A stretch of DNA of 52,709 bases. It comes from a virus. Lineage: Duplodnaviria; Caudoviricetes. Location: positions 1 to 52,709 of IMG/VR virus record IMGVR_UViG_3300047300_000727, one strand, 5' to 3'. This document shows positions 1 through 52,709 of this stretch, piece by piece (the stretch's first letter is position 1; each line of letters begins with the position of its first letter). Made by a program: the position numbers and the translations under genes. Below the pieces are notes generated by a model, which was not told the origin of the DNA, made no database searches, and saw only the letters and a program-made list of their open reading frames with translations.

Positions 1-127
1 TTCCAACCGAGCGCAACGCGTCTACCATCACAATCGCTCCCGGCTCAACATCACAATCCATCGAACTGTACCTTGGTGCTACAGGTCTCACAGCCTCAAC
101 ATCTGGTCTCTCAGCTCGCTACAACAG
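1..127 (+). repeat. Exact 127-bp direct repeat, copy 1 (similarity continues with substitutions to about 392)
   Basis: 1-127 is identical to 32067-32193. First mismatch is a128 versus g32194. Confidence 0.97.
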
Positions 128-1091
128 AACACGCACAGCCTCTGTAAGCATCCCGCTGGTAGCCCGTACAATCGCTCAGGCGTGGACTAGCGGTGGCTTT
201 GCTGAGGTAGACGCTACCAATATGCCGGGAGTCTACAGACTCGACCTGCCTGATGCTGCACTGGCTGCAGGTGCTGACGACGTAACAGTCGTGGTGCGTG
301 GTGCATCTGGTACTAACGGTGCGGTAATGACGGTGAAGCTGAGCAGTGGTGGCTTGACATCTGCACAGACTGCCTCGGCTGTCTGGGGTGCTGACCCAAC
401 ATCGTATGTGGCAGAAACAGCATTCGGCGGCGTAGTCAACGCAACAAGGAGCGTTGCAGGAAATACAGAAATACTCGCTCAGAATACGCCATCTGCCGTA
501 TGGGATGAACTAACTACAAATCATACAACTCATGGCACATTCGGTTACAACTCACTTCGTGCAGATCAGGCAAGCAAACAAGGACTTGTGACATTAAGTT
601 CATCTGGAAATGTGAATAGAGTTGATGCAGATGTTCATGCTATTGCAAATGATATTGATGCTGCGACTGAGCTCAAAGGTGCTCTTTTACATAATGGCGT
701 CGACTACATCAGCGCAAATATGCTGAATGCATCAGCAGGTTCACCATCCATCGGTCCATACACAGTCCTACCTTCGGGAGCAGGTGCAGACAACATCGTT
801 GACCTCAACGTCGGCACAGCTTCACCGCTGGTGCTGAATCTGCTTGATGGTTCCGGCGCACCATTCAATGCATCTGGAGCGACAATCACTGCCACGGTAT
901 ACACCGCTGGAGGCTCCACAGTGACCACGTACACGGGTTCAATCATCGCAGGGTATATCGGTGCCATCAGCGTGCCATTGTCGACTGCAGTCACTGCAAC
1001 GTCTGCAACGTATACAATGCTAGTGAGTGTTGTCATCGGGACAACCACCACGGTATTCGGACCACTGAAACTGGTGGTCAGGGCTATCTGA
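3..1091 (+). CDS. 5'-truncated C-terminal part of the phage A virion fibre protein (conserved linker plus C-terminal Ig/BppU-like anchor domain)
   Basis: Frame is open from base 3 (PTERNASTITIAPG...). Nearly identical to the middle of ORF 30944..33028. Ends ...TTVFGPLKLVVRAI, like ...TTFGPFLVQLSSG. Confidence 0.8.
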   Translation, partial: PTERNASTITIAPGSTSQSIELYLGATGLTASTSGLSARYNRTRTASVSIPLVARTIAQAWTSGGFAEVDATNMPGVYRLDLPDAALAAGADDVTVVVRGASGTNGAVMTVKLSSGGLTSAQTASAVWGADPTSYVAETAFGGVVNATRSVAGNTEILAQNTPSAVWDELTTNHTTHGTFGYNSLRADQASKQGLVTLSSSGNVNRVDADVHAIANDIDAATELKGALLHNGVDYISANMLNASAGSPSIGPYTVLPSGAGADNIVDLNVGTASPLVLNLLDGSGAPFNASGATITATVYTAGGSTVTTYTGSIIAGYIGAISVPLSTAVTATSATYTMLVSVVIGTTTTVFGPLKLVVRAI

Positions 1092-1441
1092 TGAACATCA
1101 TTCCGACATACGAAGACCCGACACAAGTACAGGCATTCTCCGTGATACTCGGTGAAAACGTGCCGTACAACCTGCAGTTGATTGACACCAACGGGACAGC
1201 CGTTGATGTCACTACAGGCACGCTGTCGGTGAGCTTCACGAACAACGCGACAGGTGGAGCATACACATTTCCGTCAGGAACGACGGTGGTCACAAAGTCA
1301 TTCCCTGGACAAGGTGTCATCACGGTGAACCTGCCGACTGCATGGTCAACATCTGCAGTGGTTAGGATGACTGTGACATACACGAACGGCGCCATCGTTC
1401 GATTGTTCGGTCCTGTGCTGGTCACGGTGGTTGCACCATAA
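1091..1441 (+). CDS. Small virion protein; stand-alone paralog of the fibre C-terminal Ig/BppU-like domain
   Basis: LQLIDTNGTAVDVTTGT...RLFGPVLVTV parallels LNLLDGSGAPFNASGAT...TVFGPLKLVV. TGATG coupling with the previous gene. Confidence 0.6.
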   Translation: MNIIPTYEDPTQVQAFSVILGENVPYNLQLIDTNGTAVDVTTGTLSVSFTNNATGGAYTFPSGTTVVTKSFPGQGVITVNLPTAWSTSAVVRMTVTYTNGAIVRLFGPVLVTVVAP

Positions 1442-1887
1442 TGGATGCCGTGACCCGTGTCGACCTATCTGGATTCAACAAAGCGAATGGTATCTTCCGT
1501 GGAATCGATCGCGAACTCCGCATCGCGTGTGAGTACACCATCAAGCTCGCGAAGTCCGAGATGATGATGCCGAAGCATGGCACAGAGATTCAGTACTATG
1601 TCGGCAAGCAGACGTTCAGTGTGAAGACACGCAAAGAGCGTAAGCGCCGGATAAAAACGCACATTCAGTCTGCACCAGGCGAAGCACCAGCCATCCGCAC
1701 TGGTCAACTCTACAACAGTTTCTTCAGGCATCCGGGAGTGCGCGAGCTCGAATACATTGTCGGTGTCAACTCGCCATACGGGCGATACTTGGAACTTGAG
1801 CTCGACAGACCATTCCTGATTTCCAGTGGCACCCGAATGGGGCGTATTCTAGTGGAAAGGGTGAAGGCACTGTTCGATGGCATTTGA
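1441..1887 (+). CDS. HK97 gp10-like neck/tail-completion protein
   Basis: SAPGEAPAIRTGQLYNS and YGRYLE...RPFL motifs; lies before the tail terminator. Confidence 0.7.
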   Translation: MDAVTRVDLSGFNKANGIFRGIDRELRIACEYTIKLAKSEMMMPKHGTEIQYYVGKQTFSVKTRKERKRRIKTHIQSAPGEAPAIRTGQLYNSFFRHPGVRELEYIVGVNSPYGRYLELELDRPFLISSGTRMGRILVERVKALFDGI

Positions 1888-2356
1888 GGCGTTCGATGTT
1901 GATCAGTGGCTGTTCAACCGCCTGCTGTCCGATACTTCGCTGATGGACCTGCTGGCGGTCGACAACCGTGCTCCGAACTATCAGCAGTGCGTCTACATGC
2001 ACGTCGCGCCGGAGAAGGACCCTGTGACACTTCAGGCTGTCCAGTTTCCGTACATCGTCGTCAGACGAAGTGGAGACGGCACAGCCGATGAAACATCCAT
2101 CGGTGGCAACCGGGCTGTCGTCAAGCAGCTGTACACGGTGACAGTGTGGGACAGTCAGAGTGGTGCAGTTTCCTACGCCAGGACACGCGCCATTGCAGAT
2201 CGCGTGGACGTTTTACTGAACATGCAGTCGGTGACAGTGACTGCCGGTGCTGTGTGGCTGAATCGGAACGGTAGTGATATCGCGATGACTCCACAATCAG
2301 ACGGTCGGGTGGACTGTGGCATCCTCCAGACCTATGTCGCCACAATAACCCCATAG
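1877..2356 (+). CDS. Tail terminator / tail completion protein (DUF3168-like)
   Basis: FPYIVV and VTVWD...ARAIADRVDVLL-type pattern; synteny. Confidence 0.65.
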   Translation: MAFEAFDVDQWLFNRLLSDTSLMDLLAVDNRAPNYQQCVYMHVAPEKDPVTLQAVQFPYIVVRRSGDGTADETSIGGNRAVVKQLYTVTVWDSQSGAVSYARTRAIADRVDVLLNMQSVTVTAGAVWLNRNGSDIAMTPQSDGRVDCGILQTYVATITP

Positions 2357-2366
2357 GAGTAGGATA

Positions 2367-2795
2367 ATGCCTAAGTTTCTCGCCAAAGACGCCACAGTGG
2401 TCATCGGCTTCGGACCATTTGTGGACGGTACTGTCATCGCAACATTTTCAGCTGCGACCAGTGTCACTGGAACCGCGAAGTCGCTCAGTATCGTTCGGTC
2501 TGCAAACACCGAAAACGTGTCTGCCATCGGAGATTCCTTTGAGCAGACAATGCCTGTGTCGTATCAGGGTTCAATTAATGCTGAGTTCTACGTGACCGGT
2601 GCGCCTATCTTCGAAGGCAAAGTCGGATATGCCGTGAAGCTCACAATCGACGTTGACGGTGCTGGTACCGCTGGAAGCATCAGTCTGGTTGGTGTCGTTA
2701 CAGATCAGACACTGAGTCTGAACCCCGAATCCACTCAAAGCGAATCAGTTACCATCAAGCTTGGTGTCGCTGGATTGGCAGGGTGGACCATCTAA
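2367..2795 (+). CDS. Major tail (tube) protein
   Basis: AGGAG RBS; beta-rich 142 aa; lies between terminator and chaperone. Confidence 0.65.
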   Translation: MPKFLAKDATVVIGFGPFVDGTVIATFSAATSVTGTAKSLSIVRSANTENVSAIGDSFEQTMPVSYQGSINAEFYVTGAPIFEGKVGYAVKLTIDVDGAGTAGSISLVGVVTDQTLSLNPESTQSESVTIKLGVAGLAGWTI

Positions 2796-3169
2796 TGGGA
2801 CTGGCTGACCTCAAAAAAGCACCGAAGAAAGAACAGAAGGACCTGCTGGTCATTAACCTTCAGCCATACATCGGCGAGGAAGCATATCTGCGATTCCGTG
2901 AACCACGCGCTGCAGACTATTTTCCAAGCGCTGAGACAAACCAGAAACAGGCGCTTCTCTACCCTGAGTTTAGCGCCGGCATGTTGAAGGTTGTCCAGTT
3001 GATGGCAAAGTGCTACGAATCCGGACCCGAAGATGGCGACACTTTTGACGCGTTCAAGTCATTCGGCGATCTGGCACGCGAGCAAAAAGAACTGTTCATG
3101 GTGGTTGCTGGTGAGTTCAACACCTACTATCCACTCGACCTTGAGGGAACATCGGTCCCAAACGACTAG
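2795..3169 (+). CDS. Tail assembly chaperone (lambda gpG-like)
   Basis: Precedes the tape measure gene; in-frame slippery heptamer C CCA AAC at 3157-3163. Confidence 0.75.
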   Translation: MGLADLKKAPKKEQKDLLVINLQPYIGEEAYLRFREPRAADYFPSAETNQKQALLYPEFSAGMLKVVQLMAKCYESGPEDGDTFDAFKSFGDLAREQKELFMVVAGEFNTYYPLDLEGTSVPND

Positions 3170-3351
3170 ACGGAGCCAGCCAGAACATACTCTATACGTG
3201 TGTGAGCTGGCTCCATCGACATCCATCTGAAGTCGACCTGACTGTTTCACAGGTTGCTGAGGTGCGATATATCGGCTCCATCTGGGAGCAGGCAATCAAG
3301 GATGGGCTGGAAGCAATCCTTGAAACTCTGGCAAAACGGAGCATGTTATGA
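3157..3351 (+). CDS. -1 frameshift extension of the chaperone (gpGT-like)
   Basis: The -1 frame reads RLDGASQNILYTCVSWLHRHPSEVDLTVSQ...KRSML*. Its TGA overlaps the tape measure ATG (ATGA). Confidence 0.8.
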   Translation, partial: PKRLDGASQNILYTCVSWLHRHPSEVDLTVSQVAEVRYIGSIWEQAIKDGLEAILETLAKRSML

Positions 3352-4883
3352 ATCTCGGCGTATTCGAAATCATCTTCAAAGCGACAGGGGCTGACGGTCT
3401 CAAAAAGTCCCTGTCTGATGTCAAAGGTGAAGCAACGAAAACCGGTGATTCACTCGAAGACAGCGCAAAGAAAATGAAGTCGTTCGGTGACACCATGGCG
3501 AAACTCGCCATTGGTGGCGCCTTGATGTCATTTGGAAAGGCGGCATTCGATGCAGCTGTCGAGATGGAAGAACTGAACGCTCGACTGGTTGCCATCACGC
3601 ACAGTGGTGACAAAGCATCCAAGATCATGAAGGTTGTTCGTGAAGTCGCGAAACCTTCGCCATTCACCACGAAGCAACTCGCGGAAGCAGCGACACAGCT
3701 CGAAGCGTTCGGTGTTAACGCACAGAAAGCACTACCGAAACTCGCGAAGCTCGGAGCTGCCTTCGGAGCAGATGAGGAACACCTCCGCTCACTTGTGAGC
3801 ATTTTCGGGAAACTGAACCAGGGAATCATGCCGGACACAGAGCAACTCTCGATGTTCGGCTTGAATAAGGCGATGCTACAGGCTGAAGGGCTGAAGTTCG
3901 ACAAGAACGGCGCACTGCTGTCATCGGCATCCGAAGCGCTTGACGCACTCCAGCGACTCATCGAAAAGAAGTACGGGAACATCTTCGACATGATGGGTGG
4001 CACGACGAAGGCTGGTCTGGCAACCGTTCAGGATGCGTACACTCAACTGCTTGAATCCTTCGGACAGTTGGAACTTGCCGCCTTCAAAACGCTTGCACCG
4101 CCAATCATCGAGATGATGACAAAGTTGACCGAGTTCATGAATGCACTGAAGACTGATGGTTCGGTCGCACAGGGTGTCATGAAGGCGCTCGCTGCTTCGC
4201 TTGCGTTCGCTGGTTCGATGCAGGTCATCAATGGATTGAAGGCGCTCATTCCTATCTTTCAGGGAATATCCAAAGCACTGAAGGCTGTCGCAGCTGGTGA
4301 AGCGCTTGTGAGTGCGCTCGGTGGATGGGCTGGAATCGCCAAAGTCGCAGCCGGTCTGGTTGTCGCTGGTGGTGCAATCTGGGCAATGGACCAGATGTTC
4401 AACAGTATGGAAAAGGGCAACGCCATGAAGGGCGATGCTGCTGACCTACAAAAAGCGATGAGTGGCGGTGGTATCCCCGGTGTGACGAATCCGATGGCAA
4501 CTGCCGGCACTGGGCGCAAAGATGGAAGCATGGCATGGATTGAAGGCATGGCACGGATATTCTCGACTGCTGCCATGGTTGCCATTGAAAGCTCGAAGTT
4601 CCGCACAGGCATGGATGACTATCTGGCGCAGATCGCGAAGAATACCGGAACGACTGCGGACCTGCTCGACCTACGAAAACAAACCTTCGGAGGCGGTGCT
4701 CTTGGTGCAATGGGTGTGACTGCAGCCGAACTCCGCGAAGGTGGTCACGGTCCGGTTGCAGCTGGTGTCGGCGTCATTTCGAATGAACTGGTTCCATATT
4801 CGACTGACCTTGAACGCTCCATCAAGCGCGTATTCGCGAACGAGTATCGGAAGCAGTTCGGCAACCTGATGAGGAGACTGTAG
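3348..4883 (+). CDS. Tape measure protein
   Basis: Ala/Gly-rich helical protein with AKPSPFTTKQLAEAATQL (tape_meas_nterm-like motif); synteny. Confidence 0.88.
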   Translation: MNLGVFEIIFKATGADGLKKSLSDVKGEATKTGDSLEDSAKKMKSFGDTMAKLAIGGALMSFGKAAFDAAVEMEELNARLVAITHSGDKASKIMKVVREVAKPSPFTTKQLAEAATQLEAFGVNAQKALPKLAKLGAAFGADEEHLRSLVSIFGKLNQGIMPDTEQLSMFGLNKAMLQAEGLKFDKNGALLSSASEALDALQRLIEKKYGNIFDMMGGTTKAGLATVQDAYTQLLESFGQLELAAFKTLAPPIIEMMTKLTEFMNALKTDGSVAQGVMKALAASLAFAGSMQVINGLKALIPIFQGISKALKAVAAGEALVSALGGWAGIAKVAAGLVVAGGAIWAMDQMFNSMEKGNAMKGDAADLQKAMSGGGIPGVTNPMATAGTGRKDGSMAWIEGMARIFSTAAMVAIESSKFRTGMDDYLAQIAKNTGTTADLLDLRKQTFGGGALGAMGVTAAELREGGHGPVAAGVGVISNELVPYSTDLERSIKRVFANEYRKQFGNLMRRL

Positions 4884-7129
4884 TGGCTACAAAGTGGGGG
4901 CTGAAGGTTGAGGTCGACTGTCCGGAACCGCGTCTGAATAAGGGCAGGCTAGTGATGGGCGCCTATGGTCTGACCTGGGACAAAGCGTTCAGTGACTCAA
5001 CCTGTTTCTGGGACTCGCCTACGCAGTCGCTGATGCCGTTACCACTGCCATTGTCCGGAGCGTGGGAAACGAACTTCAGCGGACTCTATGCGCGTCTGTC
5101 GCTCACTGATCTGGTAGTGACAGGTGGTTCGTGGCGTCAATATCAGGTCAAGGGTGCCGGCGATTATTGGATAGGTCTTGACGACAATCTGACGTACGCG
5201 AGCAACATCTACACGGCTACGTCATACCCTGCGAACAGCGCGTGGTACTTCGGCGTGTGCAACTCTGACACGACATCGAACAGCAACCGTGTGATTATGA
5301 CCATCACATTCGGGTACGTCGCAGCGACTCCGGACACAGTCGGAATCAAGCTCAGATTCTTCGCGAATGGTGGATGTCAGATATTCAAGAATGGCATTCT
5401 CAAAGGGCAGTATGACCAGTCGGATTCGAACCAGACTGCAGGAAGGAATACGCCAGGAACACAGAAGATGACCGGGCAGTATCACGGCGTGTACGTGCTA
5501 CCGCACAAACGGCGTGAACTGCTGGTGATGACTTCGTGGGGGCTGAACTTCAGCCACACATTCGAAGACCTCGACCAGAACAGCACGACGAACACTATTC
5601 TTCCAGCCGGGTACATCCGGACTTTCATCGAGCAGAAACGACCATTCTTCCAAATGGCACCGATTCGCTTCAGCGCTTCGTGCTCGGCATACAGCAAGCC
5701 GATACAGCTGCGCTACGCTCCACCTACAGGCGCAACCTTCAACTGGACGGTGTGGTATGACCGCATCAGTCAAGCGACAGGCGGTGCTGGTGGCACCATC
5801 AGCATCGTGAAGCCAGACGGGACCGCATACACTCCGGATGGTGTCATCGATACCATTCGGGTGAAGGTGACGCTGACATCGAGCGACCAGATTGAAGCGT
5901 TCGGAGTGTCGCTCGCCGAAGCGTGGTATCAGCCAACACCGACAACCACGGCGAACGCTCCAGTGGACATCACGCCATATCTCCAGAATCTTTCCCTGGC
6001 TGTCGATGAGTCAGGGCGAACGACGCTCCACATGTCCGGACGTCGCAAGCGTCTGACGGATGCTGGCGTCCAGCAGGTGCAAATCACCGGAGACCGTCCA
6101 GTGCGTGTGGCGCTCTCTGATGGAGCCGTCACACCAACGTGGTCTGACATCTTCCGTGGCACGCTTCAGCCACCACAGATTCAATATGCGCGAGCTGACA
6201 ACACGACAGATGCGGATATGTCTGCGCTGGTCTTCACTGGGCAGGACAGGTCACACGACTTCACGCTTCAGATGTTCGACAGCGCGGTGATTTACGACGG
6301 CTTCACAATGGAGTCGGCAGTCAAAGACCTTGTGACGTGTTGTGGTTATGCCACAACCGACGTGACGTGGAATGACACATCAGGGTTTACACTGCCACGC
6401 TCATCGGATCTCGCGAAGGGACACGCGAATGTATGTCCACAACGCGGTGACAACGTCAACGGTATGCTGACGAAAATCAAAACCGACTATGCTGCGAACT
6501 GGTTCACTGCTTGGCAACCGACAGCGACCGGGTACAAATACGTCTGGTCGAATCCATCAAGCCTAAGCACGACACCGGTCATCACGCTATACCACAGCAC
6601 GGCTGATGCGAAGGCTCAGGGTGTGGTGGCAGGGCTGGTGTCGAAGCGTGTGATTCGGAAGTTCAGCGCACACTATGAATCACCCGAAGCGAATCAGATT
6701 GTCGTCGTCGGACAGGACCCGCGTGATGCGAGTCTTATATATGCCTTCGGCGCGGATTCAGCATCGATGGACCCGACGACTGCTCCGGCATCGAGACCGT
6801 ACAACTGGCGTGGTCGACCTGTGATGTACATCAACAGTGACCCTGCAATCACAACGCCTGCAGCAGCTGCGCAAGCGCAGACGGTACTTGCGAGTCGCTT
6901 GATGTCAGGGCGCATCCTGATCGAGTTCGAGTCGGATGTGCTGGTCGATGACGCCACGAACAGACCACTGTGGATTGGTGATGTCATCAAGCTCATGAAG
7001 CCGGGAGGAACTGTGGTGCGCGGTATATATCGCATTGTGTCGATTCCTTCGATGAACTTCGAGCGTGAGACATCGACCACCATTCTGCGTCGTGCGCAGT
7101 ATCGCTGTGTCTACATCGGGGCTGGTTAA
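4883..7129 (+). CDS. Tail tip/hub-type structural protein
   Basis: 748 aa directly after the tape measure; distant similarity to 37250..39619. Confidence 0.6.
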   Translation: MATKWGLKVEVDCPEPRLNKGRLVMGAYGLTWDKAFSDSTCFWDSPTQSLMPLPLPLSGAWETNFSGLYARLSLTDLVVTGGSWRQYQVKGAGDYWIGLDDNLTYASNIYTATSYPANSAWYFGVCNSDTTSNSNRVIMTITFGYVAATPDTVGIKLRFFANGGCQIFKNGILKGQYDQSDSNQTAGRNTPGTQKMTGQYHGVYVLPHKRRELLVMTSWGLNFSHTFEDLDQNSTTNTILPAGYIRTFIEQKRPFFQMAPIRFSASCSAYSKPIQLRYAPPTGATFNWTVWYDRISQATGGAGGTISIVKPDGTAYTPDGVIDTIRVKVTLTSSDQIEAFGVSLAEAWYQPTPTTTANAPVDITPYLQNLSLAVDESGRTTLHMSGRRKRLTDAGVQQVQITGDRPVRVALSDGAVTPTWSDIFRGTLQPPQIQYARADNTTDADMSALVFTGQDRSHDFTLQMFDSAVIYDGFTMESAVKDLVTCCGYATTDVTWNDTSGFTLPRSSDLAKGHANVCPQRGDNVNGMLTKIKTDYAANWFTAWQPTATGYKYVWSNPSSLSTTPVITLYHSTADAKAQGVVAGLVSKRVIRKFSAHYESPEANQIVVVGQDPRDASLIYAFGADSASMDPTTAPASRPYNWRGRPVMYINSDPAITTPAAAAQAQTVLASRLMSGRILIEFESDVLVDDATNRPLWIGDVIKLMKPGGTVVRGIYRIVSIPSMNFERETSTTILRRAQYRCVYIGAG

Positions 7130-10056
7130 TGGCATACCTTGACAGCACGCGCACCAGCACCTTGACTGCCACGCACAGTCAAGGTGTAACCATTCGAATC
7201 TGGAATCCATGGACAGTCAAACCGACAATCGAGACATGGCAAGAAATGTGGACCGACTTCACAATCGCTGGTCACTGTGGATTCTCGGCATCGCTTGTGT
7301 GGAACACCACGAACACCGCGACGGGTGGTCCGGGCAGTTCTTGGAACTGGCAGCTCATTGCAACAGTGACCTGCAACAATGGCGCCGGAACTAGCAACAC
7401 TGGCAACATCATTGTGTCGTCCGGGACTGCTGCAGGAACGACGCAGTACATCGATGCGACAGCCAGTATCACCGGGAATCTCACCTGCAGTCAAGGCACC
7501 GATAAACTCTGGGACATCACGGAGACCGGCTACAGTTCAACGTCCGCACCGACGCAGTGTCCACCACCGACAGCCTATCGGCAGTATGAGCTCACGACGC
7601 TCGGAGCAACGTCCACATGTTCGCTCTCGGTCAATGGTTCGAGTGTGACGGCAACGGGTGCAGCCACTTCCAGGACAACGGCGAACTATACTGCGACGCT
7701 GTCGAGCAACAGCCACACAATCGGTCCAGCCACGCACAGCTTCAGCGTCGGGTCCGTGCAGGTGAACGGCATCAATGTTCACGACATTCCGCACACTCAC
7801 ACCTTCCACGCTCAGAGTGCATCCGAGTGGTCGATGAGTGTCACCGGAATCATTGACGCATTCGGCGTCTATAACGAAGCATCCGGAACTATATCAACAT
7901 CCAGCACTTTAGACCGTGTGGTGACGCTACAGGGGCGAATACGGGCATGGGAAAGTGCCTACCCTGATGCGCTCAACGTCGTCGTCACGGGGCTTGATGG
8001 TTCATCGCGAACTGTTGGTGCATCTGGTGGAAGTTGGTCTGCATCTGACACGTTCGTCAAGTACAGCACGACGACTGTACTCAATGATCCGGTGTATGGT
8101 TCCGATACGAAAAGCACCAGTGCGAACACGGTCCCGACAAGCATCAGTGCTGCAATCACAGCTGCGAGTCTGGCAACCAACGGCGACGGAAGCGGAGACA
8201 CTCGCGTCCTGTTCAGGGGGTGGCGCTTCAATGGGTGGACCATTTCTGGGGCATCGACCTACAGTATCGCCGGTACAGGGAACGACAGAGCATTCTCTCC
8301 GCGCCAGGGAATGAGTTCCTACCGCTGGCTGGACATTCAGGTCAAAGCACAGACTGCTGCACCAGCATCAGGCGTCATTGAAATCACCGATTACAAGGGC
8401 AACACGAAGCAGTACAACGTCACTGCCACGGCGACCACATTCACGATGGTGAGCATCGACCTGTGCTCCCCGGCGTCATGGTCTGTGAGTGCGCTCCCGG
8501 TGACAGACGGCAAGGATGACCCATATCCGCGCGTCAACACCTCCAGCACGTCCTACGCTGGCTCAGAAAGCACAGATTCCGCATATTGGGGTGTGACATC
8601 CACCAGCCGGATTCGCGTGCTGTCAGGGGCGATTGACATCGGAACCACAACGCTTCGCGCAGCTTCGCTGGATACCACGTACGTGCCATCGAGCATGACG
8701 TACGCTCCGCAGCGTGTGACTCCGGCGATTGTATCTGGTGATGGAACAACGACGTGGTATTACACGCGTCGGTTCTGGCATCTGGATGCCGACGGACGCA
8801 CCGAAGAAGAAGGTGATGTGTGGTGGCAGAAAACTGTCGGTGGCGTCACGGGAGTGACGACGTACACGACACAACTGCTCGCCATCACGGACCTTGCGAC
8901 ACAGATCGGAACCAGTGACGCGAGCGTCGTTCGACATCCGGGCTGGTCTGCGACACGCTCAATCCCGAAGCCGGGTGGTGCAACCTGCACGGTCAGTCAG
9001 CCACCACTGCGCGACTGTTACCTGAACGGCGATACAGGATACGCTGTCTGGCTTTATGGTGGCGGTGCGCTCGCAACACCGAACGCGACCAGCGGGACCG
9101 ATTGGACTTATCCGCATCAGGTGATGCCATCACTTGTGGTTGCACAGACGCAGTTCGACAGCATCAATGGTGATTTCGTCCCTGACTGGTTCGACCCGTT
9201 CGATGTCAATGGCGGGACAGACTCCGCACTCTACCTGTGTGGCGCTTCACTGCTTCGAGGTATCGCACACGGCTTTGTTTTGACCAACACGGGTGGTATT
9301 GGCACGACAGCGACCATCGACCTGAAGCTCGATTCAACCTCCGCAAATCGCGGAACTGACAGCACGCTTGATTCAGCTGGTCGATACTACACCGCGACTC
9401 CGTGGGGACTCGGCGAACAGGTGCACAGCATCGTTCTGGGTTCGAACAGTATCGGCGTGAATCCGCTTCGAACCAGCAAGCGATACAAGGGCGTGTTCAG
9501 GGCAGCGTCAATCGGTGGAGCATGTACCGCTGCAGATGTCGACCTCGATCTCACAGCGACATACGGCATCATCGACAGCAGTGGGAATGTGCAGCTGTAT
9601 TTCGCACTCGGTCCGAATGCGACGAACTGGTTCAACGTCACGCCAGGAATAAGCGGTGCGACGTGTCTGTCGATGGCATACCGGAAAACGAATGATGTGC
9701 TGGTCATCGATGTTGACCATTCCGACGGCACCTGCAAGCGTTATGAGACATCCAACAGGGGGAAAACGATATCAGTGGCAACAGTACTAGGAACTGGCGC
9801 ACACGCGGCAGTCTGCATCCATCCGAACGGAAATGAGTATCACTTCTGGCGAACAAGCGCCGGAGCGATTCAACGGCTGAAGCGAGACCCGCAGGGCAAC
9901 ACCATTGTGGCTGCGTCGAACGTGGTGTCAAGCGGAGTCGGCGATGACGAGCTGGCGTGCTTCGTGCGCCTCGATGTCGTGTATCTAATCTACACGAACA
10001 CATCCGGAAGCATCATCATGGTGAGCAGTCAGGACGATGGGAACACGTTCAGTTGA
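7129..10056 (+). CDS. Large tail/baseplate protein with a C-terminal Asp-box (beta-propeller-like) region
   Basis: 975 aa, Thr/Ser/Gly-rich; SNRGKT and SQDDGNTF motifs; clear homolog of 39869..42817. Confidence 0.7.
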   Translation: MAYLDSTRTSTLTATHSQGVTIRIWNPWTVKPTIETWQEMWTDFTIAGHCGFSASLVWNTTNTATGGPGSSWNWQLIATVTCNNGAGTSNTGNIIVSSGTAAGTTQYIDATASITGNLTCSQGTDKLWDITETGYSSTSAPTQCPPPTAYRQYELTTLGATSTCSLSVNGSSVTATGAATSRTTANYTATLSSNSHTIGPATHSFSVGSVQVNGINVHDIPHTHTFHAQSASEWSMSVTGIIDAFGVYNEASGTISTSSTLDRVVTLQGRIRAWESAYPDALNVVVTGLDGSSRTVGASGGSWSASDTFVKYSTTTVLNDPVYGSDTKSTSANTVPTSISAAITAASLATNGDGSGDTRVLFRGWRFNGWTISGASTYSIAGTGNDRAFSPRQGMSSYRWLDIQVKAQTAAPASGVIEITDYKGNTKQYNVTATATTFTMVSIDLCSPASWSVSALPVTDGKDDPYPRVNTSSTSYAGSESTDSAYWGVTSTSRIRVLSGAIDIGTTTLRAASLDTTYVPSSMTYAPQRVTPAIVSGDGTTTWYYTRRFWHLDADGRTEEEGDVWWQKTVGGVTGVTTYTTQLLAITDLATQIGTSDASVVRHPGWSATRSIPKPGGATCTVSQPPLRDCYLNGDTGYAVWLYGGGALATPNATSGTDWTYPHQVMPSLVVAQTQFDSINGDFVPDWFDPFDVNGGTDSALYLCGASLLRGIAHGFVLTNTGGIGTTATIDLKLDSTSANRGTDSTLDSAGRYYTATPWGLGEQVHSIVLGSNSIGVNPLRTSKRYKGVFRAASIGGACTAADVDLDLTATYGIIDSSGNVQLYFALGPNATNWFNVTPGISGATCLSMAYRKTNDVLVIDVDHSDGTCKRYETSNRGKTISVATVLGTGAHAAVCIHPNGNEYHFWRTSAGAIQRLKRDPQGNTIVAASNVVSSGVGDDELACFVRLDVVYLIYTNTSGSIIMVSSQDDGNTFS

Positions 10057-10062
10057 TGGGTG

Positions 10063-10139
10063 GTTCCATTTTGGAACATACCACCAACCGTTTCCATTTT
10101 GGAAAAGGTTGAACTTGTAAGGAATCCTTACAGGTTCAA
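10063..10139. repeat. Cluster of three short palindromes
   Basis: GTTCCATTTTGGAAC (10063-77), TTTCCATTTTGGAAA (10091-105) and TTGAACTTGTAAGGAATCCTTACAGGTTCAA (10109-39). Confidence 0.85.
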
Positions 10140-10200
10140 AAAGAAAACCTCCGGTGATGGACAGCACCGGAGGTCTATCGGCTGGGAAGGAGTCAGCCTG
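10138..10200 (-). ncRNA. Candidate anti-Shine-Dalgarno small RNA (phage A)
   Basis: Minus strand: hairpin GGCUG-ACUCCUUCC-CAGCC, then a 10-bp stem (10147-74), then a U-tract. Confidence 0.45.
10147..10174 (-). terminator. Intrinsic terminator oriented for the minus strand
   Basis: ACCTCCGGTG/CACCGGAGGT stem, preceded on + by AAAAAGAAA (U-tract on minus). Confidence 0.7.
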
Positions 10201-10228
10201 TATGCGTACACAGAAAGGATACAAGCAC

Positions 10229-10777
10229 ATGAGCACCACGCGCCAGATTGCACTGCTCCACGCAGATCTCGCGAACATGAATCTCGGTGTCCAGGAACAG
10301 GGCATCAACGACGGACCAGCCGTTCGTGCCTATCAACAGTCGTGCAAGCCACCAGTCGACGCACACGGACCGTGGTGCGCTGCACACGTCCGGTTCCGCA
10401 TGAAGCAAGCTGCGACACAGCTCGGCATCACGTACGACGAAACATTCCCACGCTCCGGATATTGTCCTGACTGGTCGCGCTGGTACCGCGAAAAGCAGTT
10501 GTGGCTTCCGGCTCATGCGCTGATACAAAAGACCACGGTTCGGATGCCACGCAAGGGCGACCATGCGCTCTTTTATTTTCGTGCGCTCGCACGTATCGCA
10601 CATATCGGTATTGTGTGGCGCGTGGAGCCGTGGGGCGTCTATACCATCGAGGGCAACACATCACCGGAGCCAAGCGATGAGACCTGTGTCGAGCGCGACG
10701 GTGATGGAATCTACATGAAGCGTCGCGATTGGGCTGAACTTGGACAGTATGGAGGATTCGGTCTGCTCGACTTTTAG
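10229..10777 (+). CDS. Endolysin, CHAP-family amidase/peptidase
   Basis: PWCAAHV (catalytic Cys), HIGIV (His) and TIEGNTS. AAAGGA RBS before ATG 10229. Confidence 0.82.
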   Translation: MSTTRQIALLHADLANMNLGVQEQGINDGPAVRAYQQSCKPPVDAHGPWCAAHVRFRMKQAATQLGITYDETFPRSGYCPDWSRWYREKQLWLPAHALIQKTTVRMPRKGDHALFYFRALARIAHIGIVWRVEPWGVYTIEGNTSPEPSDETCVERDGDGIYMKRRDWAELGQYGGFGLLDF

Positions 10778-10824
10778 TGGCTGTCCCGGTGCGTGTATTT
10801 CCAAAATCAACTGGAGGCTAAATA

Positions 10825-11712
10825 ATGACAGTTATTGAGCAGAAGGTTGGCAAGGAAGTGAAGCTCATGATGATGAGCGACCTCCACATCGGGGCACTAC
10901 ATAATGACTACAAACGGATTGAACAGGACCTAAAGCGAGCAAAAGATGAAGGGGCATTCATCGCCATCAACGGCGATGTGTTTGACATGATTCTCCCCGG
11001 AGACCGGAAGCGATATCGGTCGAACAACCTCCACCCGCGAATGTTCAGCGCTGGTGATGACATGATCGGTGAATCCATCCGATGGGCTGTCGAGATCCTG
11101 GAGCCATACAAGGACCGCATCATCATGATTGGAGACGGGAACCACGACGATGCGGTCGCTCGATTTCATCATATCGAACCCGTCAAGCAGCTGGTCATCA
11201 TGCTCAACGGCAAGAATGGCAAAATCAAATACGGTGGATATCACGGCTGGATTCACTTCGTGATGCAGATCGGCGAAGACCGTGGACATTACGTCATCAA
11301 CTATCACCACGGAGCCGGAGGCGCTGCACCCGTCACGAAGGGCGCCATCACATTCTCCAGGGCGAACATGTGGATTGAAGGTGCGGATGCAGTGTGGCGT
11401 GGTCACACGCACACGCTACAGGCTGGACGTGATGCGAAGATTGGATTCAACGTCATGGCACGAAGTCCGGAGACCCGCATCAAACATCGCACGGTGCTGA
11501 CCATCCGCACCGGAAGTTACATGGACACGTACGCTGGCACAACCAGCGAAGAGCTGCTGAAGAATGGCAGGAAGGATTCCTACGGTGCGATTCAGGACTA
11601 CGGAGCACTCCCGAAGGGTGGCATGATGCTTCACTTAACGGCATCGATTGCACGGCATGGCGCACGAAACTCTGGAGCGCATCTGGACATTTCTGACCAT
11701 CTGACCATCTGA
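10825..11712 (+). CDS. Calcineurin-like metallophosphoesterase
   Basis: SDLH, NGD, GNHD, YHHG and GHTH motifs. Confidence 0.85.
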   Translation: MTVIEQKVGKEVKLMMMSDLHIGALHNDYKRIEQDLKRAKDEGAFIAINGDVFDMILPGDRKRYRSNNLHPRMFSAGDDMIGESIRWAVEILEPYKDRIIMIGDGNHDDAVARFHHIEPVKQLVIMLNGKNGKIKYGGYHGWIHFVMQIGEDRGHYVINYHHGAGGAAPVTKGAITFSRANMWIEGADAVWRGHTHTLQAGRDAKIGFNVMARSPETRIKHRTVLTIRTGSYMDTYAGTTSEELLKNGRKDSYGAIQDYGALPKGGMMLHLTASIARHGARNSGAHLDISDHLTI

Positions 11713-11718
11713 CATGAA

Positions 11719-11748
11719 AAGACCCCACAGTTCACACTGTGGGGTCTT
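11719..11748. terminator. Terminator between convergent genes
   Basis: 12-bp stem AAGACCCCACAG-ttcaca-CTGTGGGGTCTT. Confidence 0.8.
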
Positions 11749-11791
11749 CCGGTTTGAGGTTCCGAACAAGAGTACGCGGATATTGTACCCG

Positions 11792-12016
11792 CTATTTCCA
11801 AACTCGAATCACATTGTCATTCACGCGCTCGAAGCCGATGTTTCCATCGAGGCATGGATGGTAGACCACTTCGACATGTGACCCGAAAACTTCGCGCCAG
11901 TCATAGTCGGATGCGTTCAGAATCCATTCGGGTGTGATGTCTTTGACATTCGGAGAATCAGCAGCTCGCTGCTCCAGTTCTTCGTCTACCTGCTCATTTG
12001 GTTTGCGTGCCATCAT
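11792..12016 (-). CDS. Hypothetical protein
   Basis: GAGGAG RBS; coupled to the ERF gene. Confidence 0.6.
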   Translation of the reverse strand: MMARKPNEQVDEELEQRAADSPNVKDITPEWILNASDYDWREVFGSHVEVVYHPCLDGNIGFERVNDNVIRVWK

Positions 12017-12492
12017 AGTCTCCTCAACGGTTGTACGGTTTGCGTTGCTTGGGCAACTGGTTGACGCTTCGGAGCAGCTACGGCGGTCGCTGCATTCCCA
12101 TCATCGTCATCATCTGCCACGATGCCAAGCAATGCTGACAGAGTATAACGCCGACCGTACGTGCTTGCACTCCCGGCGCCTTGAGCGCTTGCCTGTGCGA
12201 GTGGCATCACGAGTTCGCTCTCAATCCACTCACCAGTCTGCACATGCCAGATACGACTGAAGATGGTGATGCAGATGCTACCATCGTCCATGATCTGCGA
12301 ATCACGGGAACCCTGCGACAGCACCAGACCATGCTTCGTGAGCAGTGGACGGAGACCCTGCATGAGTTCATGCAGGGTGAGGTACTTGTTCCGGTGGAAC
12401 GGGTTGGTCGCATCCTTGCTGAATGCTGGCATCTGACCTTGCACTTGAATCAGTGCCTTCATGATGCCGGTGATGTTGTCCGATGTCTTCAC
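12013..12492 (-). CDS. erf: ERF-family single-strand annealing recombinase
   Basis: KDATNPFHRNKY and GSASTYGRRYTLSALLGIVADDDDDGN. Confidence 0.9.
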   Translation of the reverse strand: MKTSDNITGIMKALIQVQGQMPAFSKDATNPFHRNKYLTLHELMQGLRPLLTKHGLVLSQGSRDSQIMDDGSICITIFSRIWHVQTGEWIESELVMPLAQASAQGAGSASTYGRRYTLSALLGIVADDDDDGNAATAVAAPKRQPVAQATQTVQPLRRL

Positions 12493-12986
12493 TTGTTGAT
12501 TCCTTCCACTTGGACGGACCAGCGGTCCAGATGTAAACCTGCCTGGATGATTGGGTCATACTCGCGTAGGTCGATGATTTCGCGTGCATTGATGCTAGTC
12601 AGCAGTGTGCCGAGCACCATGTAAACCGGACGCAGGAAGTGATATGCATCACCTGGTGAAATCACACCAGCGTCAACAGCTGCGCGAAGCTTCGCGAGCA
12701 TCACGGCGCCTTCGGTGCGAACGTGCTTACGAATGTCCTTCGCCCACTTCACCTGTTTCTCACTACCCTTGATGTACATCGGGTCATAGGTCAACCACTC
12801 CGGATTGTTCAACATCTTGTGGTGGAACTCTGCAGCGGAGCATGCTGTGCACAGATCATTGGCTGTCGGTTCCTTGTAGTTCAGGATGCCGAGCGGAATG
12901 TGATGTTCTGTGGTGTGACCACAGACGTGCGTGATTGTTCTGTTGTAGTAGCGGGGTCCACCGCTGATGCTTCGTCGTGATGTCAT
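12489..12986 (-). CDS. Hypothetical phage protein (CGH...CxxC and GSEKQVKWA motif)
   Basis: Start MTSRRS overlaps the upstream stop; GGAGAGGA RBS. Confidence 0.6.
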   Translation of the reverse strand: MTSRRSISGGPRYYNRTITHVCGHTTEHHIPLGILNYKEPTANDLCTACSAAEFHHKMLNNPEWLTYDPMYIKGSEKQVKWAKDIRKHVRTEGAVMLAKLRAAVDAGVISPGDAYHFLRPVYMVLGTLLTSINAREIIDLREYDPIIQAGLHLDRWSVQVEGINK

Positions 12987-13339
12987 TTCGTCATCCTCTC
13001 CATCGTGCTCTCGCAGAACATGATGTGGTACGCATCCACCTGTTCGTTGTCGTGGAACATGTCCATCACGTCGTCGGTGTCGGTGAGTGATTCCCACTCG
13101 TAGTCGAGCATGTCGGAATCCACAATGACAACCGGCACATCGATTTGTGCGAGCATCGCAGCTTCAATCCGGTGCGTGCCGTTGACTGCGAAGAGACCAT
13201 CCGCACGCTCGATGGCAACCAAGGGAAGACCCTGCCAGCCGATAGCACGCATGACGTTGGCGATGTTGTTGACTTTGTCCACGTCAACGATGGTGTTAAA
13301 GGGAACCAAGCGACTTGGTTCAATTGTTTGAATGTCCAT
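12983..13339 (-). CDS. ParB/Srx N-terminal domain protein
   Basis: PLVAI...AVNGTHRIEAA...VPVVIV pattern; no HTH or dimerisation domain. Confidence 0.7.
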   Translation of the reverse strand: MDIQTIEPSRLVPFNTIVDVDKVNNIANVMRAIGWQGLPLVAIERADGLFAVNGTHRIEAAMLAQIDVPVVIVDSDMLDYEWESLTDTDDVMDMFHDNEQVDAYHIMFCESTMERMTK

Positions 13340-13345
13340 AGAAAT

Positions 13346-13386
13346 ACATTACCACACAACATCAAACACGCAACCTATGGTATAAG
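13346..13386. promoter_or_regulatory. Divergent promoter pair, probably giving leaderless mRNAs
   Basis: Minus: TTGCGT-16-TAATGT with TGn extension, 6 nt from ATG 13339. Plus: TGG-TATAAG (13381-86), 6 nt from ATG 13393. Confidence 0.5.
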
Positions 13387-13392
13387 TGCGAT

Positions 13393-13641
13393 ATGGAAAT
13401 GTTTGGACTGCGGGGGAAAGACCTCGCCGAGAAAACGGGACTCACCCGTGGAACAATCAGTCGCCACATGTCGGGCGATTGCATGCCTCGTCGTCAAACC
13501 ATCGAGACCTTTGCCATTGCAACTGGCAGGACCTTCGATGATGTCAAGCAGTGGTTCGAAGCCAGACACGCTGAGCGTACACAGCAGATCGCTGAACGCA
13601 AAGCGAGATGGGAAGAGCATTGTCGGTTGGTTGGAAAGTAG
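13393..13641 (+). CDS. XRE/Cro-like HTH regulator
   Basis: KDLAEKTGLTRGTISRHMSG helix-turn-helix. Confidence 0.8.
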   Translation: MEMFGLRGKDLAEKTGLTRGTISRHMSGDCMPRRQTIETFAIATGRTFDDVKQWFEARHAERTQQIAERKARWEEHCRLVGK

Positions 13642-13647
13642 GAAGAA

Positions 13648-13902
13648 ATGAAATCGATGGGACCTATACTCTCATGTCGGAGCTGCGGAGTGACGCAGAA
13701 AACGTCGGGTAACAAATGGTGGTCGTGCTGTTCATGCGGGCTTCGCCAGACCGCACCAGTGAAGTCGAGTGGATGGAAGGATGTGCTGGTCTGGTGCATC
13801 CTCGCCATTCTCGCTGTCACACTGGCGCGTGAGACCAGAATCGCATATCAGAAAGACCAGCAGTTCCGCGAACGCTACATTCAGATGGAGCAGTCGCGAT
13901 GA
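13648..13902 (+). CDS. Zn-ribbon plus transmembrane hypothetical protein
   Basis: CRSCG...CCSCG, then a hydrophobic helix. Confidence 0.6.
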   Translation: MKSMGPILSCRSCGVTQKTSGNKWWSCCSCGLRQTAPVKSSGWKDVLVWCILAILAVTLARETRIAYQKDQQFRERYIQMEQSR

Positions 13903-14852
13903 TTGACAAAAACTTTGTACTCACCGGTCCACCTCGCGACAGCGAGCATCGGACCGGTGAACCGATTACACGATGGAGCCAGTATCGCCAGCGGATGCGC
14001 AAGTCTGGTCTGCTCACATTCGAGCACGAAGTGTTTCTGGCGAAGGTGTTAAAGACTGGTACCGAAGCAGAGCAAGACCGAGCGCGTGCCGAGCTGGTGA
14101 ATCACAATGTGCGACTGGTGTCATCGGTCGCACACAAGTATATGGGGCGTGGTTGTGACTACGAAGACCTATATGCTGCGGGGATGCATGGTCTGCTTCA
14201 CGCCATCACTCTGTTCGACTACCGTGCGAACTGTCGATTCTCAACGTATGCCACCACATGGGTTCGTCAATCCATTGGTCGACAGGTTGAGCTCAACTCG
14301 CGCGGTATCCGGTTACCGGGTTATCGGATCAGTGTGATTTCACACGTCAAAGATACCGTCCGTGACCTGACATCCGAGAATCACGGTGAGCGTCCAAGCG
14401 ATGCGGAGATTGTGAAGTACATCAACTCGCATCCGGACCGGTACCCGAAGACACTTCAGCACATCTTCAAGCGGATGACGGTGAAGTACTTCCAGGACGC
14501 GCTGGAGGATGCGACAGCGTACGTGTCCAGCATTCAGGCGACTATCCCCGGTACACAGACATCGCTGGAGGAAGTGCTCGGATTTGAAGTCGATTTCATG
14601 AGCGACATGATTGATGACCAGATTCTGGAAAACATCCGTGGCATGCTCACGAAACTCACCGAGAAGGAAGCAATGGCGGTCAGCCTTCGATTCGGTCTCG
14701 ATGGACAGGCAGAAGAACTCCGAACATACGAGCACATCGGAAGCATCATCGGCATCAGCCGTGAACGAGCGCGACAGCTCATCAATGCCGGTGTCAAGAA
14801 AATGCGCGACAGCCGAAGCGCCAGAGCACTCTACAGGGACATGACACGATGA
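13899..14852 (+). CDS. RNA polymerase sigma-70 family factor (RpoD/RpoS-like regions 1.2-4)
   Basis: ELVNHNVRLVSSVAHKYMGRG, FSTYATTWVRQSI, IRLP and LRFGLDG...RTYEHIG...ISRERARQL. Confidence 0.92.
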   Translation: MIDKNFVLTGPPRDSEHRTGEPITRWSQYRQRMRKSGLLTFEHEVFLAKVLKTGTEAEQDRARAELVNHNVRLVSSVAHKYMGRGCDYEDLYAAGMHGLLHAITLFDYRANCRFSTYATTWVRQSIGRQVELNSRGIRLPGYRISVISHVKDTVRDLTSENHGERPSDAEIVKYINSHPDRYPKTLQHIFKRMTVKYFQDALEDATAYVSSIQATIPGTQTSLEEVLGFEVDFMSDMIDDQILENIRGMLTKLTEKEAMAVSLRFGLDGQAEELRTYEHIGSIIGISRERARQLINAGVKKMRDSRSARALYRDMTR

Positions 14853-15208
14853 CCGAATCCGAACATCAGCAAGCATTGATTCAGTGGGTTCGATGTCATG
14901 AGCACAAGTTTCCACAGCTGCGTTGTCTTTTTAGTGTGCCGAATGGTGGACACAGATCAGCGCGGACAGCCGGCATCATGAAGTCAGAAGGTGTGCGTCG
15001 CGGAGTGTGGGACCTGTTCCTGGCTGTGCCGATGGGGCATCACTGCGGAATGTTCATCGAGATGAAGCAAGGCAAAGGGCGCCTGTCTCCGGAGCAGAAA
15101 CAGTTTCGGGAATCTGTGGGCGACGCCTACGCATGGGCTGTCTGCTACTCTTGGGACGAAGCCGTGCGTGATATCGTGGCATATCTCGGAATCAACATCG
15201 AGATGTAG
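14849..15208 (+). CDS. VRR-NUC domain nuclease
   Basis: ESEHQ...VPNGG...EGVRRGVWDL...FIEMK...GRLSPEQ. Confidence 0.88.
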   Translation: MTESEHQQALIQWVRCHEHKFPQLRCLFSVPNGGHRSARTAGIMKSEGVRRGVWDLFLAVPMGHHCGMFIEMKQGKGRLSPEQKQFRESVGDAYAWAVCYSWDEAVRDIVAYLGINIEM

Positions 15209-15234
15209 GGTGGACAGACCCTACTGGAGGGAAC

Positions 15235-16077
15235 ATGAACTGCGAGTCGCAAGCAGCCACCTATCTTCGGTGGCTGACTTCACCATACGCGTCTGGTTAT
15301 CTCGAAATCAGGCGCATTGTCTTTGATGGTGGAAAATCTAAACAGGTCTTTCAGGATTACGTGGAACTACCGATGTCAGAATCTTCCATCGAATCCACAG
15401 CTCGAATGTGCGTTCATATGTCGGTCGAAGGAATGGACGTCTACGCCGGCGTGCTACCGCGCTCCGCACAAAGCGGACGCGCTGAATGCGTGAAGCAGTG
15501 CGCGACATTCTGGCTTGACATCGACCGTCTCGACAACATCGACATCGAGAAAATGCGCAAGCGATACGACATCATTGTGCGCAGCGGGAACGGATATCAC
15601 TGCTACCGTCGCGTGTCGCTTCACGACATTCCGGACCCGAAGCAAAGAACGCCACACAAGCAGTGGAAAGACCTGCTCAAGGCGTGGATGATGAGCGAAG
15701 ATTCCGGAGCGGATGTCGCGTGTGCGGAACCAGCTCGCGTTCTACGCGTGCCTGGGACTGTGAATCACAAGCGAGATCCGCTGGATGTCATCCTGTTGAA
15801 GTATCCGGAGCGAGCTTCGACACCAGCAACATCGAACGCCAGCCACCCGTTCGGTGAACGGTGGGTCACTTTGCTGAGCAAAGCAAGACTGAATCAACTG
15901 CCACTGCTCGACAGCAACGCATATCTGGGTCAGACCACAGCAGGTGGACAGCTGCTTGTGAATGACTTCAGCGGGGCTGTGTTAGACTGCGAAGACCACC
16001 GACGCATGGGTATGCGTAAACACAGCGCGGAGGTGGCAACACTCTTGATTGATTGGATTGGAAGGAATCATGGATGA
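15235..16077 (+). CDS. RepB-like (AEP superfamily) DNA primase domain protein
   Basis: WLDID, SGNGYHCY and EPARVLRVPGTVNHK. Confidence 0.8.
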   Translation: MNCESQAATYLRWLTSPYASGYLEIRRIVFDGGKSKQVFQDYVELPMSESSIESTARMCVHMSVEGMDVYAGVLPRSAQSGRAECVKQCATFWLDIDRLDNIDIEKMRKRYDIIVRSGNGYHCYRRVSLHDIPDPKQRTPHKQWKDLLKAWMMSEDSGADVACAEPARVLRVPGTVNHKRDPLDVILLKYPERASTPATSNASHPFGERWVTLLSKARLNQLPLLDSNAYLGQTTAGGQLLVNDFSGAVLDCEDHRRMGMRKHSAEVATLLIDWIGRNHG

Positions 16078-17401
16078 ACTTGAACCCCTTGACATAGGGG
16101 CACTATTTGAGGCGCTTAAAACAGGCGCTGCAGACAAAACGCAGTTATTCGATGCCATCGAAAAACTGGACAGCACATTCGGCGAGACGTTCCAGAAGGC
16201 GCCAGAAGGGCGAAGGAACGCCGAAATGGTGCGCGTGTGCGGATTACTCCGTCGGCACCGGATAAAGCTCGGAATGGCGCTATTCTTCGTTCACGCTTGG
16301 AACGACGGGTATTGTGTGCCACCACTTCCACGCCAGGAAGTGGATGACGCTGTGCGTCGATTCTGGGTGACATGGGCTGAAGGCGACATGCCACTCGACA
16401 CGCCGGGAAGAGACAGCGACCAGACCATCACCGAAGCGATGACATGGTCCGACATGGAGGAAGCAGCTGAGGCGCTCGGCTCCACGGACTGGCTGGTCGA
16501 GAACTTCATCCTGACGGGCGGTCTGCACTTCATCAGCGCACAACCGGGACACGGCAAGTCATGGATTTTGTATGACCTGATTCGTGCCACACTCACGGGC
16601 GAAAAGTGGCTGGGCGAGTTTCCGGTCGCACAGCAGAATGTCCTGCTGGTGGACGAAGAGATGGGCGTCGGCAACACGATCAAGCGCCTGAAGCGTCTCG
16701 CACTCACCGCAGGGAACACGGATGGATTCCGATATCTCGGACGAACGGACATGGACTTCGGGGACCCTGTACGCGTTCAGCAGCTGCTCGACCTGTGCAA
16801 GCGATACGAAACCAAACTGCTTTGCGTCGATTCCCTGGTGCGCGTTCACAAGTTCGATGAAAACTCGAACACCGACATGCGCCGGCTATACAAAGCGTTC
16901 AACCTGTTCATGGCTGAAGGCATCACGCTGGTGATTCTGCATCACGACAAAAAACCTTCGGGGCTGAATGGGCAGGCGCAGGACAGCATGCGTGGAGCGG
17001 GTGAGATTGGAGCAATGAACGATGCGAGCTTCAGTGTCACGAAGCAACCCGACGCCACATACAAAATGTTGCAGACAAAGACCAGACACATCGCGGATGA
17101 CGACAAGCTGGTCTGCTCCATCGAGATCGAGGACGATGGAGGCTTCACGACGGTCAAAACCATCGATGCGGCTCATCGGTCGGTCAAGCGTGAAAAAGCC
17201 CTAGAATCGGCGATTTTGGAGGCACTGGAGGCACAGCCGGATGGCTGGACGGTGAACGCTTTGGTAAAGCATCTGAAGCGCCGGAAGGATGATGTGTCGA
17301 ACACGCTCGAAGCGCTGAAGTCTGACGGTTTGGCGGACTATAAACACGGCAGCAGACAGTCACAGGTTTGGTACAAAGTCATTCCCGAAGGGCTGTTTTA
17401 A
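16070..17401 (+). CDS. PriCT-domain plus AAA_25 (RepA/RecA-type SF4-like) helicase
   Basis: PEGRRN...WNDGYCVPPLPRQEV; Walker A AQPGHGKS; CVDSL; DENSNTDM; LHHDKK; MRGAG. Confidence 0.85.
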   Translation: MDELEPLDIGALFEALKTGAADKTQLFDAIEKLDSTFGETFQKAPEGRRNAEMVRVCGLLRRHRIKLGMALFFVHAWNDGYCVPPLPRQEVDDAVRRFWVTWAEGDMPLDTPGRDSDQTITEAMTWSDMEEAAEALGSTDWLVENFILTGGLHFISAQPGHGKSWILYDLIRATLTGEKWLGEFPVAQQNVLLVDEEMGVGNTIKRLKRLALTAGNTDGFRYLGRTDMDFGDPVRVQQLLDLCKRYETKLLCVDSLVRVHKFDENSNTDMRRLYKAFNLFMAEGITLVILHHDKKPSGLNGQAQDSMRGAGEIGAMNDASFSVTKQPDATYKMLQTKTRHIADDDKLVCSIEIEDDGGFTTVKTIDAAHRSVKREKALESAILEALEAQPDGWTVNALVKHLKRRKDDVSNTLEALKSDGLADYKHGSRQSQVWYKVIPEGLF

Positions 17402-17600
17402 CTGGTTCCTGCGACTGGTTCCCGGACTGGTTCCCCTTAAGAATATAAATATTCGGAACCAGTCGAATATTCCCCCCTTTGGAAACCCCCCTGCACACTT
17501 GGAACCATTGTGAGCAGGGGGCAAGGTTAAGTACTTTTTATTGGCAAAACGGTTCCTTAGCCGTGACGGCGCTGGAGCGCCTACGGCTGGAACCGCATTG
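17401..17600. other. Putative replication origin of phage A
   Basis: ACTGGTTCC x3 (17401, 17414, 17426), an AT-rich spacer, an inverted copy at 17455-63, C/G runs and a hairpin near 17559-88; directly after the helicase. Confidence 0.55.
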
Positions 17601-17626
17601 CCAATATCTCATGAAATATATTCACC

Positions 17627-17683
17627 TTGACGGTTTGATGTTTCGTGTATAATGGTGATGGTGGTCACACATGGTGGTCACAC
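17627..17683 (+). promoter_or_regulatory. Sigma70-like promoter followed by a 13-bp tandem repeat (possible operator)
   Basis: TTGACG-15-TATAAT (short spacer); ATGGTGGTCACAC x2 at 17658-17683. Confidence 0.5.
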
Positions 17684-17703
17684 ATTCAAGTGAGGTTTTG
17701 TAT

Positions 17704-18279
17704 ATGAGTTTCTTCAAGAACACGACCACGTCCACTGGCAACGGTGGCGGGTCCGATGACTTCGTCGCACCTTCGGGTGTCTACAAGTGTAAGTTGATTG
17801 ATGTGCAGGTCACGCAGACAACGAAGTTCCAATCGACTGAAATGGTCGACCAATATCAGTGGGACTTCGAGACCGTTGAAGTCGGCAACAGCAAAGGACA
17901 GCCGTTCAAGTTTCGCAAGTGGACCGGAACTGTCTACGGTCCGGACAAAGCGAAGCTCACCATTCTGATGGATGGCATGCTCGGCAAGCGATACACCGCT
18001 GAAGAGTTCCAGGAACTGGACGATGCGATTCTGTTTGACGGCGAATACAACGTCGTCGTCAGCCAGTACACCAACAGTGCAGGGTATCCACGGAACACTG
18101 TCGATTCCGTCAAGCGCTTCGAAGCGGAGTCGCCTAAACTCCAGCCACTGCGCAAAGCACCAGCCGTCGTGAACAACGACGACATCGAAGATCCCTTCGG
18201 TGATGACATGCCAGCCGATGCAATCGCTGGCGTACCAGATGCACCAAAGCCGACACGGCGATTCGGTGCGAAGGCGTAG
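17704..18279 (+). CDS. Putative single-stranded DNA-binding protein (OB-fold type)
   Basis: APSGVYKCKLIDV start, acidic DDIEDPF tail region, GAGG RBS; lies in the replication module. Confidence 0.55.
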   Translation: MSFFKNTTTSTGNGGGSDDFVAPSGVYKCKLIDVQVTQTTKFQSTEMVDQYQWDFETVEVGNSKGQPFKFRKWTGTVYGPDKAKLTILMDGMLGKRYTAEEFQELDDAILFDGEYNVVVSQYTNSAGYPRNTVDSVKRFEAESPKLQPLRKAPAVVNNDDIEDPFGDDMPADAIAGVPDAPKPTRRFGAKA

Positions 18280-18298
18280 CGTATAGGGCTACGATCAG

Positions 18299-18330
18299 GA
18301 CCCCGACAGGCGTACACTGTCGGGGTCTTT
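18299..18330 (+). terminator. Intrinsic terminator
   Basis: GACCCCGACAG-gcgtaca-CTGTCGGGGTC-TTT. Confidence 0.75.
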
Positions 18331-18352
18331 GCACTACTGGAAGGAAAACAAT

Positions 18353-18601
18353 ATGGGACAAAGATTCAACGGTTTCACCGCGATGCAGCTGCTCAAAGAT
18401 GGACAGTACATCCGGCGTGTCATGTGGACAAAAGACTGCTATGTACACGCAGTGAACTTCGAAGGTGAGTACACCATTCATGCTGTCGGCACACCACGCT
18501 TTGAGATGGACATCGAGGTATTTTCGAACATGCTCATTGAACAGCTGCTCGAAGACGGCGATCAGTGGGAAACCTATGACGAACCGACGGAGACAGTCTG
18601 A
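18353..18601 (+). CDS. DUF2829-like small protein
   Basis: FTAMQLLKDGQYIRRVMW...LLEDGDQWETY; GGAAGGA RBS. Confidence 0.5.
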   Translation: MGQRFNGFTAMQLLKDGQYIRRVMWTKDCYVHAVNFEGEYTIHAVGTPRFEMDIEVFSNMLIEQLLEDGDQWETYDEPTETV

Positions 18602-19047
18602 TGCGCGAACGCCGGTGTTACAACGATGCGGAAAAGACCGACATCGTTATCAAGACGAAGGCGCTGATGGATGCTGGTGTGGCGAAGAGCTTCGCACCAC
18701 TTCGCGTCGCTGGAGTTTCATGGTCGCGCATTGAAAACTGGTGCTTGCAAACCGAAGAGCGCTGGTCTGTCATGTATCCCGACATTCAGTTTCCGCATCA
18801 CGTTCGTGGTGAATCCGGACGACACAAAGACCGCAGCGACCTGTTGTCCTGGGAACAGGCAGTGCGCTTGATGCGTGAAGGCTTCACCATCCGCCCGGAG
18901 GAATCGATGCTCTATCGATACACCATCGAGAATGGCGAGCTGGTGGAATGGCGTCGGCACTTAGGGACATTCAAGTGGCACAAAGCGGATGAAGTAACGC
19001 TGAACCGACGCACTTACAGAGATTGGAAATACGAGGTGGTGGAATGA
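18601..19047 (+). CDS. Hypothetical protein (N-terminal HTH-like, C-terminal DUF2829-like)
   Basis: LSWEQAVRLMREGFTIR...DWKYEVVE. Confidence 0.5.
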   Translation: MRERRCYNDAEKTDIVIKTKALMDAGVAKSFAPLRVAGVSWSRIENWCLQTEERWSVMYPDIQFPHHVRGESGRHKDRSDLLSWEQAVRLMREGFTIRPEESMLYRYTIENGELVEWRRHLGTFKWHKADEVTLNRRTYRDWKYEVVE

Positions 19048-19277
19048 GGGGCATTGAGGCATTCATCGCATTGCAACAACGAAAAAATGTACGACGTGCA
19101 AGTTGGCACAAAGATGAGATGGTGAAGTTCACACCATTGAATGATGATCAATGGGTGATGGAAGTTGTCGTGCAAAACGAAGACCGTGTGCGCAACCTTT
19201 ATCTACAACAGAATGCGTTTCGTGATTTGTTACGCGATTTGCTGGAAGAGCATCAGGATTGGGAGATAGTTGAATGA
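19044..19277 (+). CDS. DUF2829-like small protein
   Basis: IEAFIALQQRKNVRRASW...LLEEHQDWEIVE; ATGA coupling. Confidence 0.55.
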   Translation: MRGIEAFIALQQRKNVRRASWHKDEMVKFTPLNDDQWVMEVVVQNEDRVRNLYLQQNAFRDLLRDLLEEHQDWEIVE

Positions 19278-19654
19278 CGACATTCCCTGGAATATTGGTA
19301 GGACACTGGATTGGTGATTTTCTACATCAGTCGCGTGAAGTCGCTGAGAATAAGAGCAAGTCGAATGTGGTGCTCGCAAGGCACGTTTTAGGCTACTCGT
19401 GGGTGTTCATCAGCTTCGCATTCTTGGATGTCTGTATATTCAACGACAGCAGCTTCACGGGCATTCAGTGGGTGCAGTTCATAACGACGAACGCACTGCT
19501 GCACTTCGTGACGGACTACTTCACCAGCCGGATGACAACGAAGGCATATCAAGCCGGAGACATGAAGCGATTCTGGAACATCATCGGTGCAGATCAGTGC
19601 ATTCACGCAGTGTGCTTGTATCTGACTTACCGCTCACTCGGAGGTATGGCATGA
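19274..19654 (+). CDS. DUF3307 family membrane protein
   Basis: HWIGDFLHQ...K...LARH...HFVTDY...GADQCIH. Confidence 0.8.
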   Translation: MTTFPGILVGHWIGDFLHQSREVAENKSKSNVVLARHVLGYSWVFISFAFLDVCIFNDSSFTGIQWVQFITTNALLHFVTDYFTSRMTTKAYQAGDMKRFWNIIGADQCIHAVCLYLTYRSLGGMA

Positions 19655-20112
19655 CGAAGGAACAGTTTTGGTATGAGTTTCCACGCAACATGGACAGATG
19701 GAGAAACAACGAAGTGGCTGTCATCGATGGACGGTATGAAACTCACCTGTCGATGATTCCGTTTGAAGTGAATCCGGATGCAATGGGGATGGTGTTTAAT
19801 GTGAAGCTTCCTGGCTATGACATCATGCGATTGATTTCTCAATACTGCCTAAACAGGGAAAATCCAGACAACGTGATGATGCAGTTGTGGAATATGTCGA
19901 ATGACCTTTTCGACACAATCCGCCGATACAAGACTGAAGTCGATGAAGGTGTTACACAAAGTCAAAATCGATTCAAAACGCTTGATGAATATCTTCAATC
20001 TAACGAATACAAGACTGACATCGAGCAAAAAGCATCATGGATGAATTGCTTTTACGAGACATCGATGAATTCTGCATACAAAGCATTTGAAGCATTCGAG
20101 GCACAGCAATGA
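19651..20112 (+). CDS. Hypothetical protein
   Basis: GGAGG RBS; ATGA coupling (MTKEQFW...). Confidence 0.65.
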   Translation: MTKEQFWYEFPRNMDRWRNNEVAVIDGRYETHLSMIPFEVNPDAMGMVFNVKLPGYDIMRLISQYCLNRENPDNVMMQLWNMSNDLFDTIRRYKTEVDEGVTQSQNRFKTLDEYLQSNEYKTDIEQKASWMNCFYETSMNSAYKAFEAFEAQQ

Positions 20113-20369
20113 AACCTGAAGACATGCTGGCGAAGACAGTCGACATCGCACCGAAGACTAATCAAGTCACACCAGTGACGTTGGCAGATTTCCGAAATCA
20201 CATCGCGAAGCTGCCGGTTTACAGTGAAGAGAAAATCACGATGCATGTTGACCGCGCACAGGCGCTGGTCGACCTGATCCGAGCAATGGAACCGCCATAC
20301 AACGAACCAGAGTGGTGTGACCGGGTTCAGGCGATTATCGACGAAAAGAAACGAGCATTTAATCAATGA
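20109..20369 (+). CDS. Hypothetical protein
   Basis: Coupled ORF in the operon. Confidence 0.6.
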   Translation: MKPEDMLAKTVDIAPKTNQVTPVTLADFRNHIAKLPVYSEEKITMHVDRAQALVDLIRAMEPPYNEPEWCDRVQAIIDEKKRAFNQ

Positions 20370-20698
20370 AAATGATTATCTGTCCGGACATGTACGCTGG
20401 ACGATGGGACTGGGACAGCTTCGAATCGGTGATGATGCGGACACTCATGACATACGACGTCACAAATGTTCAAACGAACCATTCTGGTGTCATGGAAGTG
20501 TGCAATCGTTTAGGTATCCCTACGAAGCTTCAAAGTGGCATTGTGGACATGGCAGTCGTGACGTTCACGAAGCGTCAACGGTTTCCATTTTGGAAAGAGT
20601 TCTGGTTCATGATTGGAGTGACTTTCATTGCAACGTCGGTCCGCATTGATCCACGCTTCAAGCACTACACAGAATCACCAAAGGTGTCCAATGATTGA
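20366..20698 (+). CDS. Hypothetical protein
   Basis: Coupled ORF; contains the palindrome TTCCATTTTGGAA. Confidence 0.55.
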   Translation: MKMIICPDMYAGRWDWDSFESVMMRTLMTYDVTNVQTNHSGVMEVCNRLGIPTKLQSGIVDMAVVTFTKRQRFPFWKEFWFMIGVTFIATSVRIDPRFKHYTESPKVSND

Positions 20699-21047
20699 TG
20701 GTTCTAAAGCGCCTCAAAGTTACGTCGCGAAGGCTGAAGGAACTGGATGGGACCTGCTTCATGCGGTGCGTGAAATCATCTGGACAACGACGAATGGGTA
20801 TCAGTGCGCCGGCATGCACGCATCGCACAAAACGATGTATGACCTAACGATGGAAACCACACCGACGGCTGTTGACCACGTCAATCAACAGCTCGTGAAA
20901 GGTGAATGTCATCTGTATGGATTCAATGTGACACTCACGCACATTCTGCCCGACAACGTCATCGAGGTATTCATGGAACTGCCTAATCAGCGTACGGTGA
21001 TTGCAACAGATGAACCTTCGGTTCAGTGGGAGATTGAAGATGAATGA
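20691..21047 (+). CDS. Hypothetical protein
   Basis: AAGGTG RBS before MIDGSK. Confidence 0.55.
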   Translation: MIDGSKAPQSYVAKAEGTGWDLLHAVREIIWTTTNGYQCAGMHASHKTMYDLTMETTPTAVDHVNQQLVKGECHLYGFNVTLTHILPDNVIEVFMELPNQRTVIATDEPSVQWEIEDE

Positions 21048-21465
21048 CCTGCTGGTGCTTGAGATGGAACAGCTGTTCGCAAAGCACTTCCGGGACCCTG
21101 ACTGTTACGAGAGTACAACAGTGCAGCTGAAGTCTCAACCACTTCTATATGCAACCTTTGGCAACCTTTGGAGGCATTCAGCCGAAGCCAAAAACAAACC
21201 ACAGGGGCGATACTTCACTTTGTGGGGACATTGTATGGACAACACGGTGGCATCCAGCGATGCGTGGTACATCGACCATCGAATCGCTGACTATAAGGCG
21301 CACGCGACGCTTCATGTCCTGGAAGCAGAACGCATCCGGAACTTCGAGTCGGACGTGGTCACACGCGCAGTGAAGCGTGGTGGTTTGGTATTGAAGGCGC
21401 GAACGCTCACTCCGGTGAACGCTCCGACTGAGCTTTCACAGCTGTCACTGCTTGACGGGAGATAA
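21040..21465 (+). CDS. Hypothetical protein
   Basis: GGGAG RBS before MNDLLV. Confidence 0.55.
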   Translation: MNDLLVLEMEQLFAKHFRDPDCYESTTVQLKSQPLLYATFGNLWRHSAEAKNKPQGRYFTLWGHCMDNTVASSDAWYIDHRIADYKAHATLHVLEAERIRNFESDVVTRAVKRGGLVLKARTLTPVNAPTELSQLSLLDGR

Positions 21466-21617
21466 TGATGGACATTCGAAAATGGTGGACCAGCGTGCAG
21501 ATCAGTGCGCTTTGGTCTGCGATACTACTGCAGAGCAGACTCGCTGTCGGTTTGTATGCACGGTTGTTCCGGATTCAGCCGGAGCCAGTTCGATGGGAAG
21601 ATGGCTATGACATTTGA
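21465..21617 (+). CDS. Small hypothetical protein (50 aa, not in the ORF track)
   Basis: MMDIRKWWTSVQISALWSAILL...EDGYDI*; TAATG coupling. Confidence 0.45.
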   Translation: MMDIRKWWTSVQISALWSAILLQSRLAVGLYARLFRIQPEPVRWEDGYDI

Positions 21618-21777
21618 AGTGCTTCGGATGTTGATTCTGCTGCCGCTCTACTTGTCGGGTGTACTGCTCGCATGGGCGTTCCTGTGCGTCGTGTCGTTCC
21701 TGATTCTCGGCGGTGCCGGGTGGGTTCAGGAAGAATGGCGGGAATACCGGAATGAGCATAAACCAGAAAAACCTTAA
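21607..21777 (+). CDS. Small membrane protein
   Basis: MTFEVLRMLILLPLYLSGVLLAWAFL... hydrophobic. Confidence 0.5.
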   Translation: MTFEVLRMLILLPLYLSGVLLAWAFLCVVSFLILGGAGWVQEEWREYRNEHKPEKP

Positions 21778-22105
21778 GGGCTGGGAGCACTGCTCGCTGG
21801 CAGTTCCGTGGAATGAGTGCTGGGTTCGCTTGATGGAATCCAGTACCGCTCCGGATGACATCGCAAAGTGTCGTTTTTATTATCGGGTGCGATACATGCA
21901 GTCGAAGCGCTGGAAGCAACTTCGCCTGGAGAAACTGACCGAAGCGTGCAACCAGTGTGAGCTGTGCGGAACCACGCCGGACAAACACAAGCTCGATGTT
22001 CACCACCTGACATATCAACGGTTAGGTGGTGAACTGCTGACTGATCTGCAGGTGTTGTGCTACCAGTGCCACGGAAAAGCACACTACAGACCGAACAAGG
22101 CATAA
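21752..22105 (+). CDS. HNH endonuclease (packaging-associated position)
   Basis: CELCG...LDVHHLTY...LQVLCYQCHGKAH; lies upstream of the terminase genes. Confidence 0.85.
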   Translation: MSINQKNLKGWEHCSLAVPWNECWVRLMESSTAPDDIAKCRFYYRVRYMQSKRWKQLRLEKLTEACNQCELCGTTPDKHKLDVHHLTYQRLGGELLTDLQVLCYQCHGKAHYRPNKA

Positions 22106-22114
22106 TGAACCACT

Positions 22115-22495
22115 ATGCCATTACGAGTCGCACCTGAAGTTGAAGCGCAGATTCAAGCTGCCATCATCGCCGGAGCCAAACAGGCTGACCTTGCACGGCA
22201 GTTCGGAATGCCACGCTCCACCATCACTCGCATCCGGATGAGGATGAATGAGGAGCAGGTTGTCAATGGTGCTGCGAAGCGCATCATCGAAGCCAGCACG
22301 AACCTTGACGAACGCATGGCGGAACTGCTTGCAGAGAATCTGTCGGCGCTCATCGGAATCGCAAAGACAACGCAAGATGAAGTTTACAGAAAGTCCCAAA
22401 ACGCTGCGGCTCTCGCCACTCTGTACCGGGAAATTGCAACTACAACGCTACAGATTCTCACCGCCGCTGCCGAAGCAAACGAACCAGCAGAGTGA
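22115..22495 (+). CDS. terS: Terminase small subunit (N-terminal HTH)
   Basis: QADLARQFGMPRSTI HTH plus a helical body; immediately before TerL. Confidence 0.65.
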   Translation: MPLRVAPEVEAQIQAAIIAGAKQADLARQFGMPRSTITRIRMRMNEEQVVNGAAKRIIEASTNLDERMAELLAENLSALIGIAKTTQDEVYRKSQNAAALATLYREIATTTLQILTAAAEANEPAE

Positions 22496-22496
22496 T

Positions 22497-23810
22497 GTGT
22501 CGTTCGGGGCGTATCTTCGAGACACGCTCCCGAAGTCGTGGACGGCTGATGCTCCGCACATCAAAGCGATCTGTGACGTCATCGACCGTGTGCACAGCGG
22601 TGAGATAGACCGACTCGCCATCCACATGCCACCACGTCATGGCAAGACAGAGACCGTGACCGTGCGTGCGGGGGCATTCTTCAAAGAGATGTTCCCGGAT
22701 GCGAACGTGCTGGTCACAGCGTACAACCAGCGCATCGCGAATCGCTTCAGTCGCAAAGCGCGAACCATCTGCCGTGGACGCATTGACATGGCGTCAGACA
22801 ACCGGGCGCAGGATGAATGGTCAACGTCTGGCGGTGGCACGTACATGGCACGCGGTGTGGGTTCACCACCGACTGGTGTCGGTTTCAAGTACATCATCAT
22901 CGATGACCCGATTCGAAGTCGCGAGGATGCGGAATCACAGGTGTACCGGGACCGTGCAGCCGACTGGTATTCGGATGACCTGTACACGCGCCTGGAACCG
23001 GGCGGTGCAATCATCATCGTGTGCACCAGATGGCATCATGACGATGTGGCAGCACGGGCTGTCGCTTCGGAACCGGACAGATGGCACATCCTGAACCTGC
23101 CGGCAATCGCTGAAGACGATGACGCACTCGGACGTGCTCCGGGTGAAGCTTTGTGGGCTGACAGATACGGTGTCGAGGAACTGGAGCGCATCAAGGGCGT
23201 CATGATGATGAACGGCGGTGAGTATGGATGGAGCGCACTCTACCAGCAAAGACCGACACCACGCGAGGGCGCATTCTTCCGGAGCACTCGCATCATCATC
23301 GAGGATGCACAGCCGAACATCAAGCGCGTTGCACGGGGGTGGGACCTTGCAGCTTCAGCGGGAAAAGGTGACTACACTGTCGGAGTGAAGCTCGGCATCG
23401 ATGACCAGGAGCGCCTGTGGATTCTGGATGTTCAGCGCGGACAATACGACGCCGATGAACGCGACCGAGTGATACGACAGACAGCTGCACTCGATGGCAA
23501 GTCGTGCCGACAGCGACTGCCACAGGACCCCGGACAGGCTGGAAAAAGTCAGGTCATCCATATGGTGCGGAACTTACAAGGATTCCCTGTGAGTTGCAAA
23601 CCGGTGAGTGGTTCGAAGGAACTTCGGGCTGGACCGATATCATCGCAGATCGCTGGGGGAAACTGCTTCATGGTCAAAGCATCGTGGAACGTGTCACTAC
23701 TCGATGAACTGCGAACATTTCCACTCGGCAAGAATGACGACTGCGTGGACGCAATCGCTGATGCGTACGATGAGCTGATGCTCGGTGTCGTGCGTTTTGG
23801 TGCAGTATAA
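22497..23810 (+). CDS. terL: Terminase large subunit (start uncertain; frame open from 22248)
   Basis: Walker A MPPRHGKT, Walker B IIIDDP, nuclease GWDLAA and KNDDCVDA. Confidence 0.93.
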   Translation: MSFGAYLRDTLPKSWTADAPHIKAICDVIDRVHSGEIDRLAIHMPPRHGKTETVTVRAGAFFKEMFPDANVLVTAYNQRIANRFSRKARTICRGRIDMASDNRAQDEWSTSGGGTYMARGVGSPPTGVGFKYIIIDDPIRSREDAESQVYRDRAADWYSDDLYTRLEPGGAIIIVCTRWHHDDVAARAVASEPDRWHILNLPAIAEDDDALGRAPGEALWADRYGVEELERIKGVMMMNGGEYGWSALYQQRPTPREGAFFRSTRIIIEDAQPNIKRVARGWDLAASAGKGDYTVGVKLGIDDQERLWILDVQRGQYDADERDRVIRQTAALDGKSCRQRLPQDPGQAGKSQVIHMVRNLQGFPVSCKPVSGSKELRAGPISSQIAGGNCFMVKASWNVSLLDELRTFPLGKNDDCVDAIADAYDELMLGVVRFGAV

Positions 23811-23824
23811 GGACACAATAAGAT

Positions 23825-25801
23825 ATGGCACTATTTGACATCTTCCGTCGGCAGTCGAAAGCACAGGCACCTTCGATGCTACTGCCACCCGTCATTCAGC
23901 GACAGTCGTCATTCCTGACGGGATACGGCTCCGGACGGCTGATGAATCTGCTGTCGGTTGTGATGCCTTCAAGCAATCGCGACTGGAAGTACATCGCCGG
24001 AGACCTGATGCTGAACAGCATCGTGGCACTGTCCATCAGCTGGTACACGCGCAACTTCAGCCAGGCGAAACTTCGTGTGATGCGACCGATGCCAGACGGT
24101 AAAGCGGAGCCAGTCGAAGGACATCCGATTCTCGATCTGCTCGCGAATCCATGTCCTGAGCTCGGAGTGACAGCGACTGCATGGTGGGATTGGTTCATCA
24201 CCGATTCTCTGGTGCTCGCGAACGCCTACATCTACAAGCACAGAACGTCGCCGAATCAGCCACCTGTGGCACTTCAGTGGCTCGCTGCAGACATGGTGCG
24301 ACCTGCTGGCTCACTCACCGACTCACTCACCGGGTACATCTACACAGCTGATGGCTGGCGTCGTGAGATGACGCTCGAAGATGTCATTCACCTCCGCATC
24401 GGAAGAGACCCTTCAGACTGGCGATTCGGTCGAGGTCCACTCGCTTCGGTGCTTCGCGAAGTCTGCACCGATAATGTGGCATCGAGCACGGCATACGGGC
24501 TTGCAAAGTCGCCGGTGCCGTCGTTCGTCGTTGGACCGAAGGACCCGACACAAGCGTACACAACCACTGAAGACGACGCCATCACCACGAAGCAACGACT
24601 GCAGGAAAATTTCAGCGGGGACGACAGCGGTGGTGTGGCTGTCATGACGAACGCCTTCGAACTTCAACGCGTCGGATTCTCACCGAAAGACATGGCGCTC
24701 GATGATGTTCGGCGCAAGCCGGAGGAGCGCATTTGCGCAGCTCTCGGATTGAATCCTCTGGTGCTTCACCTTGGCTCCGGGCTGGAGCGTTCGACATACA
24801 GCAACCTCCAGCAAGCCACACGATCAGCGTGGACAGACGGCATGGTTCCGCTATACCGTCGCATCGCCGAAGTGCTGACACAGAATCTGCTGAGTGACTA
24901 CCCTGAGACACAACCGGGCGATTATCTTGAGTTCGACACATCCGACATTCCGGCACTCGCTGCGGACCTGACATCCGAAGCCGAACGCGCCGAACGTCTG
25001 TACAAAGCAGGAATCATCGACCGTGCAACAGCGAAGCGCATCAGCGGTGTCGTGACGGTTCCCGAAGATGAGGGACTGTACTTCGGTGATGTTCCGCTGA
25101 TGTCACAGGCACCACAGCCAGGGACTGCACCAGCACCAGCGAGCACGCTCTCCCCTTCGGACATCAACAAGTTGGTGGGCAGTGCGACGGCTCTCATCCG
25201 TGCCGGCTTCGCTCCAGAAGCTGCGCTGTCGTCCGTTGGGCTTGACCCGATTCAGCACCTCGGACTGCTCCCTGTGACCATCAAGGAAGCATCAAAGAGT
25301 GCAACCACATACATTCCGAATGCCGGCATGAAAGAAGCTGCACGCCGGGCGCTCGCGTGGAAAGACGAAGGGAAGTCCGGTGGGACACGCGTCGGTCTGG
25401 CACGGGCGAACCAGATCGCGAACGGAGACAACCTGAGCGAAGACACGGTACTCCGAATGTACTCATTCTTTGCACGTCACGAAGTCGACAAACAGGCTGA
25501 AGGATTCAATGCCGGTGAACCGGGATTCCCTTCGGCAGGTCGCGTCGCATGGGACCTCTGGGGCGGTGATGCTGGTTATGCATGGGCAACGGCGAAGCGC
25601 AAAACCATCAACGCTCCGACGAAGATGTACTTGTACGGCGATGAAGACTACACCGCCGAAGACGTGCTTCGGTTGCATCATCAGGTGCACGATGACCGCC
25701 AGTTCAGCGACTGGCTGGCATCGAAGCGCATCGAGATTCTCGGTGTGTATGTCAAAGACACCGGGAATGACGTACATCCGGCATACGGGTACCCTGTCTG
25801 A
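23825..25801 (+). CDS. Portal protein (HK97-type) with a long C-terminal extension
   Basis: LANAYIY, DVIHLR, GRGPL, FSPKDM, ICAALGLNP and TYSNLQQA; follows TerL. Confidence 0.88.
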   Translation: MALFDIFRRQSKAQAPSMLLPPVIQRQSSFLTGYGSGRLMNLLSVVMPSSNRDWKYIAGDLMLNSIVALSISWYTRNFSQAKLRVMRPMPDGKAEPVEGHPILDLLANPCPELGVTATAWWDWFITDSLVLANAYIYKHRTSPNQPPVALQWLAADMVRPAGSLTDSLTGYIYTADGWRREMTLEDVIHLRIGRDPSDWRFGRGPLASVLREVCTDNVASSTAYGLAKSPVPSFVVGPKDPTQAYTTTEDDAITTKQRLQENFSGDDSGGVAVMTNAFELQRVGFSPKDMALDDVRRKPEERICAALGLNPLVLHLGSGLERSTYSNLQQATRSAWTDGMVPLYRRIAEVLTQNLLSDYPETQPGDYLEFDTSDIPALAADLTSEAERAERLYKAGIIDRATAKRISGVVTVPEDEGLYFGDVPLMSQAPQPGTAPAPASTLSPSDINKLVGSATALIRAGFAPEAALSSVGLDPIQHLGLLPVTIKEASKSATTYIPNAGMKEAARRALAWKDEGKSGGTRVGLARANQIANGDNLSEDTVLRMYSFFARHEVDKQAEGFNAGEPGFPSAGRVAWDLWGGDAGYAWATAKRKTINAPTKMYLYGDEDYTAEDVLRLHHQVHDDRQFSDWLASKRIEILGVYVKDTGNDVHPAYGYPV

Positions 25802-26805
25802 TGCCATCACTTTATGATGTGGCGCGTGAATACCGTTTGCGTCTGCTCGACCGTGAAGCGGCAGCAGTGGCGCAGATGGACACCACGTATCGCAAAGCGA
25901 CTGCCGACGGGCTGAAGCGCCTTCGTGTGCTGGCTGAAGCAATCGCCGATGCGGAGGATGCAGGTGAAGACACAGCTGCGCTTCGCGACATGATGCAACG
26001 GCTGATGGCGATTCAAGATCAGATTCAGACCGAAATCAAGGGGTGGTCGAGTGACGGCGCATCAATCGCCACACGGGCACAAAGCGAAGCCGTGGATGTC
26101 GCAGGGCAGATGCAGTTGCCACTCGCGACAGCTGCGAGTGGAGCACCATCCGAAGCCGTGATGGCGACAACGTGGAACCGATTCGACCCGATGAGCGTTG
26201 AGCAGTTCATCGGCTTCGCTTCGGATGGAACACCGCTTGACAACCTGTTCGCATCCATCGGACCAGACATGAAGCAGATGATCGCGAATGGAATCATTCA
26301 AGGCGACCACAACAGTGTTGTGGCGCGTCGCATGGTGATGGCGTATGACTCACTCGCACCAGCTCGCGCGAAGACAATCGCACGAACGGAGATGCTCCGA
26401 GCATCACGCGAAGCACAACGGCAATCATTCCTGGCGAACAGTGACATCGTGCACGGGTGGATGCGTGCCAGTGCCGGAGACCACAATGTCTGTCCAGCAT
26501 GCTGGGCGCTTCACGGTACGCATCAGGAACTTGCGACAATCGTCCCTACACATCCAAACTGTAGGTGTACCATCGTGCCGGTGATGGACCCGTGGGGTGG
26601 CGAAGCCACCAGCGACCTGATACCGAACGCTGAGACAACCTTTGCCAGACTCTCACCAGAACGGCAGATGGAGGCACTGGGACGCGGAAGATACATGCTG
26701 TACAAAACCGGGACACCACTGTCTGCCTTCGGGCGAGTGGTTGACGACGAACAGTGGGGACCTATAGCGCAAATCGTGCCACTGCGGGAGCTGATAAATG
26801 GATGA
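25801..26805 (+). CDS. Head morphogenesis protein (SPP1 gp7 / Mu gpF-like)
   Basis: RAKTIARTE...VCPACWALHG...PTHPNCRCTIVP. Confidence 0.88.
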   Translation: MPSLYDVAREYRLRLLDREAAAVAQMDTTYRKATADGLKRLRVLAEAIADAEDAGEDTAALRDMMQRLMAIQDQIQTEIKGWSSDGASIATRAQSEAVDVAGQMQLPLATAASGAPSEAVMATTWNRFDPMSVEQFIGFASDGTPLDNLFASIGPDMKQMIANGIIQGDHNSVVARRMVMAYDSLAPARAKTIARTEMLRASREAQRQSFLANSDIVHGWMRASAGDHNVCPACWALHGTHQELATIVPTHPNCRCTIVPVMDPWGGEATSDLIPNAETTFARLSPERQMEALGRGRYMLYKTGTPLSAFGRVVDDEQWGPIAQIVPLRELING

Positions 26806-27823
26806 GTTGATGTACTTTGGTGATGCAGTCAAAGCGGAACCAGACGGACGTGTCCGTGGTTACTTGGTACGCTTCGGTGGTGAAGACCTGGTCGGTGACT
26901 ACTTCACGCCACAGACAGACTTCGGGCGACCGATGGTGAAGGGTTCCAGCTTCGCGCTGAATCTGTACTATCACCACGGTGCGGACCCACTGATCGGGAA
27001 AACATGCATCGGGACCGGTGTCGTCAAAATGGACGACAAGGGACTGTGGATGGAGTCGCAGATTGACCTTGCAAACGAATACGGAAAGATGGTCGCGAAA
27101 CTTGGCAAGCGAGCACAGCTCGGATATTCTTCCGGAGCGGCTGGTCATCTTGTGGAGCGCAAGGCTGTTGGTGCACGTCAAGAAATTACGCGATGGTGCA
27201 TCGGTGAAGCATCAATCACACCGACACCATGTGAACCACTCAACACTGTCAAGTCAATGATGGATGCATCCTGCAAGCCTATCAAAGAGATGATGGATGG
27301 CGAAGAGGATGACGAAGAGATGGACACGATGGAAGAGGAAGCACCGGCAGTCGGTGACGAATCCTCCCCGGAATCCTTCGCATCCAGCATCTATGGCGCC
27401 ATGGCTGCGAACATGGTCCATGAAGGTATTGAGTTCCTTTATGCGAAGCTGTGCGATGGCGTTTTACAGGTATATGTCGACGGTTTACCGAAGGAATACC
27501 TGCTCGCGCTGTTCGATGGATTTGCGCAAAGGGGCAAAGACCTTGTATCAACTGTTGACGCAGTGGCATCAGCCGAAGTCAAAGCATTCGAAGCAAAGAC
27601 ACGGCAGCCACAAACAGTTCGGGAACTGGAGCATCGGCTGAGGGATTCGCTGATGTTGACTCGAAGCGAGTCGGTGAGACTCGCAAAGTCCGTGTGGGAA
27701 AGTCTGCGGGATGCAGCCACTGAACCCGACATGCAGAAACAGTCGAAGGCTGACGTCAGTGACCTCGACAAAGCGAGAATCCTCGCAGAAATCATGATGA
27801 TGGAGATCGAAAGTGAAGATTGA
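26798..27823 (+). CDS. Prohead protease (HK97-type) with an acidic linker and C-terminal extension
   Basis: GYLVRFG, DLVGDYF, YYHHG, GYSSG and EASITPTPCEP. Confidence 0.82.
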   Translation: MDELMYFGDAVKAEPDGRVRGYLVRFGGEDLVGDYFTPQTDFGRPMVKGSSFALNLYYHHGADPLIGKTCIGTGVVKMDDKGLWMESQIDLANEYGKMVAKLGKRAQLGYSSGAAGHLVERKAVGARQEITRWCIGEASITPTPCEPLNTVKSMMDASCKPIKEMMDGEEDDEEMDTMEEEAPAVGDESSPESFASSIYGAMAANMVHEGIEFLYAKLCDGVLQVYVDGLPKEYLLALFDGFAQRGKDLVSTVDAVASAEVKAFEAKTRQPQTVRELEHRLRDSLMLTRSESVRLAKSVWESLRDAATEPDMQKQSKADVSDLDKARILAEIMMMEIESED

Positions 27824-29174
27824 ATCCCTTAAGCAGCGTCAAGCCGACAGCATCGCTGCACTCAAAGAACTGCTGGCGCTCGACGCACCAGACATGACCG
27901 AAGTCAACCGCCTGAACGACGAAGTGAAGTCCATCACGGACCGCATCGCCATCGCTCGTTCCGTGGCACAGTTCCAGCCTGAACCATCCGAAGATGAGTT
28001 CCAGACCGAACCACAGGTCAAGGCATGGGAGCGACAGGCAATCGGTGCAGGTCCTGACCTCCGCGCATTCGCCGGACGTGACAACAACGAAAAAGCCTAC
28101 AACGCCTACGCTTTCGGACAGTGGATGCGTGCAACCGCACTGAAGTCTGCATCCGCTCGCAAGTGGTGTCAGGATCACGGTGTACTGAAGGCAGCTGATA
28201 TCAAGGCAATGAACGAAGGCACCGGCTCCGCTGGTGGATTCGCTGTCCCGACAATCATTAGCGACCAGTTCGTGTACCTTCGTGAGCAAGCATCCATCAT
28301 GCGTCAGGACGCTCGCAAGTACACGATGACCAGCAACGCGTTGAACGTTCCGGTCATCAGTGGTTCTGTCACAGCTGTGTGGGGCGCTGAAAACACCGCA
28401 ATCACCGCATCCGACTTGACGGTCGCTTCGGTTGCACTTTCTGCTAAGAAGCTCACCGCACTCAGCGTGATGTCGAGCGAGTTGAATGAGGATGCTGTCG
28501 TGAACTTCGCGAGCATTCTCGCGATGGACATGGCAAACAAACTCGGTCACGAAGAAGACCGCGTCTGTTTCAACGGAACCGGTGTCGCCGGTGACGGTGG
28601 AATCACAGGTCTTTGCCAGTACATCTTCGGTCTGTCCGGTACGAAGGCGAACATCGCATCGTTGGTCACTGCACCATCGTTCGTTGCTACCCCTGCGAAC
28701 TTGACGCTCGCGATCTGGCAGTCGCTCGTGGCGAAGCTCCCTGTTTACGCACAGCAGAACGCGAAGTTCTACATGCACAAACAGATTTTCTTCAACTACG
28801 TTGCAGACAAGCTCATCTCGCTTGGTGGTAACAACTACAACGCACTCGCGATGGGTGCTGGACTTCAGCCGACGCTGTTCGGATACCCTGTCCAGTTCGT
28901 TCAGGATATGCCGTCGTCACTCTTGACTACGTCCATCAACACGCCAATCGCTGTGCTTGCTGACCTTTCGAAGGCTGTCGCATTCGGTGACCGCCGTGAG
29001 ATCAGCATCGCCACATCGACCGAGCGCTACTTTGATCAGGACAGCATCGCTGTCCGTGCCATCGAGCGCGTCGGATTCTCTGGTGCAACGGACCCCGGCA
29101 ACGTCAACGCCACCGTCGCATCACAGGTTCCTGGTTCGGCAATCGTTCTGGTCACCAACGCCACCACAGCGTAG
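27813..29174 (+). CDS. Major capsid protein, HK97 fold
   Basis: N-terminal coiled-coil delta domain; GGFAVP, KKLTAL...SSEL and TLFGYPV. Confidence 0.93.
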   Translation: MKIESLKQRQADSIAALKELLALDAPDMTEVNRLNDEVKSITDRIAIARSVAQFQPEPSEDEFQTEPQVKAWERQAIGAGPDLRAFAGRDNNEKAYNAYAFGQWMRATALKSASARKWCQDHGVLKAADIKAMNEGTGSAGGFAVPTIISDQFVYLREQASIMRQDARKYTMTSNALNVPVISGSVTAVWGAENTAITASDLTVASVALSAKKLTALSVMSSELNEDAVVNFASILAMDMANKLGHEEDRVCFNGTGVAGDGGITGLCQYIFGLSGTKANIASLVTAPSFVATPANLTLAIWQSLVAKLPVYAQQNAKFYMHKQIFFNYVADKLISLGGNNYNALAMGAGLQPTLFGYPVQFVQDMPSSLLTTSINTPIAVLADLSKAVAFGDRREISIATSTERYFDQDSIAVRAIERVGFSGATDPGNVNATVASQVPGSAIVLVTNATTA

Positions 29175-29196
29175 GTTTCCGGAACCGCTACAATGG

Positions 29197-29230
29197 GGGC
29201 AGGGGCTTATGCCCTTGCCCTTATTCTTTT
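29197..29230 (+). terminator. Intrinsic terminator after the capsid gene
   Basis: GGGCAGGGGC-ttat-GCCCTTGCCC-TTATTCTTTT. Confidence 0.75.
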
Positions 29231-29241
29231 TGGAGGCTTCG

Positions 29242-29736
29242 ATGGCATTCACTCGCACTCAATGTCTGGAACGTCTGGCATGGATGACAGCATCTGACCA
29301 GTATCCGACACTCGACTCAACTGCACTCCAGCAGCTCATCGATGATGCCCTACGGTACACCACATGGACCGCCAGCACGGCATACAACGTCGGTGACATG
29401 ATTGTCCCACCAGTGCCAAACGGGCGCGTGTATCGGTGCGTCATCGCAGGGATATCCGGAACCGACAGCACGATATTCCCTATCTACGCCACGAAGCCGG
29501 GCTACACGCTCTATGACGGCTCCGGCAATCCCGGTCTGACATGGCAAGACTACGCCTTCGCGAATGCTGAACCATATGACCTGCATCTGGCTGTCCGGAA
29601 CGGATGGCTTCGCAAAGCAGCTGCATGTGCGACACAGATCGCAATCGAAGACGGCAACGTCAAAGCGGATATGGAAAAACTCCAGGCGCACTGTCTGAGC
29701 CAAGCACAACGGCATCAGCCGTTAGGTATCGTCTGA
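29242..29736 (+). CDS. Head-tail connector-like protein with an inserted CBM5/12-like module
   Basis: GGAGG RBS; insert WTASTAYNVGDMIV...GRVYRC; YDLHLAVRNGWLRKAA. Confidence 0.6.
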   Translation: MAFTRTQCLERLAWMTASDQYPTLDSTALQQLIDDALRYTTWTASTAYNVGDMIVPPVPNGRVYRCVIAGISGTDSTIFPIYATKPGYTLYDGSGNPGLTWQDYAFANAEPYDLHLAVRNGWLRKAAACATQIAIEDGNVKADMEKLQAHCLSQAQRHQPLGIV

Positions 29737-30125
29737 TGGCAATCCCTGCGAAACTGCTTCAGGACATCCGGAAGGGACTGTCCGCATACACCTTCACGCA
29801 ACCGGTGACATTGTGGAGGAACATTCCTCAACGCGACGGCATCGGTGGCATTTCGATGACATGGACCAAAGTCGCTGAGTTCAAAGGCATTCTGAAGAAT
29901 GAGTCGAACAGTGAGCAGGTCATCAGCGAAGCCATTACGCAACACTGCTCGTGGTCAATCGTATGTCCGGTTGACATCGAAGTGCGTCAGGATGACAGAA
30001 TATACTTGGACTACACGACACCGTACATGCTCGGAATGTACTTCGAAGTCGCTGCGAGCGACTACGGTAAGACCGATGCAATCGTGCAGAATGTGGACCT
30101 GATACAACACCAAACGGGTGCGTAA
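29736..30125 (+). CDS. Head closure / head-tail adaptor
   Basis: VTLWR...DGIGG...W...DIEVRQDDRI pattern. Confidence 0.7.
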   Translation: MAIPAKLLQDIRKGLSAYTFTQPVTLWRNIPQRDGIGGISMTWTKVAEFKGILKNESNSEQVISEAITQHCSWSIVCPVDIEVRQDDRIYLDYTTPYMLGMYFEVAASDYGKTDAIVQNVDLIQHQTGA

Positions 30126-30165
30126 AACATAACACAAGCGACACAATACATCAGGTGATGACGGA

Positions 30166-30366
30166 ATGAAGATATCTGCCGAATGGATTAGTGTTGTGAT
30201 GGTGATACTGGTGCCGATGATTAGTGGCATCGTGGCACAGCTCAGATTGTTGTGGAGCCTAGAAGGAAAAGTGGACTCCATAACGAGCAACTATCGAACA
30301 GTGATTCGAGAGATCGAGCAGATAAAGCGTCGTTTGGAAGAACTTGAACAGGAGCTGAGACAGTGA
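30166..30366 (+). CDS. Small TM plus coiled-coil protein (lysis-accessory-like)
   Basis: N-terminal hydrophobic helix and C-terminal heptads. Confidence 0.55.
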   Translation: MKISAEWISVVMVILVPMISGIVAQLRLLWSLEGKVDSITSNYRTVIREIEQIKRRLEELEQELRQ

Positions 30367-30572
30367 AGCGTGTACATCTTGGAAAACTCTCTGCAGTCTT
30401 TGCAGCGTCATTCGCTCCGGCATTCTGGGCTGTCGTTGCAGAATCCGTAAACGCCGGACACGTCCGGTCTGATGTCCTGGTCAAAGCGACTGTCGCCGGA
30501 ATCGGCTCAAGCATCGTCGCAGTGTCTGCACTCTTAATGAACGCATACAAGGAAGACAAATCAAATGAATAA
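30363..30572 (+). CDS. Putative holin (2 TM)
   Basis: Two hydrophobic segments and a charged C-terminus. Confidence 0.5.
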   Translation: MKRVHLGKLSAVFAASFAPAFWAVVAESVNAGHVRSDVLVKATVAGIGSSIVAVSALLMNAYKEDKSNE

Positions 30573-30720
30573 ATTCAAACGAGAGCTTGGAGCAGTGATG
30601 GCACTGTACGGGTCTAAGGCTGTAGCGGCTGGTGTCTCTGCTGCGATGAGTGCTGCACTGGGCTTCTTGACGATGCCGTTCAAGGGTGTGCAGGCGAACA
30701 GTTTGAAGGTGGGCAAATGA
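30565..30720 (+). CDS. 51-aa ORF resembling the C-terminal half of a holin (not in the ORF track)
   Basis: MNKFKRELGAVMALYGSKAVAAGVSAAMSAALGFLTMPFKGVQANSLKVGK*; overlaps both neighbours. Confidence 0.5.
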   Translation: MNKFKRELGAVMALYGSKAVAAGVSAAMSAALGFLTMPFKGVQANSLKVGK

Positions 30721-30944
30721 ACCTGCAGAACTTTCGCATTGAGAAAGAACCTGCGCCTTCTACTGATTGGCGTGTCTTTGGAGACATTGAGGATGACAAC
30801 GGTAACATCTTGGGTACGTTTGGGCAGGATGGTACGAGCGTCAATGTGTGGTGGGTGATGCAGGACGAGCAGTTTCAGTATGGGATTGTTCAACAGTTTG
30901 CAATGATTATGGCGCAGCAGATTGTTCAAGGAACGGCTGAATAA
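30717..30944 (+). CDS. Small acidic protein coupled to the fibre gene (possible chaperone)
   Basis: ATGA and TAATG coupling on either side. Confidence 0.65.
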   Translation: MNLQNFRIEKEPAPSTDWRVFGDIEDDNGNILGTFGQDGTSVNVWWVMQDEQFQYGIVQQFAMIMAQQIVQGTAE

Positions 30945-33028
30945 TGGCTACTTATTACGTCAGGACTGACGGAAGTGATACTAATACGGGGACAGGCCCT
31001 GCAACAAATCAAGCGTGGCAGACTATAGGAAAAGCACTAGGTGCTTTTGGCATTGCTCCGGGTGATACGGTTTATATTGCACCTGGTGTGTACAGAGAAT
31101 CTGTGACGGCTGCTTTCACTGACCCAACATCAGAGGCGCAGAGGGTAACTATAGCTGGTAATCCTACAGCCTCGCAGTTCAGTGGTGTGTCTGCTGGGCC
31201 TGTAATACTTACTAACTTTACATCCTCAACCGCTACTACTGGGAATCCAACACTTTTGATTAGTAAATCCTTTGTGACAATAACAGGGTTGAACATCAAT
31301 GGATACGTTGCTGGTGGAGGTGGATTTACCGGGCAGTTTTTTAGATTAGGTGGGCAATCCGGAATTATCACAGATTGTGGTTTTTACACACCGACTAACA
31401 ATGCTGACATTAACTCTGCCATTGCATTAAGACCGTTACAAGGATTACCGGGATTTACAATAAGCCGGTGTATAACATTGGCTCCTATTGTATTGGGGCC
31501 AACATCAGGCACGACTACTGCTTGGAATAGCCAAACTACAATCACAGATTGCATCTTACAAAACTCAAGCGTATATACAAATAGTGCTTGTGTACTATTG
31601 TTCAATGGGGTTGGCGCACATTTTGGAGGGATAACAATACAGAATTGCCGATTTATAGGTAATGCCGGAGTACTTGTTTATGCAGGTCAAAATATGCCAA
31701 CGACATTCCCAACGGATATTAAAAATTGTATTTTTGACACAGTCACAGGGGTAACATCAAACACTAACAATGGACAACTTACAGAGTCCTACAACATTTT
31801 CAACTGCGGTACGGCTAGAACAAATGTAGGTACTGGTACAGGTTCATTAAGTCGTGCTTACATTACTCCAGATTTCAATCTAAGTAGAATTAATGGCTGG
31901 GGTAACTATCCATTTTGGAGTAACCATTCGAGCAGTGCTAGTCAGAATGCAGGTACATCAACAGGCGCACCAGCCGCTGACATCTATGGTGTAACGTGGC
32001 TTGCTCCGAGTACTCCGACGATGGGTGCGATTGAGTACTCTAATGGATCAAACACTGGCACTTATGTTCCAACCGAGCGCAACGCGTCTACCATCACAAT
32101 CGCTCCCGGCTCAACATCACAATCCATCGAACTGTACCTTGGTGCTACAGGTCTCACAGCCTCAACATCTGGTCTCTCAGCTCGCTACAACAGGACACGC
32201 ACAACCTCTGTCAGCATCCCTCTGGTAGCCCGTACAATCGCTCAAGCGTGGACTTCTGGTGGCTTTGCGGAGGTAGACGCTACCAATATGTCGGGGATCT
32301 ATCGCCTTGACTTACCCGACGCTGCACTGGCTGCTGGTGCTGACGATGTCACTGTTGTGGTGCGTGGTGCATCTGGTACTAACGGTGCGGTGATGACGGT
32401 CAAACTGTCCTCTGGTGGTTTGACGGAAGCACAGACTGCATCTGCTGTCTGGGGTGCAAGCCCTGGCCCTTACAATGATGCAACGACAATGGGTGGCATT
32501 GTTAATGAGATAGATACACTTGCTAATGGTATTGATATCAACGTCACGCAAACTCCTATCCTTGTATGGGATGAGTTAAAGTCTAATCATACAACGCCGG
32601 GTACTTTTGGAGATTATCTTGACGCAAAGGTGTCCGACGTTGCGGACACGGCTAGAATACAACTTCGACAAGGCCCGTTCCTTATTAAACAGAATGCTGT
32701 TGATAGCATTATCACCGAAGTAAATCAATTCCTGTCAACAACACCAAACATTGAGATGGTGCTGATTGATAGTAGTGGTGGCTCGGTATCTGTGGCTGGA
32801 TCAACGCTTGTTATGCGTGTGCGAAACCAAGCAGGTACGGCTGTCATAAATAATATTACGCCTACTGTCGCATACGCTGACGGTGGTGTTGTTCGATGGT
32901 CACCAAACCAGTCATGGAATGCGCTTGGTGTAACAACGGCAGGAACATATCGTATTGTTGTAGAGCGTACAATAGGTGGTGTTACAACTACCTTCGGCCC
33001 ATTCCTTGTGCAGTTAAGTAGCGGATAA
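30944..33028 (+). CDS. Virion fibre / putative depolymerase: N-terminal right-handed beta-helix, conserved linker, C-terminal Ig/BppU-like domain (chimeric as assembled)
   Basis: YYVRTDGSDTNTG...AWQTIGKA...PGDTVYIAPGVY (DUF1565/pectate-lyase-like start); ITDC/IQNC/IKNC repeats; PTMGAIEY. Confidence 0.75.
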   Translation: MATYYVRTDGSDTNTGTGPATNQAWQTIGKALGAFGIAPGDTVYIAPGVYRESVTAAFTDPTSEAQRVTIAGNPTASQFSGVSAGPVILTNFTSSTATTGNPTLLISKSFVTITGLNINGYVAGGGGFTGQFFRLGGQSGIITDCGFYTPTNNADINSAIALRPLQGLPGFTISRCITLAPIVLGPTSGTTTAWNSQTTITDCILQNSSVYTNSACVLLFNGVGAHFGGITIQNCRFIGNAGVLVYAGQNMPTTFPTDIKNCIFDTVTGVTSNTNNGQLTESYNIFNCGTARTNVGTGTGSLSRAYITPDFNLSRINGWGNYPFWSNHSSSASQNAGTSTGAPAADIYGVTWLAPSTPTMGAIEYSNGSNTGTYVPTERNASTITIAPGSTSQSIELYLGATGLTASTSGLSARYNRTRTTSVSIPLVARTIAQAWTSGGFAEVDATNMSGIYRLDLPDAALAAGADDVTVVVRGASGTNGAVMTVKLSSGGLTEAQTASAVWGASPGPYNDATTMGGIVNEIDTLANGIDINVTQTPILVWDELKSNHTTPGTFGDYLDAKVSDVADTARIQLRQGPFLIKQNAVDSIITEVNQFLSTTPNIEMVLIDSSGGSVSVAGSTLVMRVRNQAGTAVINNITPTVAYADGGVVRWSPNQSWNALGVTTAGTYRIVVERTIGGVTTTFGPFLVQLSSG
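32067..32193 (+). repeat. Exact 127-bp direct repeat, copy 2 (similarity continues to about 32458)
   Basis: Base-by-base identity with 1-127. Confidence 0.97.
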
Positions 33029-33409
33029 ATGAAATACGTACAAGTCACTAGCAACGTCCGTTCTGTGTCACTTAGCATTAAGAGTGGCGTTGCTTCTGGC
33101 TTGCGTCCAGCTGCACAAACAGTGGCACAATCGGCAAAGCGACACGCCTCCGCAAACATTGAAACTGGCAAGCTCATGCAGTCTATCCGTGGACGCAAAG
33201 TAAGTAAGTTCCAGGCTGAAGTTATCGCTGACCCTGTAGGTGTGAACTGGGTAGGTAAAACTGTCCACTACGCCATATACCTGCATCAAGGACACAGGGC
33301 TCCTATCGTTGCATATCACGGCAACCCATTCCTGATTAAAGCAATGGTAGAGCAGAAAGATAACGTTGCTCGTATTGTGCGCGACACAATAGAACAGGTA
33401 CTGCCATGA
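33029..33409 (+). CDS. HK97 gp10-like neck protein (phage B)
   Basis: ETGKLMQSI...YAIYLHQG...PFL. Confidence 0.7.
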   Translation: MKYVQVTSNVRSVSLSIKSGVASGLRPAAQTVAQSAKRHASANIETGKLMQSIRGRKVSKFQAEVIADPVGVNWVGKTVHYAIYLHQGHRAPIVAYHGNPFLIKAMVEQKDNVARIVRDTIEQVLP

Positions 33410-33822
33410 GCATTTATGAACCAAGGTTGGCTAGGCAGTGGATCAATAGCAAGCTAAATGCTACGACTGTTCTAAACTACGTTTCCGGAATCTATCAAGA
33501 CTTGGCTGTTCAAGATGCGAACAGTCCATACGTCATCATTGAAGAGATTGGCGGTTACGACCTTGAAGCTGGTCATCGGCAAGGTGCATTTATTGAATTT
33601 CACGTGCTAGTAGTGGGATTTGCAGGACGTGATGATGACAATATGTACAATGCTATGGATGTAATAGATACTGCATTGATAAATGCAAATGAGGTGTACG
33701 GTGGGTATCGCGTGATATGTCGCTCGTCTGCCATTGTTCCATCAACGATTGAACTAGGTGACGGTCAAGTATATTGGCGTACAGTTGGAAGAACCTGGCG
33801 GATATACGTCAGTAACTTATAG
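33406..33822 (+). CDS. Tail terminator protein (phage B)
   Basis: IYQDLAVQDANSPYVII; synteny. Confidence 0.65.
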   Translation: MSIYEPRLARQWINSKLNATTVLNYVSGIYQDLAVQDANSPYVIIEEIGGYDLEAGHRQGAFIEFHVLVVGFAGRDDDNMYNAMDVIDTALINANEVYGGYRVICRSSAIVPSTIELGDGQVYWRTVGRTWRIYVSNL

Positions 33823-33831
33823 GAGTAAGAG

Positions 33832-34299
33832 ATGGCACTAATTCTTGAGGATATGTCTATCACCTTTTCGATTGGTGATGCATACACTCCCGGCACTGCA
33901 CCAAGTTGGACAGGCGCAGCAACATATTCATATCTTGGCGTAGCACGATCAATTGAGATTTCGGATGAATTTGATTCCGTCAACGCTGGAGGAGCGACGG
34001 GTATTAAACGTCGTTACTTCAACCGCAACCAGATGATTCGTGTTCGCGGAGTCGTTACATACAACGCTAACAACGTTCTAAACCTTCCACAGGCTAAATC
34101 ACTGACGACATACACACTGGGTCTTTACAACATCAAGATTACTGTAAAAAACAATTCGACCCTTACACCATCAAGAAGTTTTGAAGGTGTTATGCGTCGA
34201 ATGTCAATGAGTACAGACCAAGGTAACCCACAGATTGAGGAGATGGAAATCGACTTGATGGCTGACTGGGGTTCCTATAGCGCAAGTCAAGGAGCATAA
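33832..34299 (+). CDS. Putative tail tube protein, paralog 1
   Basis: AGGAG RBS; sits at the major-tail position; paralog of the next gene. Confidence 0.6.
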   Translation: MALILEDMSITFSIGDAYTPGTAPSWTGAATYSYLGVARSIEISDEFDSVNAGGATGIKRRYFNRNQMIRVRGVVTYNANNVLNLPQAKSLTTYTLGLYNIKITVKNNSTLTPSRSFEGVMRRMSMSTDQGNPQIEEMEIDLMADWGSYSASQGA

Positions 34300-34301
34300 C
34301 G

Positions 34302-34769
34302 ATGGCATTAATTATGGAGGATATGGCTATCCAGTTATGGGTATCCGCACTTCCTTATTCCCCGACATCTACACCGACGTTTACAGCAAACTCTGCAATT
34401 ATTGGAGTATCACGATCTGTTGAATATTCGGATGAGTTTGACAGTGTAAACGCTGGTGGTGCAGCAGGTATTAAACGCCGTTACTTCAACCGCCAACAGA
34501 TGGTACGCCTGCGTCAGGTCACCACCTACAACGCAGATAACGTATCAAACTTGTCTGCCATTCGTGGTCTTACTGTGTACTCTCCAGTCGGTTACGTTGC
34601 TTATGTACGCATCAAGAACAACGGTGCTCTTACTACTTATCAGGACTTCGTGGGAGTTATTCGAAGTTTTCGAATGAGTACCGACCAAGGTAATCCACTG
34701 ATTGAAGACATTGAACTTGACGGCATGGCTGATACAACTGGATGGCCAGGTGCAATAACACCTCCGTAA
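34302..34769 (+). CDS. Putative tail tube protein, paralog 2
   Basis: Shares SDEFDSVNAGGA.GIKRRYFNR.QM and MSTDQGNP.IE with paralog 1. Confidence 0.6.
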   Translation: MALIMEDMAIQLWVSALPYSPTSTPTFTANSAIIGVSRSVEYSDEFDSVNAGGAAGIKRRYFNRQQMVRLRQVTTYNADNVSNLSAIRGLTVYSPVGYVAYVRIKNNGALTTYQDFVGVIRSFRMSTDQGNPLIEDIELDGMADTTGWPGAITPP

Positions 34770-34787
34770 GTATAGTAAGATGGCTAT

Positions 34788-35225
34788 ATGAAACTAGGTG
34801 ACATTGTACAAAACGCTCCTAAGTATGAGCGTCCAGCTGTTGAGGTAGATGTGACGGATTGGCTTGGCAAGGATGACGAAGAGAAAGTTATTCTTACTTG
34901 GCGAAGACCTGGTGTTCCACAAATCTACCAATCAAGTATGGACGCTCAAGAACTTATTAAGCGTTATCCAGACATTCCATTTCCTTTGGCTATGGATATC
35001 TGTGCGATGGCTACTGCCCATGAAAAGCCATTGCCTTCGGAAGAATGGCCAACCGCATTGTTCTATACGTGGATTGCACAAAACCACATGGACTGCTTTG
35101 ATTATCTTTTCCGTACATTTAATGAGGCATTTGCTGGTTTGAGTCAGGTACGTGGGTCGAAGCCTAACGACCTAAAAAACTCATCGTCCGAGTGTGCTCC
35201 AAGCACTGGCGAAGACACCCTTTAG
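34788..35225 (+). CDS. Tail assembly chaperone (gpG-like, phage B)
   Basis: In-frame slippery A AAA AAC at 35174-35180; precedes the tape measure gene. Confidence 0.75.
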   Translation: MKLGDIVQNAPKYERPAVEVDVTDWLGKDDEEKVILTWRRPGVPQIYQSSMDAQELIKRYPDIPFPLAMDICAMATAHEKPLPSEEWPTALFYTWIAQNHMDCFDYLFRTFNEAFAGLSQVRGSKPNDLKNSSSECAPSTGEDTL

Positions 35226-35353
35226 AGGTTGACCTTCCATACTTTGCTTTGCTTGATCTGATTGAACTTGAACAGATAGAGCAAAAAGAGTACGCTCGGA
35301 TGAAAAAAGAACAAGAGGAAAAATTCAGTGGCAACAGAACTCGGCGACATTAA
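35174..35353 (+). CDS. -1 frameshift extension (gpGT-like, phage B)
   Basis: The -1 frame reads LIVRVCSKHWRRHPLEVDLPYFALLDL...RRH*, sharing RHPxEVDL with phage A. Confidence 0.8.
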   Translation, partial: KKLIVRVCSKHWRRHPLEVDLPYFALLDLIELEQIEQKEYARMKKEQEEKFSGNRTRRH

Positions 35354-37250
35354 AATCCTTATTGACGTAGATGTTACGAAGTTCGAAGCTTCTTTGAATA
35401 ACGCTATGTCCCGCGCTCAAAATGCGTTTAACCGCATGGGTGCGGGCATGACCTCTTCAATTAATCAGAATCTCTCAGCTGGATTTCGTCAACAAACAGA
35501 AGCATTTGCTAGTGGTTTGAGACTGGCTTTTAGAAATGCTTTCGCTGCGGCTGAACAAGAACAGTCGCAATCAATGGATCGCCTACAACAAAGAATGCGG
35601 TCTTCAATGGGTAACGCATCTTCTATGAACCAAACGGGTCAGAGGATGGGTAGTTCATTTGCTATTGGATTTAGCAGTCCTATATTAAATGCTGTAAGCG
35701 CTGTTCATAGCGCGATATATGGCATTAAGGACATAGCACAACTTGTTGGCACTGTATCTGGTTTTACAATGTCAGCAAACCTTGGTGGAATACAGTCAGG
35801 TATCAGCGCCATTTTGAGAGACACGAAGCAAGGTGCTCTAATCACTAGTCAACTACAACAGTTGGCGATGGAAACCCCGTTTGGGGTAGAGGACTTTGCT
35901 GGTGTTGGACGCAAGATGCTTGCAATGGGCACACCTGGCAATCAGTTAATACCTCAACTGACTACTTTGGCTGACGCAGTTTCTGCTACTGGTGGTGGTG
36001 CTGGAGAGTTACGAGACATAGCTGAGTTTATTGCTAAGGTACGAATGAATCCAAGAGCGATAGACTCAGACACTCTTCTCGGGCTTGTCCGCTCAGGTAT
36101 GCCATTGCGACAGACAGCAGAAGCAATGGCTAGAAGACCATTCCAAAACGAACAAGAAGCAACTATGTTCCTACAGTCGCGTTTAAGTGGACGAGGTGCA
36201 GCAGGTGTAAATGAGGTTTTGGATGCAATGAATCGTCAGTTTGGTGGTTCAGCCAAAGCCCTTGGTAGGACGAGCTTAGAATCGGTTACCCAAAGATTGC
36301 TTGAGGGTGGTCAAGCAATGATGATGGGCACAGGTGGTAAAGGCTTAAATGTTGCTCTTGGTGGCTTAAATATGCTCGCAGACTTTGCTGAAGTCTTAGG
36401 GAAAATCAATACGGCCTTACTTGGTGTGCCAGGATTGATCCTACTTGTTTCAGCTTTTAACTACCTGAGAAATGCTTTTACGACCGCTAAATCAAGTATT
36501 GATCAGTTCACAACAAGTATTACTACGCTTGCTACTACGGTACAAGGATTACATGTAGGGCCAGCTGGTAGATATACACCACCATTAAACGTGATGACTG
36601 GGCAAGTCCCAATGAGTCCAATGAGTCCAAGCTTCTTGGCAGGTCACACGTTTGACGCTGCTAGTAAAACATGGGTGCCGATACCTACTCCAACAATTCC
36701 TTTAACTCCTATGGAAAAAGTTAAAGCAGGTATACAGGGACGAATGACAGCTTTAAATGCTGGAGTTAATAACTTTTTATCTAACATGAATCCTGGTATG
36801 GCAGGACACCTTCTTACGGGAGGTTTGATGCTTGGCGGAATGATTGCTTCTCAAAGTCTTGCTAATCAACAGATGAACAACATCGGCAATCAAAAAGCAA
36901 TGGCAGAAAACACTCGGATGCAAAATGCGCTTGCTGGTGCATCAGGTGGTGCAATGCTAGGAAATATGATTGGAACATTATTCCCCGGCATAGGAAATGT
37001 GGTTGGAACGATTGCTGGTACGTTGATTGGTGGTGCAGCTGGGTACCTTACTTCAGAGAACCCGGATAATCTGCCAAACAAAGCGCTTGACGAAAACACC
37101 AAAGCTCTTAACAACGCTACAGTTGCAATGACAATGCTTGCATCAAGTATCATCGGTGCTGGCCCACGTGCCGCAGGTGCGGTGTCCGCAATTGAACTTG
37201 AGATGTACATGGCTACGCGAAACAACATGATGAATCAGGGGCTTGCATAA
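35328..37250 (+). CDS. Tape measure protein (phage B)
   Basis: LAMETPFGVEDFAGVGRKMLAMG; GTLFPGIGNVVGTIAG-type C-terminal repeats. Confidence 0.88.
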   Translation: MATELGDIKILIDVDVTKFEASLNNAMSRAQNAFNRMGAGMTSSINQNLSAGFRQQTEAFASGLRLAFRNAFAAAEQEQSQSMDRLQQRMRSSMGNASSMNQTGQRMGSSFAIGFSSPILNAVSAVHSAIYGIKDIAQLVGTVSGFTMSANLGGIQSGISAILRDTKQGALITSQLQQLAMETPFGVEDFAGVGRKMLAMGTPGNQLIPQLTTLADAVSATGGGAGELRDIAEFIAKVRMNPRAIDSDTLLGLVRSGMPLRQTAEAMARRPFQNEQEATMFLQSRLSGRGAAGVNEVLDAMNRQFGGSAKALGRTSLESVTQRLLEGGQAMMMGTGGKGLNVALGGLNMLADFAEVLGKINTALLGVPGLILLVSAFNYLRNAFTTAKSSIDQFTTSITTLATTVQGLHVGPAGRYTPPLNVMTGQVPMSPMSPSFLAGHTFDAASKTWVPIPTPTIPLTPMEKVKAGIQGRMTALNAGVNNFLSNMNPGMAGHLLTGGLMLGGMIASQSLANQQMNNIGNQKAMAENTRMQNALAGASGGAMLGNMIGTLFPGIGNVVGTIAGTLIGGAAGYLTSENPDNLPNKALDENTKALNNATVAMTMLASSIIGAGPRAAGAVSAIELEMYMATRNNMMNQGLA

Positions 37251-39619
37251 TGCCTATACCTCAGTGGCGCATCACATTTGACGTTGAAAACCGCATGACA
37301 CAACGTCCTGGATTTGCTCAATCGCCATTTGGTACAAATATAACCCAGTGGTTTAAGCTTCCTGCGGACGAGGAAACTTATCAGGAGCCATTGACTGGCA
37401 TCATTATGCTAAAGCCTTCGTACTTGCGAGCAGACTTTACATCGTCATCTTTCTGGTATGACGCTGCAACATGGACAAAAGATGCTTCATATTGGGAATC
37501 GATGTGGCATGGTGATTACAACGATGCCGCCTACAACGGTAAATTTGTAGCGAGTCAAACGGCAACTATTGGTAGTAAACAACTTCCTGGATTAAGTGGC
37601 GCAGTGCATACACCAATGTATGTAAGTACCTCTGGCTACCCATTGGATGTAATCCGCATTGGAGCACAAACTGCCGCTGGTGGCGATACATATAAAGACG
37701 AAGGGTTTGCCATCAACTGGAAAATTGCATCCAGAGAAGTGATGACAAATAAATATCGGAACTGCTTATACGTTGCTATAGAAAAACTTGGTGTGCACAT
37801 TGACTTCACCGGTAAGTGTTCAGTGTATTGGTATGACGATCCGGTGAGTGGTGTATATACAACAGCTACACTTGTTGACACGTTTGATATTGGCGCCATA
37901 ACTGAGATGACTGGTAAGTGGCAAACACTTACAATTCTTCCGATACCACAATTAGGCGTACTCATTACAAATCACACGACAAAATCAGTAAAGCAAACAA
38001 GTACAAAATCATCGGCTGATTCAAAGTCAATTGCTGGTAAATTGGTTTCCGTCCCGCTTCGCACAGCGTCTGGTGTTCCTTATGTAGTTGATGCTGGCAA
38101 GATGGAATTAGGTTTTAATCCGGATTTCTCGAACCTAACGTATCACTATGCAGTCCATCGCATTCGATACAAGACCACCGCTGAGGATGCAGGCGTAAAG
38201 CGTTTCGTGACACAGGTTTATGACCCAGGGTTTATTCCTGCAACAGCGCCAGCAAGTCACACCGTAGGGACATACTACACGCCCGCTAGCACCTCTTCGT
38301 CTGTTGCTTTAGTTGATAAAGATGGCGGAACTTATGATATTGGTACAGATAGATTTTTTCGACACAATATAACGCTTGCCACTACAAATGCGGTGTACAC
38401 ACCGATGGTGTATGGAGTTTACGTTCGCTGGGACGCATTAAGGGTAACGCGATCAACTACACCTGTACTTATTGACCGTTACAGCCATCTGGAATTCTTT
38501 GACGATGACCTCGCATATGGTGGTGGGCGATTAAAAGCAACACACGTGACGCAAGCTGAGATAACTATAGTTGAGCGTGGAGATACGACGTACAAGCTGG
38601 AAAGGTGCGATGACCCAACAGCTGGTACCCCAACTTGGGTGGTGCAACAAACCGGATGGGCACGTCTTAGTGGTTGTGATGTTTTTCTTGACAATGCTGG
38701 CACCAACTCATTTGCCTATAGGTATGAAGCTGACTGGGAGTTGACTAGTGAAATTGGCCGTTTTAACGAAATCAACCAATACCTGCACACTGCGTTTGAT
38801 GGAAACAACGTTGCTACTGCTATAAACAATGTACTAAACGCCGCTGGCTATGAAATTATTCCGACTATAGATCTTCCCGCAGATGCGATCAATACAACTG
38901 TGCCAGTTCCTCCTCGAGGGCAATCCTGGAGGCATGGCACAAAGACAGGTGATCGCGGAGACAAAATTATTCGCCAGTTACTGATGTTACTCCGTAAACA
39001 ATTTGTGGAATATCGATTACGTTGGGACACAATCAATTACAAATGGGTGCTTGAGCAAAAACCCGCTTACAACGCAGCAACAATCTGGAAGTTCGTGCCA
39101 AACCCAGCGGATCACAACGTAGCGTCTAACAAGATATGTGTTGGTGAATCTCCAAAGGTTTACTCGCTCAATGTGCAACCACCGGAAACAAACTACATTA
39201 ATGGTGTCGGTACGACGACTGCACAGAACGACGCAGCTCGCGTACCTGCTGCACATCCATTGATTAACCGAGCAAGTATATTTGATGCAAACTCCGTTGA
39301 CTACCTTGGGCGCATCGTCACTTCAATGCCAATCTTTGTTCCGTACGTAAATCCGGACGACATTCTAAAGATGACACGTCGCGTGTATGATGCAGCTGCA
39401 CAACGTCGGTTCCAACTTAAGGTATGTTCGTTCTACTATGTTGATGGCTTTCAGCCTGGCGCACGTTGTCGCATGATGATGGTCAACGGAACAGATACGG
39501 ACTACGATGACCTGTACATGAAGCGACGTACTGTTGTTATCAGTAGAGATAGCGGTGGTATCGTTGCACCAAAGGTAGAGTACTCTTGCGAATCAAACTA
39601 TATGAGCACGGTGTTTTAA
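37250..39619 (+). CDS. Tail tip/hub-type structural protein (phage B)
   Basis: 789 aa after the tape measure; positional counterpart of 4883..7129. Confidence 0.6.
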   Translation: MPIPQWRITFDVENRMTQRPGFAQSPFGTNITQWFKLPADEETYQEPLTGIIMLKPSYLRADFTSSSFWYDAATWTKDASYWESMWHGDYNDAAYNGKFVASQTATIGSKQLPGLSGAVHTPMYVSTSGYPLDVIRIGAQTAAGGDTYKDEGFAINWKIASREVMTNKYRNCLYVAIEKLGVHIDFTGKCSVYWYDDPVSGVYTTATLVDTFDIGAITEMTGKWQTLTILPIPQLGVLITNHTTKSVKQTSTKSSADSKSIAGKLVSVPLRTASGVPYVVDAGKMELGFNPDFSNLTYHYAVHRIRYKTTAEDAGVKRFVTQVYDPGFIPATAPASHTVGTYYTPASTSSSVALVDKDGGTYDIGTDRFFRHNITLATTNAVYTPMVYGVYVRWDALRVTRSTTPVLIDRYSHLEFFDDDLAYGGGRLKATHVTQAEITIVERGDTTYKLERCDDPTAGTPTWVVQQTGWARLSGCDVFLDNAGTNSFAYRYEADWELTSEIGRFNEINQYLHTAFDGNNVATAINNVLNAAGYEIIPTIDLPADAINTTVPVPPRGQSWRHGTKTGDRGDKIIRQLLMLLRKQFVEYRLRWDTINYKWVLEQKPAYNAATIWKFVPNPADHNVASNKICVGESPKVYSLNVQPPETNYINGVGTTTAQNDAARVPAAHPLINRASIFDANSVDYLGRIVTSMPIFVPYVNPDDILKMTRRVYDAAAQRRFQLKVCSFYYVDGFQPGARCRMMMVNGTDTDYDDLYMKRRTVVISRDSGGIVAPKVEYSCESNYMSTVF

Positions 39620-39620
39620 G

Positions 39621-39869
39621 ATGAATATCAGAGCACAGATAGAGATGCAGCAAGCAGCTGCGATGCGTCAATCATTTCTGACTGGTCAAGTAAACGGAAC
39701 AATCGGATTTAATTCCGAGCGTGAGTTAAACGCCAACGTATCCACATTCCATGAGCTTCCTGTTTATGTGGATCCAACATGGAACTATGTACAGCAAGAC
39801 GCCAACGGTAACTTTTATATTTTGTCAGGTTATTCAATGACGGGTGGCCCGGACGTACCTAGACCATAA
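39621..39869 (+). CDS. Hypothetical virion protein
   Basis: Coupled between two tail genes. Confidence 0.55.
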   Translation: MNIRAQIEMQQAAAMRQSFLTGQVNGTIGFNSERELNANVSTFHELPVYVDPTWNYVQQDANGNFYILSGYSMTGGPDVPRP

Positions 39870-42817
39870 TGCCTTACCTTGACGGCACACGAACTGCCAC
39901 GCTTACGATGGATCACACGCAAGGCGTGACCGTAAGGCTTTGGAACCCATACACTGTTGTACCGCCCGACGTTGATTGGCAGAGCATGGCAACCGACTTT
40001 ACATTCTCTGGTCATCTTGGCTTTTCGGCATCGCTTGCAATCCAAACGAGCGTCACTGGTACGGCTCCAGGTTCTCCGTGGTCTTGGCAGGTCAAGGCAC
40101 ACATCACCGTAAACAACGGACACGGTAGTACTAATACTGGTGATATCGTTCTTGCTTCAGGAACCGAGACAGGCACGACGCTTTACAAGGATGTCAGCAC
40201 CACCTGTGCTGGTAGTTTCTCGGCATCGGTTGGCGTGGATAAGCTTTGGGATATTGCAGAGGATTCGTTTTCGTCAACCAGCGCACCAACACGTTTCCCC
40301 AGCCTAACGGGCTACACATGGTACGAAAAGACGACATCGGGCAGCACAGCGGCTTGTAGCCTATCCGCTGGCGGTGGTTCGGTTAGCGTCTCAGCTGCGG
40401 CAACATCCAGAGTGACAGCCAACTACATCGCAACGCTTGGAGCATCAGGATATAGCGTTGGCCCTGCGACTCATGGGTTTGCTGTGTCAAATGTCAAGGT
40501 CAACGGCACGGCTGTACATGACATAACGCACAGCCATATATGGCACGGACAATCTGCTACTGAATGGTCGTACAGCCTTACAGGTGATGTTGATGCTTTT
40601 GGCATATACCAAGGAGCATCCGGAACAATCAGCACATCATCCTGTTTAGATCGTAACGTGGTTATTGCTGGCAGAATCCGAGCATGGGAGGGAGCGTATC
40701 CCGATGCTCTCAATGTCATCGTTACAGGCTACGATGGTGGAACACGCACGGTTGGTTCATCTGGAGGCAGTTATAGTGCTTCCGACACATTTGTCAACTA
40801 CTTGACAAGCACGGTACTTACCGACCCAACGTATGGAAGCGACACGCTCACGACATCAGCCAATGATGTACCTACATGGATATCTGCCGAACTGTCAGGA
40901 AGCGGACTAACAACCAACGGAGACTCAAGCACGGACAACCGTGTTATGTTTCGTGGATGGCGCTTTACAGGATGGTCGGTAGCAGAAACCAATAACCGTT
41001 CCATTTCTGGTACAGGTAACGACCGCACGTACTCACCGTTTGAAGGCATGTCCGGGTATCGCTACTTAGATGTACAAGTAAAAGCACAAAGCGGTACAAG
41101 CGTTGCTGGGACGATTGAATTAACCGATTATCACGGCAATACAAAGTCGTGGAACGTTACGGCAGCCACAACAAGTTATGCAACAATCACGCTAGACTTA
41201 TGCTCTCCTGATTCGCACTCACTAGCGTCAATGCCGGATAAAGATGCAAAGGATAATCCGTATCCACGAAAGAACACTTCTAGCAGTTCCTATGCTGGCT
41301 CAGAGAGCGTCGATAGTGCCTACTGGGGTGTTACTTCGTGCCAAAGATTACGGGTGTCTTCTGGCGCAATAGACATTGGCACAACTACGCTTAAGTATAC
41401 AAACACAGATAGCACTTATGTCCCAGATACGCCTACAGCGGCATTTGAACGCATTACACCTGCTATTGTTGCCGAAGCTGGAACGACTACTTATTACTAT
41501 GGACGTAGATTTTGGCAGCAGGATCGCGATGGCCGGAACGAGGAAGAAAGCGACGTACATTGGCAGATGACGGTAGGCGGCTCAACAGGCGTTACTACTT
41601 ATTCTGTTAGCATGCTTACCATTGCAGGACTCGCATCACAGGTCAATGCAAGTGATAACAGCATCGTACGGCATCCGGGATGGGTTATGACTCGGTCTGT
41701 TATTCAACCTGGCGGAGGTACATGTTCAGTGAGTCAGCCACCATTACGCGACTGTTATCTAAACGGCGATACAGGACTTGCTACATGGTTGTATGGTGGC
41801 GGGACGTTACTCACTCCAAATGCAACATCCGGCACTGACTTCGCATACGGCCATCAGATAACTTCCGGCACAATCACGGCACAGACAGTCTTTGACCGCA
41901 TTAATGGAAATTTCCCACCAGACTTGTACGACCCATTTGATATCAATGGAGGCACAGATAGTGCTTTGTATCTCGGTGGTGTCTCGTTGCTACGTGGTAT
42001 CGCTCACGGTGGGTTACTAGATACAGCAGGTGACATTGTCACGACAGGCACTGTTGACCTTATTCGTACGAGCGATAGCAGTAACCGTGGATCGGATTCC
42101 ACAATAGATGCGCAAGGCAGATACTACACGAGTACGCCTTGGGGACTTGGTGAAGTAAATCACCATGTTGACTACATAACAAAGAGTCAGAACATTAACC
42201 CTGTACACACTAGTCATAGACATCGCGTGTGGTTCCGAGATGTATTACAGGAAATCTATTCAGCTATCGAAGCATACAAGAATAAAGGATTCTTGATGCT
42301 CGGTAAAGCTACAAAGATAAACGTACGCTGGCAGGATAACCCATTGACTGACCGTATCCCCGGTACGGTGATAACTAGCGACAATATTGTAAAGCTCAGA
42401 GACTCTGAGAATGTCGGAGACTACATCTTTATCCTGATAAAGGGAAGTACAAGTTACACTTTAAGTTACACAACAGATAATGGCGCCACGAAGGGAGACT
42501 ACCTGACAGTGACAGCAGGAACAGCAGGATTTGAAGCAGACACAAATCGTGGATTGCTTATTATTATCTACGATGATGGTACTACGGCATCACCAGGAAA
42601 CATAAAGTACAGAGTAAGTAAAGATCAAGGCGTGACTTGGTCTACAGCAGCTAACTGCACAATAAACAGTGTTACGCCACAGGTAGGTAAGGTACTTGAT
42701 ACCAGCTACGACCCACACCTTGGAGGAATGCTTTACGCTATCTTTGACATTGGTGGAACAAAGAAGGTTTGTAGGTCTACTGACTTAGGAGCAACGTGGG
42801 AAGTTGTCCTAACATAA
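39869..42817 (+). CDS. Large tail/baseplate protein with C-terminal BNR/Asp-box repeats (phage B)
   Basis: Homolog of 7129..10056; TTDNGAT, SKDQGVTW and STDLGATW. Confidence 0.72.
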   Translation: MPYLDGTRTATLTMDHTQGVTVRLWNPYTVVPPDVDWQSMATDFTFSGHLGFSASLAIQTSVTGTAPGSPWSWQVKAHITVNNGHGSTNTGDIVLASGTETGTTLYKDVSTTCAGSFSASVGVDKLWDIAEDSFSSTSAPTRFPSLTGYTWYEKTTSGSTAACSLSAGGGSVSVSAAATSRVTANYIATLGASGYSVGPATHGFAVSNVKVNGTAVHDITHSHIWHGQSATEWSYSLTGDVDAFGIYQGASGTISTSSCLDRNVVIAGRIRAWEGAYPDALNVIVTGYDGGTRTVGSSGGSYSASDTFVNYLTSTVLTDPTYGSDTLTTSANDVPTWISAELSGSGLTTNGDSSTDNRVMFRGWRFTGWSVAETNNRSISGTGNDRTYSPFEGMSGYRYLDVQVKAQSGTSVAGTIELTDYHGNTKSWNVTAATTSYATITLDLCSPDSHSLASMPDKDAKDNPYPRKNTSSSSYAGSESVDSAYWGVTSCQRLRVSSGAIDIGTTTLKYTNTDSTYVPDTPTAAFERITPAIVAEAGTTTYYYGRRFWQQDRDGRNEEESDVHWQMTVGGSTGVTTYSVSMLTIAGLASQVNASDNSIVRHPGWVMTRSVIQPGGGTCSVSQPPLRDCYLNGDTGLATWLYGGGTLLTPNATSGTDFAYGHQITSGTITAQTVFDRINGNFPPDLYDPFDINGGTDSALYLGGVSLLRGIAHGGLLDTAGDIVTTGTVDLIRTSDSSNRGSDSTIDAQGRYYTSTPWGLGEVNHHVDYITKSQNINPVHTSHRHRVWFRDVLQEIYSAIEAYKNKGFLMLGKATKINVRWQDNPLTDRIPGTVITSDNIVKLRDSENVGDYIFILIKGSTSYTLSYTTDNGATKGDYLTVTAGTAGFEADTNRGLLIIIYDDGTTASPGNIKYRVSKDQGVTWSTAANCTINSVTPQVGKVLDTSYDPHLGGMLYAIFDIGGTKKVCRSTDLGATWEVVLT

Positions 42818-42880
42818 AGAAGCCCGCCTGGGGGAACAAGCGGGCCTCGCTACTTAATGGGGAAATTATGAAACGGTAGC
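42811..42880 (-). ncRNA. Candidate anti-RBS small RNA (phage B)
   Basis: Minus-strand promoter just upstream. Hairpin GCUAC-[CGUUUCAUAAUUUCCCCAUUAA]-GUAGC, then a terminator with loop GUUCCCCC and UUUAUGUU. Confidence 0.6.
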
Positions 42881-42886
42881 AATCAG

Positions 42887-42915
42887 AGTATACACAGAAA
42901 GCCATGAATACCCAA
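42887..42915 (-). promoter_or_regulatory. Sigma70-like promoter for the candidate sRNA
   Basis: Minus strand TTGGGT(42915-10)-17-TATACT(42892-87). Confidence 0.55.
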
Positions 42916-43143
42916 GAGACTGCAACCCAAAAAGTTTTAACCCGGCAACAAAAACGGGTATGGGCTGCCGTCACTCAGCTTGGTTTTGCTGGCGCCGCCA
43001 AAGTACTTCATAAGAGTGAGCGTACTCTTGAATGGCATATGTACCGAATATCCAAGGCATTGGGAACCAATAATAGGCACGAACAAGCCAAGATTTTGGG
43101 AATACGCATCAGAATAGAACGCATAAATGTTGACGGAGCGTGA
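42904..43143 (+). CDS. LuxR/sigma4-like HTH protein
   Basis: LTRQQKRV...AAKVLHKSERTLEWHMYRISKALG. Confidence 0.7.
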   Translation: MNTQETATQKVLTRQQKRVWAAVTQLGFAGAAKVLHKSERTLEWHMYRISKALGTNNRHEQAKILGIRIRIERINVDGA

Positions 43144-43159
43144 ACTCGTGTGACATAAT
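43130..43159 (+). promoter_or_regulatory. Sigma70-like promoter
   Basis: TTGACG-18-CATAAT with TGn extension. Confidence 0.6.
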
Positions 43160-43179
43160 GCCTTCATATGGAGGTAGTT

Positions 43180-43839
43180 ATGACGCGAACAAGCGATCAG
43201 TTAGACCAAATCGCACCCGCTCTTGTCGGCATACACAATGAGTTACGGGCGATTGTAAAGGATTCAAAGAATCCTGCATTCAAATCGAAGTACGCATCCT
43301 TGGATGCAATCTTGGACACTGTACGTCCTATCCTTGTCAAGCACGGATGTTTCATCACGCAGACTGTTACTGAGGGTTCTACTCATAACGTCACAATGCG
43401 TCGCAAGTCAAACAATGAGCAGACAGACCAAACGGTAGAGACGTTTCAAGAGACTTCCGTATTTACAATTACAGCGTTGTCACGTTGTATACATTTATCC
43501 GGTCAGTGGATAGAATCCTACAGTATTGTGCCTGTCGCTAAGTTCGACGCACACGGTCTTGGAGCTGCACAAACATATGCACGGCGATTCTCGCTTGCAT
43601 CATTGCTCGCTCTCGCAACCGATGAAGATGACGACGGCAACGCAGCGACACATGCTGTTATCCCGGCACAAAAACAACTTGGCATTGGCGATCAGTTCTG
43701 GCTGGCAGTAAATCAACGCTATGGCACAGACTTAACGCCTGACCGTAAGAAGGAAATCTATATGGAATTTTCCGGTACGGATAAGCCATCACCGGAAGGC
43801 TATACGTTGGCACTAAGAAAGTTACAGGAAAAGAAATGA
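43180..43839 (+). CDS. erf: ERF-family recombinase (phage B)
   Basis: KDSKNPAFKSKYASLD and GAAQTYARRFSL...DEDDDGN; GGAGG RBS. Confidence 0.9.
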   Translation: MTRTSDQLDQIAPALVGIHNELRAIVKDSKNPAFKSKYASLDAILDTVRPILVKHGCFITQTVTEGSTHNVTMRRKSNNEQTDQTVETFQETSVFTITALSRCIHLSGQWIESYSIVPVAKFDAHGLGAAQTYARRFSLASLLALATDEDDDGNAATHAVIPAQKQLGIGDQFWLAVNQRYGTDLTPDRKKEIYMEFSGTDKPSPEGYTLALRKLQEKK

Positions 43840-44132
43840 GTTACATACTCGTAAGCATCTTTTGTTCACTGCTTGGTTTTATTGTTGGTGGGTTTGCATT
43901 GCTTCCCAAGCGTGTACAGGACGACACCATTGTTCAGTACACCAATCAGCGTGGGGAGCGCGTGTTCGCAAAGACGGTTGGGCATCAGTACGAAGGCACA
44001 GATTATATTGTCGTGCAACGATGCGACTTGATGGGTGAGCCAGTGGGCATAGTGTTCGTGCTTGATGCAGACAGAGTTAGCTGGAAGGATGACAAGGGGG
44101 ATAAATGGACGAGCAAAGTCTTCAACAAGTAG
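43836..44132 (+). CDS. Hypothetical protein with an N-terminal TM helix
   Basis: Hydrophobic N-terminus; coupled ORF. Confidence 0.55.
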   Translation: MSYILVSIFCSLLGFIVGGFALLPKRVQDDTIVQYTNQRGERVFAKTVGHQYEGTDYIVVQRCDLMGEPVGIVFVLDADRVSWKDDKGDKWTSKVFNK

Positions 44133-44653
44133 AGCGAAGCGGGGATTGGCTTGTGGATGCAGAAACCGGAGAAATCATCGGCCTTGCTGAGGATAGTAAT
44201 AAGTACATCAAGCGTGTAGACACTATTCACGACCTTGAGGTGTATATGTCTAACCTTATGGAAATGGAATCTGATTTGGCTGCACGTAAATTGGCACTTG
44301 CTGCCATCGTTGAGAATGCCAACAAGATCATCAATAATTTGTCTGCGCGTGTTGAGTGGTACAAACTCAAACACAGCGACGAAGTACGCATGGTAGCGGA
44401 AGGGAATCTTCCACGTGGTAGTAAGACCTATCGTTGTGTTTACGGGACAGTCAGCTTCCGCAAGAAGAATCCGCGTATTGTAGTCAAGGACGATGAGAAA
44501 GCCATCGCCTGGGCAGAAGCCAATGCCCCTGAAGCAGTAGTGACGACAAAGAAGGTTCTTGTCTCTAAGGTAAGTATTGAAAACCTACCAGAAGACACAG
44601 ATGCGTTTGAAGTCATACCTGCGGAAGAAAGCATGTCAATCAAAACGCTATGA
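44105..44653 (+). CDS. Mu Gam-like / siphovirus Gp157-like DNA-end protection protein
   Basis: VDAETGEI, coiled coil, SKTY...YGTVSFRKK...D.EKAIAWA. Confidence 0.65.
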   Translation: MDEQSLQQVERSGDWLVDAETGEIIGLAEDSNKYIKRVDTIHDLEVYMSNLMEMESDLAARKLALAAIVENANKIINNLSARVEWYKLKHSDEVRMVAEGNLPRGSKTYRCVYGTVSFRKKNPRIVVKDDEKAIAWAEANAPEAVVTTKKVLVSKVSIENLPEDTDAFEVIPAEESMSIKTL

Positions 44654-44922
44654 CATTACGGGATGTTGACGCGTGTATAGCGGAGGAGTTCCCAACGAGT
44701 GCCAAGTTTGCTCGTTGGGTTCGCCCGGTTTACTGTGACGGACTGACGCTGACAAACATCACGACAAAGAATGAGCCTGACTATATTCGTATCATTCAGA
44801 TTTCATGGAAGGGTGATGTAGTCGGCGCAATCAGCTTTGACTATGACCTACGGAAGTGGTCAGAGGGACGAAGGTTTATTGCCTTCAGGATTTGGAAGGA
44901 GATAGAAAAGTTTAATGCCTGA
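44650..44922 (+). CDS. Hypothetical protein
   Basis: Coupled ORF. Confidence 0.55.
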   Translation: MTLRDVDACIAEEFPTSAKFARWVRPVYCDGLTLTNITTKNEPDYIRIIQISWKGDVVGAISFDYDLRKWSEGRRFIAFRIWKEIEKFNA

Positions 44923-45274
44923 ATACGCTTTTCATGCTCGCAAGGCCGTTAAGGTAGGAAGTCGCGTTACTGTCGGCTACCGTCCTTTCATGTTGCGCTT
45001 TGCGAAGGATGAGATGGACTTTATACAAGCCGCCGCAGAACGTCGAGGGTTGACGATATCTGCACTAGCACGGGAGGCAGCACAGCTTCTTATCAGCGGA
45101 GCATTGCAACCAGTGCTAAAGCGAGCGGTTTCACGTAGGGAAGAAAGACTACAGATCAATCTGGGGGAAACAGTACATAGTCATCTTCAACAGTTCTGTG
45201 ATAGCAAGAAACCAAGATGGTTACTAACAACGGTACTGCGATCAGCAATGCTCGACATTGCGAGAATGCGATAG
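44915..45274 (+). CDS. Ribbon-helix-helix-like DNA-binding protein (possibly two units)
   Basis: FMLRF...IQAAAERRGLTISALAREA. Confidence 0.55.
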   Translation: MPEYAFHARKAVKVGSRVTVGYRPFMLRFAKDEMDFIQAAAERRGLTISALAREAAQLLISGALQPVLKRAVSRREERLQINLGETVHSHLQQFCDSKKPRWLLTTVLRSAMLDIARMR

Positions 45275-45279
45275 AACAG

Positions 45280-45306
45280 GAACCCGGTTTTGTAGCCGGG
45301 TTCTTT
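45280..45306 (+). terminator. Terminator hairpin
   Basis: GAACCCGG-ttttgtag-CCGGGTTC-TTT. Confidence 0.65.
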
Positions 45307-45324
45307 GCATCACAAGGGGAAATT

Positions 45325-46146
45325 ATGTGGGTCAAATTAGACTGTAAGTTACCGATGAACAAGACTGTTCGTCGTCTTTCCAGCGATGCGTTTCGCTGGT
45401 ACATCTATGCACTCTGCTACTGCGGTGAGCATCTAACAGACGGGCGCCTGGACTCTATGGACGTAGAGACAATCACGGCCTGTATGCGCGTCACGGAGGC
45501 TGCATTTACCGAATGTCTGCAAGCTGGACTCCTGCGCGAAACAGACGCTTGGCAGTATGAATTTGTAGGTTTTACGGACACGCAAACATCACGCGAATAC
45601 GTGGAAAAACGACGCGCTGATGATCGTGCCAGAAAGACCAGGGTAGTTGCTAAACGCAATCATTCCGCAGCGGAATCCACACCGGAATCCACACCGGAGT
45701 CCTCAGCAGATTCCACGCGTATAGAATTAAGAATTAAGAATAAAGAAATAGATAAAGATAAAGATATATGTATAAGAGAAGTAATTACTAATTCATCGCT
45801 TGCTGACGCAAACGAGCCATTGACTGCCAAAGCTTGCGTAGCTATGTACGTGGATGCATGGACACTAAAGTACGGGAATACGCCTACGGCTTCGCTAGCG
45901 CCGCTAGGAGCACACTTTAAGCGCGTTATTGGGAAAACACCCGACGAGACTATAAAGTCGTCTATTTCGGCGTTTTTTACGCTATCGGATACATGGGTTT
46001 TACAGAACGCTCATAAGCCAACGATCCTGATATCTCAATGGGATTCCCTGGTCACTGGTAGTGCACTAATCAAGACTGCAAAACGCACCGCCAGTGTTGA
46101 TGTTGCGGATAGATTTCGTGATTCGATTTTGGAGCAGATTCAATGA
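45325..46146 (+). CDS. Replication initiator (lambda O / replisome-organiser-like) with an internal origin
   Basis: MWVKLD start after GGGGAAATT; central ESTP repeats and KNKEIDKDKD linker. Confidence 0.65.
   Translation: MWVKLDCKLPMNKTVRRLSSDAFRWYIYALCYCGEHLTDGRLDSMDVETITACMRVTEAAFTECLQAGLLRETDAWQYEFVGFTDTQTSREYVEKRRADDRARKTRVVAKRNHSAAESTPESTPESSADSTRIELRIKNKEIDKDKDICIREVITNSSLADANEPLTAKACVAMYVDAWTLKYGNTPTASLAPLGAHFKRVIGKTPDETIKSSISAFFTLSDTWVLQNAHKPTILISQWDSLVTGSALIKTAKRTASVDVADRFRDSILEQIQ
45671..45792. repeat. Iteron-like 12-bp repeats plus an A/T-rich tract (putative origin of phage B)
   Basis: CGGAATCCACAC x2 plus degenerate copies, then ATAGAATTAAGAATTAAGAATAAAGAAATAGATAAAG. Confidence 0.6.
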
Positions 46147-46550
46147 ACCAAGTAGCAACGCGGAGTGGTGTGGACGCCGAGGCAATAAGGCACGTTGTAG
46201 ACCGCATAGTGCCGATTCTGGCGCGTTATCAGGGCGTCACGATAGATGAGACGGACTGCAAGTTATACGCTCAGGCTTGCCGTTCTTTGGCACAGCCATA
46301 CAACCCTAAAGGCTTGAACGAGCTGGAGATGAAGATTCGCAGGGAGTGTAAGTTTCGACCTACACCAAAAGAAGTTGAAGATTGGGCAGACGAAATTGCG
46401 GGACGCCACATAGCTGCAAACGAAGCAGAGGCACGTCGTGTGTATCGTGCGCCTATTGCAATCGAAGCACATCCGGAAGAGACCGAAAGGGCACGTGAGC
46501 GATTCCGTCAGAAGTTCCGAGATTTGATTGAAGGGAAGAGGATGCCATGA
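46143..46550 (+). CDS. Putative helicase loader/inhibitor-like protein
   Basis: Follows the initiator; CKFRPTPKEV motif. Confidence 0.45.
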   Translation: MNQVATRSGVDAEAIRHVVDRIVPILARYQGVTIDETDCKLYAQACRSLAQPYNPKGLNELEMKIRRECKFRPTPKEVEDWADEIAGRHIAANEAEARRVYRAPIAIEAHPEETERARERFRQKFRDLIEGKRMP

Positions 46551-46894
46551 AGTGGAGAGGGCGCAGGCTTAAGTACGATCCGATAGCTGAGCATAGCGGC
46601 TACAAGCATGCTCCGCGAAGGCGTGTAAAGCTTTGCATTGAGAATGACTTGATGACATACCGTGATGCCGCCATATTCCTGCGGATGAATCCTACAACGA
46701 TACGTGTGTACAAGCATCGAGGAATCTTTACAGGGGAGAAGATGGGACGGATATTTCTACTGCATGGTGCGAGCATCCGTGCTTACATGGAAGCCAACGA
46801 TCCAGAGAATCTTAGATGGTGGCTAACACAGAAGACAGACATTCTTACCGGGCCAATATTAGATGAGATGAGACAACATGACAGTAGCGTGTAA
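46547..46894 (+). CDS. Excisionase-like HTH DNA-binding protein
   Basis: LMTYRDAAIFLRMNPTTIRVY...G...KMGR. Confidence 0.7.
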   Translation: MKWRGRRLKYDPIAEHSGYKHAPRRRVKLCIENDLMTYRDAAIFLRMNPTTIRVYKHRGIFTGEKMGRIFLLHGASIRAYMEANDPENLRWWLTQKTDILTGPILDEMRQHDSSV

Positions 46895-47315
46895 GAAGTG
46901 TGGGACAGAAGGCGTAGCGACACAAGGCGCTCACGGGACAACCCTGGTGAACTGCACAAAGTGTGGGATGCTAGGATTCGCAACTGTCATACCAAAGAAG
47001 AAAAGCAAGTACGGGAACAGTCGCGTGTATTCTGTTGAGCACGGACACTTTGACTCAAAGATGGAGTTTAAGCGATTCAACACACTGATGATTCTGGAGA
47101 AAGCTGGAAAGATACAGGATCTCAAGCGCCAGGTACGTTACCGCCTTGAGCATGAGGGAGTGTTCTTTGGTGTGTACATAGCTGACTTTGTGTACCAGCA
47201 AGACGGGCAGACCATTGTGGAAGATGTCAAGGGGCATAAGACGCAAGCGTACAAGACTAAAAAGAGATTGATGAAATCAATACATGGTATTGACATATTA
47301 GAAACGTCGGGCTAA
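46878..47315 (+). CDS. DUF1064 family (PD-(D/E)xK) endonuclease
   Basis: SKYGN...FDSKME...QVRY...YIADFVY...VEDVKG. Confidence 0.85.
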   Translation: MTVACKKCGTEGVATQGAHGTTLVNCTKCGMLGFATVIPKKKSKYGNSRVYSVEHGHFDSKMEFKRFNTLMILEKAGKIQDLKRQVRYRLEHEGVFFGVYIADFVYQQDGQTIVEDVKGHKTQAYKTKKRLMKSIHGIDILETSG

Positions 47316-47318
47316 TAT
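47290..47318 (+). promoter_or_regulatory. Sigma70-like promoter
   Basis: TTGACA-17-TAATAT. Confidence 0.6.
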
Positions 47319-47353
47319 CTGCGTGTTGTAATAACGCAGATAGGGGAAAGTTA

Positions 47354-47629
47354 ATGAGTGGTGCTGAACTGTCGAGAGCCCTTGGAATTACCGAAGGTGT
47401 AGTGTCAAGGTATGCGCGTGGTAAGAACATGCCATCACAAAAGCGCATCAAAGAAATTGCTAGTATCACGGGTGTCACATTTACCGAGTGTGCTGCGATG
47501 TACTTAGTGGCGAACATTCGTTATCACTACGGGGAAGATGTTCTGAAGGCCGTGCAAGCTTACGGTCTGGATAACAGCGACGTTGCAGCGGTCGCACAAA
47601 TCATTGCTGCACTGAAGGGGAATCAGTAG
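47354..47629 (+). CDS. XRE/Cro-like HTH regulator
   Basis: AELSRALGITEGVVSRYARGKNMP. Confidence 0.8.
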   Translation: MSGAELSRALGITEGVVSRYARGKNMPSQKRIKEIASITGVTFTECAAMYLVANIRYHYGEDVLKAVQAYGLDNSDVAAVAQIIAALKGNQ

Positions 47630-47631
47630 TT

Positions 47632-48099
47632 ATGAACACGTATCAGGCAATCTGGACACAGACAGGTTCTGTGGCGCAAACAATTAGTGGAATCATCAAG
47701 CATCTTCGCGAGACGGAAGATGTACGCGTCGTCAATGCGGTCATAGGTATGGACACCAAAGGTGATCAACACGCTTGCAGTGCGAACGTAAAGTTTACGT
47801 TGGTCGGCAAGTATGAGCCAAAAGAGATTACGGTGGAAGTCAACACGCACTTTACACAAGTATCCATTGATCCGGAACTGAACTACGGAATCCGTGTAAT
47901 GGACACGGTCAGCTTTACCATTTCACGGATTACCGAAGATGACATCGAGCGCATCTGGATGTACACCGCAGATGAGTTTGATGACAACGCACACATGTGG
48001 AACCAGCATGTCAAGGAATCTGAGGTGATCAATGATTACTTTGATGAGTACAATCGTTGGCGTAAACACGATGCGATTTTCAACCCAAAGCATCCGTAA
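47632..48099 (+). CDS. Hypothetical protein
   Basis: GGGGAA RBS; 155 aa. Confidence 0.65.
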   Translation: MNTYQAIWTQTGSVAQTISGIIKHLRETEDVRVVNAVIGMDTKGDQHACSANVKFTLVGKYEPKEITVEVNTHFTQVSIDPELNYGIRVMDTVSFTISRITEDDIERIWMYTADEFDDNAHMWNQHVKESEVINDYFDEYNRWRKHDAIFNPKHP

Positions 48100-48267
48100 T
48101 AACTGACCAACATTTTATAGCCACAAGCTATGACGTCGGGACGGACGGACACGTGCTACATAAGGAACGCTCATATCCTAATATCGAGCAAATGTAGTGT
48201 GTGTCCAGCAAATTACAAAACACGCAAAGTCGTCACACACATTGACGCAAATGGGGATGTAGACAAA

Positions 48268-48756
48268 ATGGATAAATGTCCAAAGTGCGGAGTGCCCGCA
48301 ATGCAGGTAGTTGATGGTGAATGTATCGAGTGCCGATTGTTCCAAGTTCACCGCGATCCAGAACCTGTGACGTACGCAGACAAGCTCAAGGTGATGCTGT
48401 CTCAGGCAGGTACGGAATCGTTCTTTAGCCTGATGCCTCGTTTGTGGTCAGGAAGAATCGCATTTCGTGACTTGCCTGTGCCGACAGGTAAGGCAGTCAA
48501 GTATATGTTCTTTGATCGCGGTAACCTGGAGACGTTGTCAATGACTGTGCCAGACAACGCGATGATCAATACGAACATAAGCTTGCTTGACATGTCAGAC
48601 GACACATGGCATTTGCTACCGGAAGATATGGAGTTCAGCTGCCCGGTAGATGATCGCGAGATGCGGGCCATCAGGCTAATGAACAGACTGAAAAACCCAG
48701 AGTTTATGCGCTTCTTCGCGCACTGTGAACATGCCGAGACATGGATGCAGCAGTGA
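48268..48756 (+). CDS. Zn-ribbon plus DUF2829-like hypothetical protein
   Basis: MDKCPKCG...CIEC; SFFSLMPRLWSGRIAFR...LLDMSDDTWHLL; GGGGA RBS. Confidence 0.55.
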   Translation: MDKCPKCGVPAMQVVDGECIECRLFQVHRDPEPVTYADKLKVMLSQAGTESFFSLMPRLWSGRIAFRDLPVPTGKAVKYMFFDRGNLETLSMTVPDNAMINTNISLLDMSDDTWHLLPEDMEFSCPVDDREMRAIRLMNRLKNPEFMRFFAHCEHAETWMQQ

Positions 48757-48759
48757 CCG

Positions 48760-49048
48760 GGACGGACGGACGGACGGAGGCGCATACGCGTACATAGCGA
48801 GCGTACATAGCGCATAGTGAGCACGGTAGGTAAACAACCCGCCGTGCTTTTTCTTTGTCTCGTTGTGGAGCCTAGAATCGATTTCAGACTCCACAAACTA
48901 CAGAAGCTCGAACCAGGCACAGTGACCGCACGTAAGGCGCCCGCATCGCATGTATTCCCGCACGATAACGCACGTAACGCGCGTATATACGCTAACCCGA
49001 GACGGGCTGCTAAAACGGACGCAAGACGGACGGACGGACGGACGGACG
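48760..49048 (+). repeat. (GGAC)n tetranucleotide arrays in non-coding DNA
   Basis: Arrays at 48760-78 and 49025-48 (GACG x6); a third at 48139-50. Confidence 0.85.
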
Positions 49049-49403
49049 GGCAGGTGCATGTGTGTGTCTGCGTCGCAAATGTGCTCAAATCCAAGCCTGG
49101 CAGATCCACAGATTGCTGCACCTGGCATTGGATTCTAAATCGAACGGACATAATGACATGATCGCCAGGGATCGGACGTAGCTGCAAACCGGACGCAAAC
49201 GAACGCAAATTAAGCGCGTCATAGGTCAAGCTTGCGGATTTACAGGTCAAGGTATGCATGCGTTTTAGGATGTGCATAGGCGCAAATGGGCGCCACGCTT
49301 GGGTAGTAAATCACGTATATGCACCCGCGCACATCCGCGACCGGAAATTATCTGGAATCTCTCGGGCGCGCGTTTCCTTCTATAGCAAACCGATAGGATC
49401 AAA

Positions 49404-49532
49404 CCCGGTATTGATCGCCCGCTATACCGTCAAGGTGAAAACCTGCCCGGTGTAGCTGCCCGGTAGCAGGTGCACCCGGTAGCAGGTGCACCTGGTAGCA
49501 TGTCAAGCGCCCGCCCGGTATTGATCGCCCGC
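49404..49532 (+). repeat. Short direct repeats
   Basis: CCCGGTATTGATCGCCCGC at 49404 and 49514; tandem CCCGGTAGCAGGTGCA units near 49459-49500. Confidence 0.8.
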
Positions 49533-49576
49533 GGCCTGGCATTTGTTACACGTCAAAAATAGCTGCCCGCGTACCC

Positions 49577-49606
49577 TTGACATAATCGCGCCCATAGGCG
49601 TATAAC
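49577..49606 (+). promoter_or_regulatory. Strong sigma70-like early promoter
   Basis: TTGACA-18-TATAAC. Confidence 0.65.
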
Positions 49607-49635
49607 CAGACATCAATAAAGTTATGGGGGATTCT

Positions 49636-50193
49636 ATGGAACCAATTATTTTTAACCGGGCAGATATCCGCGAACTAGCGCGCGAAATGATCGCCCGCGG
49701 ATTTTGTACGGGCGTAAAACCTGTAGAATCGGATATTTCCGATTTTCGCGCCCGGTATGCTAGCGCGATCAAATACCTTCACCTGATCACGCTAGAATGT
49801 CCGCAAATGTCAAGCTTGACGTATACCGCGGGTGATTATGTACAAACTGGGCAGGGATACCAGAAAACGTTAATTCCGGGTGCAATGGTACAAAATGCCA
49901 TTGACGCGATCATGTATGAAATGTGCGAAAATTGCAGCGTTAAACCGGTTTTGTATTCTCAATATGACAATTTCGAATTGCGCGAAATTCAAGAGTGTCA
50001 TTATGCATTTGAACAAATCCAAAATGGGGATTTTGAATTTGTACGCGATCGCGCCTACGAATTAGGTATTGATGCATGCCATTTGGCATTTGATTCTGAA
50101 AATCAATTGATCATTACGATAAATGGTACGGATGTATACCGGGTTAAATTCCGGGTGTATTTTGGTGATCTCAGTATCGGGGAAATCGAATAA
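49636..50193 (+). CDS. Hypothetical early protein
   Basis: GGGGGA RBS before MEPIIF. Confidence 0.7.
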   Translation: MEPIIFNRADIRELAREMIARGFCTGVKPVESDISDFRARYASAIKYLHLITLECPQMSSLTYTAGDYVQTGQGYQKTLIPGAMVQNAIDAIMYEMCENCSVKPVLYSQYDNFELREIQECHYAFEQIQNGDFEFVRDRAYELGIDACHLAFDSENQLIITINGTDVYRVKFRVYFGDLSIGEIE

Positions 50194-50210
50194 AGGTATC
50201 GGGGGAAATT

Positions 50211-50969
50211 ATGAAAACACTAGTAACAGTTAGCAATTCGGGCGCGCTTGAAATGCGCCCGCGATCAAACCGGGCGGATATCTGCACGGCCGTAGAAAAA
50301 TCAGATAATGATAAAACCGGGCCAGTATCGGCTACATGGGTTGCACAAAATAGCTGCCCGTCAAGCTGCCCGCATATGGGCGCAGGTTGTTATGCGGAAA
50401 CTGGTATGGCCGGGTTTACTACCGCGCGCCTAAATAAGGCGGCAGGTGATCACCCGGAATTAACGCCCGCGGAAATTGCACAAATTGAGGCTGCAGGTAT
50501 TGACACATTGACGGGTAAACGCGACCTGCGGCTGCATGTAGTGGGAGATGCCCGCACGGATAAAGCTGCGCAGATTCTAGCGGCTGCGGCAGATAGGTAT
50601 ATCGCGCGCGGAAATGCTAAAGGCAAAAATGTACGCGTCTGGACGTACACACACGCCCGCGATACAAAACGTGCATCATGGGGGAGAATATCGGTTTTAC
50701 GATCGTGTGAAACCCTGCAACATGTCAAGGCGGCACATGCTGCGGGTTATGCTGCCGCGATCGTGATCCCGGAACATGTACACGATACCGCGTATCCAAT
50801 GGGCGAATTTACCGCTATACCCTGTCCAGAGCAAACCGGGCGGGCGGCAAATTGCCAAGCTTGTGGACTATGCATGCGCGATCAAATGCTGCATGCAAAT
50901 AAGCGGGTGATCGTATTTGCGGCACATGGGCAGGGTAAACGGAAAATGGTGCACCTGAAAACAGTTTAG
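50211..50969 (+). CDS. Cys-rich GP88/DUF7227-like protein (radical-SAM-like Cys pattern)
   Basis: SDNDKTG, CPSSCP...CYA, RLHVVGD, WTYTH, CPEQ...CQACGLC and FAAHG. Confidence 0.65.
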   Translation: MKTLVTVSNSGALEMRPRSNRADICTAVEKSDNDKTGPVSATWVAQNSCPSSCPHMGAGCYAETGMAGFTTARLNKAAGDHPELTPAEIAQIEAAGIDTLTGKRDLRLHVVGDARTDKAAQILAAAADRYIARGNAKGKNVRVWTYTHARDTKRASWGRISVLRSCETLQHVKAAHAAGYAAAIVIPEHVHDTAYPMGEFTAIPCPEQTGRAANCQACGLCMRDQMLHANKRVIVFAAHGQGKRKMVHLKTV

Positions 50970-51022
50970 CGTGCACCTGGTGCAACCTGGAAAAATACCC
51001 GCGTTATTTTTAGGCGCGGGTA

Positions 51023-51052
51023 TTGACACATTAGAGTATATGCCCGTACCAT
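51023..51052 (+). promoter_or_regulatory. Sigma70-like promoter overlapping a hairpin (50994-51024)
   Basis: TTGACA-18-TACCAT; stem AATACCCGCG/CGCGGGTATT. Confidence 0.55.
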
Positions 51053-51083
51053 TATGCATCAAACCGACAGGGTGGTAAATCAA

Positions 51084-51170
51084 ATGTTAATCGTTGCAAT
51101 CGTGGTAGTAGTATTGATCGCATTTAGCGCGGTCTGTGGTTCAAATGCACCCGGGCCATGGTCGAAATAA
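51084..51170 (+). CDS. 28-aa membrane micro-protein
   Basis: MLIVAIVVVVLIAFSAVCGSNAPGPWSK*. Confidence 0.55.
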   Translation: MLIVAIVVVVLIAFSAVCGSNAPGPWSK

Positions 51171-51262
51171 TGTTAATTACACTATGGGCGCTAACTGCCG
51201 CAGGTATCGCGGTATTGATTTGGGGATTGTACGAAATCGTTATTAATGACGCGACAATTTAG
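51170..51262 (+). CDS. 30-aa membrane micro-protein
   Basis: MLITLWALTAAGIAVLIWGLYEIVINDATI*; TAATG coupling. Confidence 0.55.
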   Translation: MLITLWALTAAGIAVLIWGLYEIVINDATI

Positions 51263-51276
51263 GGAGGTATGGGGAA

Positions 51277-51471
51277 ATGTCAATTGTACAGTTTTACGCG
51301 CTATATTTTAGCGTAGCCTATGTATGCATATGGGCGATCATGTTTGTAATTTATGGCATGCGTGACACCGCCTTAATGGCATGTGGGCGGGCCATTATCA
51401 CAAGCGCAAAGCTTTGTATTTCGGCGATCGCATTTTTGGTATTCCGATACTTTATCGGTTTGATGTACTAG
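51277..51471 (+). CDS. 64-aa two-TM membrane protein
   Basis: GGGAGG RBS; two hydrophobic helices. Confidence 0.6.
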   Translation: MSIVQFYALYFSVAYVCIWAIMFVIYGMRDTALMACGRAIITSAKLCISAIAFLVFRYFIGLMY

Positions 51472-51489
51472 GAAATCATGGGGGAAATT

Positions 51490-51741
51490 ATGGATCAGTT
51501 AAACACTATACACGTTACGATACACCTTAAAGGTGATCGCCTTATGCAACCTTCAAAATGCGCGTACGTACCATCATGGGATGATATTGATCGCCTTAAA
51601 TCAGGTTTAATTGACGCGATCACAACCGGGCAGATAACGCAGGAATTTTTGACGGGCGCGATCATATCGGCATGCAAGCTTGCAGAATTTGACACCCGGA
51701 AATTCAAATTTGACGGATTAGAATGGGTTAAGGTGTATTGA
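51490..51741 (+). CDS. Hypothetical early protein
   Basis: GGGGAAATT-ATG start (MDQLNT). Confidence 0.65.
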   Translation: MDQLNTIHVTIHLKGDRLMQPSKCAYVPSWDDIDRLKSGLIDAITTGQITQEFLTGAIISACKLAEFDTRKFKFDGLEWVKVY

Positions 51742-51742
51742 C

Positions 51743-51856
51743 ATGATCGTATTAATCGCGCTTATTTTGTTATCTGCGGCCGTGCTAGCTGCCGCGATCG
51801 CGTGTAGTACTTTGTGGCATGCTGCCGATACTTTAGAGAAATATAACGCGGAATAA
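51743..51856 (+). CDS. 37-aa membrane micro-protein
   Basis: MIVLIALILLSAAVLAAAIACSTLWHAADTLEKYNAE*. Confidence 0.55.
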   Translation: MIVLIALILLSAAVLAAAIACSTLWHAADTLEKYNAE

Positions 51857-51878
51857 TACGCGTAAAACGTCAAGCTTT

Positions 51879-51905
51879 AAACCGGGCATTATCGCCCGGT
51901 TTTTT
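51879..51905 (+). terminator. Intrinsic terminator closing the early operon
   Basis: AAACCGGGC-attatc-GCCCGGTTT-TTT. Confidence 0.8.
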
Positions 51906-52122
51906 CTATTTACGGGCATATTCTCAACTGATCCTATAATGCCCGCGTACGGGCAAAATTCAGGCCCGTATGATGTCAAGCTACACCCGGTAGTATTCGG
52001 CCCGTGTAGCTGCAGATATGCGCCCGGTAGGATATCGCCCGGTATCGCTGCGGATACCTTGACGGGCAGATACACGCCCGGTTACATGCCCGCGATCACC
52101 TGCAACGATATACACGCTGCAA

Positions 52123-52190
52123 CCCGCTACACGCCCGCTACACGCCCGCTACACGCCCGCTACACGCCCGGTTACACGCCCGGTTACACG
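52123..52190 (+). repeat. Tandem 11/12-bp repeat
   Basis: CCCGCTACACG x4, then CCCGGTTACACG x2. Confidence 0.9.
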
Positions 52191-52709
52191 TCAAGCGCCC
52201 GGAATACACCCGGTACGCGATCACCTGGATGCATGCACCCGGAATACCTGGATGCACCATACGCCCGGTTTACATCAAATCCAGGTGCACCATTTACCCG
52301 CGTCCAGGCGATCACCTGCTACCCTTAATTATTTACATTAGGCTACATCCCCGCATTTACTACACGCCCGTACATTATGTAATACGCCCGTGTATCTTGA
52401 CATTTACCCGGTACGGGTAAACATGCCCGCGATCATATAACGCCCGTATATGGCCAATATAGGCGCCCGTGTAGCTGCAGGTGTAGCCGTACGAAATACC
52501 GCCCGGGCGTAACATTTAGAAATTCTAAATTTAGGATCACCTTAAATATTTATCCTGCGGGCGCTATTACGTAAAACCGGGCAAATGTAAGAATTGCAGC
52601 GTGTCAAGCTTGACACGATCAATAGACTTTGTGCAGCTTGAATATCGGGATATCTGGTAAATACCACCACCTGCTACCTGCGCATTCTATTCCCTGTGTC
52701 ACATTAGAG

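Follow-up and report, generated by a model that had tools for sequence, protein, structure and literature searches.

A hairpin element behind the tail genes of uncultured aquatic phages that copies the early-gene RBS signature: a candidate anti-RBS small RNA

The element behind the last tail gene

The window, by which we mean the whole 52,709-nt stretch of DNA analysed here, belongs to an uncultured aquatic phage, and in it and its relatives a candidate element with two hairpins fills the gap directly 3' of the last tail gene. Followed along the minus strand, the element first has a candidate weak -35 box (TTGGGT, 42910 to 42915) within codons 3-4 of the next gene, and 17 nt further on has a candidate -10 box with discriminator (42881 to 42892), made up of TATACT at 42892-42887 and 6 nt at 42886-42881. 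TTGGGT-17-TATACT agrees with the consensus at 8 of 12 positions, which is under the threshold of the promoter scan, and was not called. The RNA would start with the G at 42880 and enter a 5' hairpin (42849 to 42880, minus strand) with a 5-bp stem, GCUAC/GUAGC (42880-42876 and 42853-42849), and a 22-nt loop (42875-42854) exposing UUUCAUAAUUUCCCC. An intrinsic-terminator hairpin follows (42819 to 42848, minus strand), with 12 pairs, the loop UUCCCC, which is a second C-rich anti-SD-like motif, and the tail UUUAUGUU; two of the 12 pairs are G-U and exist on the minus strand only. The U-rich terminator tail (42809 to 42818), predicted from the fold and a terminator scan, reads UUUAUGUUAG on the minus strand and overlaps the TAA (42815-42817) that ends the 982-aa tail gene. 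On the plus strand the first hairpin carries a copy of the early-gene RBS signature, GGGGAAATTATGAAA (42859 to 42873), leading only to the mini-ORF ATG-AAA-CGG-TAG (MKR*). The next plus-strand gene (42904 to 43143) has no SD of its own and encodes a 79-aa protein, 85-99% identical to that of 14 relatives, with weak similarity to GerE/LuxR-type HTH domains (E 0.0047, below the Pfam cut-off).

A sequence-only reading of this DNA had described the orphan signature copy, the minus-strand promoter, the loop hairpin and the terminator with its U tail and strand-specific G-U pairs, and all were found where it had placed them. Its proposed structure also held up on folding: the minus strand reached -26.9 kcal/mol (z -3.73), with none of 200 shuffles folding as well, compared with -23.0 kcal/mol (z -1.52) and 13 of 200 shuffles for the plus strand. 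The terminator scan called the site on the minus strand alone, where a GC stem is immediately followed by a U tract, the anatomy of a small RNA gene ended by a Rho-independent terminator.

The element was present in all 14 relatives found (8/8 from IMG/VR and 6/6 from metagenomes), which we refer to together with the window as the window group. To widen this group, viral contigs were scanned with a DNA pattern, which returned the same 8 contigs; a protein scan across metagenome contigs yielded 6 loci with the same five sequence types. Within the group GGGGAAA, GTAGCA and TATACACA are invariant while the remaining sequence diverges, and the CTAC/GTAG stem core and GGGGAAA are unchanged in 9/9 aligned sequences. 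The terminator stem shows compensatory change between relatives (GCCCGC/GCGGGC vs CCCCG/CGGGG). Upstream, the -10 box is TATACT in 13 of 15 sequences and TATAAT in the other two; its distance to the hairpin is always 6 nt, yet this spacer occurs in five different sequences. The TTG of the -35 box is kept in 15/15 with a spacer of 17-18 nt, and on the minus strand the stem runs into a T-rich tail, again in 15/15. The mini-ORF is not a conserved small ORF, nor is the signature copy on the plus strand kept as an RBS: the ATG is missing in 6/9 genomes (G003-G008), in the others it is followed by 3 codons in two and by 12 in one, and no frame survives the indels of 1, 5 and 6 nt. We likewise rejected a minus-strand 65-aa ORF (42777-42974), the frame of which is disrupted by indels in relatives.

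Blastn with 41800-44200 and tblastn with the tail protein found no match among 50,697 cultured-phage records. Rfam 15 gave no match at the gathering threshold over the entire window, and nothing significant in E-value mode for the elements of the window and of a distant group described below (best sub-threshold E-value 0.44, for the former). A tRNA/tmRNA search found none. A host search matched a single contig, 1.6 kb long and from an Opitutales MAG, which does not suffice for naming a host.

Early-gene RBS signatures and the hairpin loop

The motif GGGGAAATTATGAAA has an exact second copy at 50202-50216, and its first 12 nt, GGGGAAATTATG, recur at 45316-45327 and 51481-51492 before two more early genes. 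A motif scan with up to 3 mismatches gave 5 matches where 1.09 +/- 0.99 were expected by chance, a count reached in 1 of 100 shuffles. These copies cover, on the plus strand, the RBS and start of a DUF7227/GP88-like gene (50202 to 50216, perfect 15-nt match), of the replication initiator (45316 to 45327, 12-nt match; true start 45325) and of an 83-aa ORF (51481 to 51492, 12-nt match), which confirms the complementarities from which a trans-acting RNA had been proposed. Loop duplex energies calculated for 30 start regions ranked the same three predicted targets first, with starts at 50211, 45325 and 51490 (-22.4, -21.5 and -21.4 kcal/mol), over a background with a mean of -7.2 and sd of 3.2; all 10 late genes lay at -12.4 or weaker. 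The predicted targets are 2.4-8.6 kb from the element.

The RBS signature is restricted to early genes. Its users are a subset of these, namely the replication initiator, the DUF7227 gene, small ORFs and a Cro/CI-type regulator. Across 9 genomes of the window group the gene strand has 29 copies of GGGGAAATT and the opposite strand none, and GGGGAAA before ORFs of at least 30 aa always lies within ~10 kb downstream of the element (9/9 genomes). The replication initiator site reads GGGGAAA(T/A)TATG in all nine. The 12-15 nt of perfect complementarity noted in the sequence-only reading is found only in the window and the two relatives nearest to it; seed complementarity amounts to 9-10 nt in 8/9 genomes and to 7-8 nt in G002. 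In the latter the loop (GGGGGAAAGAC) and the RBSs (GGGGAAAA[T/A]) have both changed without compensation, and we rejected a compensatory change there, as loop and RBSs match no further than GGGG(G)AAA.

Homologous elements were found behind the tail gene in three further groups, which brings the family to more than 50 contigs from uncultured aquatic phages. The group loops copy their own early-gene RBS signatures, in four sequence-unrelated versions (GGGGAAATT, GGGAGATAAG, CAGGAGGTT and GGAAGGA). An example is provided by L118/G023, where the loop is CAGGAGGTTG and CAGGAGGTT precedes 3 early genes. In the 8 genomes of the distant group, GGAGATAAG occurs 29 times and GGGGAAATT not at all, while GGAGATAAG is absent from the 9 genomes of the window group. 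The distant-group hairpin loop is an invariant GGGAGATAA followed by G or A (CUUAUCUCCC in the predicted minus-strand RNA); this 10-nt loop motif is unchanged across 36 distinct sequences, and the stem around it carries compensating changes (GTCG/CGAC vs GTCAG/CTGAC). The variable base 9 of the loop covaries with base 9 of the RBS: genomes with A in the loop have 13 RBSs with A and 4 with G, and those with G have 11 with A and 25 with G (Fisher p = 0.003, phylogeny ignored; 2 RBSs with C and 1 with T in loop-G genomes excluded). The rule found in the sequences compared is that the signature on a genome's early-gene RBSs is always the one repeated in the hairpin that follows its tail gene. The covariation of loop and RBS expected of an anti-RBS RNA is thereby seen in four groups and at one variable base, in a form compatible with either strand.

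Strand of the element and competing explanations

Our preferred reading, to which we give slightly less than an even chance, is that the element encodes a minus-strand small RNA directed against the RBSs of the phage's own early genes. It would form a complete transcription unit of its own between the tail gene and the early genes, opposite in strand to all genes, in which a sigma-70-type promoter, TTGGGT-17-TATACT, drives synthesis of a ~69-nt RNA from 42880 that folds as a 5' hairpin and a Rho-independent terminator. Both C/U-rich loops (UUUCAUAAUUUCCCC and UUCCCC) are complementary to the GGGGAAAUU(AUG) signature of the early-gene subset. By pairing, the RNA would mask the Shine-Dalgarno sequence together with the start codon and prevent initiation, and late genes, which do not carry the signature, would be spared. 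We infer the minus-strand transcription, loop pairing and translational repression; the conservation of the element, the RBS tracking, the early-only signature and the minus-strand signals speak for the early shut-off first suggested by the sequence-only reading. The role in a quiescent state that it offered as an option is without support, since no integrase was found in 33/52 ORFs scanned of the complete relative G003 or in 30 window ORFs scanned. A point against the small RNA is that a constitutive repressor of the phage's own early genes needs timing logic, and none is revealed by the sequence.

The RNA contigs are unstranded, and plus-strand identity fits the covariation equally well. On the plus strand the loop simply repeats the RBS sequence, so tracking does not tell the strands apart. 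RNA evidence consists of contigs only, from 9 runs with the phage, of which we examined four: X7 and X9, which are metatranscriptomes, and X1 and X2, which are probably DNA. A single 231-nt contig in X7 spans 42688-42918 across the hairpin, unstranded and of possible DNA origin, and in the four runs contig cover between 42919 and ~43130 is almost nil. Having neither strand nor ends, the contigs are neutral on the small RNA.

Several sequence signals are directional. The U tract abuts the stem on the minus strand only in 15/15 window-group sequences, and the same holds for phage A, L117 and L118. The minus-strand fold is the more stable in 7/7 distinct window-group sequences, its G-U pairs being C-A mismatches on the plus strand. 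The plus-strand reading of the -10 box is TATACA, without the T at -7. In the other three groups the -10-like box forms the SD-to-ATG spacer of the next plus-strand gene, a role that could explain its conservation there. In the window group the SD ahead of the box is lost and the box itself is invariant, and it is therefore not retained as an RBS spacer. Taken together, the canonical -10, fixed spacing, one-strand U tracts and G-U pairs favour a ~69-nt minus-strand small RNA.

An unlikely but still substantial alternative is that the plus-strand RNA is active, as part of the late mRNA or of the next gene's leader, with hairpin RBS look-alikes (GGGGAAAUU, GGGGGAA) that bind a factor recognising the early RBS signature. 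Such a factor might be 30S subunits, for which the hairpin would be a standby or loading site serving the SD-less 79-aa gene, a translational repressor, or a RegB-type RBS-cutting nuclease, and binding would lead to mRNA processing or stabilisation, or would titrate the factor. This explanation predicts exactly the identity of loop and RBS signature seen in four versions. The distant-group element sits within the late operon, ahead of a CHAP lysin gene, so a plus-strand RNA surely exists there, and that strand is rich in SD-like motifs (AAGGAAGGGG, AAGGGAGA and GGGAGAUAAG). The distant-group tail is C/U-rich after a CCCC spacer and is not a canonical U tract. The plus strand also folds slightly better in 29/34 distinct distant-group sequences; we discounted this as strand evidence because the gain comes mainly from one extra small-hairpin G-U pair at a variable position. 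The loop SD of phage A and L117 stands at a working distance, 9-10 nt, ahead of an in-frame ATG of the CHAP gene, and for that reason may simply be this gene's RBS. The X7 contig crosses the hairpin, with the same reservations on strand and origin. Finally, the signatures are shaped like the T4 RegB/S1 target, described in the relevant part of PMC1702504 as an 11-nt single-stranded site of GGA plus an A-rich stretch. An active plus strand, however, leaves unexplained the constant U tract on the minus side, the invariance of the window-group -10 box after SD decay and the minus-strand location of the G-U pairs. PHROG and Pfam scans of 30 + 12 + 33 proteins, most of which they left unnamed, found no RegA- or RegB-like protein.

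We consider it improbable that the GC hairpin is only a one-way terminator shielding the late operon from downstream antisense transcription, with the RBS hairpin a leftover gene-start cassette (hairpin, 12-13 nt, RBS) that has no function in trans. A cassette of hairpin, 12 nt and GGGGAAATTATG does recur at 45281-45327 before the replication gene, the distant group regularly combines a hairpin with an RBS, and the variation of the mini-ORF among relatives resembles a decaying gene start. The minus-strand early genes of the distant group and phage A run towards the element, and no terminator was predicted at the convergent junction. Yet the most canonical terminator belongs to the window group, where the minus strand carries no genes and, over the 1.6 kb downstream, no promoter-like site either. 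Nor would a relic be expected to keep its 10-nt loop motif invariant through 36 distinct sequences with compensating stem changes, or to track the RBS signature at the variable base.

Very improbable, in our view, is a minus-strand small RNA acting only in cis, on late read-through or the next gene's leader, and triggering cleavage, with its early-RBS likeness functionless: it shares all minus-strand signals with the anti-RBS RNA, any plus-strand RNA that crosses 42812-42880 is bound to match it perfectly, and it would cover the possible CHAP-gene start in phage A and L117, but it does not account for the loop/RBS tracking seen in four versions and starts 24 nt upstream of the ATG of the 79-aa gene, which stays uncovered. 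A CsrA sponge with GGA in its loops was rejected, as the terminator loop is UUAGGGGUGA, without GGA, in 5/9 window-group genomes.

Relation to known regulatory systems

The c4 RNA of phages P1 and P7 is cut out of the transcript that also carries its only target operon, upstream of the target, and in c4 heteroimmunity loop and target differ together between related phages. According to the section on it in PMC12197685, c4 (immI) is a phage RNA of ~70-80 nt with loops complementary to sequences around the RBS of its own mRNA, whose translation it blocks. The element described here is similar in that its predicted loops are complementary to RBS regions of phage mRNAs. It differs in that the proposed RNA would be driven by a promoter of its own from the opposite strand and would act on several unlinked targets, which have a signature in common and lie at least 2.4 kb away; there is no sequence or Rfam relation between the two.

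C-rich-loop small RNAs, among them 6C RNA and mmgR, are short and terminator-ended, and two C-rich loops pair with the G-rich SDs of many mRNAs. Anti-SD RNAs of this type include RsaE/RoxS and the S. aureus Rsa RNAs with a UCCC motif, as covered in the pertinent parts of PMC2790875 and PMC6158497. The proposed RNA would share with them the short terminator-ended form, the C-rich motifs in two loops and the pairing with G-rich SDs. They are, however, host-encoded and metabolic, whereas the RNA proposed here would be encoded by the phage and directed at early genes of that same phage, and the Rfam scores of the element are far under threshold (6C, 17 vs 47 bits; RybB, 15.1 vs 40; mmgR, 11.7 vs 41).

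P22 sar, lambda OOP and BTP1 STnc6030 offer another likeness: these are small or antisense RNAs set against the direction of neighbouring phage genes, each equipped with a promoter and a terminator, as the proposed RNA would be. STnc6030 lies opposite a tailspike gene (described in the corresponding passages of PMC12197685). Unlike these, which act on the gene that they overlap, the proposed RNA overlaps only the gap and the tail stop codon, and neither a regulated gene nor its RBS. To our knowledge, the phage small RNAs known so far mostly target one overlapping gene or host genes.

If the preferred reading is true, a trans-acting RNA that reads the private RBS code of a whole temporal gene class would be a new mode of lytic timing. 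Each group has its own loop/signature pair, and these pairs could therefore decide which related phages interfere during co-infection; because the code differs between related phages, it would give a sequence-level handle on such cross-interference. Even if the plus strand is the active one, the copying of the RBS by the loop is a concrete, testable regularity in uncultured phages.

A functional parallel is found in T4, where the RegA repressor shuts off early genes through their RBS. On the early mRNAs of T4, post-transcriptional shut-off takes hold of an extended RBS signature made up of GGA(G) and an A-rich stretch, as set out in part of PMC1702504. We tentatively suggest, at rather less than even confidence and judging from sequence comparison, that the tiny gene on the otherwise 'empty' strand is an anti-RBS RNA with loops that co-evolve with a phage-private early RBS signature. 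It would then be an RNA counterpart of the RegA/RegB shut-off, with an RNA as effector for a timing that in T4 is the work of proteins.

Probably two phages in one record

The window is a single IMG/VR virus record of 52,709 bp. Because GC content steps from ~0.55 to ~0.47 near 30 kb, the matches of 32-44 kb relatives (two with terminal repeats) are confined to 30.6-52.7 kb, and the first 390-510 bases are homologous to the window's own 32,06x-32,5xx (1-513 versus 32,06x-32,57x), the region of a 694-aa gene, the record is probably two related phages joined through that homologous gene, phage A (1-30.5 kb) and phage B (30.6-52.7 kb). A related 62-kb sequence, G013, likewise holds two elements and two genome equivalents.

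Phage B genes all lie on the plus strand, in the order tail genes (the last a 982-aa gene ending at 42817), an 86-nt gap, a 79-aa protein with a weak GerE-type HTH, Erf (43168), a Gam-like protein, the replication initiator (true start 45325), RusA, a Cro/CI-type HTH protein and a DUF7227/GP88-like protein. The 79-aa gene has neither an SD nor a clear promoter; the strongest plus-strand promoter-like site of the region (43130-43159, TTGACG-18-CATAAT with TG) lies at the end of this ORF, just upstream of erf. The sole long minus-strand ORF of phage B (48402-49277, 291 aa) is a candidate gene without a Pfam match, opposite weak plus-strand ORFs. Among 185,579 species genomes the tail protein had one match only (84% identity over 125 aa), on L116, a 1.6-kb contig from an Opitutales MAG, a faint hint at the host that may be a binning artefact.

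The post-tail element and the early-gene RBS signature

The gap after the last tail gene contains a two-hairpin element (hairpins at 42819-42880) that the sequence-only reading described as a minus-strand transcription unit, and all the sequence features it named are present in the window. The putative minus-strand promoter is weak, matching the consensus at 8 of 12 positions with no call in a promoter scan, and the terminator scan made its call on the minus strand only. The 79-aa protein is encoded by 14 contigs (8 IMG/VR and 6 metagenome, 85-99% identity), in all of which the element is flanked by the same gene pair. Scanning by DNA pattern turned up no carriers of this version beyond those already known, and the element belongs to no Rfam family. 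An alignment of nine sequences contains compensatory changes in the terminator stem and the invariant blocks GGGGAAA, GTAGCA and TATACACA. Since the ATG behind the plus-strand GGGGAAATT is not conserved (missing in six of nine genomes, with 3-12 codons only in the other three), this copy of the signature is, judged by its sequence, not maintained as a working RBS.

In the nine genomes of the window group (phage B and the relatives that share its element), all 29 occurrences of GGGGAAATT are on the gene strand. Where GGGGAAA precedes an ORF of at least 30 aa, it falls in every case within the ~10 kb that follow the element (9/9 genomes), a stretch that is the early block, and the replication initiator start site reads GGGGAAA(T/A)TATG in all nine. 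Duplex energies between loop and start region are -14.9 to -22.4 for seven early genes and -12.4 or weaker for all 10 late genes. The perfect complementarity of 12-15 nt reported earlier is confined to the window, L002 and L110, the latter two being its closest relatives; the conserved seed is 9-10 nt, or 7-8 nt in G002, a relative in which loop and RBSs are both altered without compensation.

The best loop duplex energy (-25.3, gapped and with G-U pairs) belongs to GGGGAGAAGATGGGACGG at 46733-46755, internal to the gene at 46547-46894; its counterpart in the complete relative G003 is GGGGAAAAGATG with a 52-codon ORF in a different frame. We also observed a recurrent gene-start cassette in which a GC hairpin either abuts a signature RBS or precedes it by 12-13 nt, as before the replication gene (45281-45327, GAACCCGG..CCGGGTTC-12 nt-GGGGAAATTATG) and at many sites in the related genomes G009-G020. 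In the distant group, relatives with a sequence-unrelated element, the cassette hairpin abuts GGAGATAAG.

Four versions of loop and signature

The 51 tail-protein loci comprise eight of the window group, six that end before the stop codon and 37 in which an element unrelated in sequence has the same architecture and the same place. In these distant carriers (L018-L051, L056, L057 and L060; 36 distinct sequences), the space separating the tail gene from a CHAP lysin gene holds an element of two hairpins, strongly conserved and located ~55-110 nt past the tail-gene stop (for example L025:4498-4582). Read on the plus strand, an A/G-rich stretch is followed by a long GC hairpin, three pairs of which show compensatory change, and then by a small hairpin with a covarying stem (GTCG/CGAC versus GTCAG/CTGAC) and an invariant loop GGGAGATAA, the next base being G or A; last comes a box whose minus-strand sequence is TATATT or TATACT. 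The distant-group RBS signature is GGAGATAA(G/A)-N2-5-ATG, found at 2-7 RBS sites in each genome, across both strands; counts of the 9-mer are 1-6 in each of 10 genomes, and its reversed control is found in none of the 10. Window-group and distant-group signatures are mutually exclusive. Within the distant group, base 9 of the loop is associated with base 9 of the RBS: loop-A genomes have RBS A at 13 sites and G at 4, loop-G genomes A at 11, G at 25, C at 2 and T at 1 (Fisher p = 0.003 on A and G counts from 12 genomes, uncorrected for relatedness).

A third version, that of L118/G023, has loop CAGGAGGTTG, CAGGAGGTT upstream of three early genes (278, 438 and 188 aa) and, on the minus strand, TATACT, 6 nt, a hairpin and a terminator with UUUUUCUUUUU. 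The fourth, in phage A and L117, has loop GGGAAGGAG and a weak match of 7 nt, GGAAGGA, upstream of 2-3 genes. Phage A has four hairpins after its tail gene (10057-10202); a canonical minus-oriented terminator (10145-10176) is followed by UUUCUUUUU, and a small hairpin, GGCUG-GGAAGGAGU-CAGCC, lies 9 nt upstream of the in-frame ATG (10202) of a CHAP-like ORF. In each of the four versions, the loop of the post-tail hairpin has the RBS flavour of the early genes in its own genome. Such loop/RBS covariation, proposed beforehand as a test of an anti-RBS RNA, makes it unlikely that the resemblance is due to chance or that the element is a dead relic.

Acting strand, function and known systems

We tentatively favour a mechanism in which an RNA of ~69 nt would be transcribed from the minus strand and its loops would base-pair with the RBS signature of early genes, thereby blocking translation initiation. 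The anatomy of the element, its conservation, the loop/RBS tracking and the confinement of the signature to early genes are observed, whereas transcription, pairing and repression are inferred. Covariation cannot tell the strands apart, because plus-strand identity is minus-strand complementarity, and the RNA data comprise unstranded contigs only. Several features point to the minus strand. The box reads TATACT/TATAAT in 15/15 window-group sequences, with -11 A and -7 T kept; between it and the hairpin-opening G there are always 6 nt, constant in number but variable in sequence (five variants; 15/15), a layout as expected for a -10 element, discriminator and +1. Read on the plus strand, the box becomes TATACA and lacks both a TG and a conserved -35. 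L118 has an SD, GGAGTATACAC, before the box; in the window group this SD has degenerated to GAG, TAG or TAT, but the box has not. The window group, phage A, L117 and L118 all have their U tract on the minus side, and G-U pairs improve the minus-strand fold by 2.2-6.0 kcal/mol in 7/7 distinct sequences.

Other features are neutral or speak against the minus strand, and some would suit a plus-strand RBS mimic acting as a ribosome standby, repressor or nuclease site, which we consider rather unlikely. The box of the other three groups falls on the spacer between SD and ATG of the plus-strand gene that follows, the CHAP lysin gene; this spacer resembles that of the T7 gene 10 RBS. The loop SD in phage A and L117 sits 9-10 nt upstream of an in-frame ATG, and the distant group has a marginally better plus-strand fold and a tail that departs from that of a canonical terminator. 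An insulating terminator with a relic cassette is improbable given the covariation, yet the other groups have minus-strand early genes downstream of the element, no terminator was predicted at the convergent junction with these genes, and a minus-oriented terminator at this place might do no more than insulate the late operon. On L025, a near-consensus minus-strand promoter (5666-5695, TTGACA-18-TATATT) heads the minus-strand early operon, and no terminator was predicted between this operon and the convergent CHAP gene. A purely cis-antisense RNA would share the minus-strand box, but the loop tracks the RBSs of early genes, and we regard this as very improbable.

The proposed anti-RBS RNA would more naturally serve as an early-to-late switch; the suggested quiescent state is unsupported, because scans of 30 window ORFs and 33 of the 52 ORFs of G003 revealed neither an integrase nor a lysogeny module.

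A literature search on phage-encoded sRNAs against early-gene SDs gave no multi-target anti-RBS phage RNA among the matches listed, which does not prove absence. The loops of P1/P7 c4 differ between phages together with their target. Unlike c4, the element is not co-transcribed with its target, and unlike sar and OOP it does not overlap a regulated gene. Closest in logic is c4, with loops that show complementarity to the region of an RBS (PMC12197685), and closest in form are bacterial sRNAs with C-rich loops such as RsaE/RoxS and 6C (PMC2790875, PMC6158497). The protein-based counterpart, by which early genes are shut off via an extended RBS signature, is T4 RegB (PMC1702504) and RegA.
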